A DNA stretch of 62,312 bases, taken from assembly GCA_048938895.1 (NCBI GenBank), contig JBHLLU010000021.1, forward strand, positions 1 to 62,312, given 5' to 3'. Both the position numbers and the translations under genes were made by a program. The stretch comes from Promethearchaeota archaeon. Its GTDB lineage: Archaea > Asgardarchaeota > Lokiarchaeia > Sigyniarchaeales > SOKP01. The notes under the pieces were generated by a model. It was not told the DNA's origin and made no database searches. It worked only from the letters and a program-made list of their open reading frames with translations. Positions 1-62,312 of the stretch are shown piece after piece (position 1 is the first letter of the stretch; every line of letters starts with the position of its first letter).

Positions 1-26
1 GTATAGAAGTAATGGTGTAGCAATAG

Positions 27-1112
27 ATTCCTCAATATCGTGTTAAAAAATGGATTCAGTATGTAAAGAACTTTTTTTTAAATAATTTTACAGATATAAA
101 AGTTCCATATTCTGCGCAAATTGAATTAACCCTTCGTTGCAATGGAAAATGTTCCTTTTGTTCTTTTCATTCTTTACCAAATTCAATTATTGGTAAAGAT
201 ATGAGTACAACACAGATTAAAAATTTAATAGATCAAATCGCTGATTTGGGGGTAATTGCGTTATCTTTCACAGGTGGGGAACCTACTCTTAGAAAAGATC
301 TTCCAGAATTAATATATCATACAGGAGTAGCTCATGGTTTTATGAACGGAATTGCTACTAATGGTTATTTACTACCAAAATTATTTAAAGATCATAAATT
401 AGAAGGTTTAGATTATATATTATTATCCTTAGATTACCCTAAAGCAGAATTACATAATAAAATGCGTGGGCTCAAGGTATTTGATAAAGTTATTGAATCT
501 ATTAAATTAGCGAATAAGTATGAAATTAAACCAATCATAAGTACAGTCGTAATGAAGGATAATTTAAAATATTTAGAAGACATGTGTGAATTGGCAGAAA
601 ATTTAAACTGTTCTATTGAGATTTATCCTTGTGAAGATATAATAAGAAATTATTCTGAAAATAGCTACCAGATTGAAAGTATTTATAATATAATTCCAGA
701 TATCTCCAAATGGGCTTACATCATTCGATCATTAAGAAGAAAATACAAAAATATTTTAACTGACCCAGTTTCCATACAAGTTGTTGAAAATGGAGGATTT
801 GGGGGCTTTCCTTCATATCATCAAAAAACTCTTAGATGTCATGTAGCTGAAGCATATCTTTTCATAAGTCATGACGGGTATGTCCACTATCCATGTAAAA
901 TTCATCCTATAATAAGTTTCGATGCGTCAAAATATTCTTTACGAAATATCTATTATTCAGAAGATGTAAAAAATATTATGAAGCAACATGACAATTTTGA
1001 TTTCTGTGATAATTGTCGCTTAGGATGCGCAATTGCATCATCAATTCCTACTCGCTGGAAGACTGTTTACTCTAAATACATACGTGGATTTTTAGATGGT
1101 AATTTAAGATAA
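27..1112 (+). CDS. Radical SAM / SPASM-domain protein
   Basis: The CxxxCxxC motif (CNGKCSFC, nt 138-161) is in frame but upstream of the track's ATG at 201. The frame is open from ATT at 27, after TAG at 24-26, with GGTG at 14-17. FTGGEP and TNG motifs and C-terminal Cys (CHV, YPC, CDNCRLGC) are present. The start is inferred. Confidence 0.85.
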   Translation: MPQYRVKKWIQYVKNFFLNNFTDIKVPYSAQIELTLRCNGKCSFCSFHSLPNSIIGKDMSTTQIKNLIDQIADLGVIALSFTGGEPTLRKDLPELIYHTGVAHGFMNGIATNGYLLPKLFKDHKLEGLDYILLSLDYPKAELHNKMRGLKVFDKVIESIKLANKYEIKPIISTVVMKDNLKYLEDMCELAENLNCSIEIYPCEDIIRNYSENSYQIESIYNIIPDISKWAYIIRSLRRKYKNILTDPVSIQVVENGGFGGFPSYHQKTLRCHVAEAYLFISHDGYVHYPCKIHPIISFDASKYSLRNIYYSEDVKNIMKQHDNFDFCDNCRLGCAIASSIPTRWKTVYSKYIRGFLDGNLR

Positions 1113-1222
1113 ATAAATAGAAACCCGCAAATCGATTTTGGATTTAAACAATGCATTGAATTTAAAATAAATATCAAAAAACTTAATTAAAATCAAGATT
1201 TTCTTAATATAGTGATTAGTAT

Positions 1223-1828
1223 ATGTCAAATGCGGGAATAATTCTTCAAATCATGCTAATAACCCTTGGTATGGTAATTTTCGGAATGATCCTAAACAGA
1301 TTTTTGGGATTATCCCGAGAAAAAATGGCAGAAATTAAGGAACAAGCTCTAAACCTTCAAGAACGTATAAGAAATGCCCAAGTTATTGGTGATATACAAA
1401 TGATGGCACAAGTACAACAGGAAACGTTACAATTTACCAAAAAAATCATGGTTAAGCAGTTTGTCCCTTTATGCGTAAGGTGTTTCATTTTTATAGGGAT
1501 CTTTGCCATTCTCTCATTTTTTTATGCTAAATATAAAAAAGGTCTGCTGCCTTTTCCTCTATTGATTTTTGGTGATGGATGGATAGCATTATACTTTATC
1601 TTTTCTATTTGTTTCTCATTAATTATTTTTGGTGTAAGAAAGCTTTATAAGAGATATACTGGAAAAGATTTTGCCACTCAAAGTAACTTAAGAGAAATTT
1701 TGGAATTAGTTTCCCCATCCCGACAATCTTCAGGTATCTCATTTCAAGTTTCCAATACTATAAATTCCAATATTGAGGATGATTCTTCTAACAAAGTTGA
1801 TTCCTGGAAGGAGAGAATTCAAAAATAA
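1223..1828 (+). CDS. DUF106 / EMC3-TMCO1-Get1 (Oxa1 superfamily) membrane protein
   Basis: TM1, then a Q/E/K-rich coiled-coil hairpin, then TM2 and TM3 with a GWIALYFIFS motif typical of DUF106/TMCO1. Confidence 0.7.
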   Translation: MSNAGIILQIMLITLGMVIFGMILNRFLGLSREKMAEIKEQALNLQERIRNAQVIGDIQMMAQVQQETLQFTKKIMVKQFVPLCVRCFIFIGIFAILSFFYAKYKKGLLPFPLLIFGDGWIALYFIFSICFSLIIFGVRKLYKRYTGKDFATQSNLREILELVSPSRQSSGISFQVSNTINSNIEDDSSNKVDSWKERIQK

Positions 1829-1884
1829 TATTGATTAGAAAACTCCTCTATTTGTTTATATCTAAAGTCTGGAGGTTTTAAATA

Positions 1885-2370
1885 ATGACAGAAGAAAATT
1901 CAGTTAAAAGACAAATGGCTTTATACTTTACTTTTGCTGCAATAATGATTGGGTTAAATTATTTAATACAAAAATTGAATCAAGTAGTAATCGCTCCATC
2001 TGTTTGCGATATTTGGGGGGAAAATAGTTTTATTAATACATTTTACTGTTCCACTGATCCATATAATATGCCGGAATTAATTGGGTCTATTGTAGCTGTA
2101 GGTATTACTTATGTTATCAAATTCTTCTTAGATAAGTATATTGTGTTTAAACGAGGAGATACAGAATTAAAAGAAACTTCAATTGAATTTATTAAATATT
2201 TTGGATTTGCTATTCTTACAACTGCTGAGAATATCGGAATTCAATTTCTCATGACAAATTTTCTTAATTCTCCCCTGGAAGTAAGTTTTATCATTGCATT
2301 ATCTATTGGTTATCTCACGAAATTCTTCCTAGATAAACGATATGTATTTTTAAAAAAAATTGAAGAATAA
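1885..2370 (+). CDS. GtrA-like membrane protein
   Basis: Four TM segments and a duplicated KFFLDKxxVF motif; SD GGAGG upstream. Confidence 0.75.
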   Translation: MTEENSVKRQMALYFTFAAIMIGLNYLIQKLNQVVIAPSVCDIWGENSFINTFYCSTDPYNMPELIGSIVAVGITYVIKFFLDKYIVFKRGDTELKETSIEFIKYFGFAILTTAENIGIQFLMTNFLNSPLEVSFIIALSIGYLTKFFLDKRYVFLKKIEE

Positions 2371-2405
2371 AAAAATTTAATAGATCGAAACGTGTTTTAA
2401 TTCAT

Positions 2406-3506
2406 ATGTCTGATGAGCAAGAAGAACACGAAGAAGAAGATGAAAAGATCATAGATGCTTTATCCAGCCTTGGTTGGGTTGAAGAAAAGGAAGAAGAAGA
2501 AGTCCCCGAAGTTGGTGATGATCTTTTAGAACAAGTTAATTTCTTTAAAGAAGAAAACAAGAGATTAATGAGAGAAGTTAATGAGAAAAATGATATTATC
2601 CATGAAAAGTTAGAAACTATAAGTAATCTTGAATCTCATATTCAAAAATTATCAGAACAACCAGCAGACAGTTCAGCTCAAGATCAAGCAATACAAAAAC
2701 TATATGAAACAATTGAAAGTAAAAATGATGAAATTGAACGACTGAGTAATCTTTATGAAGAGGAATCCAATAAATCAAAAAAGATTATTGAGGATCAAAA
2801 TCAAAAGATCCAAGAATTAACAACACAAATTGCAGATTTTAACACTGATCAGAGCGATGTAATTAACAAGAAAGATCTTCAAATTAAAGAACTTGAAGAA
2901 CAACTCCAGTATCTTGAAGATGATACAATTCAAAAATCAAAATTTCAAAAACTCGAATTACTGTTGGAGAAAAAAGATGAAATCATAACTGAGAAAGAGA
3001 AAACTATTTTCACACTAGAAAATTCATTAAAAACAGCAAACCAGAAAATGCAGGAAATACAACAACAACAAGAGACTTTTACCCTTTTAAAAAAGGATCT
3101 AGAGAAGAAAACTGCTCGTAATAAGGAATTACTTGTCGAAATAGAAGAACTAAAGCAGAAAAACATTACAAATTCTGAACTAGTGAATCGCCTTGAAGAA
3201 AAATTAGAAGATGCCCATAGAACTTCCGGAAATATTACAGGAAAATTTGAAGTTGAGCTAAGTAGCTTAAGAAATGTTTTAGAAGGGAAAGATGATGAAA
3301 TCATCGCTCTTAAAGAAAATCTTGAGAATGTAAATACAGAACTAAATGAATATAAATCAATTGAAGAAAAAATATTAGAAGATATTCAGGATTTAAAAGA
3401 TGAGAATATCAAACTTGAGTCTGATATTGAAGCTAAAGATAGTGAAATAGTAGATTTAAAGAAGAAAATTAAGTTAATGCGTAGGGATATGCAAAAAAAT
3501 AGATAG
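2406..3506 (+). CDS. Long coiled-coil protein with acidic N-terminus
   Basis: 366 aa, E/K/Q/L-rich heptad pattern throughout; no catalytic motif seen. Confidence 0.75.
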   Translation: MSDEQEEHEEEDEKIIDALSSLGWVEEKEEEEVPEVGDDLLEQVNFFKEENKRLMREVNEKNDIIHEKLETISNLESHIQKLSEQPADSSAQDQAIQKLYETIESKNDEIERLSNLYEEESNKSKKIIEDQNQKIQELTTQIADFNTDQSDVINKKDLQIKELEEQLQYLEDDTIQKSKFQKLELLLEKKDEIITEKEKTIFTLENSLKTANQKMQEIQQQQETFTLLKKDLEKKTARNKELLVEIEELKQKNITNSELVNRLEEKLEDAHRTSGNITGKFEVELSSLRNVLEGKDDEIIALKENLENVNTELNEYKSIEEKILEDIQDLKDENIKLESDIEAKDSEIVDLKKKIKLMRRDMQKNR

Positions 3507-3613
3507 ATCTACCGTCCTATTTTTAATTTTCTTCTAAAACTTAACTAAATTCTGAAATTTACATTAAGAATGGATAAAAATAAGTAAAAATAAATTAAAT
3601 TTGATAATGGAGC

Positions 3614-4612
3614 TTATTTCTCACGCCAGATAACGCCACAATTTCCGCAGGCGTACTTCTTTCCGTAGACTCTTGGATAGTCTAAAATTATATTTGATTT
3701 ATCCACACTCTCATGAATCATGTGAGGGTCGTCTGTTCCGCACTCAGGACACCTTCTTCGGCCTTCCATCTTCTCCACAGTCAGAATTGAAGCATCTGTT
3801 TTACCTGGAATTCCTGGAGCTGCAGCAGAGGCTCTGATTTCGTCCCTTACAACCTCTGGAGTTATATCTCTAACTTCTGATTTAAATTCCGGTTGTATAG
3901 CCGCTGCCACTCGGTCATCCTCGTCTTCACCTTCTAAAACAGATTCAGCCTTTAATTGTACAGCATCAGACTCTTTATAATTTTCCCCTCTATTTATAGC
4001 TGCTCTAAACTCTGCATCATCATCTTCTTCAAAAATAGTTTCTTGTTGCAAACCCGCTCTCTCAGCATCAATTGAACGTGCCCATTGCCCTGCTCTTACT
4101 TTTTCTGTTACGGTGCATGCATTTCCTTGCCAAATATATACTTTATTTCCTAAATCAGCAACAAAACAATCTTCTGATTCAAGTGAGTTATTAGAGAAGG
4201 GAACCTGAATCATCTTCATGGCATTTATATCTTCAAATTCTTCAGATGAAACTCGATATAAAATATTTTTCCATTCATTAAACTGGGCAAAATCACCAGT
4301 AGTTACGTCTTTAAGAAGGGTTTTTGCATAATTTTTCTCTACGATTTTCATTACTCCCATAGGAGCAATCAGCGTGAGGAATTCTTTTGTTTCAAAACCT
4401 TGATCTACTGTAATTATTTTTGCAGCTCCACCCCGTTGTTGGTCTAATGTTCTTGCTTGAGCTGCACCACTGGTTTTTTCATCTACAGAGCATTTATTTC
4501 CGATCCAGATAAAAATAGTCTTTTCTGCATCGAGTAAATAAACATCTCCTGAACTAAAGATAGGTTTTCTGATTTCTTTTAATTCTCCTTGATCGATAAG
4601 AAATAATTTCAT
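3614..4612 (-). CDS. Two-domain gelsolin-family protein with C-terminal zinc ribbon
   Basis: Two gelsolin repeats (FSSGDVYLLD..IFIWIG..CSVDEK; LESEDCFVADLG.KVYIWQG..CTVTEK), an acidic linker, then CPECG...CGNCG. Confidence 0.9.
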   Translation of the reverse strand: MKLFLIDQGELKEIRKPIFSSGDVYLLDAEKTIFIWIGNKCSVDEKTSGAAQARTLDQQRGGAAKIITVDQGFETKEFLTLIAPMGVMKIVEKNYAKTLLKDVTTGDFAQFNEWKNILYRVSSEEFEDINAMKMIQVPFSNNSLESEDCFVADLGNKVYIWQGNACTVTEKVRAGQWARSIDAERAGLQQETIFEEDDDAEFRAAINRGENYKESDAVQLKAESVLEGEDEDDRVAAAIQPEFKSEVRDITPEVVRDEIRASAAAPGIPGKTDASILTVEKMEGRRRCPECGTDDPHMIHESVDKSNIILDYPRVYGKKYACGNCGVIWREK

Positions 4613-4710
4613 TTAAAATTCTCACTTCTAATTTTGTTAAAATTTTTACTTTAACTCTATTATAAAACTAGGTGTATAAAAATTTGTGTGAAAAAAAACC
4701 TCTCCTTCGA

Positions 4711-6090
4711 TCAAAAATCATTTAGAGCGAGATTTATTCTATTTACCACTTCTGGGATATCTTTCAAATCAATTGAACAATATGCGATTCTTATCCCATT
4801 TATATTTTCATCGGGTTTTTCTATAGGAATTATTCCAAGCTTATATTTCTGTAGTAAATGGTCTCCAAATTCAGTTGCCCTAACCTTTTTTTGATTTAAA
4901 TTCATAAACAAGAAAAATCCACCTGAATTGGGGTCAATGGAAATGTTAGGATCATCAATTTTCTTCAATTCAGAATTTATCTTTTCATATCGTTTCTTTA
5001 GTAGATTATACACATTTTCCCGAGAAGAGAGAAATTTCTCTATCCCTTTTTCTTGAAACATTTTTTGAGTAATAGTTTGATAGAAGTGATTACAACTAGA
5101 AATAGTTGCTCTATTAAGCCCTTCAGATTTATTATTTATTTCAGATTTAAGCAATTCTAATTCTTCATCGTTTTTTGTCCAACTAGGTTTTAATCCAAAA
5201 GTAAGAAAACCAATTCTTGCTCCATACATTAAAAGTTCCTTTGTTACGCCATCAAGCTTTATAGGTATAACGTCCTCGTCTAACTGATGTAGATCATAAA
5301 AGATTGATCTGTTCGAAGATTCATCCGTATACACATAAGGCTCGTAGGCATCGTCAACTATTACAATTATCGGCTTATTTAAACTTCGATGTCTCTCCTG
5401 TAATAAAGAAACAATTTCACTACTCTCTTTTGTAGTAGGTACATATCCAGTTGGGTTATTTGGAAAATTTAATATAATAATTATCTTTTCTTGGGATTTT
5501 GCAACATCCATTATTGCATTATCTAAACTCCTAAGATTAAAATTTTGATCACTGAAGAATTCAAACGATTTGATTCTCGCGCCAATATTTTTTTCTATAA
5601 TGTTGTCATAATTGCCCCATCGTTTATTGGGTGCAATAATAAATTCCCCTGGATTCAAGAACAAAGCGCTACTATGATATATTCCATTAGTAACACCTGC
5701 TGTAATAATAGGAGATGTTATATATCTCTGTAATCTACTTAATAAAGCCAAGCTACGTTCTTTATCATAATTCGCCTTTCTTATAATCCAATCTCTCCAA
5801 ATTTCTCTTATTTCAGTTAAACCCCCTATAGAAGCATAAGGCACAATTTGTTTAACATCAACACTAAAATATTCTGAAAGCTCATCTAAATAACATGGTA
5901 ACCATTTAGAACTTCCTCCATCAATAAAATCTTTTTCAAATCCAAATGCCGATCCTATTGTTCCAATAAGTTCTGCTTCTTTTTTTGCTCGTTCAGACCA
6001 ATAGAAAATTCCTTGAGGAAGGAAGAGTCTTTTACCAAGTTCCGAATAAGCCTGATAGAGTGGAGTTTTTTTAAGAATTTTAAATTCCAT
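4711..6090 (-). CDS. PLP-dependent aminotransferase class I/II
   Basis: NFPNNPTG, VDDAYE and DGVTKE...GARIG motifs. Confidence 0.9.
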   Translation of the reverse strand: MEFKILKKTPLYQAYSELGKRLFLPQGIFYWSERAKKEAELIGTIGSAFGFEKDFIDGGSSKWLPCYLDELSEYFSVDVKQIVPYASIGGLTEIREIWRDWIIRKANYDKERSLALLSRLQRYITSPIITAGVTNGIYHSSALFLNPGEFIIAPNKRWGNYDNIIEKNIGARIKSFEFFSDQNFNLRSLDNAIMDVAKSQEKIIIILNFPNNPTGYVPTTKESSEIVSLLQERHRSLNKPIIVIVDDAYEPYVYTDESSNRSIFYDLHQLDEDVIPIKLDGVTKELLMYGARIGFLTFGLKPSWTKNDEELELLKSEINNKSEGLNRATISSCNHFYQTITQKMFQEKGIEKFLSSRENVYNLLKKRYEKINSELKKIDDPNISIDPNSGGFFLFMNLNQKKVRATEFGDHLLQKYKLGIIPIEKPDENINGIRIAYCSIDLKDIPEVVNRINLALNDF

Positions 6091-6201
6091 ATTTCACATC
6101 ATCCTGTATTAAAATATATTCAGAATTAACTAAAATAAATAATGTATATTAATGAAATTTATTTAGTGAACTTAAATAAAAATAAATATTAAAGAAGAAA
6201 C

Positions 6202-6672
6202 ATGAATGAAGAAAATAATTTAGGAGAACCTGAGCTGAAAAAGGCGAGTGAAAAGCCTTTTCAAAAAGGATGGAATAACTTAATTAACGGAATCAAAGGA
6301 GGATTTGATAAATTCCAACAATCATTAGAGGAGCAATCAAAGAAAAACAAAGAATTATGGGAAGATAATAAAGAGAAAGTAAACGAGTTCTTTAAAGACA
6401 TGAAACAAGACTGGGAAAAAAAAATCAAAAAATGGAATGAAGATATGGAAAAGACGAGAATAGAATCTAAAGAACAATGGGACGCTTATAAAAATAAGGT
6501 TAGTCAAGATTTTAAAAACTTTCAGGAAAAAGCTAAAGAGGATTGGAGTGATGGCCTTAAATCATTTAGAAAAGGATTCTTTAAAGCATATTTTTGGTTT
6601 CTAGTACTGACCATTCCTATTCTTATTATCGTGATCGTAGTACTATGGATATTAAGTCAATTAACTGGTTAA
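6202..6672 (+). CDS. Tail-anchored amphipathic helical protein
   Basis: Charged helix with periodic W/F residues and a single C-terminal hydrophobic segment. Confidence 0.7.
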   Translation: MNEENNLGEPELKKASEKPFQKGWNNLINGIKGGFDKFQQSLEEQSKKNKELWEDNKEKVNEFFKDMKQDWEKKIKKWNEDMEKTRIESKEQWDAYKNKVSQDFKNFQEKAKEDWSDGLKSFRKGFFKAYFWFLVLTIPILIIVIVVLWILSQLTG

Positions 6673-6699
6673 AACAATAAGTCTCTCCTAATTTTAAAA

Positions 6700-7359
6700 A
6701 TGATCGAAATTTTCTTAATTTCCTTCGTGGTTGGTATTTCTGGTGCATTAACTCCAGGTCCTGTTTTAACCTTTACTATATATAAGTCTCTTAAGGAGAA
6801 GAATGGATACCTTTCAGGTCTATTTATTGTACTTGGGCATGCTACCTTAGAATTTATCTTGTTAATAATATTACTACTGGGAGCAACCTTACTTTTTCAA
6901 AATCTAGTATTTCTTATCATATTGGGGATTGTTGGAGGATCATGTTTGATCTTTTTTGGTAGTTTAACGGTAAGAGACGTAGTTAATAGACGTTATGAAG
7001 TGGAGTTCAGTCTAAATGAACAAAACATGAATAAATTCAAGGGGAATAGTTATTTTGGGGGCATTTTTTATTCTGTCACAAATCCCTTTTGGGAATTCTG
7101 GTGGGCAACTGCAGGGATAAAAATTATGTATGATTTAAATGTATCTCTTAATCAACCATTTGGTTTTTTCTTATTCTTTACTGGACATGAATTAGCAGAT
7201 TTTGTGTGGTATGTACCTATATCAATCTTCATATTCTTAGGTGGTAAGAAACTAAATCCAAATGTATACAAATATGTTCTCATAACTTGTGGTGTCTTTA
7301 TGATAATATTTGGGATATATTTGTCATTCAATATACTCCTACTTCCTCCAAGTATATGA
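6700..7359 (+). CDS. LysE-family translocator
   Basis: SGALTPGP, LGHATLE and TNPFWEFWW motifs; about 6 TM segments. Confidence 0.85.
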   Translation: MIEIFLISFVVGISGALTPGPVLTFTIYKSLKEKNGYLSGLFIVLGHATLEFILLIILLLGATLLFQNLVFLIILGIVGGSCLIFFGSLTVRDVVNRRYEVEFSLNEQNMNKFKGNSYFGGIFYSVTNPFWEFWWATAGIKIMYDLNVSLNQPFGFFLFFTGHELADFVWYVPISIFIFLGGKKLNPNVYKYVLITCGVFMIIFGIYLSFNILLLPPSI

Positions 7360-7450
7360 TCTGAATATTATGCAAATATTTTAGATTTATTTGATGATTT
7401 TATCCCATAGACAGATCTAAGGATAAAAGTTACTGTTTTTGGTAAATTTG

Positions 7451-7732
7451 ATGGAAAAAGAAATGACCAGGAATGAATCTCGGAATTTTCTTATTCGAAA
7501 ACTCCTATTAATATGTCCAGTATGCCAGAAGCGTATTTATGGGAAAGATATCGATATTTTAAAAATTGACTTATCAAAAATTAATCATTGGCCTCTACGG
7601 TATATCCATTGTCATAAAACCAATAACGTACCTCTCCATGCGCTAACTATCTTTTTAGACGCAAACTTTAGTGTACGAGGAAATGAAGTATCAGATTATA
7701 TAAAAATAGATAATCAATCTGATTTAATCTAA
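7451..7732 (+). CDS. Small putative Zn-binding hypothetical protein
   Basis: CPVC...HCH...H and a LDANFSVRG tail. The start is ATG 7451 or TTG 7439. Confidence 0.65.
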   Translation: MEKEMTRNESRNFLIRKLLLICPVCQKRIYGKDIDILKIDLSKINHWPLRYIHCHKTNNVPLHALTIFLDANFSVRGNEVSDYIKIDNQSDLI

Positions 7733-9795
7733 TATTTTTCTAACTCTTGATCTTCCTGATCTTCAAAGAGTTCTGAATGTGGCTGGAGGAAATTGTTTTG
7801 ACACATAGGGCAGCTATTATACTTGCTCAACCAGAAACTAACGCAGAGGTAATGATAAGTACTACCACAAAAAGGGCAAGTAATTACCTTATCCTTAGCA
7901 AAATTGATATATTTATGACAGACTGTACACTGCACTTCTGAATCTGAAATCCCCTTACTTAGTTTCACTCGATTAGATAGTATTTTTTCTAATTTTGATA
8001 ATTCAACTTGATAAAGCCCTAGAGAATTATTCAAATGATTGATTTTCGAATTTATCTCAGCTATTCTTTCTCTTAACTCATCTTCAGTCAGTTTCTCAGC
8101 AAGAAATGATGATAATGCAAAATTTAAAGGTAATCCTTCGAACTTCTCAGTCTGCTCAGATATTTCAGTAATGGTTGCAAATAAGAATCCTTCCTTATCA
8201 AGTAATTCCTTGAAACTTTTGAATAATTTATTTATTAGAAGAGAGATAAGAAAGGTTAATTGCTGTTTTTTACGGTTAAAGTTTTCTTCCCATAACCGGA
8301 TAATTTGGTAAATATCAATATCTTGAGTCTTTTTAGCTTCAAGTGCTTTATAAACTTCATCTTTTATGGTTTGAATTTTAACGCTATATTTCTTTAAAAT
8401 TTCTTTAATCTCAGTTAACTGTGGAAATTCTTCTTTAATTATTAAGGATGTCTCATTTTCATAACTAATTATTAACTCATTGAGTTCTGAAATTTTATCT
8501 TTGATGAATTTTCTTATATTTACTCTAACTTCCTCATCTTTCACAGTCTTGATAAAGGAAAGGTATTCATTTTTTCTGCGATATATTTCAGAACCTATAT
8601 TAGAAAAAACCTTCCTTAATTTTTCTGTTATACTATCATAAGGATTGAGGTAATTCTCTAAAGTTAGAATCCAATCTTCCACTTCCTGTATTTTAGAATT
8701 AAAAAAATCGATTTTTGTATAGTAATAGTTCGCTATCTCCTCAAATTCTTCGGTTTCTGTATCATTTTGTATTTTTTCCTGGAATTTCTTTTCTAATCCT
8801 AGAATATAGTAATCTACTATTTTAGGTAAAAAAACTTGGATTTTTTGATTCTTAAGGTCACCAAGATCCTCTTCTAATTGTTTATCCTTTAATTCAAATT
8901 CCTCAATTTCAACAATGATTTCTTTCAATTTCTCCAGAAGTAACTCTTTAAGAAGGGGTTTAACGAAATTTTTTAGATTTTGGATAATTTCTTTCCTCTC
9001 CAAGATATTTATAAACTCATCTCCTTGATATTCCTCTATGATCTTATTATTGTATAGGAGATATATAAGTTCAGAATTGAAATTTATCTTTTGTTCATCT
9101 TTCGAGAGAAAATATTCGTGAAGTTCATTAAAATGGAATGTTAGTAATTGTTCATTCTGAGTTTTTTTTCTTTTTTTAACAAATACTTCGTTTAGGCTCT
9201 TTATAAAAGTATATAATTCCTTAATTTCATTCCAATTTTCTAAAACTTTAGGAATTCCCATTAATTTATAATTTAGATTCTTAATTTTTTGGATTTCATT
9301 CCATAAATAGAGTCGGTCTCTATATACATTCTCAGGTTCTCGTAATGAATTTATAATCCTAGATGCAATATCGTTGCTTCGACGAAGCAGTCCAATAACG
9401 TTTGATAATAAATCGTTGATGAAAATATTCCCATTTTTGATTAATCTTTTTATATTAGAACAATTTGAATTTAAATCTTGAAGGTTATTAATTAATAAAT
9501 TTAATTCTTTCAAAATTCCTGATTTAATATGGTAATACTCTTTAGGTTCAATATCTTTTTCAGAATTGATGATATACTCATTTAAAAAATCTGATATCTC
9601 CTCCAAATACGTAGAATATGAATCCAAACTCATAGATGATAAATTTAGTTTGGATTTGATATAATCTGTAACTTCTGATTCTTCGGCGTTTTTAGTTTTG
9701 AATTTTACTAAAGTGTTCTTTATTTCGATAACTTCATCCTTAGAAAAGGTTTTTACCTCTTTAGTCACCACAAAAATGTTATCCATTAATTTCAA
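7729..9795 (-). CDS. Coiled-coil protein with C-terminal RING finger (putative E3 ligase)
   Basis: C-terminal CTVC-x11-CPFCGSTYHYLCVSFWL-x5-CPMC, a RING pattern with the conserved W and CPxC. Confidence 0.8.
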   Translation of the reverse strand: MKLMDNIFVVTKEVKTFSKDEVIEIKNTLVKFKTKNAEESEVTDYIKSKLNLSSMSLDSYSTYLEEISDFLNEYIINSEKDIEPKEYYHIKSGILKELNLLINNLQDLNSNCSNIKRLIKNGNIFINDLLSNVIGLLRRSNDIASRIINSLREPENVYRDRLYLWNEIQKIKNLNYKLMGIPKVLENWNEIKELYTFIKSLNEVFVKKRKKTQNEQLLTFHFNELHEYFLSKDEQKINFNSELIYLLYNNKIIEEYQGDEFINILERKEIIQNLKNFVKPLLKELLLEKLKEIIVEIEEFELKDKQLEEDLGDLKNQKIQVFLPKIVDYYILGLEKKFQEKIQNDTETEEFEEIANYYYTKIDFFNSKIQEVEDWILTLENYLNPYDSITEKLRKVFSNIGSEIYRRKNEYLSFIKTVKDEEVRVNIRKFIKDKISELNELIISYENETSLIIKEEFPQLTEIKEILKKYSVKIQTIKDEVYKALEAKKTQDIDIYQIIRLWEENFNRKKQQLTFLISLLINKLFKSFKELLDKEGFLFATITEISEQTEKFEGLPLNFALSSFLAEKLTEDELRERIAEINSKINHLNNSLGLYQVELSKLEKILSNRVKLSKGISDSEVQCTVCHKYINFAKDKVITCPFCGSTYHYLCVSFWLSKYNSCPMCQNNFLQPHSELFEDQEDQELEKY

Positions 9796-9909
9796 AATAT
9801 ATTACCTATACTATGGATTCTATTACATAATAAAAAGAAGAAATCATACCATAAATTATTAATGTTTATAACACAGAGTGGAAATCATAAGAAAAAAGAA
9901 CTCGAGACA

Positions 9910-10527
9910 CTATTCTCCTAGTTCCGTAATCTCTAAATACTTCTCTTGTGAACCATCCTTTGTTATCGTTAAAATATCAATTCCATTACCAGACATTACA
10001 TCCCGAGAAAGAGCACTCCTGATTGCTTTTTCAACTAGTTTTTCTCCAGCAGCAACAGTCATTCCTGGTTTATACTCAGCTTCTAAGATACCAATTGATA
10101 ATAACATCCCTGTTCCAGTTGTTCCGTAATCATCAGGCATTAAACTTCCAATCGCATCTAAAGTATATAATTCGGGACCTCCAACATCCATACCTGCGAC
10201 TACCAAATTGGTTAAAAGTGGCATCATCTTTCTTGAATATAAATAGTTGGATACCATTTTTCCCATACTTCTTGTTGAAATTCTCTCCCCAGCATCCAAA
10301 AGATATAGATTTGCCTGTGCCCTTAATATTTTCACAAGAATCTGAAAATCACCAATCAAGCCATAAGCCGCCATACCAATATATTCGGTTATTTTAAAGA
10401 CTTTTTTTGTTGATTTGTTTGTTACAGTATATCCCCAAGTTGCCCTTCGATCATTTCCTAAAACAACACCATCTTTACATTTGATAGCGACACCCGTTGC
10501 TCCAGGAACCATTATTTCTTGAGCCAT
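9910..10527 (-). CDS. psmB: Proteasome beta subunit, probably non-catalytic
   Basis: GVVLGNDRRAT, KKVFKI, YTLDAIGS, GTG and RDVMSG motifs. The N-terminus reads PGATG rather than TGTTT. Confidence 0.92.
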   Translation of the reverse strand: MAQEIMVPGATGVAIKCKDGVVLGNDRRATWGYTVTNKSTKKVFKITEYIGMAAYGLIGDFQILVKILRAQANLYLLDAGERISTRSMGKMVSNYLYSRKMMPLLTNLVVAGMDVGGPELYTLDAIGSLMPDDYGTTGTGMLLSIGILEAEYKPGMTVAAGEKLVEKAIRSALSRDVMSGNGIDILTITKDGSQEKYLEITELGE

Positions 10528-10718
10528 TGAAATACAATTTAAGTTATAGAATTAATTTGTTTATTTTGTGATTAAAAATAAACAGACCTAATTAAAATTT
10601 TTCTTTTAAATTATAATTTTTAGCGTTTTAAACAGTAAAACTCATTTTTTTTGTTCTAAACCAAATACGCTGATACTAAATTACTGTTAAATATTTCATT
10701 TTTCAAATGTCAGCTGAC

Positions 10719-11489
10719 TTATATATAGGTTCTATTATCAATATAGTATTTTTCAGGATTTCGACAGAATTCCACAACCTTTCGAGCTTTTAATACTACA
10801 TTCAAGTAGGATGGATCTCTTAAATATTGTACCAATCCTCTATCAATTTTTCTACCATTTAGTTTATATTGACCTGATGAACCTTTAATACCGAGAATTA
10901 TTTCTTTCAATTTTCTTTGGTTTTCTAATCCTTTGATTTCTCCAAATTCATTAAGAGATAGATTAAGTATTTCAATATTTTTCAGATTTTCAAGACCTTT
11001 TATTTCATCAATTTGATTTTCAGCAAGAAATAATTCTTTCAATTTCTTTAGGTTATTTAGTCCTTTTATTTCACGAATTTTATTACCACTTAAGTACAAT
11101 ACTTCGAGGTTTGTAAGATTTTCAAGGCCTTTGATTTCTTCTATTTCATTATCTATTAAGTTTAATTCTCTTAAATTTGTAAGTGTTTCCAAACCTTTAA
11201 TTTCTGAAATTTTATTTCTTTTTAAATCTAGAACTTCTAAATTTGTAAGACTCTTCACGTTATTTATCTCTGAAATTTGGTTTCTTGATAACTCTAGTTT
11301 TCTTAGGTTTTTAAGCTTGTCAAGTTTTTCAATTTTATGAATATTATTTTTCCGCAGATTTAATTCTAATAAATATGTTAGAGAATCTAATCCTAAAATC
11401 TCCCCGATCTCATTAATGTCTTTTTTTTCTAATATTAGGTTATATTTCTTTATGGTATATTCTTTGTCCTTAAGAATAATTGAGTCCAT
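10719..11489 (-). CDS. Leucine-rich repeat protein (SDS22-like)
   Basis: About 7-8 tandem 22-aa repeats of the form LxxLxLxxNxIxEIKGLExLxx. Confidence 0.92.
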   Translation of the reverse strand: MDSIILKDKEYTIKKYNLILEKKDINEIGEILGLDSLTYLLELNLRKNNIHKIEKLDKLKNLRKLELSRNQISEINNVKSLTNLEVLDLKRNKISEIKGLETLTNLRELNLIDNEIEEIKGLENLTNLEVLYLSGNKIREIKGLNNLKKLKELFLAENQIDEIKGLENLKNIEILNLSLNEFGEIKGLENQRKLKEIILGIKGSSGQYKLNGRKIDRGLVQYLRDPSYLNVVLKARKVVEFCRNPEKYYIDNRTYI

Positions 11490-11690
11490 ACCAGATATTC
11501 ACCAATTTATTAATTATATATATTATTATAAATGTGTTTCTTTAACGACAAATATCAATTTATTTTTAGCTTTCAAATATGAGATTATAGTCCCAACCTT
11601 TTAAGATTTTATTTTTCATATTTCAAATAATTATATGATCTCTAGATTACAACTAATTTTTACTTCTCAATTGATTTATGATATAAAGTT

Positions 11691-12060
11691 TATGATCATT
11701 CAATTCATGATATGACATTAACTAGGGGTGTTTGCAATTAATTAAAAATTTTTTAATTCTCCTCTAAACCATAATATAAGAGATATTAGATAATAATTTC
11801 TCACTTTTACCAATTGTATTATTGTGTGTACAAAAAATCTAGTTCAAATTTTTTGAATGATTAAAGGGAATATGATCAGTCACTTAACAATATCCCACTC
11901 AATTGGGATTACTAAGTTCACCTAAAAATTTTTTAATTCCCCATTAAATGATAATAGAACCAAATTTAATGACCAATTAATCAATATTGGAATTCGAACC
12001 ATTGTGATTCTAAAAAAATTACTTCATATTTTTTCAATGATCAACCATTGCATGATCATG
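11691..12060. repeat. Degenerate non-coding tandem repeat, 180-bp period
   Basis: 11701-11880 and 11881-12060 align ungapped at 112/180 identities by manual count. ATGATCA recurs at 11692, 11872 and 12052. Confidence 0.75.
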
Positions 12061-12140
12061 GGTGATGACCCTTTAATTAAAACCCCAATTTTTTGTCGTG
12101 ATTTTTTTTGCATTTAATTGTTCATATTCCGCTGATTTAG

Positions 12141-12156
12141 TCAAAACATTTAAATA
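12141..12156 (+). promoter_or_regulatory. Putative BRE/TATA promoter of the histone gene
   Basis: CAAAACA followed by TTTAAATA (12149-12156), about 100 bp upstream of the ATG; SD GGAGG at 12243-12247. Confidence 0.4.
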
Positions 12157-12255
12157 ACTCTTCAGACATTATATTATCTAAGACACTTTACTAATAACCA
12201 AAAAAAAAGTTAAAAACTTAAATTTTAAAATTTTAAAATTTTGGAGGAATAAAAA

Positions 12256-12474
12256 ATGGCTAAAAAGAAACATTCCTTTGCATGGAGCCCAATTCGTCGT
12301 CTGATGAAACAACAGGGAGCCAGCATTGTAGCTCGAAATGCAGTTGACTTATTAATTGATCATTTAGAAAAAACCGCAACTGCTCTAACTGAACAAGCAA
12401 GAACCTTTACAATGCATGCAAATAGGAAGAAGATAACGAAGAACGACCTTCTTCTATCCATTAAATATAAGTAA
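12256..12474 (+). CDS. Archaeal histone (HMf/HTk type)
   Basis: 72 aa histone fold (SPIRRLMK..GA..VA..AV..L...HANRKKITKNDL) with a strong SD. Confidence 0.95.
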   Translation: MAKKKHSFAWSPIRRLMKQQGASIVARNAVDLLIDHLEKTATALTEQARTFTMHANRKKITKNDLLLSIKYK

Positions 12475-12565
12475 GTAAGAATTTGTGGATAGGAAAAAAT
12501 TTTTAATTTTTTTTTATTTTTTTTATATCTATATCTTTAACATATTAAATATAGTTCTATTTTTT

Positions 12566-12820
12566 ATGAGAATAAAACGCATTAAAGAATATCAAGACAG
12601 AAATCATTTGATGACATGTACAGATGGTCTTAAAGATTGTCGCTGTAGAGAACTTTATTTGGATTTTCCATTATGTCACTTCCCAAATATCTATGCTGAT
12701 TTCTTAATCCATGAGAAATATGATGCAATAGAAAAACTGTTAGAAGATATTTGCGAGCTAAGAAGGAAAGATGTTTCAGATTGGTATCCTTTTGAAAAAG
12801 TCAATAAAAATAAAAAATAG
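12566..12820 (+). CDS. Small Cys-containing hypothetical protein
   Basis: ATG 12566 (MRIKRIKE...CTDGLKDCRC...LCHF). The track's upstream extension runs through a poly-T terminator. Confidence 0.55.
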   Translation: MRIKRIKEYQDRNHLMTCTDGLKDCRCRELYLDFPLCHFPNIYADFLIHEKYDAIEKLLEDICELRRKDVSDWYPFEKVNKNKK

Positions 12821-12869
12821 GAAGAAAATTACCAAGAATGGCTTACTCTTATCTATCAAATATAAGTAA
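12816..12869 (+). pseudogene. Duplicated 3' fragment of the histone gene
   Basis: Translates NRKKITKNGLLLSIKYK* against the histone's NRKKITKNDLLLSIKYK*, and is followed by a similar 3' UTR and poly-T tract. Confidence 0.85.
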
Positions 12870-13057
12870 AGAATTAACGAATAGGTAGGAGAAAATTTTT
12901 AATTTTTTTCTTTTTTTTTCTTTATTATTTTTTATTTTTAATTTCTAAAAGTCCTATTTCTTTTAGAAACGCCTTAATTCAAAATAGTAATAAATCACAA
13001 AATATTTCAGAAACTAGGGATATTTTTATTTTAGATTTTAAGAATTGGTGAATTGAT

Positions 13058-14542
13058 ATTTCTAAATCTGAAAAAAAAAAAGGATGTTTTCCCTATGATA
13101 GAGAAAATATCCCTTTTGAACGACTATTTAATCCACGTGCTATTACTGTAGTTGGAGTTTCCACAAAGAATATTGGTGGTATTAGTCGATATGTTGGAAA
13201 TTTAAGAATTTGTAAATATCCTAATCCTGTCTACCCCGTGAATCCGAAATATAAAGATCAAGAGCTTGCAGGATATAAGATATACGATTCTATATCTTCA
13301 ATACCAGACGATCCTCCCATAGATCTAGCAATATTAGCGGTACCAGCAAAAAGTACTCCAATGACAATGGAAGAATTAGGAAAAAAAGGAGTTTCGTTTG
13401 TTCATATTTTTTCGAGTGGTTTTTCCGAATTGGACTCAGAAATTGATAATAAAGGGAGAAAACTTGAAGAAAAATTAATAGATATAGGCTCAAAATATGG
13501 GATGCGTATTATAGGGCCTAATTGTATGGGAATTCATAATCCAAAAGGTAAAATGACTTTTTTAATGGCACCTTTAATTACAGAAGGTCCAGTTGGTTTC
13601 ATTTCGCAAAGTGGAGGTATTGCTGTTGGTCATGGAATGCTTTCCCCAACCTTAGGATACTATTTTTCAAAAAATATATCATTAGGCAATCAAATAGATT
13701 TAGACTTGATCGATTTCCTTCGATATTTTAAAGATGATCCAGACACAAAAATAATAGGTCTCTATATAGAAAATCTGAAACGTGATGGAAATACGTTAGT
13801 TCCTTTATTAAGAGAAATTACTGTTAACAAACAAGTTATAATTTGGAAAGGTGGCAAACGTCAAACTGGTCAACAAGCTGTTATGAGTCATACTGGGGGA
13901 TTGGCTGGAGATTACAAACTATGGCAATCAATGGCACGTCAAACAGGGACGATTCTTGTTGATGATCTTCAAGAATTAACAGAAATGGTACAAACTTGCC
14001 TAACATATCCAATCCCAAAAACATTGGGAACTGCTGTATTATCTATGAGTGGAGGTACTGCTGTACAGTCTACAGATAACGTTGAAATGAATGGGTTAAT
14101 TATGCCCCGAATATCGGAGAAAACATATAAAAATATAAATAAATATATTCCTGAAGTTAATAGCAACCTTAAAAATCCATTAGAATTTGGAGGAAATAAT
14201 AGCATGGAGGCTACTGTAAAAACTATAAGACTTTTAGCTGAGGAAAAACAATTTTCTTCTATAATTATAGAAACCTCTCCAGAATTTATTGTTATGCGAG
14301 GAGGAAATAGTCTAGATGATTATATGAAAGAACTTACTAATGCATTACCTACTGATTCAGACAAATTATTAATGTGCGTTGCCCAGAATATGTTTATGTC
14401 TGAAGAAGGGACAAAATTAAATCAAGAATTTCGCTCAAAGGCTTTATCCAATGGCTTTGTGGTATATAGCTCAACTATAGCTGCTGCTAAATCTTGCCAT
14501 CGCCTATGGGAATATGGACAATATTTAAAAAAAAGACACTAG
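13058..14542 (+). CDS. Acyl-CoA synthetase (NDP-forming) alpha subunit / CoA-binding protein
   Basis: The conserved N-terminus LFNPRAITVVGVS...VYPVNP lies upstream of the track start. IIGPNCMG, ISQSGG, SLGNQID and SHTG phospho-His motifs are present. An ATT start is inferred after GGTGA. Confidence 0.88.
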   Translation: MSKSEKKKGCFPYDRENIPFERLFNPRAITVVGVSTKNIGGISRYVGNLRICKYPNPVYPVNPKYKDQELAGYKIYDSISSIPDDPPIDLAILAVPAKSTPMTMEELGKKGVSFVHIFSSGFSELDSEIDNKGRKLEEKLIDIGSKYGMRIIGPNCMGIHNPKGKMTFLMAPLITEGPVGFISQSGGIAVGHGMLSPTLGYYFSKNISLGNQIDLDLIDFLRYFKDDPDTKIIGLYIENLKRDGNTLVPLLREITVNKQVIIWKGGKRQTGQQAVMSHTGGLAGDYKLWQSMARQTGTILVDDLQELTEMVQTCLTYPIPKTLGTAVLSMSGGTAVQSTDNVEMNGLIMPRISEKTYKNINKYIPEVNSNLKNPLEFGGNNSMEATVKTIRLLAEEKQFSSIIIETSPEFIVMRGGNSLDDYMKELTNALPTDSDKLLMCVAQNMFMSEEGTKLNQEFRSKALSNGFVVYSSTIAAAKSCHRLWEYGQYLKKRH

Positions 14543-14581
14543 ATCAGATAAAAGAATTAATGAAAAGGAAATAATTAGAAA

Positions 14582-15085
14582 TTACTTAACGTTCCATATC
14601 ATTGCACATACACCGACGGCCCCCTTTTGAACCCCTTCATAACTTAAATTTCTAAAACCGAACTTATTTTTTACTTTTGACAGAACTCCCATAACAACTT
14701 GAGGAAACATACAGGAGGGACTTCCATTGTCATGAAATTTGTAATATGTGTTAGCAAAACACATTTTACAACTATCTTGCTTAGCGATTAGTTTAGTAAT
14801 TTCACCATTTTCATCCCTTATTACTTCTACTTTTGCATTATCTGTTATCGCCCAATCTTCTTCTAAAAATTGTTGAAGACGAGACATGAAGTCATCTATG
14901 GTCTCAATTCCAGCTTCATCAAATTCTTTTCCAATAGTTCTTCCAATTTTAGTAAGGATTTCTCCCTTCTTATCTGGGGGAAGTGCTTTTTGTAAAGCAT
15001 ACCAGAGTTTGAAAAATGTACTGAATGGTACTGTATCAAAACGAGTACTTAATTCTTTTATTTGATTCTCATTTAAACTTGCCAT
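14582..15085 (-). CDS. V4R-like small ligand-binding protein
   Basis: IGRTIG..F, CKMC...C.F....GVL...C pattern typical of the V4R/HNOB-like fold. Confidence 0.55.
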   Translation of the reverse strand: MASLNENQIKELSTRFDTVPFSTFFKLWYALQKALPPDKKGEILTKIGRTIGKEFDEAGIETIDDFMSRLQQFLEEDWAITDNAKVEVIRDENGEITKLIAKQDSCKMCFANTYYKFHDNGSPSCMFPQVVMGVLSKVKNKFGFRNLSYEGVQKGAVGVCAMIWNVK

Positions 15086-15346
15086 ATTATTATATCACAT
15101 CTTTTATAACTTTAAAATTGTTTAGATTAGAAAATACTAGTGATCATATTCTATAAGAAAATCTCCTGTATCACTCATAGAATAATCGTATTGGAATCAG
15201 GATTTTTATGAGTTATAAGAGGCTCGAGTATTATCATAATAATGGTGTTTTAAAATATTACTAAAGAATTAATAATAAACCGTAATGTATTTTTTATTTC
15301 TATCATTATATAAACTATATCCTAACGATTTGAAAAAATATTTAAA

Positions 15347-15976
15347 ATGACTAAAACTAATGAAATAACAGTAAATGGTGAAGCAAAGAGAGTCCTTTTT
15401 CAATCAATGGAATTAATTATGAATAACATTAAAGCTAACATTGACCACCTCGATAAAAATTTTAAATATACCCAAAAATTTATTGATTTAGTTCATGATG
15501 GTTTAGTTAGTAATCGTAGATTTTTCTTACTAGCCTCAGGTAGAAGTGCTTTTATATTACAATGTTTTGCCACCAGACTAGTACATTTAGGTGCTGAAGT
15601 TCATATAGTAACTAACCTTGCAAGCATGCCAGCCCTTCGGAAGAAAGATATCTTAATAGTACTTTCTGGTTCAGGAACAACCAGTATAGTTGTAAGTTTG
15701 CTTAATAATTATGTGAATACAGTTAAACCATATGGAATTGTGACTATTACATCACATCCAGAGACTGTAATTGGCAGACTTGGTGATATTACTATTAAGT
15801 TGAAAGGCAGAACAAAACGAGATACAGAGATAGGAGATACAGCCCTACTTACACCTGAGGGAACTCAGTTTGAAATTGCAGCGTTTGTGTATCTGGATGC
15901 CATAATAGCAGAACTAGCGATTAAAATGGGGATGACAGATAAAGATTTATTAAAACGTCATTCACAAGGCACTTAA
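15347..15976 (+). CDS. hxlB: 6-phospho-3-hexuloisomerase (SIS domain)
   Basis: SGRS, FATRLVHLG, SGSGTT, PEGTQFE and C-terminal RH motifs. Confidence 0.85.
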   Translation: MTKTNEITVNGEAKRVLFQSMELIMNNIKANIDHLDKNFKYTQKFIDLVHDGLVSNRRFFLLASGRSAFILQCFATRLVHLGAEVHIVTNLASMPALRKKDILIVLSGSGTTSIVVSLLNNYVNTVKPYGIVTITSHPETVIGRLGDITIKLKGRTKRDTEIGDTALLTPEGTQFEIAAFVYLDAIIAELAIKMGMTDKDLLKRHSQGT

Positions 15977-16047
15977 ATAAAACTTCTCAGTTTTTTTTTA
16001 TCAGTGTAATATAAAAAATTTAAATAAAATTTAACCTAATATTCACA

Positions 16048-16114
16048 TGCGCCGATTTATAGTGTTTTTACGAGAATTTTCGCTTCGATGAGTAATAATC
16101 TCCAAATCGGCGCA
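16048..16114. repeat. GC-rich inverted repeat (11-bp arms) between convergent genes
   Basis: TGCGCCGATTT (16048-16058) and AAATCGGCGCA (16104-16114), with a 45-nt interior containing two small hairpins. Confidence 0.7.
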
Positions 16115-16118
16115 CATT

Positions 16119-17000
16119 TTATAAAAATAAAGCTCCAATTGCAGCAGAATACTCTGAATTCTTAAGAAAAACTGCTTTTTTTCTATTTACACCACATAAA
16201 AGTGATAAAATACTTTTTACTATCTTATTTTCTTTTAAAAACCCTCCACAAAACACAATATTAGATATTTTGTTAGCGTCAGCCATCAAATTTGCTATTG
16301 TACCAATATTCTCCCCAATCATACAAATTAATGAGGTAATGAAGGATTCTTTTTTTAAATTATTAATGTTATAATTAAGATCAATTTTTCCTAGTGATGC
16401 TGCGGTGAACTCCCTAAATATCATGTTGACTCTATTATCTTGAGGATCATAAATATCAGAAACTTTTAAATCCACATCGTATCTATTTCCTCTTTTAGCT
16501 AGGTTAATAGCTTCTTTAAAATCGTAGACATTAAACAAAACTTTAATCATTCCCATAAAAAATCCGCCACCAAGAGCAGTTCCTCCTAAATGTTCAATTT
16601 TTTCATTCGTGGAAACCATAGAAGTCCCTGTTCCAATGGTTACAATCAATGAAGGGGGAAACTCATTTTTTTTCTCTAACAGATAAAGAATTTCAACTCC
16701 TTTAACATTAGCTTCAAATTCATTTAATAATTGCGACTTTAATTTTGTTTTGTATGTTTGAAACAATTTAAAACTTTTACCACCTGTGAAATTCACTTTT
16801 TTATGAGCAGCTGTTTTAGATTCTAAAAATTCTTCTATTAAACTTAATTCCTCATGAGTAGAATAATTGGTAAAGACCATTTCACTACCCCTGAAGAACA
16901 CTATTTTTGAAAGACTGTGCCCCATGTCTACCCCAATAGTATCTGAGGGAATTGCTATTTTTAAATCATCAGTATTGATGTTAACCATCTTTTTCATCAC
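16119..17000 (-). CDS. Type II pantothenate kinase (CoaW/Fumble family)
   Basis: GVDMGHSLSK, FTGGKS, NEFEA, IGTGTS, GGTALGGG, DLKVSDIY, AASLGK and AAIGA motifs. Confidence 0.88.
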   Translation of the reverse strand: MMKKMVNINTDDLKIAIPSDTIGVDMGHSLSKIVFFRGSEMVFTNYSTHEELSLIEEFLESKTAAHKKVNFTGGKSFKLFQTYKTKLKSQLLNEFEANVKGVEILYLLEKKNEFPPSLIVTIGTGTSMVSTNEKIEHLGGTALGGGFFMGMIKVLFNVYDFKEAINLAKRGNRYDVDLKVSDIYDPQDNRVNMIFREFTAASLGKIDLNYNINNLKKESFITSLICMIGENIGTIANLMADANKISNIVFCGGFLKENKIVKSILSLLCGVNRKKAVFLKNSEYSAAIGALFL

Positions 17001-17070
17001 TTAACTTAAAATTCAATTCATGCATTATTTAATAATATTAACTTAATTAATGACTTAATAAAATATTTGC

Positions 17071-18519
17071 ATGAATGAAGATTCGGACTTCAAAGCAACT
17101 GAAGTAGCAGTTATTAAAGGAGAAGCACCAAAAAGTACAGTTATAAATGGAATAGAGACGCTTGGGGGTATTTCTAAATTCATTAATGAAGGAGATCAAG
17201 TTTTCATTAAATTTAATTTATGTATACCTACTGGTTTTCCTGCAATTTCTAATTTTGATGTACTTGAAACACTTATCACAATTTGTAAAAAAGCAGGGGC
17301 AACTAAAATACGGTTAGGTAGTTATCCTTCTAAATCAATTTCATGTTCCACTATTTCGGATATATTGAATTTAGATGAATATTTCAGAGTTCTTGGGGCT
17401 GAATTTGTATATTTAGATAATAGCAATTTCTTTACAGATAAAAAAATTAAGAGGGAGCAGCTTTATAAGGTAAAAGAGGAATCCTTTTCAAAAGTAATGG
17501 TAAACGAGAAGGAATTTTTGTTCCCACAAATTATTTTAAATTCAGATAAATTAATTATTCTTAATCAAGTCAATGTCAATCCCATTTTCAAATTAAATCT
17601 CTCACTTTTGAATTCTTATTCTATGGTATCTCCCCGTTATCAAGAAATTAAAAATAATGGGGATATAGATACAACTTATCTTTTAGGTGATCAATATAAA
17701 CAAGATTTGATCTCAAATATACTTGATGTATTCACGATAAAACAGCCAACTCTAGTGATAAACGATTTATTTTACCTACTTGAAAGTGCTGGTCCCTTTA
17801 TTTACAGAGATTCTAATCTTAGAAACCCAAGTATCATGGTATTAGGTACCAATGCGGTTTCAGTTGATTTTATTACTCTTAAATTATTAAACATCGATAT
17901 TCAGAGTAGTAAATTACTTCTAGAAGCATATCAAAAAGGTCTAGGGCCAATAGAACCTAAGAAAATAATCCTTTCTGGTGAAGAAATTGAAGATGTTGGA
18001 GTTTTTATTGAATTATGCTCTTCGAAACTTGAAGAGATCCATTTAAATAATGTTGAGATAAATTCAGGGCAGTTATGTTCTGGGTGTTTTAATCAGGCTT
18101 ATCATCTCTTAAATATAATGAAAACACATTTAGTGAAAGATCTGAAATACAATCCTCGCAACTCATTTCTTGTTGGCCTTAATCCAAGTGAACCTCAACG
18201 ATTCGATAATGTTTTTTTATTTGGAGATTGTGCTATAAAAAGTACTCAAAATAGCAATTTTAGAGAAATAAAAATAGATTTGAAAAAAGCATCTCAGAAT
18301 AAGAAAAAATCGAAGAAGAAAGAAAAGATTAAGCTAAAAACAAATAAAAAAATATTGGAGTTCCCTGGGTGTCCCCCAGAGATTAATAATTGTTTAGAGT
18401 TGATACATAAATATTACGGGATGGCTAACTTACCCAATTTAACCTTCTTAAATGATTTGTTAAAAATTATGATGGATTCAAAAGATAAAGAAGCACTTAA
18501 GTTGATGGGGGTAATATAG
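17071..18519 (+). CDS. DUF362-domain Fe-S protein
   Basis: LGGISKFI..GD.V.IK.N, GTNAVSVD, CSGC, GDCA and PGCPP motifs. Confidence 0.75.
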   Translation: MNEDSDFKATEVAVIKGEAPKSTVINGIETLGGISKFINEGDQVFIKFNLCIPTGFPAISNFDVLETLITICKKAGATKIRLGSYPSKSISCSTISDILNLDEYFRVLGAEFVYLDNSNFFTDKKIKREQLYKVKEESFSKVMVNEKEFLFPQIILNSDKLIILNQVNVNPIFKLNLSLLNSYSMVSPRYQEIKNNGDIDTTYLLGDQYKQDLISNILDVFTIKQPTLVINDLFYLLESAGPFIYRDSNLRNPSIMVLGTNAVSVDFITLKLLNIDIQSSKLLLEAYQKGLGPIEPKKIILSGEEIEDVGVFIELCSSKLEEIHLNNVEINSGQLCSGCFNQAYHLLNIMKTHLVKDLKYNPRNSFLVGLNPSEPQRFDNVFLFGDCAIKSTQNSNFREIKIDLKKASQNKKKSKKKEKIKLKTNKKILEFPGCPPEINNCLELIHKYYGMANLPNLTFLNDLLKIMMDSKDKEALKLMGVI

Positions 18520-18522
18520 GAA

Positions 18523-20103
18523 ATGATTAATAAGAAGTTCCGAGATAACTGGGTGAAAATGCTGGATTATAATGCAAATGTTGATCTTGGAGATAAATTC
18601 AAATTAACAGAAGAGAAAATAAGAATCCCCCTTACTCCAATAGAGATTAATCCTTATCTGCTTTATTATTTATTTGAGACCTTATATCCAAAATTTATTA
18701 ATTCTCAACAAAATATATTGGACATAGTAATTTCAGATAATGAAAAGACTATTCTAAAACTATATTTTTATAAGACAAAAAAAGCAGGAATTCATGAATC
18801 ACTTAAAAAATTACCTTCAGACACAATAAAGCTCCATAGAAAAGACTTTGAGGAAATGGATAAATTATATAATCGAATTATAGAAAAGTTGAATAAAAAA
18901 AATATTGGAAGAGTACCTTCCATTCGAATATTAAAAGAACAGGCAATCAATGCCATCAATGATTATTGTTTAAATCTAGAAGATATACCTCTCGATACTC
19001 TTTTTATAAGATTTTTGGATTTAGTTCAAAAACTGATTGGACAAGATTTATTCATTATATATCCCGAGCCAAAAATATTTAAATTCTTCAAAGAAATAAT
19101 CAATTTTTTAAATGGACATAAGTTTAGCAATTTCTTTAAAATATTGTTTTCAATTTTACCTGAATTTAATATTTCATTTATAATCAGCTCTACTGAACAA
19201 AAAATTATCTTACATTTACAGAAAATTCTTATTTCAAAATCTGAAAAACCCTATTTAAGATTAAAACTCCTTTTTCTAGAAGATTTAGGTATAAATATTG
19301 AAGGTTTACGAGAAAAAAGAATTATAGAGCTTGTTAATAACCAATTGAAAACTGACCGCTCTTATTTCCTATATCAAAATGATATTCTTTCTCTTTTAAC
19401 AGATATTTCTAATTTACCTATTAATATAAAAAAGGAGAACATGTTGTTATTACTGCAAAAAATCTTATTTGGTTATCGAAGTTATGAAACACATTGGCTT
19501 ACAAAGCCAAAACCAACCATATATAATAATTTTTTACGATTTTTATTACGACTTATTGGCTTTAATGTAAATCTTCGCAAGCTCTCTCATTGGGGTATAT
19601 CCGAGTTTCTTTCTACTTTATTTGATAGCTGGTTTGGATTAAATTTTAAGATTCTATTAATACTCACCGATATTAGAAAATCTAAAAAGCTAAACTTGAA
19701 GAATTTTAAATATTTGGAAGCAGTTACAGATTATATTCTCCTTTTTGAAATTGAAAATAAGGCTTTAACAAACATAATTTCAATAGATAAGGAAAATCTG
19801 TTTAATAAGCAAGAACTAGGGAATCTAGAGTCTATTCGGAATAGAATCTCTCAGGAACATGGCTATTTATCAGGTATAACTATAATCGATAAACAATTAA
19901 TTCAGAATTTAGTCAAAGAATTTATTTTTAACCATTTTAAATATTCTCCCCGTTCAAAGTTAAGAACTCTTAAGAAATTAAGAAAACAAGAATTTTTTTA
20001 CTTATTCCCGGAATTACCAATATATAGAATATTAAGAAAAAAAGGGAGTATTTCTCTTTTAAAGTTAATTCTCCCTATTATGATTGATAAACATGAATTC
20101 TAA
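18523..20103 (+). CDS. Hypothetical protein
   Basis: 526-aa ORF coupled to the upstream gene; no recognised motif. Confidence 0.7.
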   Translation: MINKKFRDNWVKMLDYNANVDLGDKFKLTEEKIRIPLTPIEINPYLLYYLFETLYPKFINSQQNILDIVISDNEKTILKLYFYKTKKAGIHESLKKLPSDTIKLHRKDFEEMDKLYNRIIEKLNKKNIGRVPSIRILKEQAINAINDYCLNLEDIPLDTLFIRFLDLVQKLIGQDLFIIYPEPKIFKFFKEIINFLNGHKFSNFFKILFSILPEFNISFIISSTEQKIILHLQKILISKSEKPYLRLKLLFLEDLGINIEGLREKRIIELVNNQLKTDRSYFLYQNDILSLLTDISNLPINIKKENMLLLLQKILFGYRSYETHWLTKPKPTIYNNFLRFLLRLIGFNVNLRKLSHWGISEFLSTLFDSWFGLNFKILLILTDIRKSKKLNLKNFKYLEAVTDYILLFEIENKALTNIISIDKENLFNKQELGNLESIRNRISQEHGYLSGITIIDKQLIQNLVKEFIFNHFKYSPRSKLRTLKKLRKQEFFYLFPELPIYRILRKKGSISLLKLILPIMIDKHEF

Positions 20104-20109
20104 TCGATT

Positions 20110-21207
20110 CTATGCTATAAATCCTTTAACAACTAATAACTCTGCACTTAAAATACTGCCTCCTGCAGCACCTCTTACAGTATTATGACTTAAAGCGACA
20201 AATTTAAAATCAAAAATATTATCTTTTCTTAACCGACCTACAGTTACTGCCATTCCCTTGTCATTATCTCTATCCTTCTTTGGTTGTGGGCGATCAATAT
20301 TATGTAAGTAAATAATTGGCTGTTTTGGGGCAAAAGGTAAATCTAATTCCTGAGGAACTGATGTAAAAGAAGTCCATATTTGAATTATTTCTTCTCTCGA
20401 GGGAATTCTATCCTTAAATTTCACATTTACTGAAGCAGTGTGGCCATCTGATATTGGAACTCTTGTACAAGTACAACTAATTTTAATAGATTCATCATTT
20501 TCAATTCCATTTTCATTTAATTTCCCTAAAATCTTATGGGGCTCTTGTTCTGACTTTTCTTCCTCACCACTAATGTAAGGGACAATATTATCAATAACAT
20601 CTAAGGAAGGAACGCCAGGATAACCTGCTCCTGATACTGCTTGCAGTGTTGTTATTATTAATTTATCTACTTTATATCCTGCTTGCTCTAGAGCATATAT
20701 TGGTGTTAAATAGCATTGCAGTGAACAATTTGGTTTTACTACAATAAAACCTTTTGTAAATCCTCTATTTTTTTGTTGGATAGGGATTATGTTTAGATGC
20801 TCATGGTTAATCTCACCAATCATCATAGGTACATCAGGAGCCCAACGATTAGCTGAATTATTACTTAGAACGGGGATCCCTCGACTGGCATATTCAATTT
20901 CAAGATCCCTTATTTGTTCCTTGCTGGGCATATTGATTGCAGAAAATACAAAACTAAGGTCTTCTGTAATTTTTTCAAAATCTTGGACATCCCTTACAAT
21001 TAGGTCTTTAACATTATCCGGAATCATGTTAGACATTTGCCATTTTGTCTTTACCGCTTCCTTATATGTCTTATTTGCTGATCGCGGAGATGCCGCTACA
21101 TCTACTATCTTAAACCAAGGGTGATTTTGCAGTAGATTAATATAATTTTGACCTACTACACCTGTGGCTCCTAAAATTCCTATGTTATATTTTTTCATTG
21201 TGATCAT
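20110..21207 (-). CDS. asd: Aspartate-semialdehyde dehydrogenase
   Basis: GATGVVG, PNCS catalytic Cys, QAVSGAG and SHNTVRGAAG motifs. Confidence 0.95.
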   Translation of the reverse strand: MITMKKYNIGILGATGVVGQNYINLLQNHPWFKIVDVAASPRSANKTYKEAVKTKWQMSNMIPDNVKDLIVRDVQDFEKITEDLSFVFSAINMPSKEQIRDLEIEYASRGIPVLSNNSANRWAPDVPMMIGEINHEHLNIIPIQQKNRGFTKGFIVVKPNCSLQCYLTPIYALEQAGYKVDKLIITTLQAVSGAGYPGVPSLDVIDNIVPYISGEEEKSEQEPHKILGKLNENGIENDESIKISCTCTRVPISDGHTASVNVKFKDRIPSREEIIQIWTSFTSVPQELDLPFAPKQPIIYLHNIDRPQPKKDRDNDKGMAVTVGRLRKDNIFDFKFVALSHNTVRGAAGGSILSAELLVVKGFIA

Positions 21208-21384
21208 GTCAGATTTATTTAATATATACGCATATATACACGTTATTTAATTTTAGATTTGGATCTAATTAAATTTGTTGATTTTTAGCATAACTTTTTG
21301 TTATTTGATACATTTTTATGTTTTAGAATCTTTAATCTATCTCGTATTTATGATTTTAATAAAAAATGTTATGTGTCTCTAATT

Positions 21385-21915
21385 ATGCCAGGTCCTTTTG
21401 ATGAACTTGAAAATGAAGCAGAACAACTAGAAAAACGATCTAAAGAGGAATTTAGTCAAAAAAACTTTAACTCTGCTATAGCCTACCTAGAAGAAGCTCG
21501 AGAAATATACACAAAATTGGGATTCCAAGGGAAAATTGGGATGATTACTCAACGGATTGCAAGGCTGCGAAACTTAGTTCAACGTGAAACAAAGGATTCT
21601 TTTGTTAAAACTCAAAAAGAATCAGAGTCTCAACAACGGGTAGATAATGTTATAAAGGAAAGAGAAATGGACATAGACATAAAAATGACAGAACAAAAAG
21701 TTATACCCCCTGAAATTAAAAGAAAATTGGATAAAATTACAATGATTTTGGAAAAGGCAAAAAAGGAAGAGAAATTTGGTAAGAATGCAAGAGTAATAAG
21801 TAGATATGAATATATTTTAGAATTATATAAAGCAATTCCTAAAGATTTATTGAATTTGTCTAATGAAATTTATACTATTGAGAAGAAATTATCAGATTTA
21901 CATTTAAAGCAATAA
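21385..21915 (+). CDS. Helical protein with two MIT/TPR-like modules
   Basis: Likely start MPGPFDELE at 21385. Two helical modules (NFNSAIAYLEEAREIY; KAKKEEK..N..VISRYE.ILELY). Confidence 0.6.
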   Translation: MPGPFDELENEAEQLEKRSKEEFSQKNFNSAIAYLEEAREIYTKLGFQGKIGMITQRIARLRNLVQRETKDSFVKTQKESESQQRVDNVIKEREMDIDIKMTEQKVIPPEIKRKLDKITMILEKAKKEEKFGKNARVISRYEYILELYKAIPKDLLNLSNEIYTIEKKLSDLHLKQ

Positions 21916-21962
21916 GGTTAAAATCTTTTCACCTCTCAAATAAAAATTTGTTTTGATACCCA

Positions 21963-23000
21963 ATGATAAATCCTTTCAATGAATTCTATCATGTTCCTAA
22001 TTCAAAGGAATTATTAGATATAGCTTTTAAGAGGAGTATGAAAAGCTCAGCTCAGGTATCAAAAAATGCACCTATTTTAATAAAAGCAAAGAAAAAAGAA
22101 TCTAAACGTATAAAGGTTGCAACAGAAGAACTAATAGATAGAGTCAAAAAAATTATAAATATGGTACCTATTATTGATGATCTTCCTGATTTTTATAGAG
22201 AATTAGCATCTATTTTGGTAGATGTAGATAAATTAAAACTAACATTAGGTAAATTAAATGGAATTCTACCAATTCTTAGGAAAATTGAAAGAGAACATCT
22301 ACGTCGCTTAAATAAAATTGAGGCTCCTAAAGAAGGAGATCAATTAAGACGATCGGCATTTGGTAGAATATCCTCTATTATTAACAAGCAGGATAAAAAT
22401 CTTAACCATTTGAATGCTATAAGAGGAGACTTAAGAAGAATTCCCACGATTGATTATACAATTCCATGTATCGTAGTTGCAGGGTACCCTAATGTGGGTA
22501 AAAGTAGTATTGTCAGAAACATTTCAACCAATAAAAAAATTGAAGTAAAAGAATATCCTTTTACAACTAAAAAATTAAATATGGGACATATTGAATTAGA
22601 TGGTAAGTTTGAGAAAATAAAAATACAGTGCTTAGATACTCCTGGCATCCTTGATCGTCCCATGTCAAGAAGGAATAACATAGAATTACAGGCAATCTTG
22701 GCTCTGAGGTTAGTCTCTGATTTAATTTTATTTGTATTTGACCCTACACCGGCATGTGGTTATAATGTAGAATCTCAAGTTGAATTGTATCTTGAAATTA
22801 AAAAAAATTTCTCCAAGGAAGGAAAAATTGAGATAATTATAATATTTAACAAAATTGATTTAGCTAAAGACTCTGAAATTGAATATTTGAAGGAAAAATT
22901 AGATATTACTTATGAAAAACTCTACTTAACAAATGCGATCACAGGAGAAAACCTTGATTTATTAATTAATGACTTAATAGAACGATATAGAGGTAATTAA
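21963..23000 (+). CDS. NOG1-family (OBG) GTPase
   Basis: GYPNVGKSS, YPFTTK, DTPGILDRP and NKID motifs, plus the N-terminal helical NOG1 domain. Confidence 0.93.
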   Translation: MINPFNEFYHVPNSKELLDIAFKRSMKSSAQVSKNAPILIKAKKKESKRIKVATEELIDRVKKIINMVPIIDDLPDFYRELASILVDVDKLKLTLGKLNGILPILRKIEREHLRRLNKIEAPKEGDQLRRSAFGRISSIINKQDKNLNHLNAIRGDLRRIPTIDYTIPCIVVAGYPNVGKSSIVRNISTNKKIEVKEYPFTTKKLNMGHIELDGKFEKIKIQCLDTPGILDRPMSRRNNIELQAILALRLVSDLILFVFDPTPACGYNVESQVELYLEIKKNFSKEGKIEIIIIFNKIDLAKDSEIEYLKEKLDITYEKLYLTNAITGENLDLLINDLIERYRGN

Positions 23001-23002
23001 AA

Positions 23003-24073
23003 ATCATTATTGTTGGTTTAGATATTGGTGGTGCCAATACTAAAGCTGCTTTAATCCAATTTGCTGAAATAGAGATTATAACTTCCTTTTCTCACACAGA
23101 ATATTTTCCTTTCTGGGAGAAAACAATAAGGGAAATCCCAGATATGTTAAAAGATATTATCAAGAAATTACTTGAAAAAAATGATCATAACTTTGAAGAT
23201 GTAGATTATTTTGCTGTAGCAATCACAGCAGAACTTTCAGATGCATTTCAAACCAAGAAAGAAGGGATTCTGACAATTTTGGATGCATTAAGTAAAGTAA
23301 TCGATAAAAACAAACTAAGATTCATCTCTAATAAATCAATCTTTCTGAATTATATAGATGCCCTGTCTGAACCACACACAATAGCAGCGGCTAATTGGGT
23401 ATCCACAGCGCTATTTTTGGGTCATTTTGTGCCTGAATGCATATTAATTGATGCAGGATCTACTACGATTGATGTTATTCCAATTGTAGATTCAGTACCT
23501 GTTTCAATAGGGAAAGATGACATTTCACGTCTTATCAATCATGAATTAATTTATACAGGAGGATTACGGGCAACAATTCCGTCAATTACTCATCATGTTC
23601 CTTACAAAAGCAAGAATGTACGTATCTCATTCGAAAAATTTGCCTTAATTTCAGATGTCCATAGAATTTTAAATAATATTTCTGAGGAAGAATATGGTAA
23701 TGACACAGCGGATAATCGCTCAAAATCACTTGAAGACTGCTATGCTCGACTTTCTCGAGTGATATGCATGGATTTTGAAACAATCTCAAAAAAGGATTTA
23801 AAATTAATCGCTCAATTTATTTATGAAAAACAGATAGAAATAATTTCAAAGGAAATTAGAAGTTTTATGAAAATATTAATAAGCAGGTTTACGCAATTTG
23901 AAAAAAAACCACAATTCATAATAACTGGTTTATCCTCCGAATTCTTGATTAGAAAGTCTCTTCAATCTCTAGGGTATCAAAATATTAATATTTATGAGGA
24001 AATAACACCAATTCATAATAAAATTAGTTCTTCTGCTTGTGCCGTTGCAGGAGCTTTAATTTTTCAATTATAA
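23003..24073 (+). CDS. mfnF: Methanofuran biosynthesis protein MfnF (hydantoinase A / H4MPT-linked C1 family)
   Basis: IVGLDIGGANTK lies upstream of the track's ATG. TAELSDAF, AAANW, DAGSTTIDVIP, ELIYTG, TAD and ARL motifs are present. An ATC/ATT start is inferred after GAGGT. Confidence 0.8.
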   Translation: MIIVGLDIGGANTKAALIQFAEIEIITSFSHTEYFPFWEKTIREIPDMLKDIIKKLLEKNDHNFEDVDYFAVAITAELSDAFQTKKEGILTILDALSKVIDKNKLRFISNKSIFLNYIDALSEPHTIAAANWVSTALFLGHFVPECILIDAGSTTIDVIPIVDSVPVSIGKDDISRLINHELIYTGGLRATIPSITHHVPYKSKNVRISFEKFALISDVHRILNNISEEEYGNDTADNRSKSLEDCYARLSRVICMDFETISKKDLKLIAQFIYEKQIEIISKEIRSFMKILISRFTQFEKKPQFIITGLSSEFLIRKSLQSLGYQNINIYEEITPIHNKISSSACAVAGALIFQL

Positions 24074-24082
24074 TAGAAATTA

Positions 24083-24814
24083 ATGAATATGATTTACGAT
24101 ACAGCAGTATTTAAGATTGGGGGTTCAATTTTAGAAAATTTTGAGAATTTAAATTCTACTATCCTTCAATTGACTAGATTATTTGAAAAGAAAATAATAC
24201 AGAAAGTTATTATTATCCCAGGTGGTGGAACTTTTGCAAATTTCATCCGAACACTCTATAGCGAATTGAAATTCAATGATGAACTTGCTCATTGGATGGC
24301 TATCATTTCAATGAATTACAATGGGATAGAAATGAGTAAGAAATTTCCCAAATTAAAGATTTTTGAAGACATTAACAAATTAAAGGAAATTGAAAGATCA
24401 TTATCTATATTCTTGCCCTATCGATTCTTAAAAAAGAATGACATATTACCTCATGATTGGCAAGTCACTTCTGATTCTATAGCTCTTTTCCTTGCAAAAA
24501 CTTTCGGATTAAAAGAATGTTTTTTAATAAAGGATGTTGATGGTGTTTTGAACGAAAAAAAACAAATAATTAAAGAAATATCTACATCAGACTTAAGAAA
24601 TTTAAAGGAAATTGGTAAAATATTTGATCCTAAAAATAGTGCTGGGGAATTAAAAAATCAATCAAGACCAATAGATACGTACTCTCTAACTTTAATTGAG
24701 AAATGGAATATTTCTTGTGTAATTATAGGAGGGAAATCCGATAATCAAAGAATTATTAATTTCTTTGATTCTTCAATATCACAAGCTAAGAAAAGCTATA
24801 CAAGAATTTTTTAA
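24083..24814 (+). CDS. mfnE: Amino-acid-kinase family protein, MfnE-like
   Basis: KIGGS, PGGGTFAN, AHWMAI..M, LPHDWQVTSDSIA and KDVDG motifs; adjacent to mfnF. Confidence 0.8.
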   Translation: MNMIYDTAVFKIGGSILENFENLNSTILQLTRLFEKKIIQKVIIIPGGGTFANFIRTLYSELKFNDELAHWMAIISMNYNGIEMSKKFPKLKIFEDINKLKEIERSLSIFLPYRFLKKNDILPHDWQVTSDSIALFLAKTFGLKECFLIKDVDGVLNEKKQIIKEISTSDLRNLKEIGKIFDPKNSAGELKNQSRPIDTYSLTLIEKWNISCVIIGGKSDNQRIINFFDSSISQAKKSYTRIF

Positions 24815-24853
24815 GGTTTTAATTATTTCTAATCTAAAAAATGGTGCTTATGA

Positions 24854-26131
24854 ATGGTTGATTTAAAGAAGATTAAGAATTTTGCTGTAATTGGCGGTGG
24901 TATTATGGGATCGGGTATTGCTCAGGTTGCCCTACTATCTGGATATGAGAAGGTTTCTGTTATAGACCTTAACAATGAAATACTTGAAAAATCGAGAACT
25001 CTCATTCAACAGCGCATTGAGGCTTTAGAATCTGAAGAAAAATGTAAGGAATTTTTTGCTAACAATGATATATTAAAAAATTTAGATTTTAAAAAGAAGT
25101 TAGCAAGTTTCGAATCGGTTGGCATAATGGCTAATAATGTTGATACAAAAACTATTATGGACCGATTGTGCACAGAAACAGATCTCTCAAAAGGAGTAAA
25201 GGATGCGGATTTTGTAATTGAAGCTGTTTCTGAGATGATGGAGCTTAAGCAAACAATTTTTAAACAATTGGGAAGTTATTCTCCTCCTTGGACAATCCTA
25301 GCATCGAATACATCAACAATGAGTATTACTAAAATTGCTCAAAAGTCTAAACGACCTGACAAAGTGATAGGGTTGCATTTTCACACTTTTTTCCCCATAA
25401 CTGGTGTTTTAATCGAGATCACTCCTGGGGAAAAAACATCAAATGAATCCTTAGAACTTGGTCGAAAAGTTGCTCAGAAGTTTCCGAGTTTATTTGGTGA
25501 AAGATTTACAGTTCAACTTGAAAAGGAATCTCCCGGGCTTATAGCAAACCGACTTGCCATTACAGGTAGTCTCTATTTTAATTGGTTGACAAACCAAGCA
25601 AAAAATAGCGGAATCTCCAGAGAACAGTTAGAAGCAGCAAATTTTTCGTCCGAAGCAGCCGATCTTATCGGAATAGATACAATATATTATTGCGCTAAGT
25701 ATTTTGAAGAAAATGTTTCTCCTGAGTTTACCCCAAACGAAAGACTTACAGATCTATTCTATGCAGGCAAATTTGGGAGAAAAGTAGGAGAGGGATTTTA
25801 TAAGTGGAATGAAGATGGTCCAATAAAAAATCTTCCTCCTGTAGAAAAGAAAACTACTGATTTTATAGCAAAAGTGTTTGATCCAGAGATATATTCAGCA
25901 ATACAGCTTAATGAAGCGTGTAAATTGCTAGAAGAAGGTGTTGTAAAGAGTTATGAATTAATTGATAAGGCAATCTTGAAAGGTACTTTTATGCCTGGCC
26001 CTTTTGTTGTAGGTAAAACAAAATATAAAGAATGGGCAGAAAAATTAGAAAAATTTGCTAAAATATCTGGTAAATCTTACTTAAAACCCTGTGCTATGAT
26101 GAAAACTGGGAAGTTTATTGACTATAAATAA
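24854..26131 (+). CDS. 3-hydroxyacyl-CoA dehydrogenase family protein
   Basis: GGGIMGSGIA, VIEAVSE, ASNTST, PGLIANR and GRKVGEGFY motifs; a second C-terminal helical domain. Confidence 0.9.
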   Translation: MVDLKKIKNFAVIGGGIMGSGIAQVALLSGYEKVSVIDLNNEILEKSRTLIQQRIEALESEEKCKEFFANNDILKNLDFKKKLASFESVGIMANNVDTKTIMDRLCTETDLSKGVKDADFVIEAVSEMMELKQTIFKQLGSYSPPWTILASNTSTMSITKIAQKSKRPDKVIGLHFHTFFPITGVLIEITPGEKTSNESLELGRKVAQKFPSLFGERFTVQLEKESPGLIANRLAITGSLYFNWLTNQAKNSGISREQLEAANFSSEAADLIGIDTIYYCAKYFEENVSPEFTPNERLTDLFYAGKFGRKVGEGFYKWNEDGPIKNLPPVEKKTTDFIAKVFDPEIYSAIQLNEACKLLEEGVVKSYELIDKAILKGTFMPGPFVVGKTKYKEWAEKLEKFAKISGKSYLKPCAMMKTGKFIDYK

Positions 26132-26316
26132 ATTTCTTGGCAGATTTTAATAGAAATATTGACAAGAATTACAAATTAAAGTCTAAATTTTTTTGAAACC
26201 AAAATAATGTTAGACTTTACCTAATCGGCAAGAAAATTTGGATGAAATCTTTAAAAGAGTACCTTACTTAAAACACTTTATAGAAATTCAAATTTTAATA
26301 AAAATGTGAGTAGATA

Positions 26317-27411
26317 ATGTTAGAAGAAACTTTAGATGTATATCGAGAATTGCAACAACATCTTGATAAATTTGCCGTTGGTTTTCCAACTACAGAATCA
26401 GGTGTAGAAATCCGTATTTTAAAACATCTTTTTACTCTTGAAGAAGCAAAACTCGCAACGAGACTTAGTGATAAATATGAATCAGTAAATGCTATTTATG
26501 AAAGAGCAAAAGATTTAGTTGGATCCATTAATGAATTAAAGCTTGTTCTTGATAAAATGATTAGCAAAGGCTCAATTCATTGCAAAAAAGTTGATGGAGA
26601 AAGAAATTATGCTAATGCCTATATAGTAGTTGGAATGTATGAATATCAATTACATAAACTTTCAAAAGAATTTTTAGAAGATATGAGGCAATATGCTGGA
26701 GAAACTTTAGGATTAGAATTATTTGGATATGGCATAACTCAATTTAGAACTATACCCGTGGAAGTAAGTGTTACATCTGAGCATGATTTACCAACTTATG
26801 ATGAATTGGTAAAAGTAGTTGAAAATATATCAGGTCCCATTGTTTTACTTGATTGTATTTGTCGTCAAGCCCATGAGATAGTTGAAGGTCCCTGTGAAGT
26901 AACCTCTCGAAAAGAAACTTGCATGGGATTTGGAGACTTTGCGCAGATGTATATAGATGAAGGTTGGGGTCGAGGGATTAGTAAAGAAGAAGCCCTGAAT
27001 ATATTGAGAAAAAACGAGGAAGAAGGTTTAGTTCTACAAGGAGAAAATGCTAAACGACCAGGGTTTATTTGTAGTTGCTGTGGATGTTGTTGTGGTGTTT
27101 TAAGTACCTTAAAGGAATTTCCTAATGTTGCTCAATTTTTGAATCCCAGATATCACGCTCAAATTGATCCCGAGTTATGTATCGGGTGCGGAACTTGTAT
27201 AGATCGATGTCAATTAGATGCAATAAAAACTAGAAAGGAAGTATCGAAGGTAAATATTAAACGATGCATAGGATGTGGAAATTGTGTTGCAGTGTGTCCT
27301 GAAGAGGCTATAACCCTAATTAAGAAAGATAAAGTCGCTGAATTACCAGAAGATGAAGAAGATATGTTTGAGAGGATAATGGAAGCCAAGATGAAAATGA
27401 AAGTAAAATAA
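26317..27411 (+). CDS. 4Fe-4S binding protein
   Basis: CICR and CSCCGCCC motifs, plus two CxxCxxCxxxC ferredoxin motifs. Confidence 0.9.
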   Translation: MLEETLDVYRELQQHLDKFAVGFPTTESGVEIRILKHLFTLEEAKLATRLSDKYESVNAIYERAKDLVGSINELKLVLDKMISKGSIHCKKVDGERNYANAYIVVGMYEYQLHKLSKEFLEDMRQYAGETLGLELFGYGITQFRTIPVEVSVTSEHDLPTYDELVKVVENISGPIVLLDCICRQAHEIVEGPCEVTSRKETCMGFGDFAQMYIDEGWGRGISKEEALNILRKNEEEGLVLQGENAKRPGFICSCCGCCCGVLSTLKEFPNVAQFLNPRYHAQIDPELCIGCGTCIDRCQLDAIKTRKEVSKVNIKRCIGCGNCVAVCPEEAITLIKKDKVAELPEDEEDMFERIMEAKMKMKVK

Positions 27412-27595
27412 TTTTTAATAAAAGGTTTCAATAACAATTTTTTTGAATTTATTTTATAACTATTTTCTGCAGCTATGGTTCCTACATAATAGATATGCTT
27501 TAATTGGTATTAGAGACCATAAAGCTTTTATATTTGCTTTAGGTTATTCATATACGGATGATATTATTGGGAAAAAAATTAATTCCGTTTAGATA

Positions 27596-28111
27596 ATGGT
27601 GAGGAAAATATTATCAGAATCAGAAATGAAAAAAAATGCTGAGTTCTTAATTGAAAATCTTCCTGGCACGGACTTACCGGGGAGTGTTAAAATCAAAATT
27701 CGCTATAAGAATCTTGTAAATTTCGCTAAATGTTTTGGCATTACGCATCCTAAGTACGTAGCTCCAGAAGAAGAGGGAATTGTCGCATGTCATGCTTATG
27801 CAAATGCTTATACTATAAAAAGTATTTATACGTTAGCACCAGGAGCAAAATTTACTCAAAATGGTGAGGAACGTATGCTTGTAAAAAATCCTCGAATGAT
27901 TCTTCATGCAGGGAATAAATATAATTGGGAAGGATGTGTTGATGTGAAGCCGGGAGATAAACTTACTGCTACTGCTAAATTTGGAAAAGTGTGGTTAGTT
28001 GAAGAAAATATGATGTTATTTGTAGAATTAATAACTAAGATTGTAAATCAAAATAATGAACCTGTTTGTAATGTGCTGGTAACAGCTGGATTGAGAAAAG
28101 GAGGTTATTAA
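27596..28111 (+). CDS. MaoC-like hotdog protein (HadA / FAS1-N type)
   Basis: FAKCFG...P.Y and ILHAG..Y.....VKPGD.L pattern. Confidence 0.7.
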   Translation: MVRKILSESEMKKNAEFLIENLPGTDLPGSVKIKIRYKNLVNFAKCFGITHPKYVAPEEEGIVACHAYANAYTIKSIYTLAPGAKFTQNGEERMLVKNPRMILHAGNKYNWEGCVDVKPGDKLTATAKFGKVWLVEENMMLFVELITKIVNQNNEPVCNVLVTAGLRKGGY

Positions 28112-28114
28112 ATA

Positions 28115-28663
28115 ATGGTTAAAATATCAGATTTAAAGGTTGGACAGGTTTTAAAAAGTGAATTTGACGGAATTACACGAGAACTGTTACAACAGTATGC
28201 TAAAGCTTCTGGAGATACTAACCCTATACACACTAATGATGCTGTAGCAGAAGCTGCAGGATTAAAAGGAGTTATTGCACACGGATTGTTCTCTTTTGGT
28301 TTTATTTCTAAGCTTTTTGAAGACTTTCTTGAACATGGTATATGTGGCAAAATAATTGAATTTCAGGTTGAGATGAGAGGCATGGTTAGAGTTGGGGATA
28401 AACTAGTGACAGAAGCCATAGTTGATAAAATTGAGGGAAAAAGAGTCTTTTTCAATGTCAACCAAATTACGTTTACTAATGTTGATATTAAAGATAAGAA
28501 TGGAAAAATAATAAAACAATTTGAGGCTGGTGAAAGAGGATACATTAGTGATAAAGACATTGAACGAAGATTAGTAAAAACAAAAGAAGTTGAGGAAGGT
28601 ACCTTAACTTATCGGGAACGAGTTGCTACTCCTGGAAATGCCATTATTGAATTGTTTGAATAA
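28115..28663 (+). CDS. MaoC-family (R)-enoyl hydratase/dehydratase
   Basis: YAKASGDTNPIH...IAHG hydratase-2 motif. Confidence 0.9.
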   Translation: MVKISDLKVGQVLKSEFDGITRELLQQYAKASGDTNPIHTNDAVAEAAGLKGVIAHGLFSFGFISKLFEDFLEHGICGKIIEFQVEMRGMVRVGDKLVTEAIVDKIEGKRVFFNVNQITFTNVDIKDKNGKIIKQFEAGERGYISDKDIERRLVKTKEVEEGTLTYRERVATPGNAIIELFE

Positions 28664-28783
28664 CTAATTCAATTTATTATCTTTTTTTTATTTTGTAAAG
28701 GTGTTCTAACTCACATTTTTAATTAGTAATTTTATGATTGAATTCTATTCAACATAATTATTTTAAAAGATATTTATACTACT

Positions 28784-31765
28784 TTGATAGAATTAAAATT
28801 ATCATCACCTTTATCAATTATCAACACCCTAATCACCTTGACATCTCTAACCTTAAACACTGAAAAAATTGAAAAATTAATCTTGAATGGGTATAACGAA
28901 CAAGCTGCAGAAGATATCTTCAAAGTTATTGAACAATATCAAAATCATTATGATAAGGAACTAGTATATAGAACCTTAAGTCTCTTAAACTTAATTTGTG
29001 ATAAATCTCCTTCAATAGCAGAAAGAACTGTAAAAACTGTAAAGAATTTTGTAAATGATTCTGATTCATGGATAAGATTGGTCTCTTTAGAGATATTGTA
29101 TCAAATTAGCATGTTTCGACCAAATCTCTTAATTGATTTAATAAAAAAAATTCGAGGACGCTTATATGATCAAGATCCAACAGTGAGAAGGTTAACCGTA
29201 AAAATTATAGGAAATCTAATATTAACATTGCACATTGATTTAGAAGAAATCCAAGAAATCATTGAAGAATATACAGAAAAATTAATGGATAATGATTGGA
29301 AAGTAAAACTTATTGTAATAAAAGTTATTCAAAAAATATTGAATCAAGATTATACGAAAATAAGAAATTTAGAACCACTATTATCAATGGTAATTATTAA
29401 TCTTCGGGATGAAGATGATGATGTTGCTAAAGCTGCTGCTGAGTTACTAAAGATCCACGGAACATATTTCTTATCAAAAGAAAAATTATTTTATGTTTTA
29501 CTCAACTTACTTTATAATGAAAAAAATCGAGTAAAGGAGTTGGTAATTTGGTTATTTGGAGAAATAGGAAAAGAAAAATCTTCAGAAGTAATTTCAATTA
29601 TCCCAAAATTATTAAATCTCTTAAAAGAAAAAGATTATCGCATCCAATCAAAAGTAATTGAAGCTTTAGTTAATATAGCAGAGAATAATTTTGATCAGAT
29701 TTGGGCTAATCTATTGAATTCAATGTCAGAAACAGGAGATTCTTATTATAGAAATTCTCTTATTAATGCGATTTACCAGTTATGCCAGAAAAACATTACA
29801 GATGATATATTTTCCTATTTATTTGAAGAATTAGAAAATCCATCTGAAAATATTAGAGAAGGAATTGCTCTGGTCATTAAGCGCTTATTTGAAGAATACC
29901 AGATTGAAATTGAAAATGAAATAACTAGAATTTTATACCAATTAGAATCACGATACTGGAGAGAAAGAAAGCAAACGATTAACCTTCTGAATCATTTATG
30001 CTTTGTATTAAAAGACCATAAAATAGCGGTGTGGATTACCATTGAGTTAAATAAATCATTAAAAATCGAAAAAGATCCAGAAGTAAAAGAAGAAATTCTC
30101 TTTACTCTCAATAGTATTAAATCTAACTTCAAAAAGATAGATACTGCTATAGAGAGAATTAATTACGAACTTGAATTATTTCATAGAAAAATAATAAAAT
30201 TTCAAAAAACTCCTGCTCAATTCAGAGAGAAACTAAACGCATATATTGAGAATTTTAAATTTAACGATACAGAAATCCAATTAAACAAAAAATATAGTAA
30301 GATACTAAGAAAGATCAGAAAATTTGATAATCTCATTAATGAATTTGATTATAAAAGGTTAGCCTTTGAGTTAATTGAAGAATGGGAAGACACCAAAGTT
30401 CAAATTATTGAGGAATTAAGCATTATAAAAAGCTTCATTACAGAAATCTGTGAAGAAAAGAAACAAGAATTTATAACTGGTTTACATGAAGAAATTAAAT
30501 TATTAGATCATCGTATGACTATATTGAAAGCTGAGTTTGATTATATAAAAGAAAATGAACTTGAGATGAACGTATCCAAAGGTGAAAACGAAACATTTGC
30601 ATATATCACTCAAGTCAGGAAAAAATTATTCAAATTGGATGGTGAAATAAGAGAACTTTTAATCAATAATGTAGAATTTGATGAATTCTTTAAAAATCTG
30701 TTACAAAAATGGGTATCAATAAAAATAGAAATTCAAGAATATTTAATTGACCTGGATCGACAATTTAAGACTATTAAAGATGATTTAGTTGATTATATGT
30801 TACAAAGTAGATCTATCGGAGATATTTCTGATAGTGAGGAAATCAATGGTATTGATAGCGAACTTAGATTTCAACTCCTTCAAGGACATATTCAGTCGAT
30901 TATTTCAGATAGAATTGAAGGAATTAAAAAGCTAAATGACAATTTTGAAACACTCTATTCTAAACTGGACTTTTTACTTAAGATTAATGAGTTTACTGAC
31001 GGAAAAAAGTTAATTGAAATGAATACTCTTCAGATCCAGAACTATCTTGAAGAAACTGATGACCAAATTGAAAATATTCTAGGTAAAGAAAAATTATTGG
31101 AAGATAATAATATTTTTAACTTATACGTAAGGCCCTATATTACTAAATTTAACAATGCAAAAGAAATTTTAATAAACCAACTTAAAAATTTCATTGAAAA
31201 AGGAGAGGATAAACTCTACCTAAATCAGATTAAGTACTATTCTCGGATTAGTAACCCAATAAAATTGGATTTACTCTCCAAGTTTTTGGATTTAAATCCA
31301 GAACAACTCAAAGAAATTACTCTAAACTATATAAATAGGAATAAATTAGATGCTAAAATAATAAATAACGAACTTTCATTCGAAAAAATTGAATCTGAAA
31401 TTACAGATTCTAAAGATGTTCTCTTCTTTAAAAACATTAAGACTATAGGCAATGAAATTTACTTAAACCTTAAATTAAGTAATCCTACCAATTTTAATTT
31501 CAAAGATTTTCAGATTTCCCTAAAAGTACCAACATATGTCAATATTCAGAAAAAGCAAAGTTATCCAAAATATTTACAATTAAATGAGTTAAAATCCGGT
31601 TCGGCTTTTAAGTTTAATTATGTCCTAAAAATCGATAAACAGAAAGAACTTAAGAAGAACCTTTTCGATCCCTCTGCTGATGAAATAAAACTGGATTTGT
31701 ATTATAGAGATCAGTTCAATAATACAAGAAAAACCACTAAACATATTGATTTATTTATTCCATAA
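28784..31765 (+). CDS. HEAT-repeat protein with helical middle region, PCI-like winged helix and C-terminal beta-sandwich
   Basis: HEAT repeats (DSDSWIR, DQDPTVR, DNDWKVK, DEDDDVA, NPSENIR), then IKLDLLSKFLDL...INRNKLDAKI, then an alternating beta-strand C-terminus. Confidence 0.8.
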   Translation: MIELKLSSPLSIINTLITLTSLTLNTEKIEKLILNGYNEQAAEDIFKVIEQYQNHYDKELVYRTLSLLNLICDKSPSIAERTVKTVKNFVNDSDSWIRLVSLEILYQISMFRPNLLIDLIKKIRGRLYDQDPTVRRLTVKIIGNLILTLHIDLEEIQEIIEEYTEKLMDNDWKVKLIVIKVIQKILNQDYTKIRNLEPLLSMVIINLRDEDDDVAKAAAELLKIHGTYFLSKEKLFYVLLNLLYNEKNRVKELVIWLFGEIGKEKSSEVISIIPKLLNLLKEKDYRIQSKVIEALVNIAENNFDQIWANLLNSMSETGDSYYRNSLINAIYQLCQKNITDDIFSYLFEELENPSENIREGIALVIKRLFEEYQIEIENEITRILYQLESRYWRERKQTINLLNHLCFVLKDHKIAVWITIELNKSLKIEKDPEVKEEILFTLNSIKSNFKKIDTAIERINYELELFHRKIIKFQKTPAQFREKLNAYIENFKFNDTEIQLNKKYSKILRKIRKFDNLINEFDYKRLAFELIEEWEDTKVQIIEELSIIKSFITEICEEKKQEFITGLHEEIKLLDHRMTILKAEFDYIKENELEMNVSKGENETFAYITQVRKKLFKLDGEIRELLINNVEFDEFFKNLLQKWVSIKIEIQEYLIDLDRQFKTIKDDLVDYMLQSRSIGDISDSEEINGIDSELRFQLLQGHIQSIISDRIEGIKKLNDNFETLYSKLDFLLKINEFTDGKKLIEMNTLQIQNYLEETDDQIENILGKEKLLEDNNIFNLYVRPYITKFNNAKEILINQLKNFIEKGEDKLYLNQIKYYSRISNPIKLDLLSKFLDLNPEQLKEITLNYINRNKLDAKIINNELSFEKIESEITDSKDVLFFKNIKTIGNEIYLNLKLSNPTNFNFKDFQISLKVPTYVNIQKKQSYPKYLQLNELKSGSAFKFNYVLKIDKQKELKKNLFDPSADEIKLDLYYRDQFNNTRKTTKHIDLFIP

Positions 31766-31965
31766 ATTATACAAAAGATTTTCTCACTTTTCGATTTTTA
31801 ACATATTCGGAAATTTTATCTTTACCTTATATAACTTTATAAAGAAGAAATTCTTACTTTTTTAGCAAATTTATTCATCTTTTCAATAAATTATATGAAA
31901 AAGATTAATAAATCTACAATTCTAATTTAAAATACTAAATTGTAATAAACTATTTGAGGTGAAAA

Positions 31966-32997
31966 ATGCAAAAGTTGGAAGATTATCGATTGACATTGCA
32001 AACGAAACTATTTGGCTGAAATTGTAAATTATCTGCTGATAAACTTGACAAATTATTATCTAATGTGGGATTAAAAGGTGATATTGAGGATTCTGCTATC
32101 ATACCGGTGCCCAATACTGATCTTATGCTGGTAAAAAATATTGACATATTCACGCCTATTTTGGATGAACCAGAACTTATGGGAGAGATTGCTGCAGCAA
32201 ATGTGACAAACGATATCTATGCTTTGAATGTGCTAGACATTTCTGGAATGCTTGTATTCTTAGGAATGAAGAAGAATATGCCTATACACATTGCTGAAGG
32301 ATTATTAACTGGTATTAAAAATTTCATGGAAAAGAAAATTAATTCGAAGATTCTGGGTGGTCATACTATATATTCTGAATGGCCCCTGATTGGTGGTGAA
32401 GCTTCTGGATTTGTAGATAAAAGTAAGATAATCAAGAAGAATTTTGTTGAAAAAGGAGATGAATTAATTCTAACAAAGCCGGTTGGAAATCAAGCAATAA
32501 TGGCTGCATATCGATTACAAAAAAACAATCCTGCTCTTATAGAAACCTACTCAAAGTCGGAAATTGATGAATCTATTGAATTAGCCATTGAATTAATGGT
32601 GACCCCACTACGAGATGTAGTAGAAGTGGTTCATTCTTACCCTGACGTTAAATTTGTCCATTCAATGACTGATGTTTCTGGATTCGGATTATCTGGACAT
32701 TTGAAAGAAATGCTTCAAAATTCTAGACTCTCAGCGATAATTGAGAAGGTACCGATAATTAAATTAACTAAAGAATTAGCTTATGATTTCGGATACAAAT
32801 TTGATAAATGCGAAATGCCTGAAACGGCAGGAGGAATGCTTATTTCCGTTGATCAAAAACAAGCTCAAGAGTTTTCTGAACGTCTTTCAAAATTCGGAGT
32901 TGATAATTGGATAATAGGGTCAATCAATAATAGACATAAAGCTAAGTTTGTTCACATCTCTAAAGATGTTGAACATATTGAAATATCTAAATTCTAA
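31966..32997 (+). CDS. selD: Selenophosphate synthetase, selenocysteine-containing (copy 1)
   Basis: SD GAGGTG, ATG 31966, then MQKLEDYRLTLQTKLFG-U-NCKL with an in-frame TGA at 32017-32019. DIFTP, GGHT, LTKPVG, TDVSGFGL.GHL and ETAGGML motifs; 343 aa. Confidence 0.93.
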
Positions 32998-33068
32998 TGA
33001 TGTCGATGAAATAAGCGTAAACACATTTTGTGATTGCTTAATGAGAATTCTGTTGTGAAACAGCATCA
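32998..33068 (+). promoter_or_regulatory. Eukaryote-like SECIS element in the selD copy 1 3' UTR
   Basis: Helix I TGATG/CATCA, ATGA core 33006-33009, helix II TAAGC/GCTTA, apical AAA with a CAC/GTG mini-stem, GA at 33043-33044. Confidence 0.88.
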
Positions 33069-33360
33069 AAAAATATTGAAGAATTTAATTCTTTACGATT
33101 TTCTTATTCTTAATAATCTTTTTATCGAAATAATTAATAAATAATATCGAAAAGATTAATTAATAGTAATATTTATAAAATAAAAATTAGTAGATTATGT
33201 AAGACGACTTAAGTATTCAGAAAAATGTTAAGACGGTTAAAAGTTATTTTTCAAAAGTTCAGACAAACCAAATTCTCCTAAACTTAATAAATAAAATAAG
33301 AATTAGTTCAGAGATTATAGAATTTTTCTAACTTCCACAAAAATCAAAAAGATGAGGTGT

Positions 33361-34389
33361 ATGAAAAAAGAACAAGAATATAGATTGACAAAATCTGTTA
33401 AAATCTTTGGATGAAGCTGTAAACTCGGTTCAAATGAATTATATGAATTACTTAAGAAAACAGGTCTAGCAGGAGTCATTGAAGATGCTGCAGTTATTCC
33501 TATTCCGAACTCTGACATCGTACAAGTTAAAAACTTAGACATTTTTACCCCTATCGTTGATGAACCCGATATCATGGGGCAAATTGCTGCCTGTAACGTT
33601 ACAAATGATATTTTTGCAATGAATGTTCCTGAAATATCAGGTATGTTAGTATTTTTGGCAATAAATAAAAAAACACCTATGAAGACTGCTGAAGGAATAC
33701 TCGAGGGAATAAAATATTTTATGGAGAATAAAATAAACTCGAAAGTCGTAGGAGGTCATACAATTTATTCAGAATGGCCATTAATAGGTGGAGAAGCATC
33801 TGGATTTGTGAACAGAAATGCTATTATACATAAACAGGGAGTCAAAAATGGAGATAGGCTATTAATTACTAAACCTATAGGTTTGCAACCTGTTATGGCT
33901 GCATACAGGATTCTAAAAGACATACCAGAAATGCTTGAGACATATTCAGAGAAACAGCTTAAAAAATCAATAAAAATTGCGATAAAAATTATGACAACTT
34001 CAAATCAAGACGTTGTACGAGTTATTCACTCTTTGGAAGATTTTTCATTTATTCACGCTATGACAGACGTTACTGGGTTTGGCTTGGCAGGGCATCTATT
34101 AGAAATGCTCCAAAACTCAAACTTATCTGCTGTAATTGAATCTATTCCTTCTATCAAATTTTCAGAAAGCCTTGCAAAAGATTTAGGATATGCATTTGAT
34201 GAATGTGAATGTGCAGAAACCGCTGGTGGTATGCTTATAGCAATTGATCCCTTGAAAATAGAAGAATTCTCTGAGATCCTCTCAAAAAAGGGAATTCCAA
34301 ATTGGATAGTTGGCACAATTGATACAGTTTCTCCTGAGCTAGTGAGAATATCAGAGGACGTTGAAAATATTGAAATCACAAAATATTAA
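33361..34389 (+). CDS. selD: Selenophosphate synthetase, selenocysteine-containing (copy 2)
   Basis: SD GAGGTG, ATG 33361, then MKKEQEYRLTKSVKIFG-U-SCKL with an in-frame TGA at 33412-33414. Same SelD motifs as copy 1; 342 aa. Confidence 0.93.
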
Positions 34390-34462
34390 CGATGTTAATG
34401 ATATAAGCTAAAACAAATAAAAATGGGCGCTTATGGAAATTTCCACCTGTGAGGTGGCATCG
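34390..34462 (+). promoter_or_regulatory. Eukaryote-like SECIS element in the selD copy 2 3' UTR
   Basis: Helix I CGATG/CATCG, ATGA core 34398-34401, helix II ATAAGC/GCTTAT, apical AAAA, GA at 34436-34437. Confidence 0.88.
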
Positions 34463-34471
34463 GATTATTAT

Positions 34472-35266
34472 TTATTCTCTTTCCTTAATTTCCCCCTTAA
34501 GGTTCAATATAACTTCTCGTAATTCCTCTAATGCTTTATTAATCAGTTCTTCTCCTTTTTCTACATTAAAAGCAGTAATAGAAACTTCAACCAAAACAGA
34601 GAGTCCAATCTTAGGATGAGTTTTAATCCAAAGCTGAGGATATTTTTTCTCTAATTCTGTTGTATAAGGCGCGATTTGACTTTCCCCAATACCCGAGAAA
34701 AGAAAACCTTTCTCAACAAATTTGCCTCTTCTCTCTTTCAAAATGGGATTGATTATATTTCTAAACATTGATTTCATCTCTGCTGGTACCCCTGGGAGGA
34801 CAAAAATTGTAGTATCATTTTCTTTAATTTTAACTCCAGGAGCAGTTCCCACAGTATTTGGTAAGGGAGTAGAGCCTTGAGGGAGATAAGCCATTTTTTT
34901 TCGTTCTTTTGTCATTCCCTGAAGTTTTAAAATTCCTCTTTCATACGCATGCTTGTACGCTTTAGTTATAGATTTAAGAGCATGTTCATTTAATTCCAGT
35001 TTCCTATCTAAACCTTTAGCTATACCTTCTAAGGTCATATCATCAAATGTAGGACCAAGTCCTCCTGACGTAATGATTAAATCTGGTTTTCGTTTCAATA
35101 TTTCTTTTAATGAAGTAGAAATTACACTCAAGTCATCCTGTATACTTGTTATTCTTCTTAGATTGTGACCGTAACGAGCAATTCTTTTTGCCATCCAATT
35201 TGAATTGCTATCAAGGGTTTTTCCAATTAAAATCTCATTCCCGATAACTAATATCTCTACTTCCAT
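34472..35266 (-). CDS. CinA-like / molybdopterin-binding (MoCF) domain protein
   Basis: IGNEILIG..LDSN, SGGLGPTFDDMT, GTAPG, LPGVPAEM and GESQIAP motifs. Confidence 0.9.
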   Translation of the reverse strand: MEVEILVIGNEILIGKTLDSNSNWMAKRIARYGHNLRRITSIQDDLSVISTSLKEILKRKPDLIITSGGLGPTFDDMTLEGIAKGLDRKLELNEHALKSITKAYKHAYERGILKLQGMTKERKKMAYLPQGSTPLPNTVGTAPGVKIKENDTTIFVLPGVPAEMKSMFRNIINPILKERRGKFVEKGFLFSGIGESQIAPYTTELEKKYPQLWIKTHPKIGLSVLVEVSITAFNVEKGEELINKALEELREVILNLKGEIKERE

Positions 35267-35409
35267 TTCTTATCAAACCAAGAGCAATCTAATCCTTAAA
35301 ACTTTTTAATTTCAATCATTTTACTTTACAATTTAATTATATAAAACTTGAAATTTATTAATTAATTTAACCAATTACCTTTCAATTGAAAAGTTACTAT
35401 TGAAAATTA

Positions 35410-35967
35410 ATGACAATAGAAATTGATGATGCAGGTACAGGAGATCTTGTAGGAGATGCCTTTATAGGGTTTTTAAGAAAGGAATCAGGTGAACTCGTTT
35501 TTAAAACTTTATCCGTTGATTTATTTAAGGGAGAAAACTGGAAAAATAAAAAACCATTTAAAGAAGTAGTTCAATCAGTTAAAGAAGGATTAAAAGAATT
35601 GAAGTTCCAAAAAGATAGTGAACTAGTTCAATTATGTAGGGGGAATATTTTTGATAATGTAAGAGCTTATTTTTTAGAGGAAGGGATTAATTACGAAGAT
35701 GCTATTGTAGAAGGTACACTTCAAAATGCTGTTGAAGGAAAATTAATTGAACATCTTCGTAATGATTTAAATGTAAGATCACGGAATCTTACCAAGAAAT
35801 CGGGGGCAAAGCGATTCTTTGTTTTATTTAACTGGGTTTGTTATGATTTCTTTAACAGAGAAAAATATGTGAAGTCCGGATTTAAGAAATGGAATTCCGT
35901 CTGGAGAGAAAGAGCAATTGAGAAATATAACAAAATAAAAACACAAAAAAAAAAGAAGAAATCATAA
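35410..35967 (+). CDS. Hypothetical protein with RNase H-like N-terminus
   Basis: IEIDDAGTG resembles the RNase HII GIDEAGRG motif; basic C-terminus. Confidence 0.55.
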   Translation: MTIEIDDAGTGDLVGDAFIGFLRKESGELVFKTLSVDLFKGENWKNKKPFKEVVQSVKEGLKELKFQKDSELVQLCRGNIFDNVRAYFLEEGINYEDAIVEGTLQNAVEGKLIEHLRNDLNVRSRNLTKKSGAKRFFVLFNWVCYDFFNREKYVKSGFKKWNSVWRERAIEKYNKIKTQKKKKKS

Positions 35968-37620
35968 TTTTCTTAATCTATACCGAGCTAACCCTAATAT
36001 ACCCAAACCAATAAGAATTCCTCCAGGAATAACCATACCAAGTTTAATTGAATTACTAAATGTTCTTGAATCTGAGGGTAAATTCATATCTTCTTGAGCT
36101 AAATAAGGCATCAATTTTTCTCTGAACTCAGGTAACCAATCTAATATCATATTTAATTCATTGTTTCTTAAATAATTATTCTCTAAGAGATCGAATCTTA
36201 CTGGAGTAAACGGATCTTCTACTAAATTATACCACTTCTTTAATCCTTTTTTGTTTACTAATGAATATTCATTTGAACTATCCCAAAGAGCTTCTGCTGA
36301 TTTTAGAAGCATATTAGTTCGTAAAACAGCTAACTCTTTACCTTGATAACCCACTTCAAACCCATATTTAATCCCTCCTTTTAAAGGGAGAGGAAATCCA
36401 AAAGGATAAAGTACTCTACCATCAACTGTACCATTAGCCCATTGTTCCAATAATAAAACTCTAGCGTATTCTGTGATATTCATACCTACTCCATCAGGGG
36501 GTGGAAGTTTCATAAGTTCTGGAACAATATTCTCTTTAAATGATTCGTCAAACAGCCAAAAAAGAATCATATCTATTTGAGATTGAGTTAAATTGAATTC
36601 ATTCATTAAAGACACCCTTATCGTAGTGTTAGTTTTTGCACTTATCCAAGTGTTGATACCTGTATCATTTGTTAGAGCATTTGGATAATTCACCTCATCA
36701 AAAAGAGCATAAGCAACTTTTCTTGTAATATTCGAAGGGGTTAGGCGACCAACTTCAAATCCAACAAGACTTTCATTTACACCTTCAATCAATTCACTAA
36801 AATCTATTCCATCTTCATATAAAATCGAATTCAAAATTGTTCCGTTCGCCCATTGTTCCAAAAGAAGAGCCTTCCCTATCGCTTCTACAGAATTAAGTCC
36901 ACTTAACTGTGGCATATATTCAGCATGAAGATCAAAAGCAATTAATAGAGGAATAATACTATTGATTAAATAGTTTGTAATATATCCTTCAAGTTTCGAG
37001 AGTTGTAACCATGTGCAATTATAGTTTTCTTGCATAGTTATGTTGAGATCATTATTAGAGCTAGAATTAGCTTTATTGAATTGATCTAGAAACATCGCAA
37101 CACCAGCACCAGTAGATGTATCATTCAAGAATCCTAAAATTCCCGGTATGTATCCTGGAACTCTAGTGCTATTTCCATATAATAGTCGATTTTGAGCATC
37201 TTCCGTGAAACTTAGGTTTATTCCGTAATTCTTCGATACACCCTGAAGAATGAACCATGTCCCATCAGTATGGTTGTTGAAGAAGTTTTCTAATCCTAAA
37301 GGATCATACCATATATCTGAAACATTTCCACCTGTTACTGCCATTATCTCCATTAATACTGCCACAAATGTCATTTCAACCATCTCTCCCACAACTGAGA
37401 TTCCTGTATCTCTAATTCCTCTTAACGTTCTGGGTATTCCCATCTCTTTAATCATTGGTTCAACCATTGGAATCGCTTCCTCTTCAATGCCTAGTAATCC
37501 CTCATCAACAGAATTATAGACAGTTTCATTGATATAATTTTCAATAAGCATTCCTCCAGGAATTATACTAGTTCCTATAGCGAGCGCTACCACAGAAATA
37601 ATAAGCATTTTTTTAGACAT
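35962..37620 (-). CDS. Membrane-anchored repeat glycoprotein (N- and C-terminal TM)
   Basis: Hydrophobic termini, many NxS/T sequons and two LLEQWANGT repeats; paralog of 56530-59415. Confidence 0.8.
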   Translation of the reverse strand: MSKKMLIISVVALAIGTSIIPGGMLIENYINETVYNSVDEGLLGIEEEAIPMVEPMIKEMGIPRTLRGIRDTGISVVGEMVEMTFVAVLMEIMAVTGGNVSDIWYDPLGLENFFNNHTDGTWFILQGVSKNYGINLSFTEDAQNRLLYGNSTRVPGYIPGILGFLNDTSTGAGVAMFLDQFNKANSSSNNDLNITMQENYNCTWLQLSKLEGYITNYLINSIIPLLIAFDLHAEYMPQLSGLNSVEAIGKALLLEQWANGTILNSILYEDGIDFSELIEGVNESLVGFEVGRLTPSNITRKVAYALFDEVNYPNALTNDTGINTWISAKTNTTIRVSLMNEFNLTQSQIDMILFWLFDESFKENIVPELMKLPPPDGVGMNITEYARVLLLEQWANGTVDGRVLYPFGFPLPLKGGIKYGFEVGYQGKELAVLRTNMLLKSAEALWDSSNEYSLVNKKGLKKWYNLVEDPFTPVRFDLLENNYLRNNELNMILDWLPEFREKLMPYLAQEDMNLPSDSRTFSNSIKLGMVIPGGILIGLGILGLARYRLRKL

Positions 37621-37752
37621 ATTTCACCCTTGACAATTAATGATCAACATTAATACTGATCAATATTTTATTATATTGATCTTTTGATAGATTAATATAT
37701 AAATATTTCCTTTGAAAGTTACTGAATACCAGATGTTAACGTCTCTTGGTGG

Positions 37753-38457
37753 ATATGTCTTACGTCTAATAAAAAAAATACAATAAATCATGAATTTGCA
37801 ATTTTAGAATGTATTAGAGATAATCCTGGTGGAGTTACAGTATCGGATATAGCTAACTTTACCAAATTTTCTAGAAATACTATCTCAAAATACGTTTCTA
37901 TATTAGAACTTAAAGATCAGATTTTCAGTAAGAAAATAGGAGCGTATAAGTTATTCTTTGCTACTAAAAGAAGCTATATCCCTTTAGAACTGGCTATATC
38001 ATATTATAAAGCGTTGATTTCTCGTTTTAAGAAATATATTCCAGAAACAGAGGGATTAGCAAAAAAAATTGGAAAGGAAGCTGTTAAAGATATAAAGTTT
38101 ACCTTCGGACCAAATATTTTAAAACAGATGAGAAGCATAAAAGATAATCCAATTTCAAGAGTACATTTGGAGAGTTTCAAAAGTTTTTATCCCGTATATG
38201 ACCCTTTTTCACCTGAGATTGAAATTTCTATTATTAACATTGATCCGAAAGGAAAAAGTGCTACTTTTAGATTTAAAAATTCCCCATTTTTATTTAATTC
38301 TAAGGATTTTGATTATCACATTTATATAATTGCAGGTATTACTGAAGGTATTCTTGAAAGAGAATTGAACACAAATGTTTCCTGTGAAGTTATAGAAATC
38401 CATCCTTCAAATGTGAAACAAGATGCATTTTTTGACATTCGTATCAAACTATCATAA
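37753..38457 (+). CDS. Winged-HTH transcription regulator with V4R-like C-terminal domain
   Basis: The frame is open from 37726 and encodes ILECIRDNPGGVTVSDIANFTKFSRNTISKYVSILE...KKIGAYKLF (wHTH) upstream of the track's TTG at 38014. The exact start is uncertain. Confidence 0.75.
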   Translation: MCLTSNKKNTINHEFAILECIRDNPGGVTVSDIANFTKFSRNTISKYVSILELKDQIFSKKIGAYKLFFATKRSYIPLELAISYYKALISRFKKYIPETEGLAKKIGKEAVKDIKFTFGPNILKQMRSIKDNPISRVHLESFKSFYPVYDPFSPEIEISIINIDPKGKSATFRFKNSPFLFNSKDFDYHIYIIAGITEGILERELNTNVSCEVIEIHPSNVKQDAFFDIRIKLS

Positions 38458-38467
38458 TTAAATGCTC

Positions 38468-39112
38468 TTAATTAAGCTCAGTGCCGCAGCTTTTGCAAGT
38501 TTTAGCATTCTTAGGATTCTTATCATAACCACAGGCAAAACAAGTCAATGTATTTTTATCTTCCTCTTCAAATTCAAATCTCTCTTGCTTCCCCTCAGAG
38601 TCGGAATTATGAACTTGGCTTAAATGCTTTTCAAGATAATTTTCATCATGGGGGGTAATGATTTTAAACTTTTTTGGTTGAATCTCTTTAAATCCCTTAG
38701 GAATTTTATTAAATTCAGATTCTTCGTTAATTTGAATATCTCCTTGAGGTTCATCTTGAATTTCTTTAATTCCTTCTAGATCTAGCTTTTGAGGCTGGGT
38801 TGTTTCTTTCTCATCAAATTCGCTTGTAAAGTTGTCTTGAACGTCCTCTTCTATAAAAATATCTTCTTCAAACTCAGATTTTTCTATTTGACCTGATTTT
38901 AGATTTTTTATATGAGCAATTATCCCTTTTGTTCTGGTAATAAGCATATTCTTAAAAGCAGAATCGATATTTCGAGATTTTGAAAAATTTAATGTCATTT
39001 CAGAAACTTCAAACCATATCTTTATAGCAGATTCAAGATCGTTCTTTTTTTCGTAGTTTTTAGCCAATGAAACCTTACTTTTCAGTTGCTTATTAAATTT
39101 TTCAACATCCAT
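38468..39112 (-). CDS. MIT-like domain / acidic linker / zinc-ribbon protein
   Basis: N-terminal three-helix pattern (AKNYEKKNDLESAIKIW...HIKNLK) and C-terminal CFACG...CKSCG. Confidence 0.65.
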   Translation of the reverse strand: MDVEKFNKQLKSKVSLAKNYEKKNDLESAIKIWFEVSEMTLNFSKSRNIDSAFKNMLITRTKGIIAHIKNLKSGQIEKSEFEEDIFIEEDVQDNFTSEFDEKETTQPQKLDLEGIKEIQDEPQGDIQINEESEFNKIPKGFKEIQPKKFKIITPHDENYLEKHLSQVHNSDSEGKQERFEFEEEDKNTLTCFACGYDKNPKNAKTCKSCGTELN

Positions 39113-39265
39113 ACGGGATTAAACCTATTCTTCCTTATAATGCAAGTTTTACAAGTAAATTCAAATTATTAAATATTCACCAAAATTAAAATTTCCAAAC
39201 TCTACTATTTTTTTAAGAAAAAATAAAAAAAATATTCTGAAACTAACTAGTTTAGAATAACAAAG

Positions 39266-41158
39266 ATGTCTCTTAAACCATTTTCTTCTACTGAAATCAA
39301 AAATCTGCAAGAAATTATCGAAAAAAATGGATGGAAAATTAATGGTGTTTCAGAGAATTATTTTCGCTACAGTATAAAGAAAGAAAAAATAATTTTATTT
39401 ACGATTAAATTTCCTATAACTCTTCCATTAAGGCTAAATTTCCCCTTTGAAGTTGCTAGTTTTCGTGTTTCAGTAGCTTTTCAAATATGGAACTTAAATC
39501 ATAATTCTTATACCATAATTCTTTACCTTATGAAAGCTCTTAGAAGTTTAGCAATATCTCTTACATTGGAACATAATTTTCCAATAAGCGGGAAAGAACA
39601 GAAACTCGTCAACCTATTAAACCTAATTATGCCAGAATTGATTAGGGGTGAAAATGAGAATACATGGTTAAATCGTATTAGAGTTTCACTTTTAACCAAA
39701 AGAGATCAATTACAGGGTTATTCACAAGATCAACTCAGAGCAACAGTGCAATCAATTCGTAATGTTGGTTTGGCACCAAGTTTTAATTTACCATGGGAAT
39801 TAAAAGATGGTGTTCCCAAAATTAGAACATCTGAAACACTTTTTTTCTCAAATGATGATGAATTTAATGAATTCTTCATTTTTGAAAAAGGATTTTTATC
39901 ATATTTTAAAGACATTGAGTACAAGAAATTTTATATTAGAAGTTTGTTTGACAGTTACTCCTCCTATGTATTAAATGGCTTATTTCATGAAGCTTCTGAA
40001 TATAAATTAGAAGAATTAGTACAAAATTGGATTAGATTCTCCAGAATTATTCTAAATTCTATTTTAGAGTTATTAAATAGTGATAAAATAATCGAAAGTG
40101 AACTATTAAATTTTAGACCTTCAAAAGAACTAATTTATAAAAGCAAGAATTTTATTTCAGAACAAAATAATTTTCCATTTTCAGCGCTGTGCTATGAAAG
40201 CTCAGTTGCAAAGGAATTACTTCCTTTTCATATTGACTTACTTAATAAGCCGCCAACTAATTTTGAAGTTATTGAAACTATGAATCTTTATACAGAAGCA
40301 GAAGAACTTATTAAGAAATATAACTTTGATAAAGCTACTCACTTGTTAAATGAGTCTCTTAAAATTTTTAATAAAAACCAACAAAAAAAGGTGGTTGTTT
40401 CTATTTTGTTGAAATTAAGAAAGATTGCTATTCTTCTGGATAATGATGAAATGGCGCATAATTATCTGCAAAGTGCCTTAGATGTAGCTAAATCAGGTGA
40501 AGTACCAATTGAATATATCATTAAAATTCATCATAAATTGGGAATGAGTTATTTCAAGAAAAAAGAATATGAAAATGCTTCAAAACACTTTAAGATTAAT
40601 ATTAATTTTTTAGAAAATGAGAAATTATCTTTTACTAAAGAAGATTACCTTGGTATGGCAAATTTGTATATCGGACTAATTAATTTAGATCAAAATAAGG
40701 TTGTAGATTCAAAGGAGTATTTTAAAAAAACTCTCGAAATTGGTAATAAATCGATTCGAGTAAAATTAAAATATTTTTTAACTCGAGCTATAAGATTTAA
40801 AAATCAAGGAAATCTTTCACAAGCTCAGAGATTTCTTAAAGCAGGCTTGACTAACGCAGATATTAACTTCGATAATAACAATTATCGAAATGTTTTAATC
40901 GATTATATCTTAGAATTAGCAGAATTTTATATTCATCATAGAAGAGATTCCAAAAAAGCAATGTATTACCTAAATAGCCTTGAAAACCATTTATCACCAA
41001 AAGAATTATCAAATATTGAAAGAGCTATGCGTTGGAACTTGTTAATGAGTGATTTTTACAAAATTATTATAGGGAATAATCAAAAATCACAATTTTACGT
41101 GAAAGAAACACAAAAATTGAAAAACCAACTTCAAAAAATAAGAATAGATGATCAATAA
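39266..41158 (+). CDS. TPR-containing protein
   Basis: The C-terminal half has TPR-like helices (AHNYLQSALDVA; HKLGMSYFKKKEYENASKHF; YFKKTLEI). Confidence 0.75.
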   Translation: MSLKPFSSTEIKNLQEIIEKNGWKINGVSENYFRYSIKKEKIILFTIKFPITLPLRLNFPFEVASFRVSVAFQIWNLNHNSYTIILYLMKALRSLAISLTLEHNFPISGKEQKLVNLLNLIMPELIRGENENTWLNRIRVSLLTKRDQLQGYSQDQLRATVQSIRNVGLAPSFNLPWELKDGVPKIRTSETLFFSNDDEFNEFFIFEKGFLSYFKDIEYKKFYIRSLFDSYSSYVLNGLFHEASEYKLEELVQNWIRFSRIILNSILELLNSDKIIESELLNFRPSKELIYKSKNFISEQNNFPFSALCYESSVAKELLPFHIDLLNKPPTNFEVIETMNLYTEAEELIKKYNFDKATHLLNESLKIFNKNQQKKVVVSILLKLRKIAILLDNDEMAHNYLQSALDVAKSGEVPIEYIIKIHHKLGMSYFKKKEYENASKHFKININFLENEKLSFTKEDYLGMANLYIGLINLDQNKVVDSKEYFKKTLEIGNKSIRVKLKYFLTRAIRFKNQGNLSQAQRFLKAGLTNADINFDNNNYRNVLIDYILELAEFYIHHRRDSKKAMYYLNSLENHLSPKELSNIERAMRWNLLMSDFYKIIIGNNQKSQFYVKETQKLKNQLQKIRIDDQ

Positions 41159-41168
41159 GAAAAAAATC

Positions 41169-41372
41169 TCATCTTGAAAATTGGGACCTTTTAGCTCCTA
41201 AACTATCCTGTTGGCCACCAAATCGGCCATCTACGAACCGAGTTTTATATAATTCTCGAAATCGCATCCTGGGGGGTTTCTTCTTTTGAGCATTCACTCC
41301 TGATCTTTCGATTTTAGGAGTTTGACTCTTAACCTTCCCTGCTTTGGTTAATGAACCATGAGAACCAGGCAT
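41169..41372 (-). CDS. rps30e: 30S ribosomal protein S30e
   Basis: HGSLTKAGKVKSQTPKI signature. Confidence 0.97.
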   Translation of the reverse strand: MPGSHGSLTKAGKVKSQTPKIERSGVNAQKKKPPRMRFRELYKTRFVDGRFGGQQDSLGAKRSQFSR

Positions 41373-41537
41373 TTGTCATAAATCATCTCTATATAATGTA
41401 TATTATTATTTGAAATAAATAATTTCAAACTCTTAAATTTTGTTGTTAACTTCAATAGTTAAAGATTGGACCCCAATTTTTTCTTAAGTCCGCTAATGAT
41501 TATTATAATTATACTAAATCTTATCTCAAAGAGAATT

Positions 41538-41687
41538 ATGACAGAAAAGGGATTCGAAAATTCTAGTGTTGAAAAAGATGAGGAAAAAATTTTATATGGA
41601 GATAACAGGATAGTTTGTTTTGCGTGTGGGGAACGGATTGATAAAACTACTAGAATTTGTCCCTACTGCAAAACTTCAATTAACTAA
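41538..41687 (+). CDS. Small zinc-ribbon protein
   Basis: CFACG-x8-CPYC; likely start ATG 41538. Confidence 0.65.
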   Translation: MTEKGFENSSVEKDEEKILYGDNRIVCFACGERIDKTTRICPYCKTSIN

Positions 41688-41764
41688 TATTCCTTTTTAA
41701 ATATCTTTAAGTTTAAAAATTAATATAATATATACAATGTGAATTATAGTAAAATGGCAATACT

Positions 41765-42259
41765 TTGAACCATAGTGGTCAAAGCCCAAAGAAAAAAAGT
41801 AATTTAGTTATCGGAATACTTATTTTTATATTAATTACAGTTATTTCAATAGTCTTATCTCTGCTTATCAATCCTTTTTGGGTAATTTTACTCCCCATCT
41901 CAATTTTCTTATTGATTATATTAAGGCTAATGTCTAATTATTTCTGGTTAGAAGAAAAAACTTGTCCACGTTGTAATGCTCCTATTAGTAAATATGCTGA
42001 ATTTTGTAGAAACTGTGGTCTAAAATTATGGTTTAGGTGTATTTCATGTGGTAAATATATGCGCGCAGATACAAAATTTTGCGAAAATTGTAATATTGAA
42101 CTTAAACACACAGAACAGGAAAAACAATCTTTTGAGTACGAAGTGTTAAAAAAAGGATCTCCCTTACCTGAAAAGCCTAACTTTTGTGCTAATTGTGGTG
42201 CTAAATTGAACAACATCGAGAGTATTAAATTTTGTGAAGAATGTGGGGAAAAGATATAG
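41765..42259 (+). CDS. Membrane-anchored multi zinc-ribbon (DZR) protein
   Basis: Two TM segments followed by six CxxC motifs. Confidence 0.8.
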   Translation: MNHSGQSPKKKSNLVIGILIFILITVISIVLSLLINPFWVILLPISIFLLIILRLMSNYFWLEEKTCPRCNAPISKYAEFCRNCGLKLWFRCISCGKYMRADTKFCENCNIELKHTEQEKQSFEYEVLKKGSPLPEKPNFCANCGAKLNNIESIKFCEECGEKI

Positions 42260-42342
42260 CAAACTGTCTTTTTAAAGTTATTACCACTTAAATTGCCAAG
42301 TTTCTAAAATAATGGAATATTTTTTATCCCTATACAAAAATA

Positions 42343-42978
42343 ATGGTGTATAAAACAATTTCAGAAAAAAGAAGAGAATTCTATGATCATAAAAAAGGTT
42401 CAAGAAAATCAGTATATCTTTCCAAACCAAGAATTTCTCCTGTTGAAGAACCTGATTGGGATGAGGATACACGAGATTTAATCGAAGGATGGAAGAAATT
42501 GAACAATGATGCCCCTGCTCCAAATATAATGAAAACGCTGGGTAACTATTCGAAATTATATAATAGATGGCGTGTTTTTGGTAATCATATTTTATATAAA
42601 TGTTCGCTTCCTATTAGAGAAAAAGAACTCTTAATTCTACGCATTGGATGGCTCTGTAATTCAGAATATGAATGGGCTCAACATTCTGTCATAGGAAAAC
42701 GAGCAGGTCTTAGTGATGAGGAAATTTTAAGGATTAGAGATGGTCCTGATGCTGAAGGATGGAGTCCTTTTGATGCCTTACTACTCCGTGCAGTGGATGA
42801 ATTGTATATTGATTCATTTATAAGTGATTCTACATGGAATGAACTTGCGAAAACCTATGATAAACACCAACTAATGGACTTAATTTTTACGGTTGGTCAA
42901 TACAATTTGGTCTCAATGGTGCTAAATTCGCTTGGTTTACAACTTGAGAAAGGTATGAAAGGTTTTCCTAAGTCTTAA
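42343..42978 (+). CDS. Carboxymuconolactone decarboxylase / AhpD family protein
   Basis: REKELLILRIG..C.SEYEWAQH...AGLS and LLRAVDEL motifs. Confidence 0.88.
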   Translation: MVYKTISEKRREFYDHKKGSRKSVYLSKPRISPVEEPDWDEDTRDLIEGWKKLNNDAPAPNIMKTLGNYSKLYNRWRVFGNHILYKCSLPIREKELLILRIGWLCNSEYEWAQHSVIGKRAGLSDEEILRIRDGPDAEGWSPFDALLLRAVDELYIDSFISDSTWNELAKTYDKHQLMDLIFTVGQYNLVSMVLNSLGLQLEKGMKGFPKS

Positions 42979-43107
42979 TTTTAACATATATATGCCAAAT
43001 TATATATATACCAAATTTTCCTTTTTCTTATCAATTAACCTCAAATAGCATGATTAATTAAAAAAAATATAAATTTCATAAATTCTTTATAAATTTAAAT
43101 AACATGT

Positions 43108-43240
43108 GGGGACTTGGTGTAGCCCGGTGGCACAGCAGGCTCCAGATCCTACAAGCAAAAGCTGTCCTGTGGACACCTGTCGGTCGGGGGTTCAAAGAGA
43201 TAATTGATTTCCACATATCTTGGAATTCCCTCAGTCCCCA
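43108..43240 (+). tRNA. trnW: tRNA-Trp(CCA) with two introns (anticodon loop and T-loop)
   Basis: Acceptor stem GGGGACT/AGTCCCC-A, D-stem GTGT/GCAC, anticodon stem GCAGG/CCTGT with CT-CCA-GA, T-stem GGGGG/CCCTC. Inserts of 29 nt (about 43146-43174) and 30 nt (43197-43226). Confidence 0.9.
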
Positions 43241-43461
43241 TTCTTAATAATTAAGAATGCTACCACATTAATTTTGTGAAAAGAGTTATTTTTTATTGTA
43301 TAATTGCATCGTAAAAACTTCAAACAATAAAAATAAGGGTAAATAAAAAAACTTTAATAGATTTAACCAGTTCAGAGAACAGGTATTGATATTTAGCCGA
43401 TTAGAAGCATCGGTGGATTTATCTTAGAAAAAGAACATAAAAAAAGCTTTTCTTACTTGAA

Positions 43462-45408
43462 TTAGAGGTTTTTCAATCTTTCTTGTTCCTTTTGCTTCTT
43501 TTTTTCTATTTTTTTCTTTTGTTTTTCTAACTTTTTCTGTCTCTTTGCTTCTTGTTTTGCTTCTTTTTCTTTTTGTTTTCTTTCTTGTTTTAACCTCTCA
43601 AGCTCTAATTTTTCTTTTTCAAGAGCTTCAATCTCTGCTTTCTCCTTTTCTAGGCGTTCTCTTTCCACTCTAATCTCTTCTTGTTTCTCCCTTTCAATTT
43701 TTTCTAAACGCTCTTTTTCAATCCTTTCATGTTCTAACCGCTCTTTTTCTCTTCTCTCTCTTTCTAGACGCTCTCTCTCTTGTCTTTCTTTTTCTCGTCT
43801 TTCTCTCTCTTGTCTCTCCCTTTCCTCTCTTTCCTTTCTTTCTTTTTCCCTATGGATTCTTTCTATCCTTTCTCTTTCCTTCCTTTCTTCTTCTTCAATT
43901 TCAAAGTACCATGAATCAATTTTGTCGCTTAATTCTTGCTTTTCCTTTAAAGGCAATCCAAGATTAGCTTCTTTTTTCAGGTAGATATTAGCGTATTTAC
44001 TCATTTCCCATATTTTAGTCTGGTGTTTCGTGGTGTCACTGACCCCGATTTCTCTCATACTCTCCCTAGCGATTTCAAAAGCTTGCCCAATTGAGCGCAT
44101 CTCATAATTTTCTACAACTACTTTTTTTAAATATGTTAGAATTTGTTTAACATCTGCGATTGGGGGATTAGGTAAAGGTTTAAATTCAACTTTTTCAGAT
44201 TTTAACGTTTCTAACTCAAATTTTTCTCGTTCATATTCAGATGGTGTTGTAATTCTAACTTCAGGACCTTGAATTTCACTTTGTTGAAGATATTCAGACG
44301 GTTCTACCATCTTGGGAAGAACTATAGGTTCTTTCTTAGCTTTTCTCTTGAATTGCATTGGCCAACTAGCGAATGCATACAAGCGATCTTCAGCAGACAC
44401 AAAAATTGAATGTTTTGATGACTTTCTAGTAGAATCACTTGATGGGACAGATCTTGAGGGGATACTAGTACTTAATGCTGTAGATGCATTTTCTAATATT
44501 GAGAACAAATACATCGGATCAAACTCTAGATTAGAATAAATGCTCTTCAATAAATTTATATTACTTTCAATTATGCTGAGATTTACGTCAGAAATTGTTT
44601 CTTGTAATAGTTGGTCAGCTCCGAAGATAATTCCATTTAATCCTGCTGTAGAACTTAAATAGGAATCGTCTGCCCTTCCTCTCATTTTATCAGATACTAA
44701 AATCTGATTATAAAAGTCCCAATGAGTGCTTAACAACATATGTCCATCTTTAGCTATTTGATAGGAATCAGCACTACGAATTGTTTCTATCATTTCTAAA
44801 AATATATCTTTATGAGGGATAAATATATTTCTCATTAAAGCACCCTTTATGAAAGTTTTATGATTCTCTGATTTAAAAGATAAATCAATTGGAACTTTAA
44901 TCACTTTTTCAGCAATTATAACTTCTTGATCATCTTCTAAAGTAACATTTACAGACGTAGCCATATGGTCATAAGCAAAATCAGAAAGTATTAATCCGGT
45001 TAAAATTCTGTGGTCTGTAACATATTTACCAGATTCTAATTCAAATTTTAAGAAATAATACCCTAATCCAAAAAGATAATGAAGAGTCCCTCGTTCAATC
45101 TCAATGGAATAGTCGTATCCCGTAAAAAAAATTACGGCATCCGATACTATCCTTGATACTTCATGATGAGCATACATTCCTAAAGTCGGGTATCCTAATA
45201 AATCACCCCAACTAGGTATCATAAATAGCGAGTTGCTGGGAAATAGTTTATTCTCCATTTTTTGCTTTTCTATTCTTTCTCTCTCAAGTCGTTCTTTTTC
45301 AAGACGCTCTTTTTCTAATCTCTCCTTCTCCAACCTTTCCTTCTCCAACCTTTCCTTTTCAAGCCTTTCTTCTTCCGTTTCTTGCTCATCAATTCTTTCC
45401 ATTCCCAT
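43462..45408 (-). CDS. Protein with E/R/K-rich helical repeats at both ends and an unknown central domain
   Basis: N-terminal (EKERL)n, a C-terminal E/R/K tract of about 145 aa, and a globular-looking middle region. Confidence 0.8.
   Translation of the reverse strand: MGMERIDEQETEEERLEKERLEKERLEKERLEKERLEKERLERERIEKQKMENKLFPSNSLFMIPSWGDLLGYPTLGMYAHHEVSRIVSDAVIFFTGYDYSIEIERGTLHYLFGLGYYFLKFELESGKYVTDHRILTGLILSDFAYDHMATSVNVTLEDDQEVIIAEKVIKVPIDLSFKSENHKTFIKGALMRNIFIPHKDIFLEMIETIRSADSYQIAKDGHMLLSTHWDFYNQILVSDKMRGRADDSYLSSTAGLNGIIFGADQLLQETISDVNLSIIESNINLLKSIYSNLEFDPMYLFSILENASTALSTSIPSRSVPSSDSTRKSSKHSIFVSAEDRLYAFASWPMQFKRKAKKEPIVLPKMVEPSEYLQQSEIQGPEVRITTPSEYEREKFELETLKSEKVEFKPLPNPPIADVKQILTYLKKVVVENYEMRSIGQAFEIARESMREIGVSDTTKHQTKIWEMSKYANIYLKKEANLGLPLKEKQELSDKIDSWYFEIEEEERKERERIERIHREKERKEREERERQERERREKERQERERLERERREKERLEHERIEKERLEKIEREKQEEIRVERERLEKEKAEIEALEKEKLELERLKQERKQKEKEAKQEAKRQKKLEKQKKKIEKKKQKEQERLKNL
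45277..45372 (-). repeat. 15-nt coding tandem repeat (ERLEK x5-6)
   Basis: Repeated TCCTTCTCCAACCTT-like units on the + strand encode ERLEKERLEK on the - strand. Confidence 0.75.
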
Positions 45409-45630
45409 AATATAAACCTAATTACATTATATCATTTATTAGAATTTTATTTCTCAATATTATATAAATATCTAACTACTAATTAATGGTTCTACTCAAA
45501 TGATACAAAAAAAATATTGAGGTTATAAAATTATTATTTAAGAATCTCAGTCGTATTTAACTAATTTATTAAGAATAAAGAGTAAAAATTGTTCCTAGTA
45601 TTTGAATAAAGGTAATATCTAAAGACTTAA

Positions 45631-47184
45631 TTATTCAAACGAATTATACAATTCTTCAATGATCTTGTTAAACGCTTCATTAATCCCTTGCCCAGTTTTT
45701 GCTGATGTTAAATAATACCCTAGAAGGTTATTCTTTTTAACTAAATCTTGAATTTTAGAATCATCCCATTTGGTGATATCTACTAAATCAGCTTTATTGC
45801 CAATTAGAGTAATTGGAATATTACCGCTATATATTTTAATTTCATTAAGCCAAGCTTCAATATTTCTGAAACTTTCCCTTCCAAACTCATTCTCTTCCAG
45901 ACTAAATACGAGTATTGCAGCTTTGCTGTTTTTAAAAAAATCCGGTCGTAGAAAATGAAATGATTCAGCGCCAGCGATATCCCAAAATAGATATCTAACC
46001 TTATTTCCTTCCATTTCTTTTTCATAAACGGTGAATTGAGTACCTATAGTCTTTACATAAACTGTATTAAATAAACCTTTAGTAAATTGTTGAATTAAAG
46101 ATGTTTTACCTACTTTCATATCCCCAACTACAATTATCTTAAACCTAAATCGTTTGCGTGTTCTTTTTAACGCATTTTGATTATTAGTTATAATTCCGAG
46201 TGAAAGGGATCTAAGAACACTTTCAAAATTTTGCCCTTCTGTTTCTCGAATTTCAACATAACCATAAGCACCCCATTCTTTTGCTAGAAGTTGTCCCTCT
46301 CCCGAAGTTACGTTGTCACCTTCACCCAACCCAATTATTATTACAGGCATATCAACGATTGTTCCCGATCCATCTTTTAATCTGAATTTAAGATTTGTAC
46401 TTTCTTTTAATTCATTATATAATTCTTTAGCAGACTCAAATGAATCCCGTTTATCCTTATCATATACAATAATTGCACCATGAGCACCCTTAAAATATGT
46501 CTGTATAATAGATCTCCATTTGGTCTCAGATGAAATATCCCAGAGTTGCAATTTTACTCTTTTATCATAAACATCTAACATTTTGGGATAAAATCCTACT
46601 CCTAGAGTTTCTTTTTGACCTTCACCTCCCGGAATTGGAGGCATTGTTAGCAATTTAGTTGATTGTTCAGAACTTAAGCCTAAAATGACCACTTTAAAAG
46701 TAAAGTCATGAATTTTTACTAGATCCCTAAAATGAGTCAAAAAATTTTCATATTTTCGAATCTTTTTCCTTAACTCATATAACTGAGTTCTTCCAGTACT
46801 TGAAAGTTTAATGCCTAATGCGCGTTTTAAGACTGCTTCAGCTTGTCCCTGACTTATTGCTTTATCAAATTTAATATAAAGATCATAGGCAATTTTAGAA
46901 AGTAACCAATCCAGCCCGGTTTGATCCGTGCGATCATGTGACATCTTGTCTATTCGGTTAATAAGAAATCGTATTATCTCATGCCAACTTCTTTTTGAAA
47001 CATCATTCCATTCTTCTTCTAATGGTTCAAAATAATCCTCAATATCAAAAGTATCCAACTCCTCTTTTGTATAATGAGGTTTGAGAATCTTTCTTAGATT
47101 TTCTAACTGACCTAATTCTTCTTTTGTGTAATCTAATTTCCTTAGCAAATCTTTTAGGATTTTTATTTGCTTATTCGTCAGCAT
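45631..47184 (-). CDS. Tandem small-GTPase protein (degenerate G domain plus Rab-like G domain)
   Basis: Domain 2 has GDMKVGKTS, TIG, WDIAG, GNKADL and TSAK. Domain 1 has FKVVILG, TLGVGF, KLQLWDIS and YFKGAHGAIIVYD but lacks GKT/S and NKxD. Confidence 0.9.
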   Translation of the reverse strand: MLTNKQIKILKDLLRKLDYTKEELGQLENLRKILKPHYTKEELDTFDIEDYFEPLEEEWNDVSKRSWHEIIRFLINRIDKMSHDRTDQTGLDWLLSKIAYDLYIKFDKAISQGQAEAVLKRALGIKLSSTGRTQLYELRKKIRKYENFLTHFRDLVKIHDFTFKVVILGLSSEQSTKLLTMPPIPGGEGQKETLGVGFYPKMLDVYDKRVKLQLWDISSETKWRSIIQTYFKGAHGAIIVYDKDKRDSFESAKELYNELKESTNLKFRLKDGSGTIVDMPVIIIGLGEGDNVTSGEGQLLAKEWGAYGYVEIRETEGQNFESVLRSLSLGIITNNQNALKRTRKRFRFKIIVVGDMKVGKTSLIQQFTKGLFNTVYVKTIGTQFTVYEKEMEGNKVRYLFWDIAGAESFHFLRPDFFKNSKAAILVFSLEENEFGRESFRNIEAWLNEIKIYSGNIPITLIGNKADLVDITKWDDSKIQDLVKKNNLLGYYLTSAKTGQGINEAFNKIIEELYNSFE

Positions 47185-47523
47185 TAATTTTCTAACCTAT
47201 CTAGTATTTATTAAAATATTCCTAAAAAGTTATACTTGGAGCTATAAATTATATCTGATGAATCCACTTTAAGTATGTGTTCTTTTGGCTTCATTATTCG
47301 TTCAGAATACTTAGGATTTAAAGTTTTAAATTGCTCATATAATTCATATTGCTTCTTATTTTTTTTAATATCTTTTTGTTTCGTGAGAATTATATATAAT
47401 TTTACTGATTCGATCAGGTTATTATTTCCTACTAATTTCTGTGTAATTTCTTTTTTTTTTCTCATATTATATATTTTCAAGGGATTTTGCCCCCTCCCTG
47501 ATTATATTAAATATTTTTATTTC

Positions 47524-47590
47524 GTCCACCATAACATCGGACGTCTAATTAAATCATGGACGTCAATATTTAACATGGACATACTCATAT
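47524..47590. repeat. Three direct repeats at 19-bp period
   Basis: CAT(C)GGAC units with GGAC at 47539, 47558 and 47577, plus an inverted GTCC at 47524. Confidence 0.55.
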
Positions 47591-47727
47591 TTAAATCTTT
47601 GGATCTGAGACATTATTGTCTAAAATAAGCATTTACAAACTAATCCCACTGAAAAGAATTAGAATCAAGGAAAACTTAATATGAAAGACTAACAATTATT
47701 TATTTTAAAGAATTTGAGAGTTCAATT

Positions 47728-48108
47728 ATGTATCGAATAGAGAAAATAGGCAAAGATCAATTTTATATAAAAGCATTAGGCACGTTTCCACCATCGGTTG
47801 CCAAACGATTTATTAAAGATTTCAATAAAAAAACAAAAAAATCAAAATCTTTATCTGTAATTGTGGATGGTATGGATTTTATCTTGTTAAATCTCGAATC
47901 ATTTGAAATTATTTTAGATTTCTTAAAAGGCAATAATGAAAGACTCAACCGATCTGCTTGGATTATTTCACAAAATCCTCCTTTAGATAAAGAAATCCAA
48001 ATTCTTTTAGATAAAGCCATATCTCTAAAGAGAAAAATCGTTGAGAATCTAGAGGAAGCAAAAGAGTGGATTGGTGTTCAAGAGATTATAATAGAAAAGG
48101 ATTCGTAA
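47728..48108 (+). CDS. SpoIIAA/STAS-like hypothetical protein
   Basis: SVIVDG, RSAWII and the C-terminal NLEEAKEWI motif typical of SpoIIAA-like proteins. Confidence 0.6.
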   Translation: MYRIEKIGKDQFYIKALGTFPPSVAKRFIKDFNKKTKKSKSLSVIVDGMDFILLNLESFEIILDFLKGNNERLNRSAWIISQNPPLDKEIQILLDKAISLKRKIVENLEEAKEWIGVQEIIIEKDS

Positions 48109-48133
48109 ATTTTACTAAAAAAATAATTGTTGT

Positions 48134-48481
48134 TTAGAATGTAACTATATCATATCCTAGTTCAATATATTTTGCCATGCTTGGATGTCCTAATAATTCA
48201 GCACACATAGAAAATCCTAATTTTTCTACTTCATTTAGAGAGCCCATCTTATTACTACATGCTTTACAGAAACAGTCTATTAATCCAGAGTTTTTTAACT
48301 CTTGATATTTCTCAAAAAATGGATTATCTCTATTCTCAAATTGGTTTGCTAATTTAGTAGCGAATCCCTCTACAATCACCTTTACAGAGTGCCCCTTTTC
48401 ATTCATATCTAAAGCATTTAAAATAACATGAATAAAACACATTGGGTCACCATTAAAAGCAAAGAAAGCAAATTTTCCTAT
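48134..48481 (-). CDS. DsrE-like protein
   Basis: SD AGGTGA, 6 nt, then ATA-GKFAFFAFNGDPMCFIHVILNALD. CKACS and GHPS motifs. The track's ATG is internal to the conserved motif. Confidence 0.8.
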   Translation of the reverse strand: MGKFAFFAFNGDPMCFIHVILNALDMNEKGHSVKVIVEGFATKLANQFENRDNPFFEKYQELKNSGLIDCFCKACSNKMGSLNEVEKLGFSMCAELLGHPSMAKYIELGYDIVTF

Positions 48482-48504
48482 AGTTAATCACCTTTAGATT
48501 ATTT

Positions 48505-49305
48505 TTATTTTATATTTAATCTCATCTTGCATAAATCAATAGCTTTTGGATTATTATCTACACCCATCCAATTTCGATTCAATCTAGCAGCTACAGCTAA
48601 AGTTGTGCCTGTTCCACAAAAAAAATCTGCAACAATGTCTTCCTCATTTGAGGATGCCAAAATTATCCTTTCAAGGAGTTCTTCAGGTTTTTGAGTAGGA
48701 TATCCTAAATATTCTTTTGATCGTGTTCTTGTTTGGTATGAATAGATATCATTCCACACATCTCCTAATGCATTTCCAGGTTTCTCATCTAAGAATTGCT
48801 TTCCATCTCTTCTTTTTCTATATAATCTTCCATCCTCATCTCTATAGCGAAACATTTTTTTTATATAATCTTCTTTATAAGGAGTATACTGTTTATTAAA
48901 CGTAAATTCATCAGATTTGGTATAATACAGAATTGTATCATGCTGACGCACCCACCCTTTTACCTGACTCTTAAATCCAGACACACTCCCCACATTCCAT
49001 ATTATTTCTCTTCTGAAAAACTGTCTCCCAAATATTTTATCACATAAATGTTTTAGGTCAAAAACAGCATTAGCATCGCAGTGACAATAAAATGTTCCAG
49101 ACTTTTTTAAAACACGATGCATTTCTACAATTCTCACTTCCATGAAGTCTAAATACTCCTCTAAAGAATCCCAATTGTCTGAAAATTCCTTGTAATCTAC
49201 CCCAGTATAAAATGGAGGGTCAATATAAATTAGATCAATAGATTCTGAATCAATTTGTTTTAAAATTTCCAAGTTCTCCCCAAGATATATTGCATTCAGA
49301 TTCAT
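48505..49305 (-). CDS. Site-specific DNA amino-methyltransferase (N6A/N4C, beta class)
   Basis: IYIDPPF precedes YPTQKP and DFFCGTGT; likely start MNLNAIYLGENL. Confidence 0.92.
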   Translation of the reverse strand: MNLNAIYLGENLEILKQIDSESIDLIYIDPPFYTGVDYKEFSDNWDSLEEYLDFMEVRIVEMHRVLKKSGTFYCHCDANAVFDLKHLCDKIFGRQFFRREIIWNVGSVSGFKSQVKGWVRQHDTILYYTKSDEFTFNKQYTPYKEDYIKKMFRYRDEDGRLYRKRRDGKQFLDEKPGNALGDVWNDIYSYQTRTRSKEYLGYPTQKPEELLERIILASSNEEDIVADFFCGTGTTLAVAARLNRNWMGVDNNPKAIDLCKMRLNIK

Positions 49306-49343
49306 ATTGTAGTTAAATAGAGCACTTAATTTATACAATTATT

Positions 49344-49730
49344 ATGATTAAAGAAAGATTAAATAAGAATTTCTTGGATGAATTTAAGGAGTATGATTTC
49401 TCGCAAATTCAAGAAAACCAAATATATTTAGTAGGATCAGCACGATTTAAAGAATATTTTATTAAAATTGAATCCATATTACAAATTTTATATGATAAAA
49501 TTGTGTATGTATGCTCAATTGATGGGTTACTAAATAAAGATAAATTTTCACCAAATGAATGGGAAAAGTTACAGGAAATTGCATTAAGAAAGTTACAAAA
49601 TCAAGATGCAATGTTAGTATTGGATGTAAATAACTATATTGGTGAACATTCTTTGGAGGAAATCGAGATGTTTACTAAAAGATACAATAAGCCCATCTAT
49701 TATTTATCAAAATTAAGAAAAAATCTTTAA
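49344..49730 (+). CDS. Nucleoside deoxyribosyltransferase/TIR-like fold small protein
   Basis: IYLVGSARFK...DAMLVLDVNNYIGEHSLEEIE...NKPIYYL pattern. Confidence 0.55.
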   Translation: MIKERLNKNFLDEFKEYDFSQIQENQIYLVGSARFKEYFIKIESILQILYDKIVYVCSIDGLLNKDKFSPNEWEKLQEIALRKLQNQDAMLVLDVNNYIGEHSLEEIEMFTKRYNKPIYYLSKLRKNL

Positions 49731-49839
49731 AATCTTTAGGAAATCATTAATTTAGAAATCTCACTTTTTTTTTAAGAAAAGGCTTACATTAAAAAATGAA
49801 CAAATAATAGGAAATTGAAATTAAGGGTTATTACGCAAA

Positions 49840-50820
49840 ATGGAATTGTTCCAAGTTTTTTGGGACGATGGGAAAAGACTTTTCTTGGAATTCAAAAAAG
49901 ATGAAAAGGAAAATCAATTTCTTCTTCCAAAAAAAATTAAGCGTATTAATTTTAAATTTTCAATTTCGAAAAATATTAAACAAGATCGATTTTCCAATCA
50001 ACCACCATATCTTGTTTCTATTAAAAAACTTTATTACTCAGATGAATCACTATGCTTCTCAATCGATCTAAATGAAGTGTACGGATACGATGATTTGCAA
50101 ATTCGAATTTTGAGACTAACGGTCCATATGTATTCAGGACAGCGTATTGAATACCATTTCGAAGAAAAATTTAATATTTCAGATATTTGGATTAATGAAG
50201 ATTGTTATCATGGATTTCAATATATTGAATTAGGACTAGATAAAAGTCAGCAAAAGACTTTCACCCGTGAAAAAGTATACCAGGAAGTAAGTACTGATTC
50301 CACCACTGAGAAAAGAAAAAGTACTGTTATTTACGAGAAAAAAAGTATTAAAAGTGTGTCTCTAGATGATTCAATCATATCCATAATCAGTGAAAGTAAT
50401 AAAACCTTAAGAAATATTGAGCAGCATTTGAAGAATTTAAACTCGACTCTTCAAAACATGCTTATTGGAAACATTTCATATGGCCCACCTATTCGTTTAC
50501 CTAGTAGAAGTTCTGAATCTGGGATAGAGAGAATAAATGTTCCCACCAAACCTGCATTAATTCAAAGTCAAATGACTTCCGGTAAATTAATGGTTATCCA
50601 GGAAATGAAAACTATCTTCAAACAAAATATTGACGAAAATGAGGATTTCAATATTAAAAGTATTTTAAAGCCATTGACAGAAGAGGAACTTAAAGAAATT
50701 ATAGTTGATGACAAAGTCTTAAAGGAAAAAGAAAAAATGGCTATCGAAAATCAAGTTAAAAGACTGCAGAAACAACAAGAAAAAGAAATACAATTAGAAG
50801 ACCTCAAAAAACCAGAATAG
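49840..50820 (+). CDS. Hypothetical protein (beta-rich N-terminus, coiled-coil C-terminus)
   Basis: 326-aa ORF; no recognised motif. Confidence 0.65.
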   Translation: MELFQVFWDDGKRLFLEFKKDEKENQFLLPKKIKRINFKFSISKNIKQDRFSNQPPYLVSIKKLYYSDESLCFSIDLNEVYGYDDLQIRILRLTVHMYSGQRIEYHFEEKFNISDIWINEDCYHGFQYIELGLDKSQQKTFTREKVYQEVSTDSTTEKRKSTVIYEKKSIKSVSLDDSIISIISESNKTLRNIEQHLKNLNSTLQNMLIGNISYGPPIRLPSRSSESGIERINVPTKPALIQSQMTSGKLMVIQEMKTIFKQNIDENEDFNIKSILKPLTEEELKEIIVDDKVLKEKEKMAIENQVKRLQKQQEKEIQLEDLKKPE

Positions 50821-50939
50821 ATTGTTTTGATATATATGAAAATTTTTACACTTATTTCTATTATATAAGTAGCAAATCTTTAAGTAATTTAGAATATTGG
50901 ATATAAACGAGGAACTATATTCAATAGAGGTTATCTAAA

Positions 50940-51716
50940 ATATTATTAAACTATATTATTGGTACAGCGGGAAGTGGTAAAACTACTCTTACGGGGGAAT
51001 TAAGAGAATATGTAGCAAATCGAGATCCCGAGATTTCAGCAATCACTTTAAATCTTGATCCCGGAGTTAAAACAATATCATATGCTCCTGATATAGATAT
51101 CCGGGATTTTATAATTTTAGAAGAAGTTATGGAAGAATTTAGTTTGGGTCCGAATGGAGCAATGATTTTAGCTTCTGATTTAATGGTTAATTATTTAGAT
51201 GATTTAAAAGATGAAATTGATGAATATAATCCCGATTGGATATTTGTAGATACTGCTGGGCAATTGGAACTATTTGCATTCAGGGAAACAGGGCCATTAA
51301 TAGCTAGTGCATTAGGTTTTGGTGATGTTCAACGATCTGTAAGTTTTTTGTTTGATTCTAATTTTGTTCTCAGGCCCAATGGCTTTATTTCTACCTTACT
51401 TTTAGCAGCTTCAGTTCAATTTAGGTTTAGAAGTGTCTCACAAATAAATGTTCTTTCCAAAGTGGACCTTATTGATGAAGATCAGATAGAAATGATAGTT
51501 AACTGGAGTCAAGATTTCAAATCGTTAGAAGACTCTACAAGTGAAAGGGAAAAGGGATTAATTAGAGAATTATCAATGCTAATATCAGAAGTTTTTGTTC
51601 AAATGGGTTCTACAAGTGAATTAATACCTTGCTCAACAAAAGAAGATGATGGGTTAGATTTATTATTTGGATATTTACAAAGAATTTTTGATTCAGATAA
51701 GTCAAAATTCTATTAG
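50940..51716 (+). CDS. GPN-loop GTPase
   Basis: The P-loop GTAGSGKTT and NLDPG lie upstream of the track's ATG at 51129. LGPNG, DTAGQLELF and SKVD motifs follow. An ATA start at 50940 is inferred after GAGGTT. Confidence 0.9.
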   Translation: MLLNYIIGTAGSGKTTLTGELREYVANRDPEISAITLNLDPGVKTISYAPDIDIRDFIILEEVMEEFSLGPNGAMILASDLMVNYLDDLKDEIDEYNPDWIFVDTAGQLELFAFRETGPLIASALGFGDVQRSVSFLFDSNFVLRPNGFISTLLLAASVQFRFRSVSQINVLSKVDLIDEDQIEMIVNWSQDFKSLEDSTSEREKGLIRELSMLISEVFVQMGSTSELIPCSTKEDDGLDLLFGYLQRIFDSDKSKFY

Positions 51717-51766
51717 ACTAAATAAAACTTTTAAAAACTTCAGATAAAGAAAATAATAAGAATACT

Positions 51767-52864
51767 ATGAAAATTATCGGACCAATTGCAGGAATAGGAT
51801 CAAGGTTAAAGCCATTCACTTTAAGTAAACCAAAAGCTTTTTTAACTGTGGCAGGAAAAAGAGTTTTAGACCATATTCTTGAAAAATTCAGCAATACATT
51901 TGATCCGTATACAGAACTTATACTAATTGTCGGATACAAAAAAAGACAAATTACCGAATACATTCAAAAACATTATGCTGACAAATTTAAACTCACATTT
52001 ATTGAACAAGTGCCGAGAGGATATTCAGATGACATCCCTTTTTATTGGGGATTAGGAGAAGCAGTTTATTTAGCACACACAAGGTTTCAAGAACTACAAA
52101 TTGAGACAAAAGATCAAGATAAAAGAGAAGGGTCTCTTATCTTTTTAGGGGATATGATACCAATTGATGAATATTCATACTTTATGTATCGCTATTTTGA
52201 ATCTGATGTAGATGGAATAATTACCGTTATGGAAGTTCCAAAAGAGAATGCAAGTTCCTATGGGGTAGTTACAACCAATAAAAATTCAGTTATTCAAAAA
52301 CTTGTGGAAAAACCAAAAGAGTTTATATCAAATTTAGCCATTGCAGGGCCCTATGCCTTTTCTTATTCTGCCACCATGGCACTTTTTCAGAATATTAAAA
52401 AATATTTGGACAAGAAAACAGAAAAATCAAAAGAAATTTATTTAACTCAGAGTTTACAGGATTTAGTGGATCAAGGATTTAAAATAGCGGCGGTTCCGTT
52501 AAAGAAAGGAAATCTGGATTTTGGTAGACCCTCTGAGTTACTTAATGGAAACAAATATCTTTTAAGGCAAAAATCGGTTAAAAAAGAAGACTTTCTGATT
52601 TTAAATATTAGAGCCGATAGGTCCTTTATAAAAAATCCAGTTTATATTGGAAAGAACACAAAAATAATAAATTCAGTTATCGGACCCTATGTTTCAATAG
52701 GAGAAAATTCAATTATCAAGAATTGTATCTTGGAAAATAGTGTAATTGAAGAAAGAACCCAATTAAACTTTATAATTACCAAAAATTCAATAATTGGAAG
52801 TGATGTAATGGTGGAGAACATAAGTAAAAACTACTTAATCATAGGGGATAAAAGTAGGTATTAA
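51767..52864 (+). CDS. Sugar-phosphate nucleotidyltransferase (glucose-1-P thymidylyltransferase-like) with hexapeptide tail
   Basis: AGIGSRLKP.T..KPK, GLGEAV, LGD and VEKP motifs, plus a C-terminal left-handed beta-helix. Confidence 0.9.
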   Translation: MKIIGPIAGIGSRLKPFTLSKPKAFLTVAGKRVLDHILEKFSNTFDPYTELILIVGYKKRQITEYIQKHYADKFKLTFIEQVPRGYSDDIPFYWGLGEAVYLAHTRFQELQIETKDQDKREGSLIFLGDMIPIDEYSYFMYRYFESDVDGIITVMEVPKENASSYGVVTTNKNSVIQKLVEKPKEFISNLAIAGPYAFSYSATMALFQNIKKYLDKKTEKSKEIYLTQSLQDLVDQGFKIAAVPLKKGNLDFGRPSELLNGNKYLLRQKSVKKEDFLILNIRADRSFIKNPVYIGKNTKIINSVIGPYVSIGENSIIKNCILENSVIEERTQLNFIITKNSIIGSDVMVENISKNYLIIGDKSRY

Positions 52865-53000
52865 CGAAATACATTCTTAAACAGCTTTTTAATGAATTCT
52901 TGAAGCCAATAATTTCTAAGTAATATAGTTAAATATTAATTTTAGAATATAGTAATTAATAATATCAAGATTTTGAATATAAAGAAATTTAAATATCACT

Positions 53001-54383
53001 ATGTCGTATCATATTGCTTTTGACGTTGCTCACAAACCTAGAGGTCGGATCGATGAGAATTTAACTGAACTTAGAGATCATTTAAATGCAAATGATTTTG
53101 TAAGCTACAATTTTCTGGAAGTTCCAATTACAGAAGAATCACTCATGCCTTATGATATTTTAGTATTTGTATGCCCTGATTTCTCAAGAATCACAGCAAA
53201 TGAAATAACTCAAATTGTAAAATGGGTAAAAAATTCAGGGGGTGGACTTTTACTACTATCTCATGCAGGTGGTGATAGAGGACGGGGGAGTAATTTATCT
53301 GAAATTTCAGAGCAGTTTGGGATAATTTTTGAAAATGATCAAGTTTTAGATGAACGACTAAATCTAGGTATTGAAAACATCCCCTTAGTATCTACTTTCA
53401 ATATTCCTCATCCAATCACATCAAGCATAGATACTCTCTGTTACCGATCGGGATGTTCTCTCTCAATTGTTGGAAGTGGAGCATTTTCAATTGCCGATTC
53501 AAACGATACATCAGAACCTTTTTCTTGTCCTCTCATATGCGTTTCTGAATTAGGAAATGGAAGAGTGTGTTGTAGTGGTAGTTATGAAATGTTTAGAGAT
53601 CAAATTGGAGGAGGTTTTCAATGTTATGACCACCCGGATTTGGCATTAAATATTTTTAAATGGCTTGTGTCTGATTATCGGATGGAACTCAGGTCAACAC
53701 TTGATATTCCAACACCTATTTCCCAACCAAGTGAATCAATAACTTCTAGTACTACCCCCACTGATATATCACCTGATACAGCACCAAGCACTAGTAGAAA
53801 TATTAACATCGATTTTTCAATGAAAATTTCTAAAAAAAGTGAATTATTAGAATTGCTAAAAATATTTCAAAATCAAATAAATAGAATCAAAACTACCATA
53901 GATAAACTAATAAACACAGCCTCAAAAGCGGATACGGATATTATAGAAGATTATTCCCTTAATATTTCTGAAAAAGAAGATATTGCTCAAGTTAATCAGG
54001 ATAGTATACAAGAAGAACCTTCTCTATCGGATATTACAAGCGAAATAGATTCTATCACTGCTTCTGAAAAAGATGAAGAAGCTCTCACCTCATTACCTCC
54101 CAAACCAGAAAGTTTATTAAAAGCAGAACTAGAAGAAACGGGTTTAAAACCAGTACCTAAACTGAAAACTAAGGGAAAAACACAAAAAGAATTAAAAGAT
54201 GAAAAAAAAGACCTAGAATCAAAACTCACTTCTGTTGAAGAGTTAATGGAGTTTATAGATAAAAAACATTCATCAGGAAACCTGGATGATGAAGAATATT
54301 CTAAAAGATCGAAGAAATTGCAAAATGATATAAAGAAAACTAAGAAAAAGATGACTGTTATTGACAAATTATTAGAGAAATAG
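53001..54383 (+). CDS. GIFT (GldG/IFT52)-domain protein with S/T/acidic linker and C-terminal helical hairpin
   Basis: IAFDVAH...ITEESL..YDILV..CP...ITANE..I..WV..GGGLLLL...GG...NL......FGI.FEND.V; CSGSYEMFRD; NIFKWL. No signal peptide. Confidence 0.7.
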   Translation: MSYHIAFDVAHKPRGRIDENLTELRDHLNANDFVSYNFLEVPITEESLMPYDILVFVCPDFSRITANEITQIVKWVKNSGGGLLLLSHAGGDRGRGSNLSEISEQFGIIFENDQVLDERLNLGIENIPLVSTFNIPHPITSSIDTLCYRSGCSLSIVGSGAFSIADSNDTSEPFSCPLICVSELGNGRVCCSGSYEMFRDQIGGGFQCYDHPDLALNIFKWLVSDYRMELRSTLDIPTPISQPSESITSSTTPTDISPDTAPSTSRNINIDFSMKISKKSELLELLKIFQNQINRIKTTIDKLINTASKADTDIIEDYSLNISEKEDIAQVNQDSIQEEPSLSDITSEIDSITASEKDEEALTSLPPKPESLLKAELEETGLKPVPKLKTKGKTQKELKDEKKDLESKLTSVEELMEFIDKKHSSGNLDDEEYSKRSKKLQNDIKKTKKKMTVIDKLLEK

Positions 54384-54411
54384 ATCACTAAAGATTATCT
54401 TAAGATTTTTA

Positions 54412-55731
54412 TTATTTTGGTTTCACAGGATGTCCTTCTGGAATATATGGTTGAGCATATTTATTTACAATTTCAAAGAAATCTTTATCACTTACACCTT
54501 TAGTTACTTTTTTTAGTTCTTCTTTAATAGTGTTAAATGTTTTCCTAAGTTCTTCTTTAGATGTTGTTTCGTGCTTCCTTTTAACTTCTGTCGAGATTTT
54601 TCTAATTATTTCTACAGGGATATCTAAATCAAGCACTTTTATCTTCTGTTGCAATGCATAGGCAACTGATTTTGTTCCCGAAAATTTTCCTAAATAAAAC
54701 TTTCTCCTCCGCCCAACCATATGTGGATTTATAGGTTCATAAGTTAGTGGGTGAGCTAGAATTGCAGCAATATGGAGTCCACTTTCATGTGAAAAGGCAT
54801 AATCTCCCACAATCGGTTTATATTGAGATAATGGTTTGCAGAAGTATTTTTCACACACTTCACTTAATTCAGGTAATCTAGTTAAATCTATTCCAGTTTT
54901 TATACCCAACCGTTCTAAAATTGTTGCTACTTCTTCTAAGGCAGCGTTTCCTGCTCGTTCGCCATATCCATTAATACAAGTGTGAGGATATTGACAACCT
55001 TCTATTACACCTGTTATTGTATTTGCAACAGCTAACCCAAAGTCATTATGAGTATGAATACCAATTGGAATTTGTTTTTTTAAAGGTGAAATTACCTCCT
55101 TATTGATGCGCTGGATCAAATAGGAAGTTGATATTGGAGTTAATACACCAACAGTATCACCCAAAACTATACGTTCAGCTCCAGCTTCGATGGCAGCATT
55201 AAAAACATCTTTTAAATGATTAAAATCACATCTAGTGCCATCTTCTGAAACCCAATTAATTTTGAATCCATTATCTTTGGCATAATGTAGTGCAGAATTA
55301 ATTTGATCTAATTGTTGCTCTTCACTTTGTTTTAATGTTTTTCTAAAAATAGGTGAAATTGGCATAAAAATTACAATTTCTTTAAGATCAGCATCTATGC
55401 AAGCATCAATATCATCCTTCCTTGGTCTAGCAATTCCTAAAATTGTAGAATTGTTAATATTTTCATTAACAATTGTTTTTACTATTTTTTTTTCTGATTC
55501 TGATACTGCTGGAAATCCTACAGCTATTAACTTCACTCCAATCTCATCCATCAATTTTGCCAAGTGTATCTTTTCATCTAGAGTAAGATAGACTGTAGGA
55601 CTTTGCTCTCCATCTCGTAACGTTTCATCCCAAATTTCAATGGATTTAGGTAAATCATAATTAGAGAGAGCGATTTCATTGTAATCAATAAGAAGATCCC
55701 GAAGCTCCTCCTTTGAGAATTTGTAAGACAT
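54412..55731 (-). CDS. Homocitrate / 2-isopropylmalate synthase family protein (DRE-TIM, no regulatory domain)
   Basis: DETLRDGEQ, DTVG, HTHNDFGLAVAN, GYGERAGNA and FSHESGLH motifs; likely start MSYKFS. Confidence 0.9.
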   Translation of the reverse strand: MSYKFSKEELRDLLIDYNEIALSNYDLPKSIEIWDETLRDGEQSPTVYLTLDEKIHLAKLMDEIGVKLIAVGFPAVSESEKKIVKTIVNENINNSTILGIARPRKDDIDACIDADLKEIVIFMPISPIFRKTLKQSEEQQLDQINSALHYAKDNGFKINWVSEDGTRCDFNHLKDVFNAAIEAGAERIVLGDTVGVLTPISTSYLIQRINKEVISPLKKQIPIGIHTHNDFGLAVANTITGVIEGCQYPHTCINGYGERAGNAALEEVATILERLGIKTGIDLTRLPELSEVCEKYFCKPLSQYKPIVGDYAFSHESGLHIAAILAHPLTYEPINPHMVGRRRKFYLGKFSGTKSVAYALQQKIKVLDLDIPVEIIRKISTEVKRKHETTSKEELRKTFNTIKEELKKVTKGVSDKDFFEIVNKYAQPYIPEGHPVKPK

Positions 55732-55855
55732 AGTCAAATCTTGTTTTATATTGATGATAAATAAAATTATGGAATACAAATAAATTTCATTTTTAAGAAA
55801 AGCAATGATAATAAAAAAGCTAGAAAAAGAATTTGATTAGAAATTTGAATTAAGA

Positions 55856-56275
55856 TTATTTTATTACATCAGTAATAAAACAAGTTTCTACTATTTTTAC
55901 TCCTTTAATTGGTGAGATCTTCTCTTCTATAAGAGGATTAAACTGCTCAATAGAAGGGATTTCAACTTTCATAAATAATCCGCAGTCTCCTGAAAGTCTC
56001 CAAATATCAGTTATTTCTTCAATATCTAGTAATTCTCTCAGGATTCTTTTGATTTCTTTAAAATCTGGTTCTACTTTTACAGTAGCCCTCGTTCGGGGTT
56101 TATTATCGATTGCATAATCAATAGTGAACTTTCGAATAACACCATCATCTGTTAATTTTTTTACTCGTCTTCTTACTGTTGCTTCGGTTTTACCGACACT
56201 TTGAGATATTTCATTAAAAGACATTCTACTATTATCTTTTAATAATTCTAAAATTTTTAGATCCACAATATCCAT
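55856..56275 (-). CDS. Lrp/AsnC family regulator (LysM-like)
   Basis: DLKILELLKDNSRMSF.EI...VG.TEATVRRRV..L...GVI..FT. Confidence 0.92.
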   Translation of the reverse strand: MDIVDLKILELLKDNSRMSFNEISQSVGKTEATVRRRVKKLTDDGVIRKFTIDYAIDNKPRTRATVKVEPDFKEIKRILRELLDIEEITDIWRLSGDCGLFMKVEIPSIEQFNPLIEEKISPIKGVKIVETCFITDVIK

Positions 56276-56529
56276 AATATAGAAATCACAATTTAATTTT
56301 TGTATTCTTTTTGAAAAATTAATTTATCTTTATTATTAAATTTGATGAATTTATTATTAAAATCAACAATATTGATTAATATCACAAAGAAGAATGTCTA
56401 AAAAGTCTTATTAGTATATATCAACTTATTAATAATAAATAGTTATGTGGTACAAATTTCATCATTATAATAATTACTCGACGAAAATTAAATAAATTAA
56501 AAAATAAAAAATTTAAAAAAAATTTGATT

Positions 56530-59415
56530 CTACCTTCTTTTGGATAAGAAGACTAAAATGAAACTTACACATCCAAGCGCAAGAAAAATAGCCCCACTAA
56601 TCATTAAACCGAAATTAACCGTAGTTGCATAAGTATATACATTAAAAGGTAACTTTAATTCATCTTCCATATACGGTACTGTAAAGTCTTCTTTCATTCT
56701 TATACGCCAAGCCAATATTGCTTCCATTTGAGTGTCATCTAATCCAAAATAATCTTTTAACATAGTATATACACTTTGATTTCTATTCGCCCAAGACCAT
56801 AATCCATTTCCTTTATGGTTAATAAGAGAATAACCATCTTCTTCATCCCATAAATCCACTGAAGTTCTATGATCAATTTCAGAAATTACTGGTGGTATTC
56901 CGAGTTCCCAACCACTGATAATACTTAGACCAAAAGCAGGATTAAGAACAAGCCCACTCACAAAGAGTGTGCCATTGGTCCATTGACGATGGAATTCAAA
57001 TTCTGCTAAACCGAGGGTTGTGTATCCTGTTAGATTAGTTAAAAGGACCGGGATAATATTCTCTTTAAGGGACGTGAATAACCAGTTGGTTGTCATGTCA
57101 ACCTGAACCGAACTTAAACCAAATAAAGCAATCAATTCATTTTTTGCCCCAGTATCTCCATTATAAGCATTTATCCATTTTAAAATACCAATATTGTTAC
57201 TTATACCAAACTTGTTCTTTGTGTCAAAGAGAGCGACGGCTGCATTATATGATATATTAGACCTCGTTGGCAAACCTACTTCAAAACCCTTTAGTCCCTT
57301 ACCAAGATCCATCCCGCTAGGGATGACGGTTCCATTTGCCCATTGCTCTAAAAATAAGATTCCTGCATATTCCGTAGTTGTCAATCTAATACCGAGAGGT
57401 TGTTGGATGATAAAGACTATAGGGGTAAGAATATCCTTTGCTTTTGTTCTTATCCATGTATATAATCTACTAAATTGATATAATTCTAAATTGAAAGTTG
57501 CATTCAATTCATCTTGGATAATTTGATTACCTGTTGCAGCTTTATACCATTTTTCAATCCCTGTACTGTTTACGATTCCATTTGAATTCATTGGATCCCA
57601 GAAACTAAGTACTTTAGCATATTTAATATTAGTAGCACTCGGAACTCCCGCTTCTAAACCTTTTTGGGCGCTTGCTGTCACGATCGTACCTAATATGTAA
57701 TCTCGGATATATTTTCCAAAAGCATCTAGTTGATCCCATGTGGCGTTATAGGTCGTTTCCATTAAGGTTCTATTAGTTCCTATATGTAAAACAGCTGAAT
57801 CATAGAAATCTAACCAATTTAGGACACCAAATCCAGAATCTATATTGCTAAAGATTCCAGGAGCATCCCCATAACCATCCAACAATCTTTGCCGGGCTAT
57901 TACTGTAAAGTTAAGACAATTAGTGCCAGTAGTATTGTATTCCGAAACACCTTGTATAGTCGTTGTAAAGTTATCTTGAAATGTATAATTATTGAAAAAA
58001 TGATCTCGTGCAATCGTTACATTACTAATTCCTGGCAATTTATTAATTACGCCTCGAATTGTTGTAGCGGCAGTTCTCGCTTTTAACAGATCTCCAATTT
58101 CAACACTCAATTCGTTAAGTCCGATTCCCCCTGAAAAAATTGAGGCATTGGCCCATTGTATATAAAAATCTCTTAAAGCAGCAGTATCTAAAGTTAACCC
58201 TTCTAAAGCTAATTGAGCTGGAACGATGATACTTCGGATATATTGAATGATATAAGCAGTTAAGTTATTTAATTGATAAAAAGTGGCATTATATTGTGCT
58301 TGCATTGTAGCACCACCTGAACTTTCTGCAAAAAGTTCTAAATAATCCTTCAAACCAGTACCTAAGAATAGATTTTCTAATATTCCTGGAGCAGAATCAG
58401 TTCCATATAAAATTCTTTTTTGAGCTGTGGTAGTATAGCTAAGATTATTCATTCCTCCAGTTTGTTGTTCTGAAATACCCATAATCGGTGTAAGATTTTT
58501 AGTATCTGTAGACCAGTTTTCATCATTAAAGAAAAGTTCTATAGATTTATCATCAGCATATTTTGATGGTGTTCTTGTTCTATTCCATGTTTTAGAAATA
58601 ATATCATTCCATAAATAATCAGAAATATAATCCGCTACAGCTGTAAGTTGAACCCATGTTGAATTGTAAGCATTTTGCATGGTTGCATTGTATGCAATGG
58701 GATCTATTGTAGCATTCTCATAGAATTCCATAAAATCTATGACTCCCGTGCCATTTTCAACATCTTGAATTAATCCGGGATTGCTAAGGTATCCATCTAA
58801 TATCCTTTGTTGAGCTGTAGAAGTAAAATTCAATGATACTTTAGGATCTGTTGCAAACTCAGAAATTCCCGCTATTTTGGTGCCGTTGATGACAGTTTTG
58901 AAATAACCTCGATAAGAATAATTATTGAAAAATTGTTCTCTAGCAAAATCTGAAGTTGTAATATTATTATTGATTACTTGGTCTAAAGAATCACTAATAA
59001 TTAATGCTGAAAATCGACCATTGATAAATGCTAGAATGTCCTCGTATACCGCTGTAATACTATCGCTTATTATGGAAGCTGACATTGAAAAATTTAATCT
59101 CTCTTTAAATATTGGCATTGATAGATTTTTAAGATATAACAAGGTACTTGGTATAAAACGAAGTTCCACTATCTCATCTTTTATATCTACAATTTCTTGT
59201 TTTTGAATCTCTGGTAAAATTTCTGCTATTCCTAATCCAAGATACTGTTCTTCAATTTCTAATACGGCATCTTCATGAATGTGTGATATAACATTAGGTA
59301 TATTGTCGCCAACTTGATCTCTTATGTATTCACTTACAATCAAACCAGTTGGTATCAAACCAATACCAATCGCGATTAAAACAACAGCAATATTTGTTTT
59401 TGATTTATTTAGCAT
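56530..59415 (-). CDS. Large membrane-anchored repeat glycoprotein (N- and C-terminal TM)
   Basis: Hydrophobic termini, three FFNN..G.SE..T.TAQ.R.L.G..PG repeats, repeated QWxNGT motifs and many sequons; paralog of 35962-37620. Confidence 0.8.
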   Translation of the reverse strand: MLNKSKTNIAVVLIAIGIGLIPTGLIVSEYIRDQVGDNIPNVISHIHEDAVLEIEEQYLGLGIAEILPEIQKQEIVDIKDEIVELRFIPSTLLYLKNLSMPIFKERLNFSMSASIISDSITAVYEDILAFINGRFSALIISDSLDQVINNNITTSDFAREQFFNNYSYRGYFKTVINGTKIAGISEFATDPKVSLNFTSTAQQRILDGYLSNPGLIQDVENGTGVIDFMEFYENATIDPIAYNATMQNAYNSTWVQLTAVADYISDYLWNDIISKTWNRTRTPSKYADDKSIELFFNDENWSTDTKNLTPIMGISEQQTGGMNNLSYTTTAQKRILYGTDSAPGILENLFLGTGLKDYLELFAESSGGATMQAQYNATFYQLNNLTAYIIQYIRSIIVPAQLALEGLTLDTAALRDFYIQWANASIFSGGIGLNELSVEIGDLLKARTAATTIRGVINKLPGISNVTIARDHFFNNYTFQDNFTTTIQGVSEYNTTGTNCLNFTVIARQRLLDGYGDAPGIFSNIDSGFGVLNWLDFYDSAVLHIGTNRTLMETTYNATWDQLDAFGKYIRDYILGTIVTASAQKGLEAGVPSATNIKYAKVLSFWDPMNSNGIVNSTGIEKWYKAATGNQIIQDELNATFNLELYQFSRLYTWIRTKAKDILTPIVFIIQQPLGIRLTTTEYAGILFLEQWANGTVIPSGMDLGKGLKGFEVGLPTRSNISYNAAVALFDTKNKFGISNNIGILKWINAYNGDTGAKNELIALFGLSSVQVDMTTNWLFTSLKENIIPVLLTNLTGYTTLGLAEFEFHRQWTNGTLFVSGLVLNPAFGLSIISGWELGIPPVISEIDHRTSVDLWDEEDGYSLINHKGNGLWSWANRNQSVYTMLKDYFGLDDTQMEAILAWRIRMKEDFTVPYMEDELKLPFNVYTYATTVNFGLMISGAIFLALGCVSFILVFLSKRR

Positions 59416-59632
59416 AATACATATTTTGTACTGTATAATATAAAATTTATCAATAAAAAAACAATTTATTTGTTTATTTCAATTCTAAGTTTCATGTAAT
59501 TAGAAAATCATAGACTAAGGTAAAGTGTATTAATTTTAATCTGTTAGATAAAACTAAATCTATTCTAATATCAAATAAAATCTTTAAACAAAAAAAAAAC
59601 TTTTTTATAGATTTTATATTAAGAGGATTAAC

Positions 59633-60205
59633 ATGAAAAAACAAACAATAATAAAATTCATAATCCCACTTGCATTATTATCAAGTATTTATTCAGGAAT
59701 CTATTATAATTTAGCATTATGGCTAAAGAATGGAGTTTTTGAGTCATATTGGTCATTTTTCGTTTCCAATTCATTTTTTACAACCTCATTAACGATTACT
59801 TTTCTTGTGTTTTTCGTAATTCTTATAATCTCAATATATTACGCTGATAAAATAACTAATAAGCAAATCCTCACAATTTGTATTATTTTAATTGGATTCT
59901 GTTGTATTTACATCAGTTTTACAACAACGATAGAATGGTACTATCTTTATTTCTTTCTAATGGCAACATCTATAGCATATCTTACACCTTGCTTAATGAA
60001 ATTAACTAAAGATAGAGTAATGTCAGAAAAAATAGAAGGTTATGAAAGACACTCATTCCTAATAGCAGCAATTGCTTGGATAATTCTTTCAGTATTATTA
60101 TTTGCATTGCTTGGTAGATTATATCCAAAAGCATCATGGAGAATTCTTTACCTAATTACAGGAATTATTAATATTGCTTCATCTCCTTTAATTAATTTCC
60201 TTTAG
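59633..60205 (+). CDS. Six-TM membrane protein (half-MFS-like)
   Basis: YADKITNK loop and SWRILYLITG, as in MFS N-domains. Confidence 0.6.
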   Translation: MKKQTIIKFIIPLALLSSIYSGIYYNLALWLKNGVFESYWSFFVSNSFFTTSLTITFLVFFVILIISIYYADKITNKQILTICIILIGFCCIYISFTTTIEWYYLYFFLMATSIAYLTPCLMKLTKDRVMSEKIEGYERHSFLIAAIAWIILSVLLFALLGRLYPKASWRILYLITGIINIASSPLINFL

Positions 60206-60375
60206 ATTTTTTGATTAAGCTCTAATTATTGAACATTGACTAATTAAAACTTTTATTGCCCTTCCCCCTTTTTCATTTAAATTTTGAATATTTTTAAAAG
60301 AAATAGTAGTAATTATATTATTATCATAGCTGTATTAATTTTTTATCACATATTTAGATAGGAAGCAAAAAGTTT

Positions 60376-61176
60376 ATGTCTAAAGAAATTCCTGAAAATG
60401 TCAAGGATTCATTACGATCAATTGGTCTTACAGATTATGAAATTTCAATTTATCTCACACTAATTTCAAAAGGTCCAATGGATGCCCGAGAATTATCAGA
60501 TGCATCAGGAGTTCCTTATTCTCGGATTTACAATATTCTTACACAGTTAGAAAAAGATAAGATGTGGATCGTTAAGGAAGAGGAATCTAGACCTAGCAGA
60601 TATTTTGCAAAATCACCAGATGAAGCGCTTATTATTGCAAAAAAACAAAGAAATGATAACTTTAATGATCACTCAGATAAAATTATTCATACTTTAACTC
60701 CCATATATCAATCACATGATACTCCCATCAAAATCGCTTTATATGTTCACAGAGGAAGAGATGTTTGTATAAACAGAGCATTATCTTTAATTAATTTAGC
60801 AAAAACTTCAATATATTTTACATCAACTGAATTTGAATTACTCGAATTATTTTTTGATGATATTAAGAAAGCAAGAGCTAGGGGAGTTACAGATATTAGA
60901 CTCCTTGTTGATGCTAAAGCTTTAAGGGAAAAAAATTATAAATCTTTACTTAAAAAATATCATCCTATCTGTGAAATAAAGTGGAGAGATCAAATTTTTG
61001 GGAGTTCTGTAATCATTGATGAGGGTGAAGATGCTTTTGTCATACTTTCTGAAAGTTTCTTCCCAAAACAAATGTCTTACTTTGGGATTGTCACAGACCA
61101 TGTAGCTTTTGGCCCATCTGCCCTGTATTATTATGAATACTTATATAAAAGTGCTAATGATGCAAAATTAGATTAG
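60376..61176 (+). CDS. TrmB-family transcription regulator
   Basis: IGLTDYE..IYLTL...G...A.ELS..SGVPYSRIY.IL..L...RP..Y.A..P. Confidence 0.92.
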   Translation: MSKEIPENVKDSLRSIGLTDYEISIYLTLISKGPMDARELSDASGVPYSRIYNILTQLEKDKMWIVKEEESRPSRYFAKSPDEALIIAKKQRNDNFNDHSDKIIHTLTPIYQSHDTPIKIALYVHRGRDVCINRALSLINLAKTSIYFTSTEFELLELFFDDIKKARARGVTDIRLLVDAKALREKNYKSLLKKYHPICEIKWRDQIFGSSVIIDEGEDAFVILSESFFPKQMSYFGIVTDHVAFGPSALYYYEYLYKSANDAKLD

Positions 61177-61178
61177 AA

Positions 61179-61433
61179 TTAAAATTTTATCGTAATCGCG
61201 TTTTCAGGGCATATCTCAACACATTTGAAACATCGTGTGCAAACTGAAGGCCAAATTGCAGTAATTTTCCAATATTGAGGATCAAATATGTCTTCTTCCA
61301 TACTTTTTAAATCCTCATGCCGTAAAAAAACACAAGGATCACAAACATTTAGGCATTTGGCACATTCTCGAGGATCAACTTTACCTTCAGGACCACATTT
61401 CGAATAATCAATCTTAATTTTTGTTTTTCCCAT
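61179..61433 (-). CDS. Ferredoxin-like protein
   Basis: C..CAKCLNVC and CTRCFKCVEICP motifs; SD AGGTGA. Confidence 0.85.
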   Translation of the reverse strand: MGKTKIKIDYSKCGPEGKVDPRECAKCLNVCDPCVFLRHEDLKSMEEDIFDPQYWKITAIWPSVCTRCFKCVEICPENAITIKF

Positions 61434-61441
61434 TTCATCAC

Positions 61442-62311
61442 CTAAAAATGACCCTCAAATCCCTTAAATTCTTGTCTGGGGATAAGCTTCAACGCATCGT
61501 GTTTACAAGCATGACGGCAAATTCCACATCCAAAACATTTATCATAATCTATAATAACTCTCCCAATGGATGGAATATATCGAATTGCATTCCATTGACA
61601 CATAGAAACACAGGATTTACACCCTTGACAATTATCTTGATTTAAATCGATAATATATTCTGCTTTAGACATAATCATTAAATCAAAATCATTTCTTAAA
61701 CGTAGAGCACCGCATTCAGGGCTTTCACAATTACATATTGCATTTATATATGGGAAAGGTTGATACCAAACGGTTGCAACTAAACCATTTTTATTATGGG
61801 TTTCCATTCTTTCAACTGCTTCTTCACGAGAGATTCGGTGTGCTCTTTCTTTTGGTATAAATCTTGGTAATTTTTCTAATACTTCTGATAGTACTCCAAA
61901 ATTGATACAACTTTGATAGTTTATGCCTCTTTGCATCTTTCGACACATACAATATGTTTCAACAATAGGTTCTGCGGCTAATTCGCTAAGAATTATCTGT
62001 GCGTCCTCCATAGGAATAACTTGACCAATATGACCATCTGCTCTAATTGGTTTCTTTTTTCTAACAGTCCCATGAATCATACGTTCAACAGACCATCGAA
62101 GTATTTTACCAATAAGAGGCATTTGCAATTTATAACCTAATCCTTTGGATGATAATCCCGCTATTTTTCGGATATAGACCGCTTCAAAATTCATCCATTG
62201 CTCAGTCAGATATTCTTTAAGATCATATTCATCCGCTAGTTGATCTGAATAATTTCTTGCATTCATATACCATTTTTTACCAATTCCATGTTGTGTACAC
62301 CACTTACACAT
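61442..62311 (-). CDS. 4Fe-4S binding protein
   Basis: MCKWC..HG.GKKWY, CMCR and ICNC...C motifs, plus two CxxCxxCxxxC motifs. Starts at the window edge. Confidence 0.88.
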   Translation of the reverse strand: MCKWCTQHGIGKKWYMNARNYSDQLADEYDLKEYLTEQWMNFEAVYIRKIAGLSSKGLGYKLQMPLIGKILRWSVERMIHGTVRKKKPIRADGHIGQVIPMEDAQIILSELAAEPIVETYCMCRKMQRGINYQSCINFGVLSEVLEKLPRFIPKERAHRISREEAVERMETHNKNGLVATVWYQPFPYINAICNCESPECGALRLRNDFDLMIMSKAEYIIDLNQDNCQGCKSCVSMCQWNAIRYIPSIGRVIIDYDKCFGCGICRHACKHDALKLIPRQEFKGFEGHF

Positions 62312-62312
62312 A

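Follow-up and report, generated by a model that had tools for sequence, protein, structure and literature searches.

The closest described relatives of the elements considered here are the lokiSECIS of SPS genes (Mariotti 2016, PMC4989117), in which the text of that paper distinguishes an AUGA, a GA and, between the two, a stem topped by an apical loop or by a further apical stem, and the type II eSECIS-like elements of Asgard selD (Huang 2024, PMC11227280), for which the text gives a model with an internal loop and two stems and states that aligning the flanking regions revealed no highly conserved nucleotides. The text of Sun 2021 calls the Asgard Sec signal a stem-loop only. Asgard elements have been proposed as a link between archaeal and eukaryotic Sec decoding.

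The DNA analysed here, a window of 62,312 nt, comes from a Promethearchaeota archaeon (Lokiarchaeia; Sigyniarchaeales; SOKP01; GCA_048938895.1, contig JBHLLU010000021.1) and carries two selD genes in tandem, the products of which are 59% identical. Translated with TGA as U, each copy showed a single in-frame UGA at residue 18, within the GU.C motif of SelD, and both exceeded the cut-off of 125 bits of the NCBIfam model TIGR00476 (179 bits for copy 1 and 197 bits for copy 2). A SECIS element begins at the base directly after the stop codon of each gene (Table 1).

In plain RNAfold predictions both elements were three-way junctions, an additional arm joining helix I and helix II. Helix II has 7 bp in both (copy 1 shows one A.A mismatch); the A-rich bulge reads UAAA or UAAAA; and the apical ministem is CACA/UGUG in copy 1 and weak in copy 2, where RNAfold gives it 2 bp and a loop of 8 nt. 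Both elements follow the Asgard eSECIS-like core rule, [A/G]UGA...[G/A]A around the upper stem, and possess the type II features listed in the text of Huang 2024 (upper stem of 7–15 bp with ≤2 mismatches, A-rich bulge, ministem of 2–8 bp and small apical loop), copy 2 being marginal on the ministem because of its weakness there. An earlier sequence-only reading of this DNA had called both elements eukaryote-like SECIS, with helix I, AUGA, helix II and GA, each with an extra hairpin whose stem differed between the copies and yet paired in both; RNAfold reproduced this arrangement, the elements and hairpins falling at exactly the coordinates it had given. For the arm of copy 2, an alternative pairing gives 6 bp with a GUG loop.

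Table 1. Positions of the selD genes, their SECIS elements and the parts of these elements within the 62,312-nt window.
Feature	Position	Strand	Details or basis
selD copy 1 (selenophosphate synthetase)	31966..32997	+	Sec UGA 32017-32019, stop TAA 32995-32997
SECIS 1, whole three-way junction, 71 nt	32998..33068	+	RNAfold centroid; model R1
SECIS 1 helix I	32998..33002 (UGAUG), partner 33064-33068 (CAUCA)	+	alignment A1 pairs
SECIS 1 short C stem	33003..33004 (UC), partner 33045-33046 (GA)	+	alignment A1 pairs
SECIS 1 3-nt loop between C stem and G.A pairs	33005-33007	+	C stem placement
SECIS 1 core AUGA	33006..33009	+	GA opposite 3' GA 33043-33044; tandem G.A kink-turn pairs predicted
SECIS 1 helix II, A-rich bulge and apical ministem (type II)	33010..33042	+	helix II 33010-33016/33036-33042
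SECIS 1 third arm CUGUU-GUGA-AACAG	33050..33063	+	RNAfold; arm-pair covariation; no linker to helix I 3' strand
selD copy 2	33361..34389	+	Sec UGA 33412-33414, stop TAA 34387-34389
SECIS 2, whole three-way junction, 73 nt	34390..34462	+	RNAfold MFE and centroid; model R1; A1 columns
SECIS 2 helix I	34390-34394, partner 34458-34462	+	RNAfold; A1 columns
SECIS 2 C stem	34395-34396, partner 34438-34439	+	A1 columns
SECIS 2 core	AUGA 34398-34401, GA 34436-34437	+	A1 columns
SECIS 2 helix II	34402-34408, partner 34429-34435	+	RNAfold; A1 columns
SECIS 2 third arm CCACC-UGUGA-GGUGG	34443..34457	+	RNAfold; no linker to helix I 3' strand

The folding energy of the whole elements was ordinary relative to shuffled sequences (z of 0.06 for selD1 and -1.45 for selD2), and single-sequence thermodynamics alone would therefore not pick them out. 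For the 3' segment alone, 81 of 2000 mononucleotide shuffles were as stable in selD1 and 10 of 2000 in selD2, and the 3' segments of seven elements were more stable than their shuffles (combined p ~3e-6). Thermodynamics by itself is weak evidence, and the case for the arm rests on comparison.

The two elements are the same as the SPS lokiSECIS, that is, the type II eSECIS-like element of Asgard selD. They share with its published descriptions the position behind a UGA-containing selD, the AUGA and 3' GA, the short main stem, the A-rich bulge and the apical ministem, and the lower stem of the window elements (GAUG/CAUC), our helix I, fits the G[A/U]G_C[U/A]C given for selD in the text of Huang 2024. 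The difference is that the texts of both papers are without a hairpin in the 3' half of the internal loop and without the 2-bp C stem. With eukaryotic type II SECIS, as described in PMC4989117 and PMC11227280, they have in common the location 3' of the coding sequence, the non-Watson-Crick AUGA...GA core, unpaired A's above helix II, a ministem, and a helix I below the internal loop. The Asgard helix II, however, has only 7 bp, and the eukaryotic models, by the descriptions in these two papers, have an unstructured internal loop at the site of the arm; SBP2, moreover, is reported in the texts of Huang 2024 and Sun 2021 to be absent from Asgard archaea. Rfam yielded no match at gathering scores anywhere in the window, and at E-values up to 10 over positions 32900-34600 it returned seven weak matches, all snoRNA or sRNA noise, with the SECIS families absent. 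The VhuD-subtype SECIS of Methanococcales and Methanopyrus is likewise an archaeal 3'-UTR Sec signal, with AUGA and GAC/AAC between two stems according to the text of Mariotti 2016; compared by description, its 'short extra stem' lies beneath the core as the lower stem and is not a side arm, and the euryarchaeal SECIS core is a GAA_A bulge, unlike that of the Asgard element.

The third arm goes unmentioned in the main texts of Mariotti 2016, Huang 2024, Sun 2021 and a 2026 review (PMC13188914); in the text of the review the words 'hairpin' and 'junction' do not occur. Among the literature text on SECIS together with a three-way junction or with Asgard L7Ae, we found no description of such a SECIS junction, and in the text of PMC2746813 'three-way junction' occurs only in the title of a reference on H/ACA RNA. 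The arm is apparently undescribed so far, in agreement with the sequence-only reading, which knew of no description, and could be drawn without comment in published figures. It amounts to a refinement of an RNA signal already known, and not to a signal of a new kind.

When 400 genomes of the phylum were searched for SelD, 234 gave matches, and the best 30 selD loci (one of them, L001, being the window itself) hold 51 selD copies. In a MAFFT alignment (A1) 48 of the 51 showed the same element, nearly free of gaps. RNAalifold, run unguided on the relatives, predicted helix I, part of helix II, the ministem and the arm. With the full structure imposed on A1, 94.6% of 959 cells were paired, compared with a shuffled mean of 88.8, and the covariation score was 0.258 against 0.141, a value reached by none of 500 shuffles. 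Kinship among the aligned sequences inflates the significance that the shuffle control suggests; controls in which the 3' partners were slid by 1–3 columns, with kinship kept, are fairer for such sequences, and these scored 0.029–0.107.

Three arm pairs could be aligned consistently in A1; they were 100% paired (CG48; CG35/UA13; GC28/AU19/GU1), and two of the three vary on both sides across the 48 elements from 30 loci. The inner arm pairs were misaligned by MAFFT since two paralogue types differ by one arm base. In a model-fitted alignment (A2; 49 rows, one of them spurious at 14 bits, L021:2226-2265, the main counts being taken from A1) the fourth pair was UA23/CG8/UG6/GU2/AU1/other 9. The remainder of the structure was also well kept in A1: helix I (pairs 1-75 to 5-71) was 92.9% paired, its outer pair reading CG15/UA13/AU5/UG2/GC1; helix II was 90.8% paired, with four of its seven pairs changed on both sides; the apical ministem was 98.6% paired; and the C stem was 97.9% paired and covarying (pair 7-50 CG33/UA11/UG4; pair 6-51 UA45/CG1/other 2). 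In the core, G11 and A12 were each present in 48/48 elements, and the G and A of the 3' side in 46/48 and 48/48, respectively. The remaining three selD copies (L007, L014 and L019) have a type I element, which still carries the arm (its loop holding AGCA) alongside helix I, AUGA and a helix II of 9 bp.

Further selD loci comprised 30 from a distant family (f31) and 15 from eight other families. In f31 (alignment A3, 30 elements) the arm was 96.6% paired and four of its five pairs were changed on both sides (e.g., CG18/UA8/UG4), helix I was 99.5% paired, and the covariation score of 0.250–0.302 was reached by none of 500 shuffles, the slid controls giving 0.045–0.100. Here the UGA stop codon doubles as the UGA of the core, and both helix I and the C stem take their 5' strand from the coding region; the C stem (UCC/GGA), 100% paired, is nearly invariant for that reason. 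The core is AUGA in about two-thirds of the f31 copies and GUGA in most of the others. Since the text of Huang 2024 reports GUGA cores in selD of Thorarchaeia, f31 may represent the Thorarchaeia selD class. In the eight further families the arm was found at 15 of 15 loci, by plain MFE in 13 and by eye in two (L048 and L049 have a 3-bp arm that was recognised by eye alone). Comparison shows the extra stem-loop to be a helix that is conserved and covaries, and a real third arm of the Asgard SECIS; conservation and covariation in orthologous 3' UTRs, which the sequence-only reading had set beforehand as one test of its proposal, are present in two distant lineages.

The other UGA-containing genes of the window genome were located by protein family: four of FlpD/VhuD type (two UGA each), VhuU, which sits behind the hydrogenase large subunit, and two AhpC/Prx-like genes. 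Plain MFE folding gave the same junction in all seven downstream regions (four VhuD-type, one VhuU and two Prx-like), and in each the arm follows the 3' GA or AA and precedes the 3' strand of helix I. Their arm stems are all different (CCUU/GAGG, AUGG/CCAU, ACCCA/UGGGU, GCCCC/GGGGU, AACC/GGUU, GGUU/AACC). An HdrA-like gene with two UGA codons, found by a descriptor scan, also has a junction with an arm, and there were three further candidates. Among 28 relatives, the VhuU elements showed the same junction (27 in full and one truncated at a contig end); there the arm has an invariant CCC(C)/GGG(G) stem, which is therefore silent for or against pairing, and loops of UUGCNN or ACGCAA. Three of three UGA-containing FlpD/VhuD-type genes from two other families likewise had the junction and the arm, with loops of AGCA, AAGCA or AAGCG.

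The model built on the selD elements (R1) scored high in the window genome only at selD1 (81.3 bits, E-value 2e-20) and selD2 (80.2 bits). Since it finds these two alone, the selD elements are a subtype, and the arm is what is common to all. Four weak R1 matches (15.5–21.4 bits), all inside coding sequence, were taken as chance. A scan of the genome with a descriptor of the junction gave 132 matches, versus 101 in the reversed sequence; filtered for an A-rich apical start and GC or GUG in the arm loop, it gave 11 versus 2. It missed three elements known through the gene-first route and, being noisy as well, serves as a generator of leads and not as a census. A first SECIS pattern scan of the genome, with 916 raw matches, was too noisy for use. 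The arm is a general part of SECIS in this organism and phylum and not a selD device; the question raised by the sequence-only reading, whether it is confined to selD, is answered in the negative.

While the stem of the arm varies, part of its loop is kept. In A1 the conserved part is U (43/48), G (48/48) and C (40/48), followed by variable bases, and in f31, where the loop is a 5-mer of the form Y/A-G-C-R-A, the G is present in 30/30 and the following C in 28/30, making the G invariant in 78 of 78 elements. The TGTGA that the sequence-only reading took as conserved is so between the two window copies, but among the relatives it is a minority form found in 4 of 48 selD elements, where U-G-C is kept instead. 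A loop of GCGA, GCAA or GUGA with a closing U-A pair is frequent in selD. By eye, GC was found in the loop of 14 of the 15 selD loci from further families, the other having GGUGAU, and the loops of other families are 7 to 11 nt in size. Outside selD, the loops of the window genome are looser (GCG, UUGCU, GUGCA, AUGUGAA, AUAGCGC).

At the sequence level the element has the order of a kink-turn. A Watson-Crick C stem of 2 bp is followed by a loop of 3 nt (N-A-U) and by tandem G.A, and helix II takes the place of the NC helix; its first pair (the 3b.3n position) is non-Watson-Crick in 23 of 48 elements. The third arm leaves the non-bulged strand 0–3 bases after the C stem, and the gap between the arm and helix I was 0–2 nt in the elements parsed. 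From this layout, a kink in three dimensions and coaxial stacking of the arm on helix I would be expected. The arrangement recalls the k-junction of the TPP riboswitch (Wang et al. 2014, PMC4005666), in which, according to the text of that paper, a third helix on the non-bulged strand is coaxial with the C helix; common to both are the kink-turn sequence layout and the third helix in the non-bulged strand beside the C helix. They differ in that the arm described here is offset by a C stem of 2–3 bp and 0–3 unpaired bases, whereas the text of PMC4005666 places the third helix opposite the loop, and in that the Asgard element is an mRNA recoding signal and not a ligand sensor. Judged from sequence, the resemblance is one of topology only and not of membership.

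Helix I, the 2-bp C stem, the 3-nt loop, the tandem G.A pairs and helix II would together build a canonical kink-turn layout, with the short third arm on the non-bulged 3' strand stacking directly against helix I. The whole element would act as a SECIS recoding UGA to Sec, its kink-turn putatively held by an L7Ae-type protein. Only two L7Ae-family genes were found in the window genome, and aSelB, tRNA-Sec and SecS are present, together on contig C51. The arm stem would tolerate any change that preserves its pairing, with the loop keeping its G, usually followed by C, and the arm may present this conserved loop to a trans-acting partner in Sec decoding, for which archaeal SelB, the ribosome, or a SECIS-binding protein replacing the missing SBP2 are the candidates. 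The conserved loop leads us to regard the arm as probably, though by no means surely, a recognition arm for the Sec-decoding machinery. The sequence-only reading had proposed it as a binding site for an Asgard Sec-decoding factor of SelB or L7Ae type; binding of SelB, L7Ae/eL30 or another factor is so far a conjecture drawn from the conserved loop. That a loop base is kept across loop sizes and gene families favours recognition over a mere stable cap.

Alternatively, the arm might be scaffold alone: by stacking on helix I it would lock the shape of the junction and let the kink-turn form with no protein dedicated to it, as happens in the k-junction, while its loop would be conserved merely as a stable cap with nothing bound. 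The gap of 0–2 nt between arm and helix I suits coaxial stacking, the third helix of the TPP riboswitch offers a parallel, and the many selD loops of GCGA, GCAA or GUGA closed by U-A could be stable tetraloops; because so many are GNRA-like, this account, though rather unlikely, keeps an appreciable minority share of the probability. It sits poorly with a G, mostly followed by C, that is kept in loops as unlike as YGCRA in f31, those of 7 to 11 nt elsewhere and UUGCGU in VhuU. In a kink-turn, too, the NC helix bends towards the C helix, and by that geometry an arm of 4–6 bp on the far side would point outward.

The sequence-only reading had also suggested a selD-specific feedback element; in such a scheme the arm would sense selenium status or bind SelD and tune the synthesis of SelD. 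It is true that the selD elements form a distinct subtype (type II, with a 5-nt 3' linker) and that R1 scores high only at the two selD elements of the genome, but with the arm also standing behind VhuD-type, VhuU, Prx-like and HdrA-like genes and in other families, and with the three selD copies of relatives that have a type I element retaining it, this suggestion has become very improbable. Least credible, to the point of being negligible, is that the hairpin is there by chance, or acts as a terminator or stabiliser with no connection to recoding. Short hairpins are common in an AT-rich genome, and the loose descriptor matched it 132 times as against 101 in the reversed sequence; however, the arm covaries in two distant lineages, the 3' segments of seven elements beat their shuffles (combined p ~3e-6), and the arm is enclosed by helix I, the 5' strand of which is coding in f31, and is therefore no free 3' end hairpin.

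If the published two-stem models omit a conserved third helix with a conserved loop, the search patterns for Asgard selenoproteins could be sharpened, reporters trimmed to the 'key region' could miss a needed part, and the loop is a concrete handle for finding the missing binding partner by which archaea that have no SBP2 recognise SECIS. A further and more speculative proposal, which we hold only tentatively, is that the G-C loop docks an Asgard-specific SECIS-binding factor performing the task of eukaryotic SBP2, the signal being bipartite (kink-turn plus arm), and that eukaryotes lost the arm once SBP2 took over; were this true, the SECIS of eukaryotes would derive from a three-way junction by simplification.

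A conserved protein of 226 aa, encoded directly after SecS (G000:C51:107327-108004), is a putative candidate for such a factor. It gave no Pfam family, no lead in the ESM Atlas and no Foldseek match against the PDB at E ≤ 0.001; with VIA-align only generic four-helix-bundle matches were obtained (best Z 8.7, residues 119–226). A single-sequence search found none in f31, an absence that may be due to divergence and speaks neither for nor against a connection with the arm; the protein was recovered in f1 (127/134), f3 (12/14) and f4 (4/4), its detection stopping at the level of the order.

The tandem duplication of selD (window 31966-34389) extends beyond this genome, two selD matches being present in most genomes of the same genus. 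The two paralogue types hold separate forms of the third arm of the SECIS junction, 14 nt (CYGUU..AACRG) in one versus 15 nt (CCACN..NGUGG) in the other. In three relatives (loci L007, L014 and L019) the selD copy that most resembles copy 2 of the window is followed by a type I element, with a helix II of 9 bp and a loop of 11 nt; at this place the other relatives possess the type II element, the selD form with the ministem. Since the same gene carries type I in three relatives and type II in the others, SECIS subtypes have been exchanged between genes.

In a distant family of the same phylum (30 selD loci, L063-L092) the UGA stop codon of selD doubles as the UGA of the SECIS core, and the final selD codons supply GAGACCG for helix I and UCC for the C stem. 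The C-terminus of SelD (..ETEFP) and the RNA fold therefore constrain each other.

The genes of the Sec machinery are grouped together on one contig (L133, G000:C51:99000-114000). After them comes a 226-aa ORF which matched no Pfam family. A homolog lies immediately 3' of SecS in 12/12 same-genus loci and in all six of the more distant genomes, with identity as low as 35%. The AF2 model of this protein is very confident (pLDDT 95.4), and its comparison with the PDB gave no informative match. Huang 2024 (PMC11227280) mentions a Sec-linked hypothetical protein without a name, to which this product may correspond.

The descriptor scan of the organism's genome (G000) revealed three additional junction-type SECIS candidates, with false positives running at about 2 in 11; the ORFs preceding them are possible unannotated small selenoproteins.

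Positions of the features discussed
Feature	Location	Strand	Remark
NOG1-type GTPase	window 21963-23000	+	NOG1_N 117.8 bits, NOG1 71.1 bits
993-aa HEAT-repeat protein	window 28784-31765	+	closely upstream of selD
Type I element 3' of selD	L007	-	
Type I element 3' of selD	L014	+	
Type I element 3' of selD	L019	-	
aSelB	L133:370-1788	-	
tRNA-Sec	L133:6616-6708		
SecS	L133:6842-8206		
226-aa ORF	L133:8328-9008 = G000:C51:107327-108004		3' of SecS
SECIS candidate	G000:C102:8661-8733	+	descriptor scan; behind 61-aa ORF ending ..GGGTUGC..
SECIS candidate	G000:C144:55438-55502	-	descriptor scan; behind 74-aa membrane-like ORF with ..SSUS..
SECIS candidate	G000:C113:16830-16906	-	descriptor scan; behind 311-aa ORF with ..TTUNAAG..

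Elsewhere in the window, the HEAT-repeat protein scores 53.9 bits, against a cut-off of 37, with the family of the adaptin N-terminal region (PF01602), which is a eukaryote-like trafficking signature. The NOG1-type GTPase is another eukaryote-like factor, of ribosome biogenesis.
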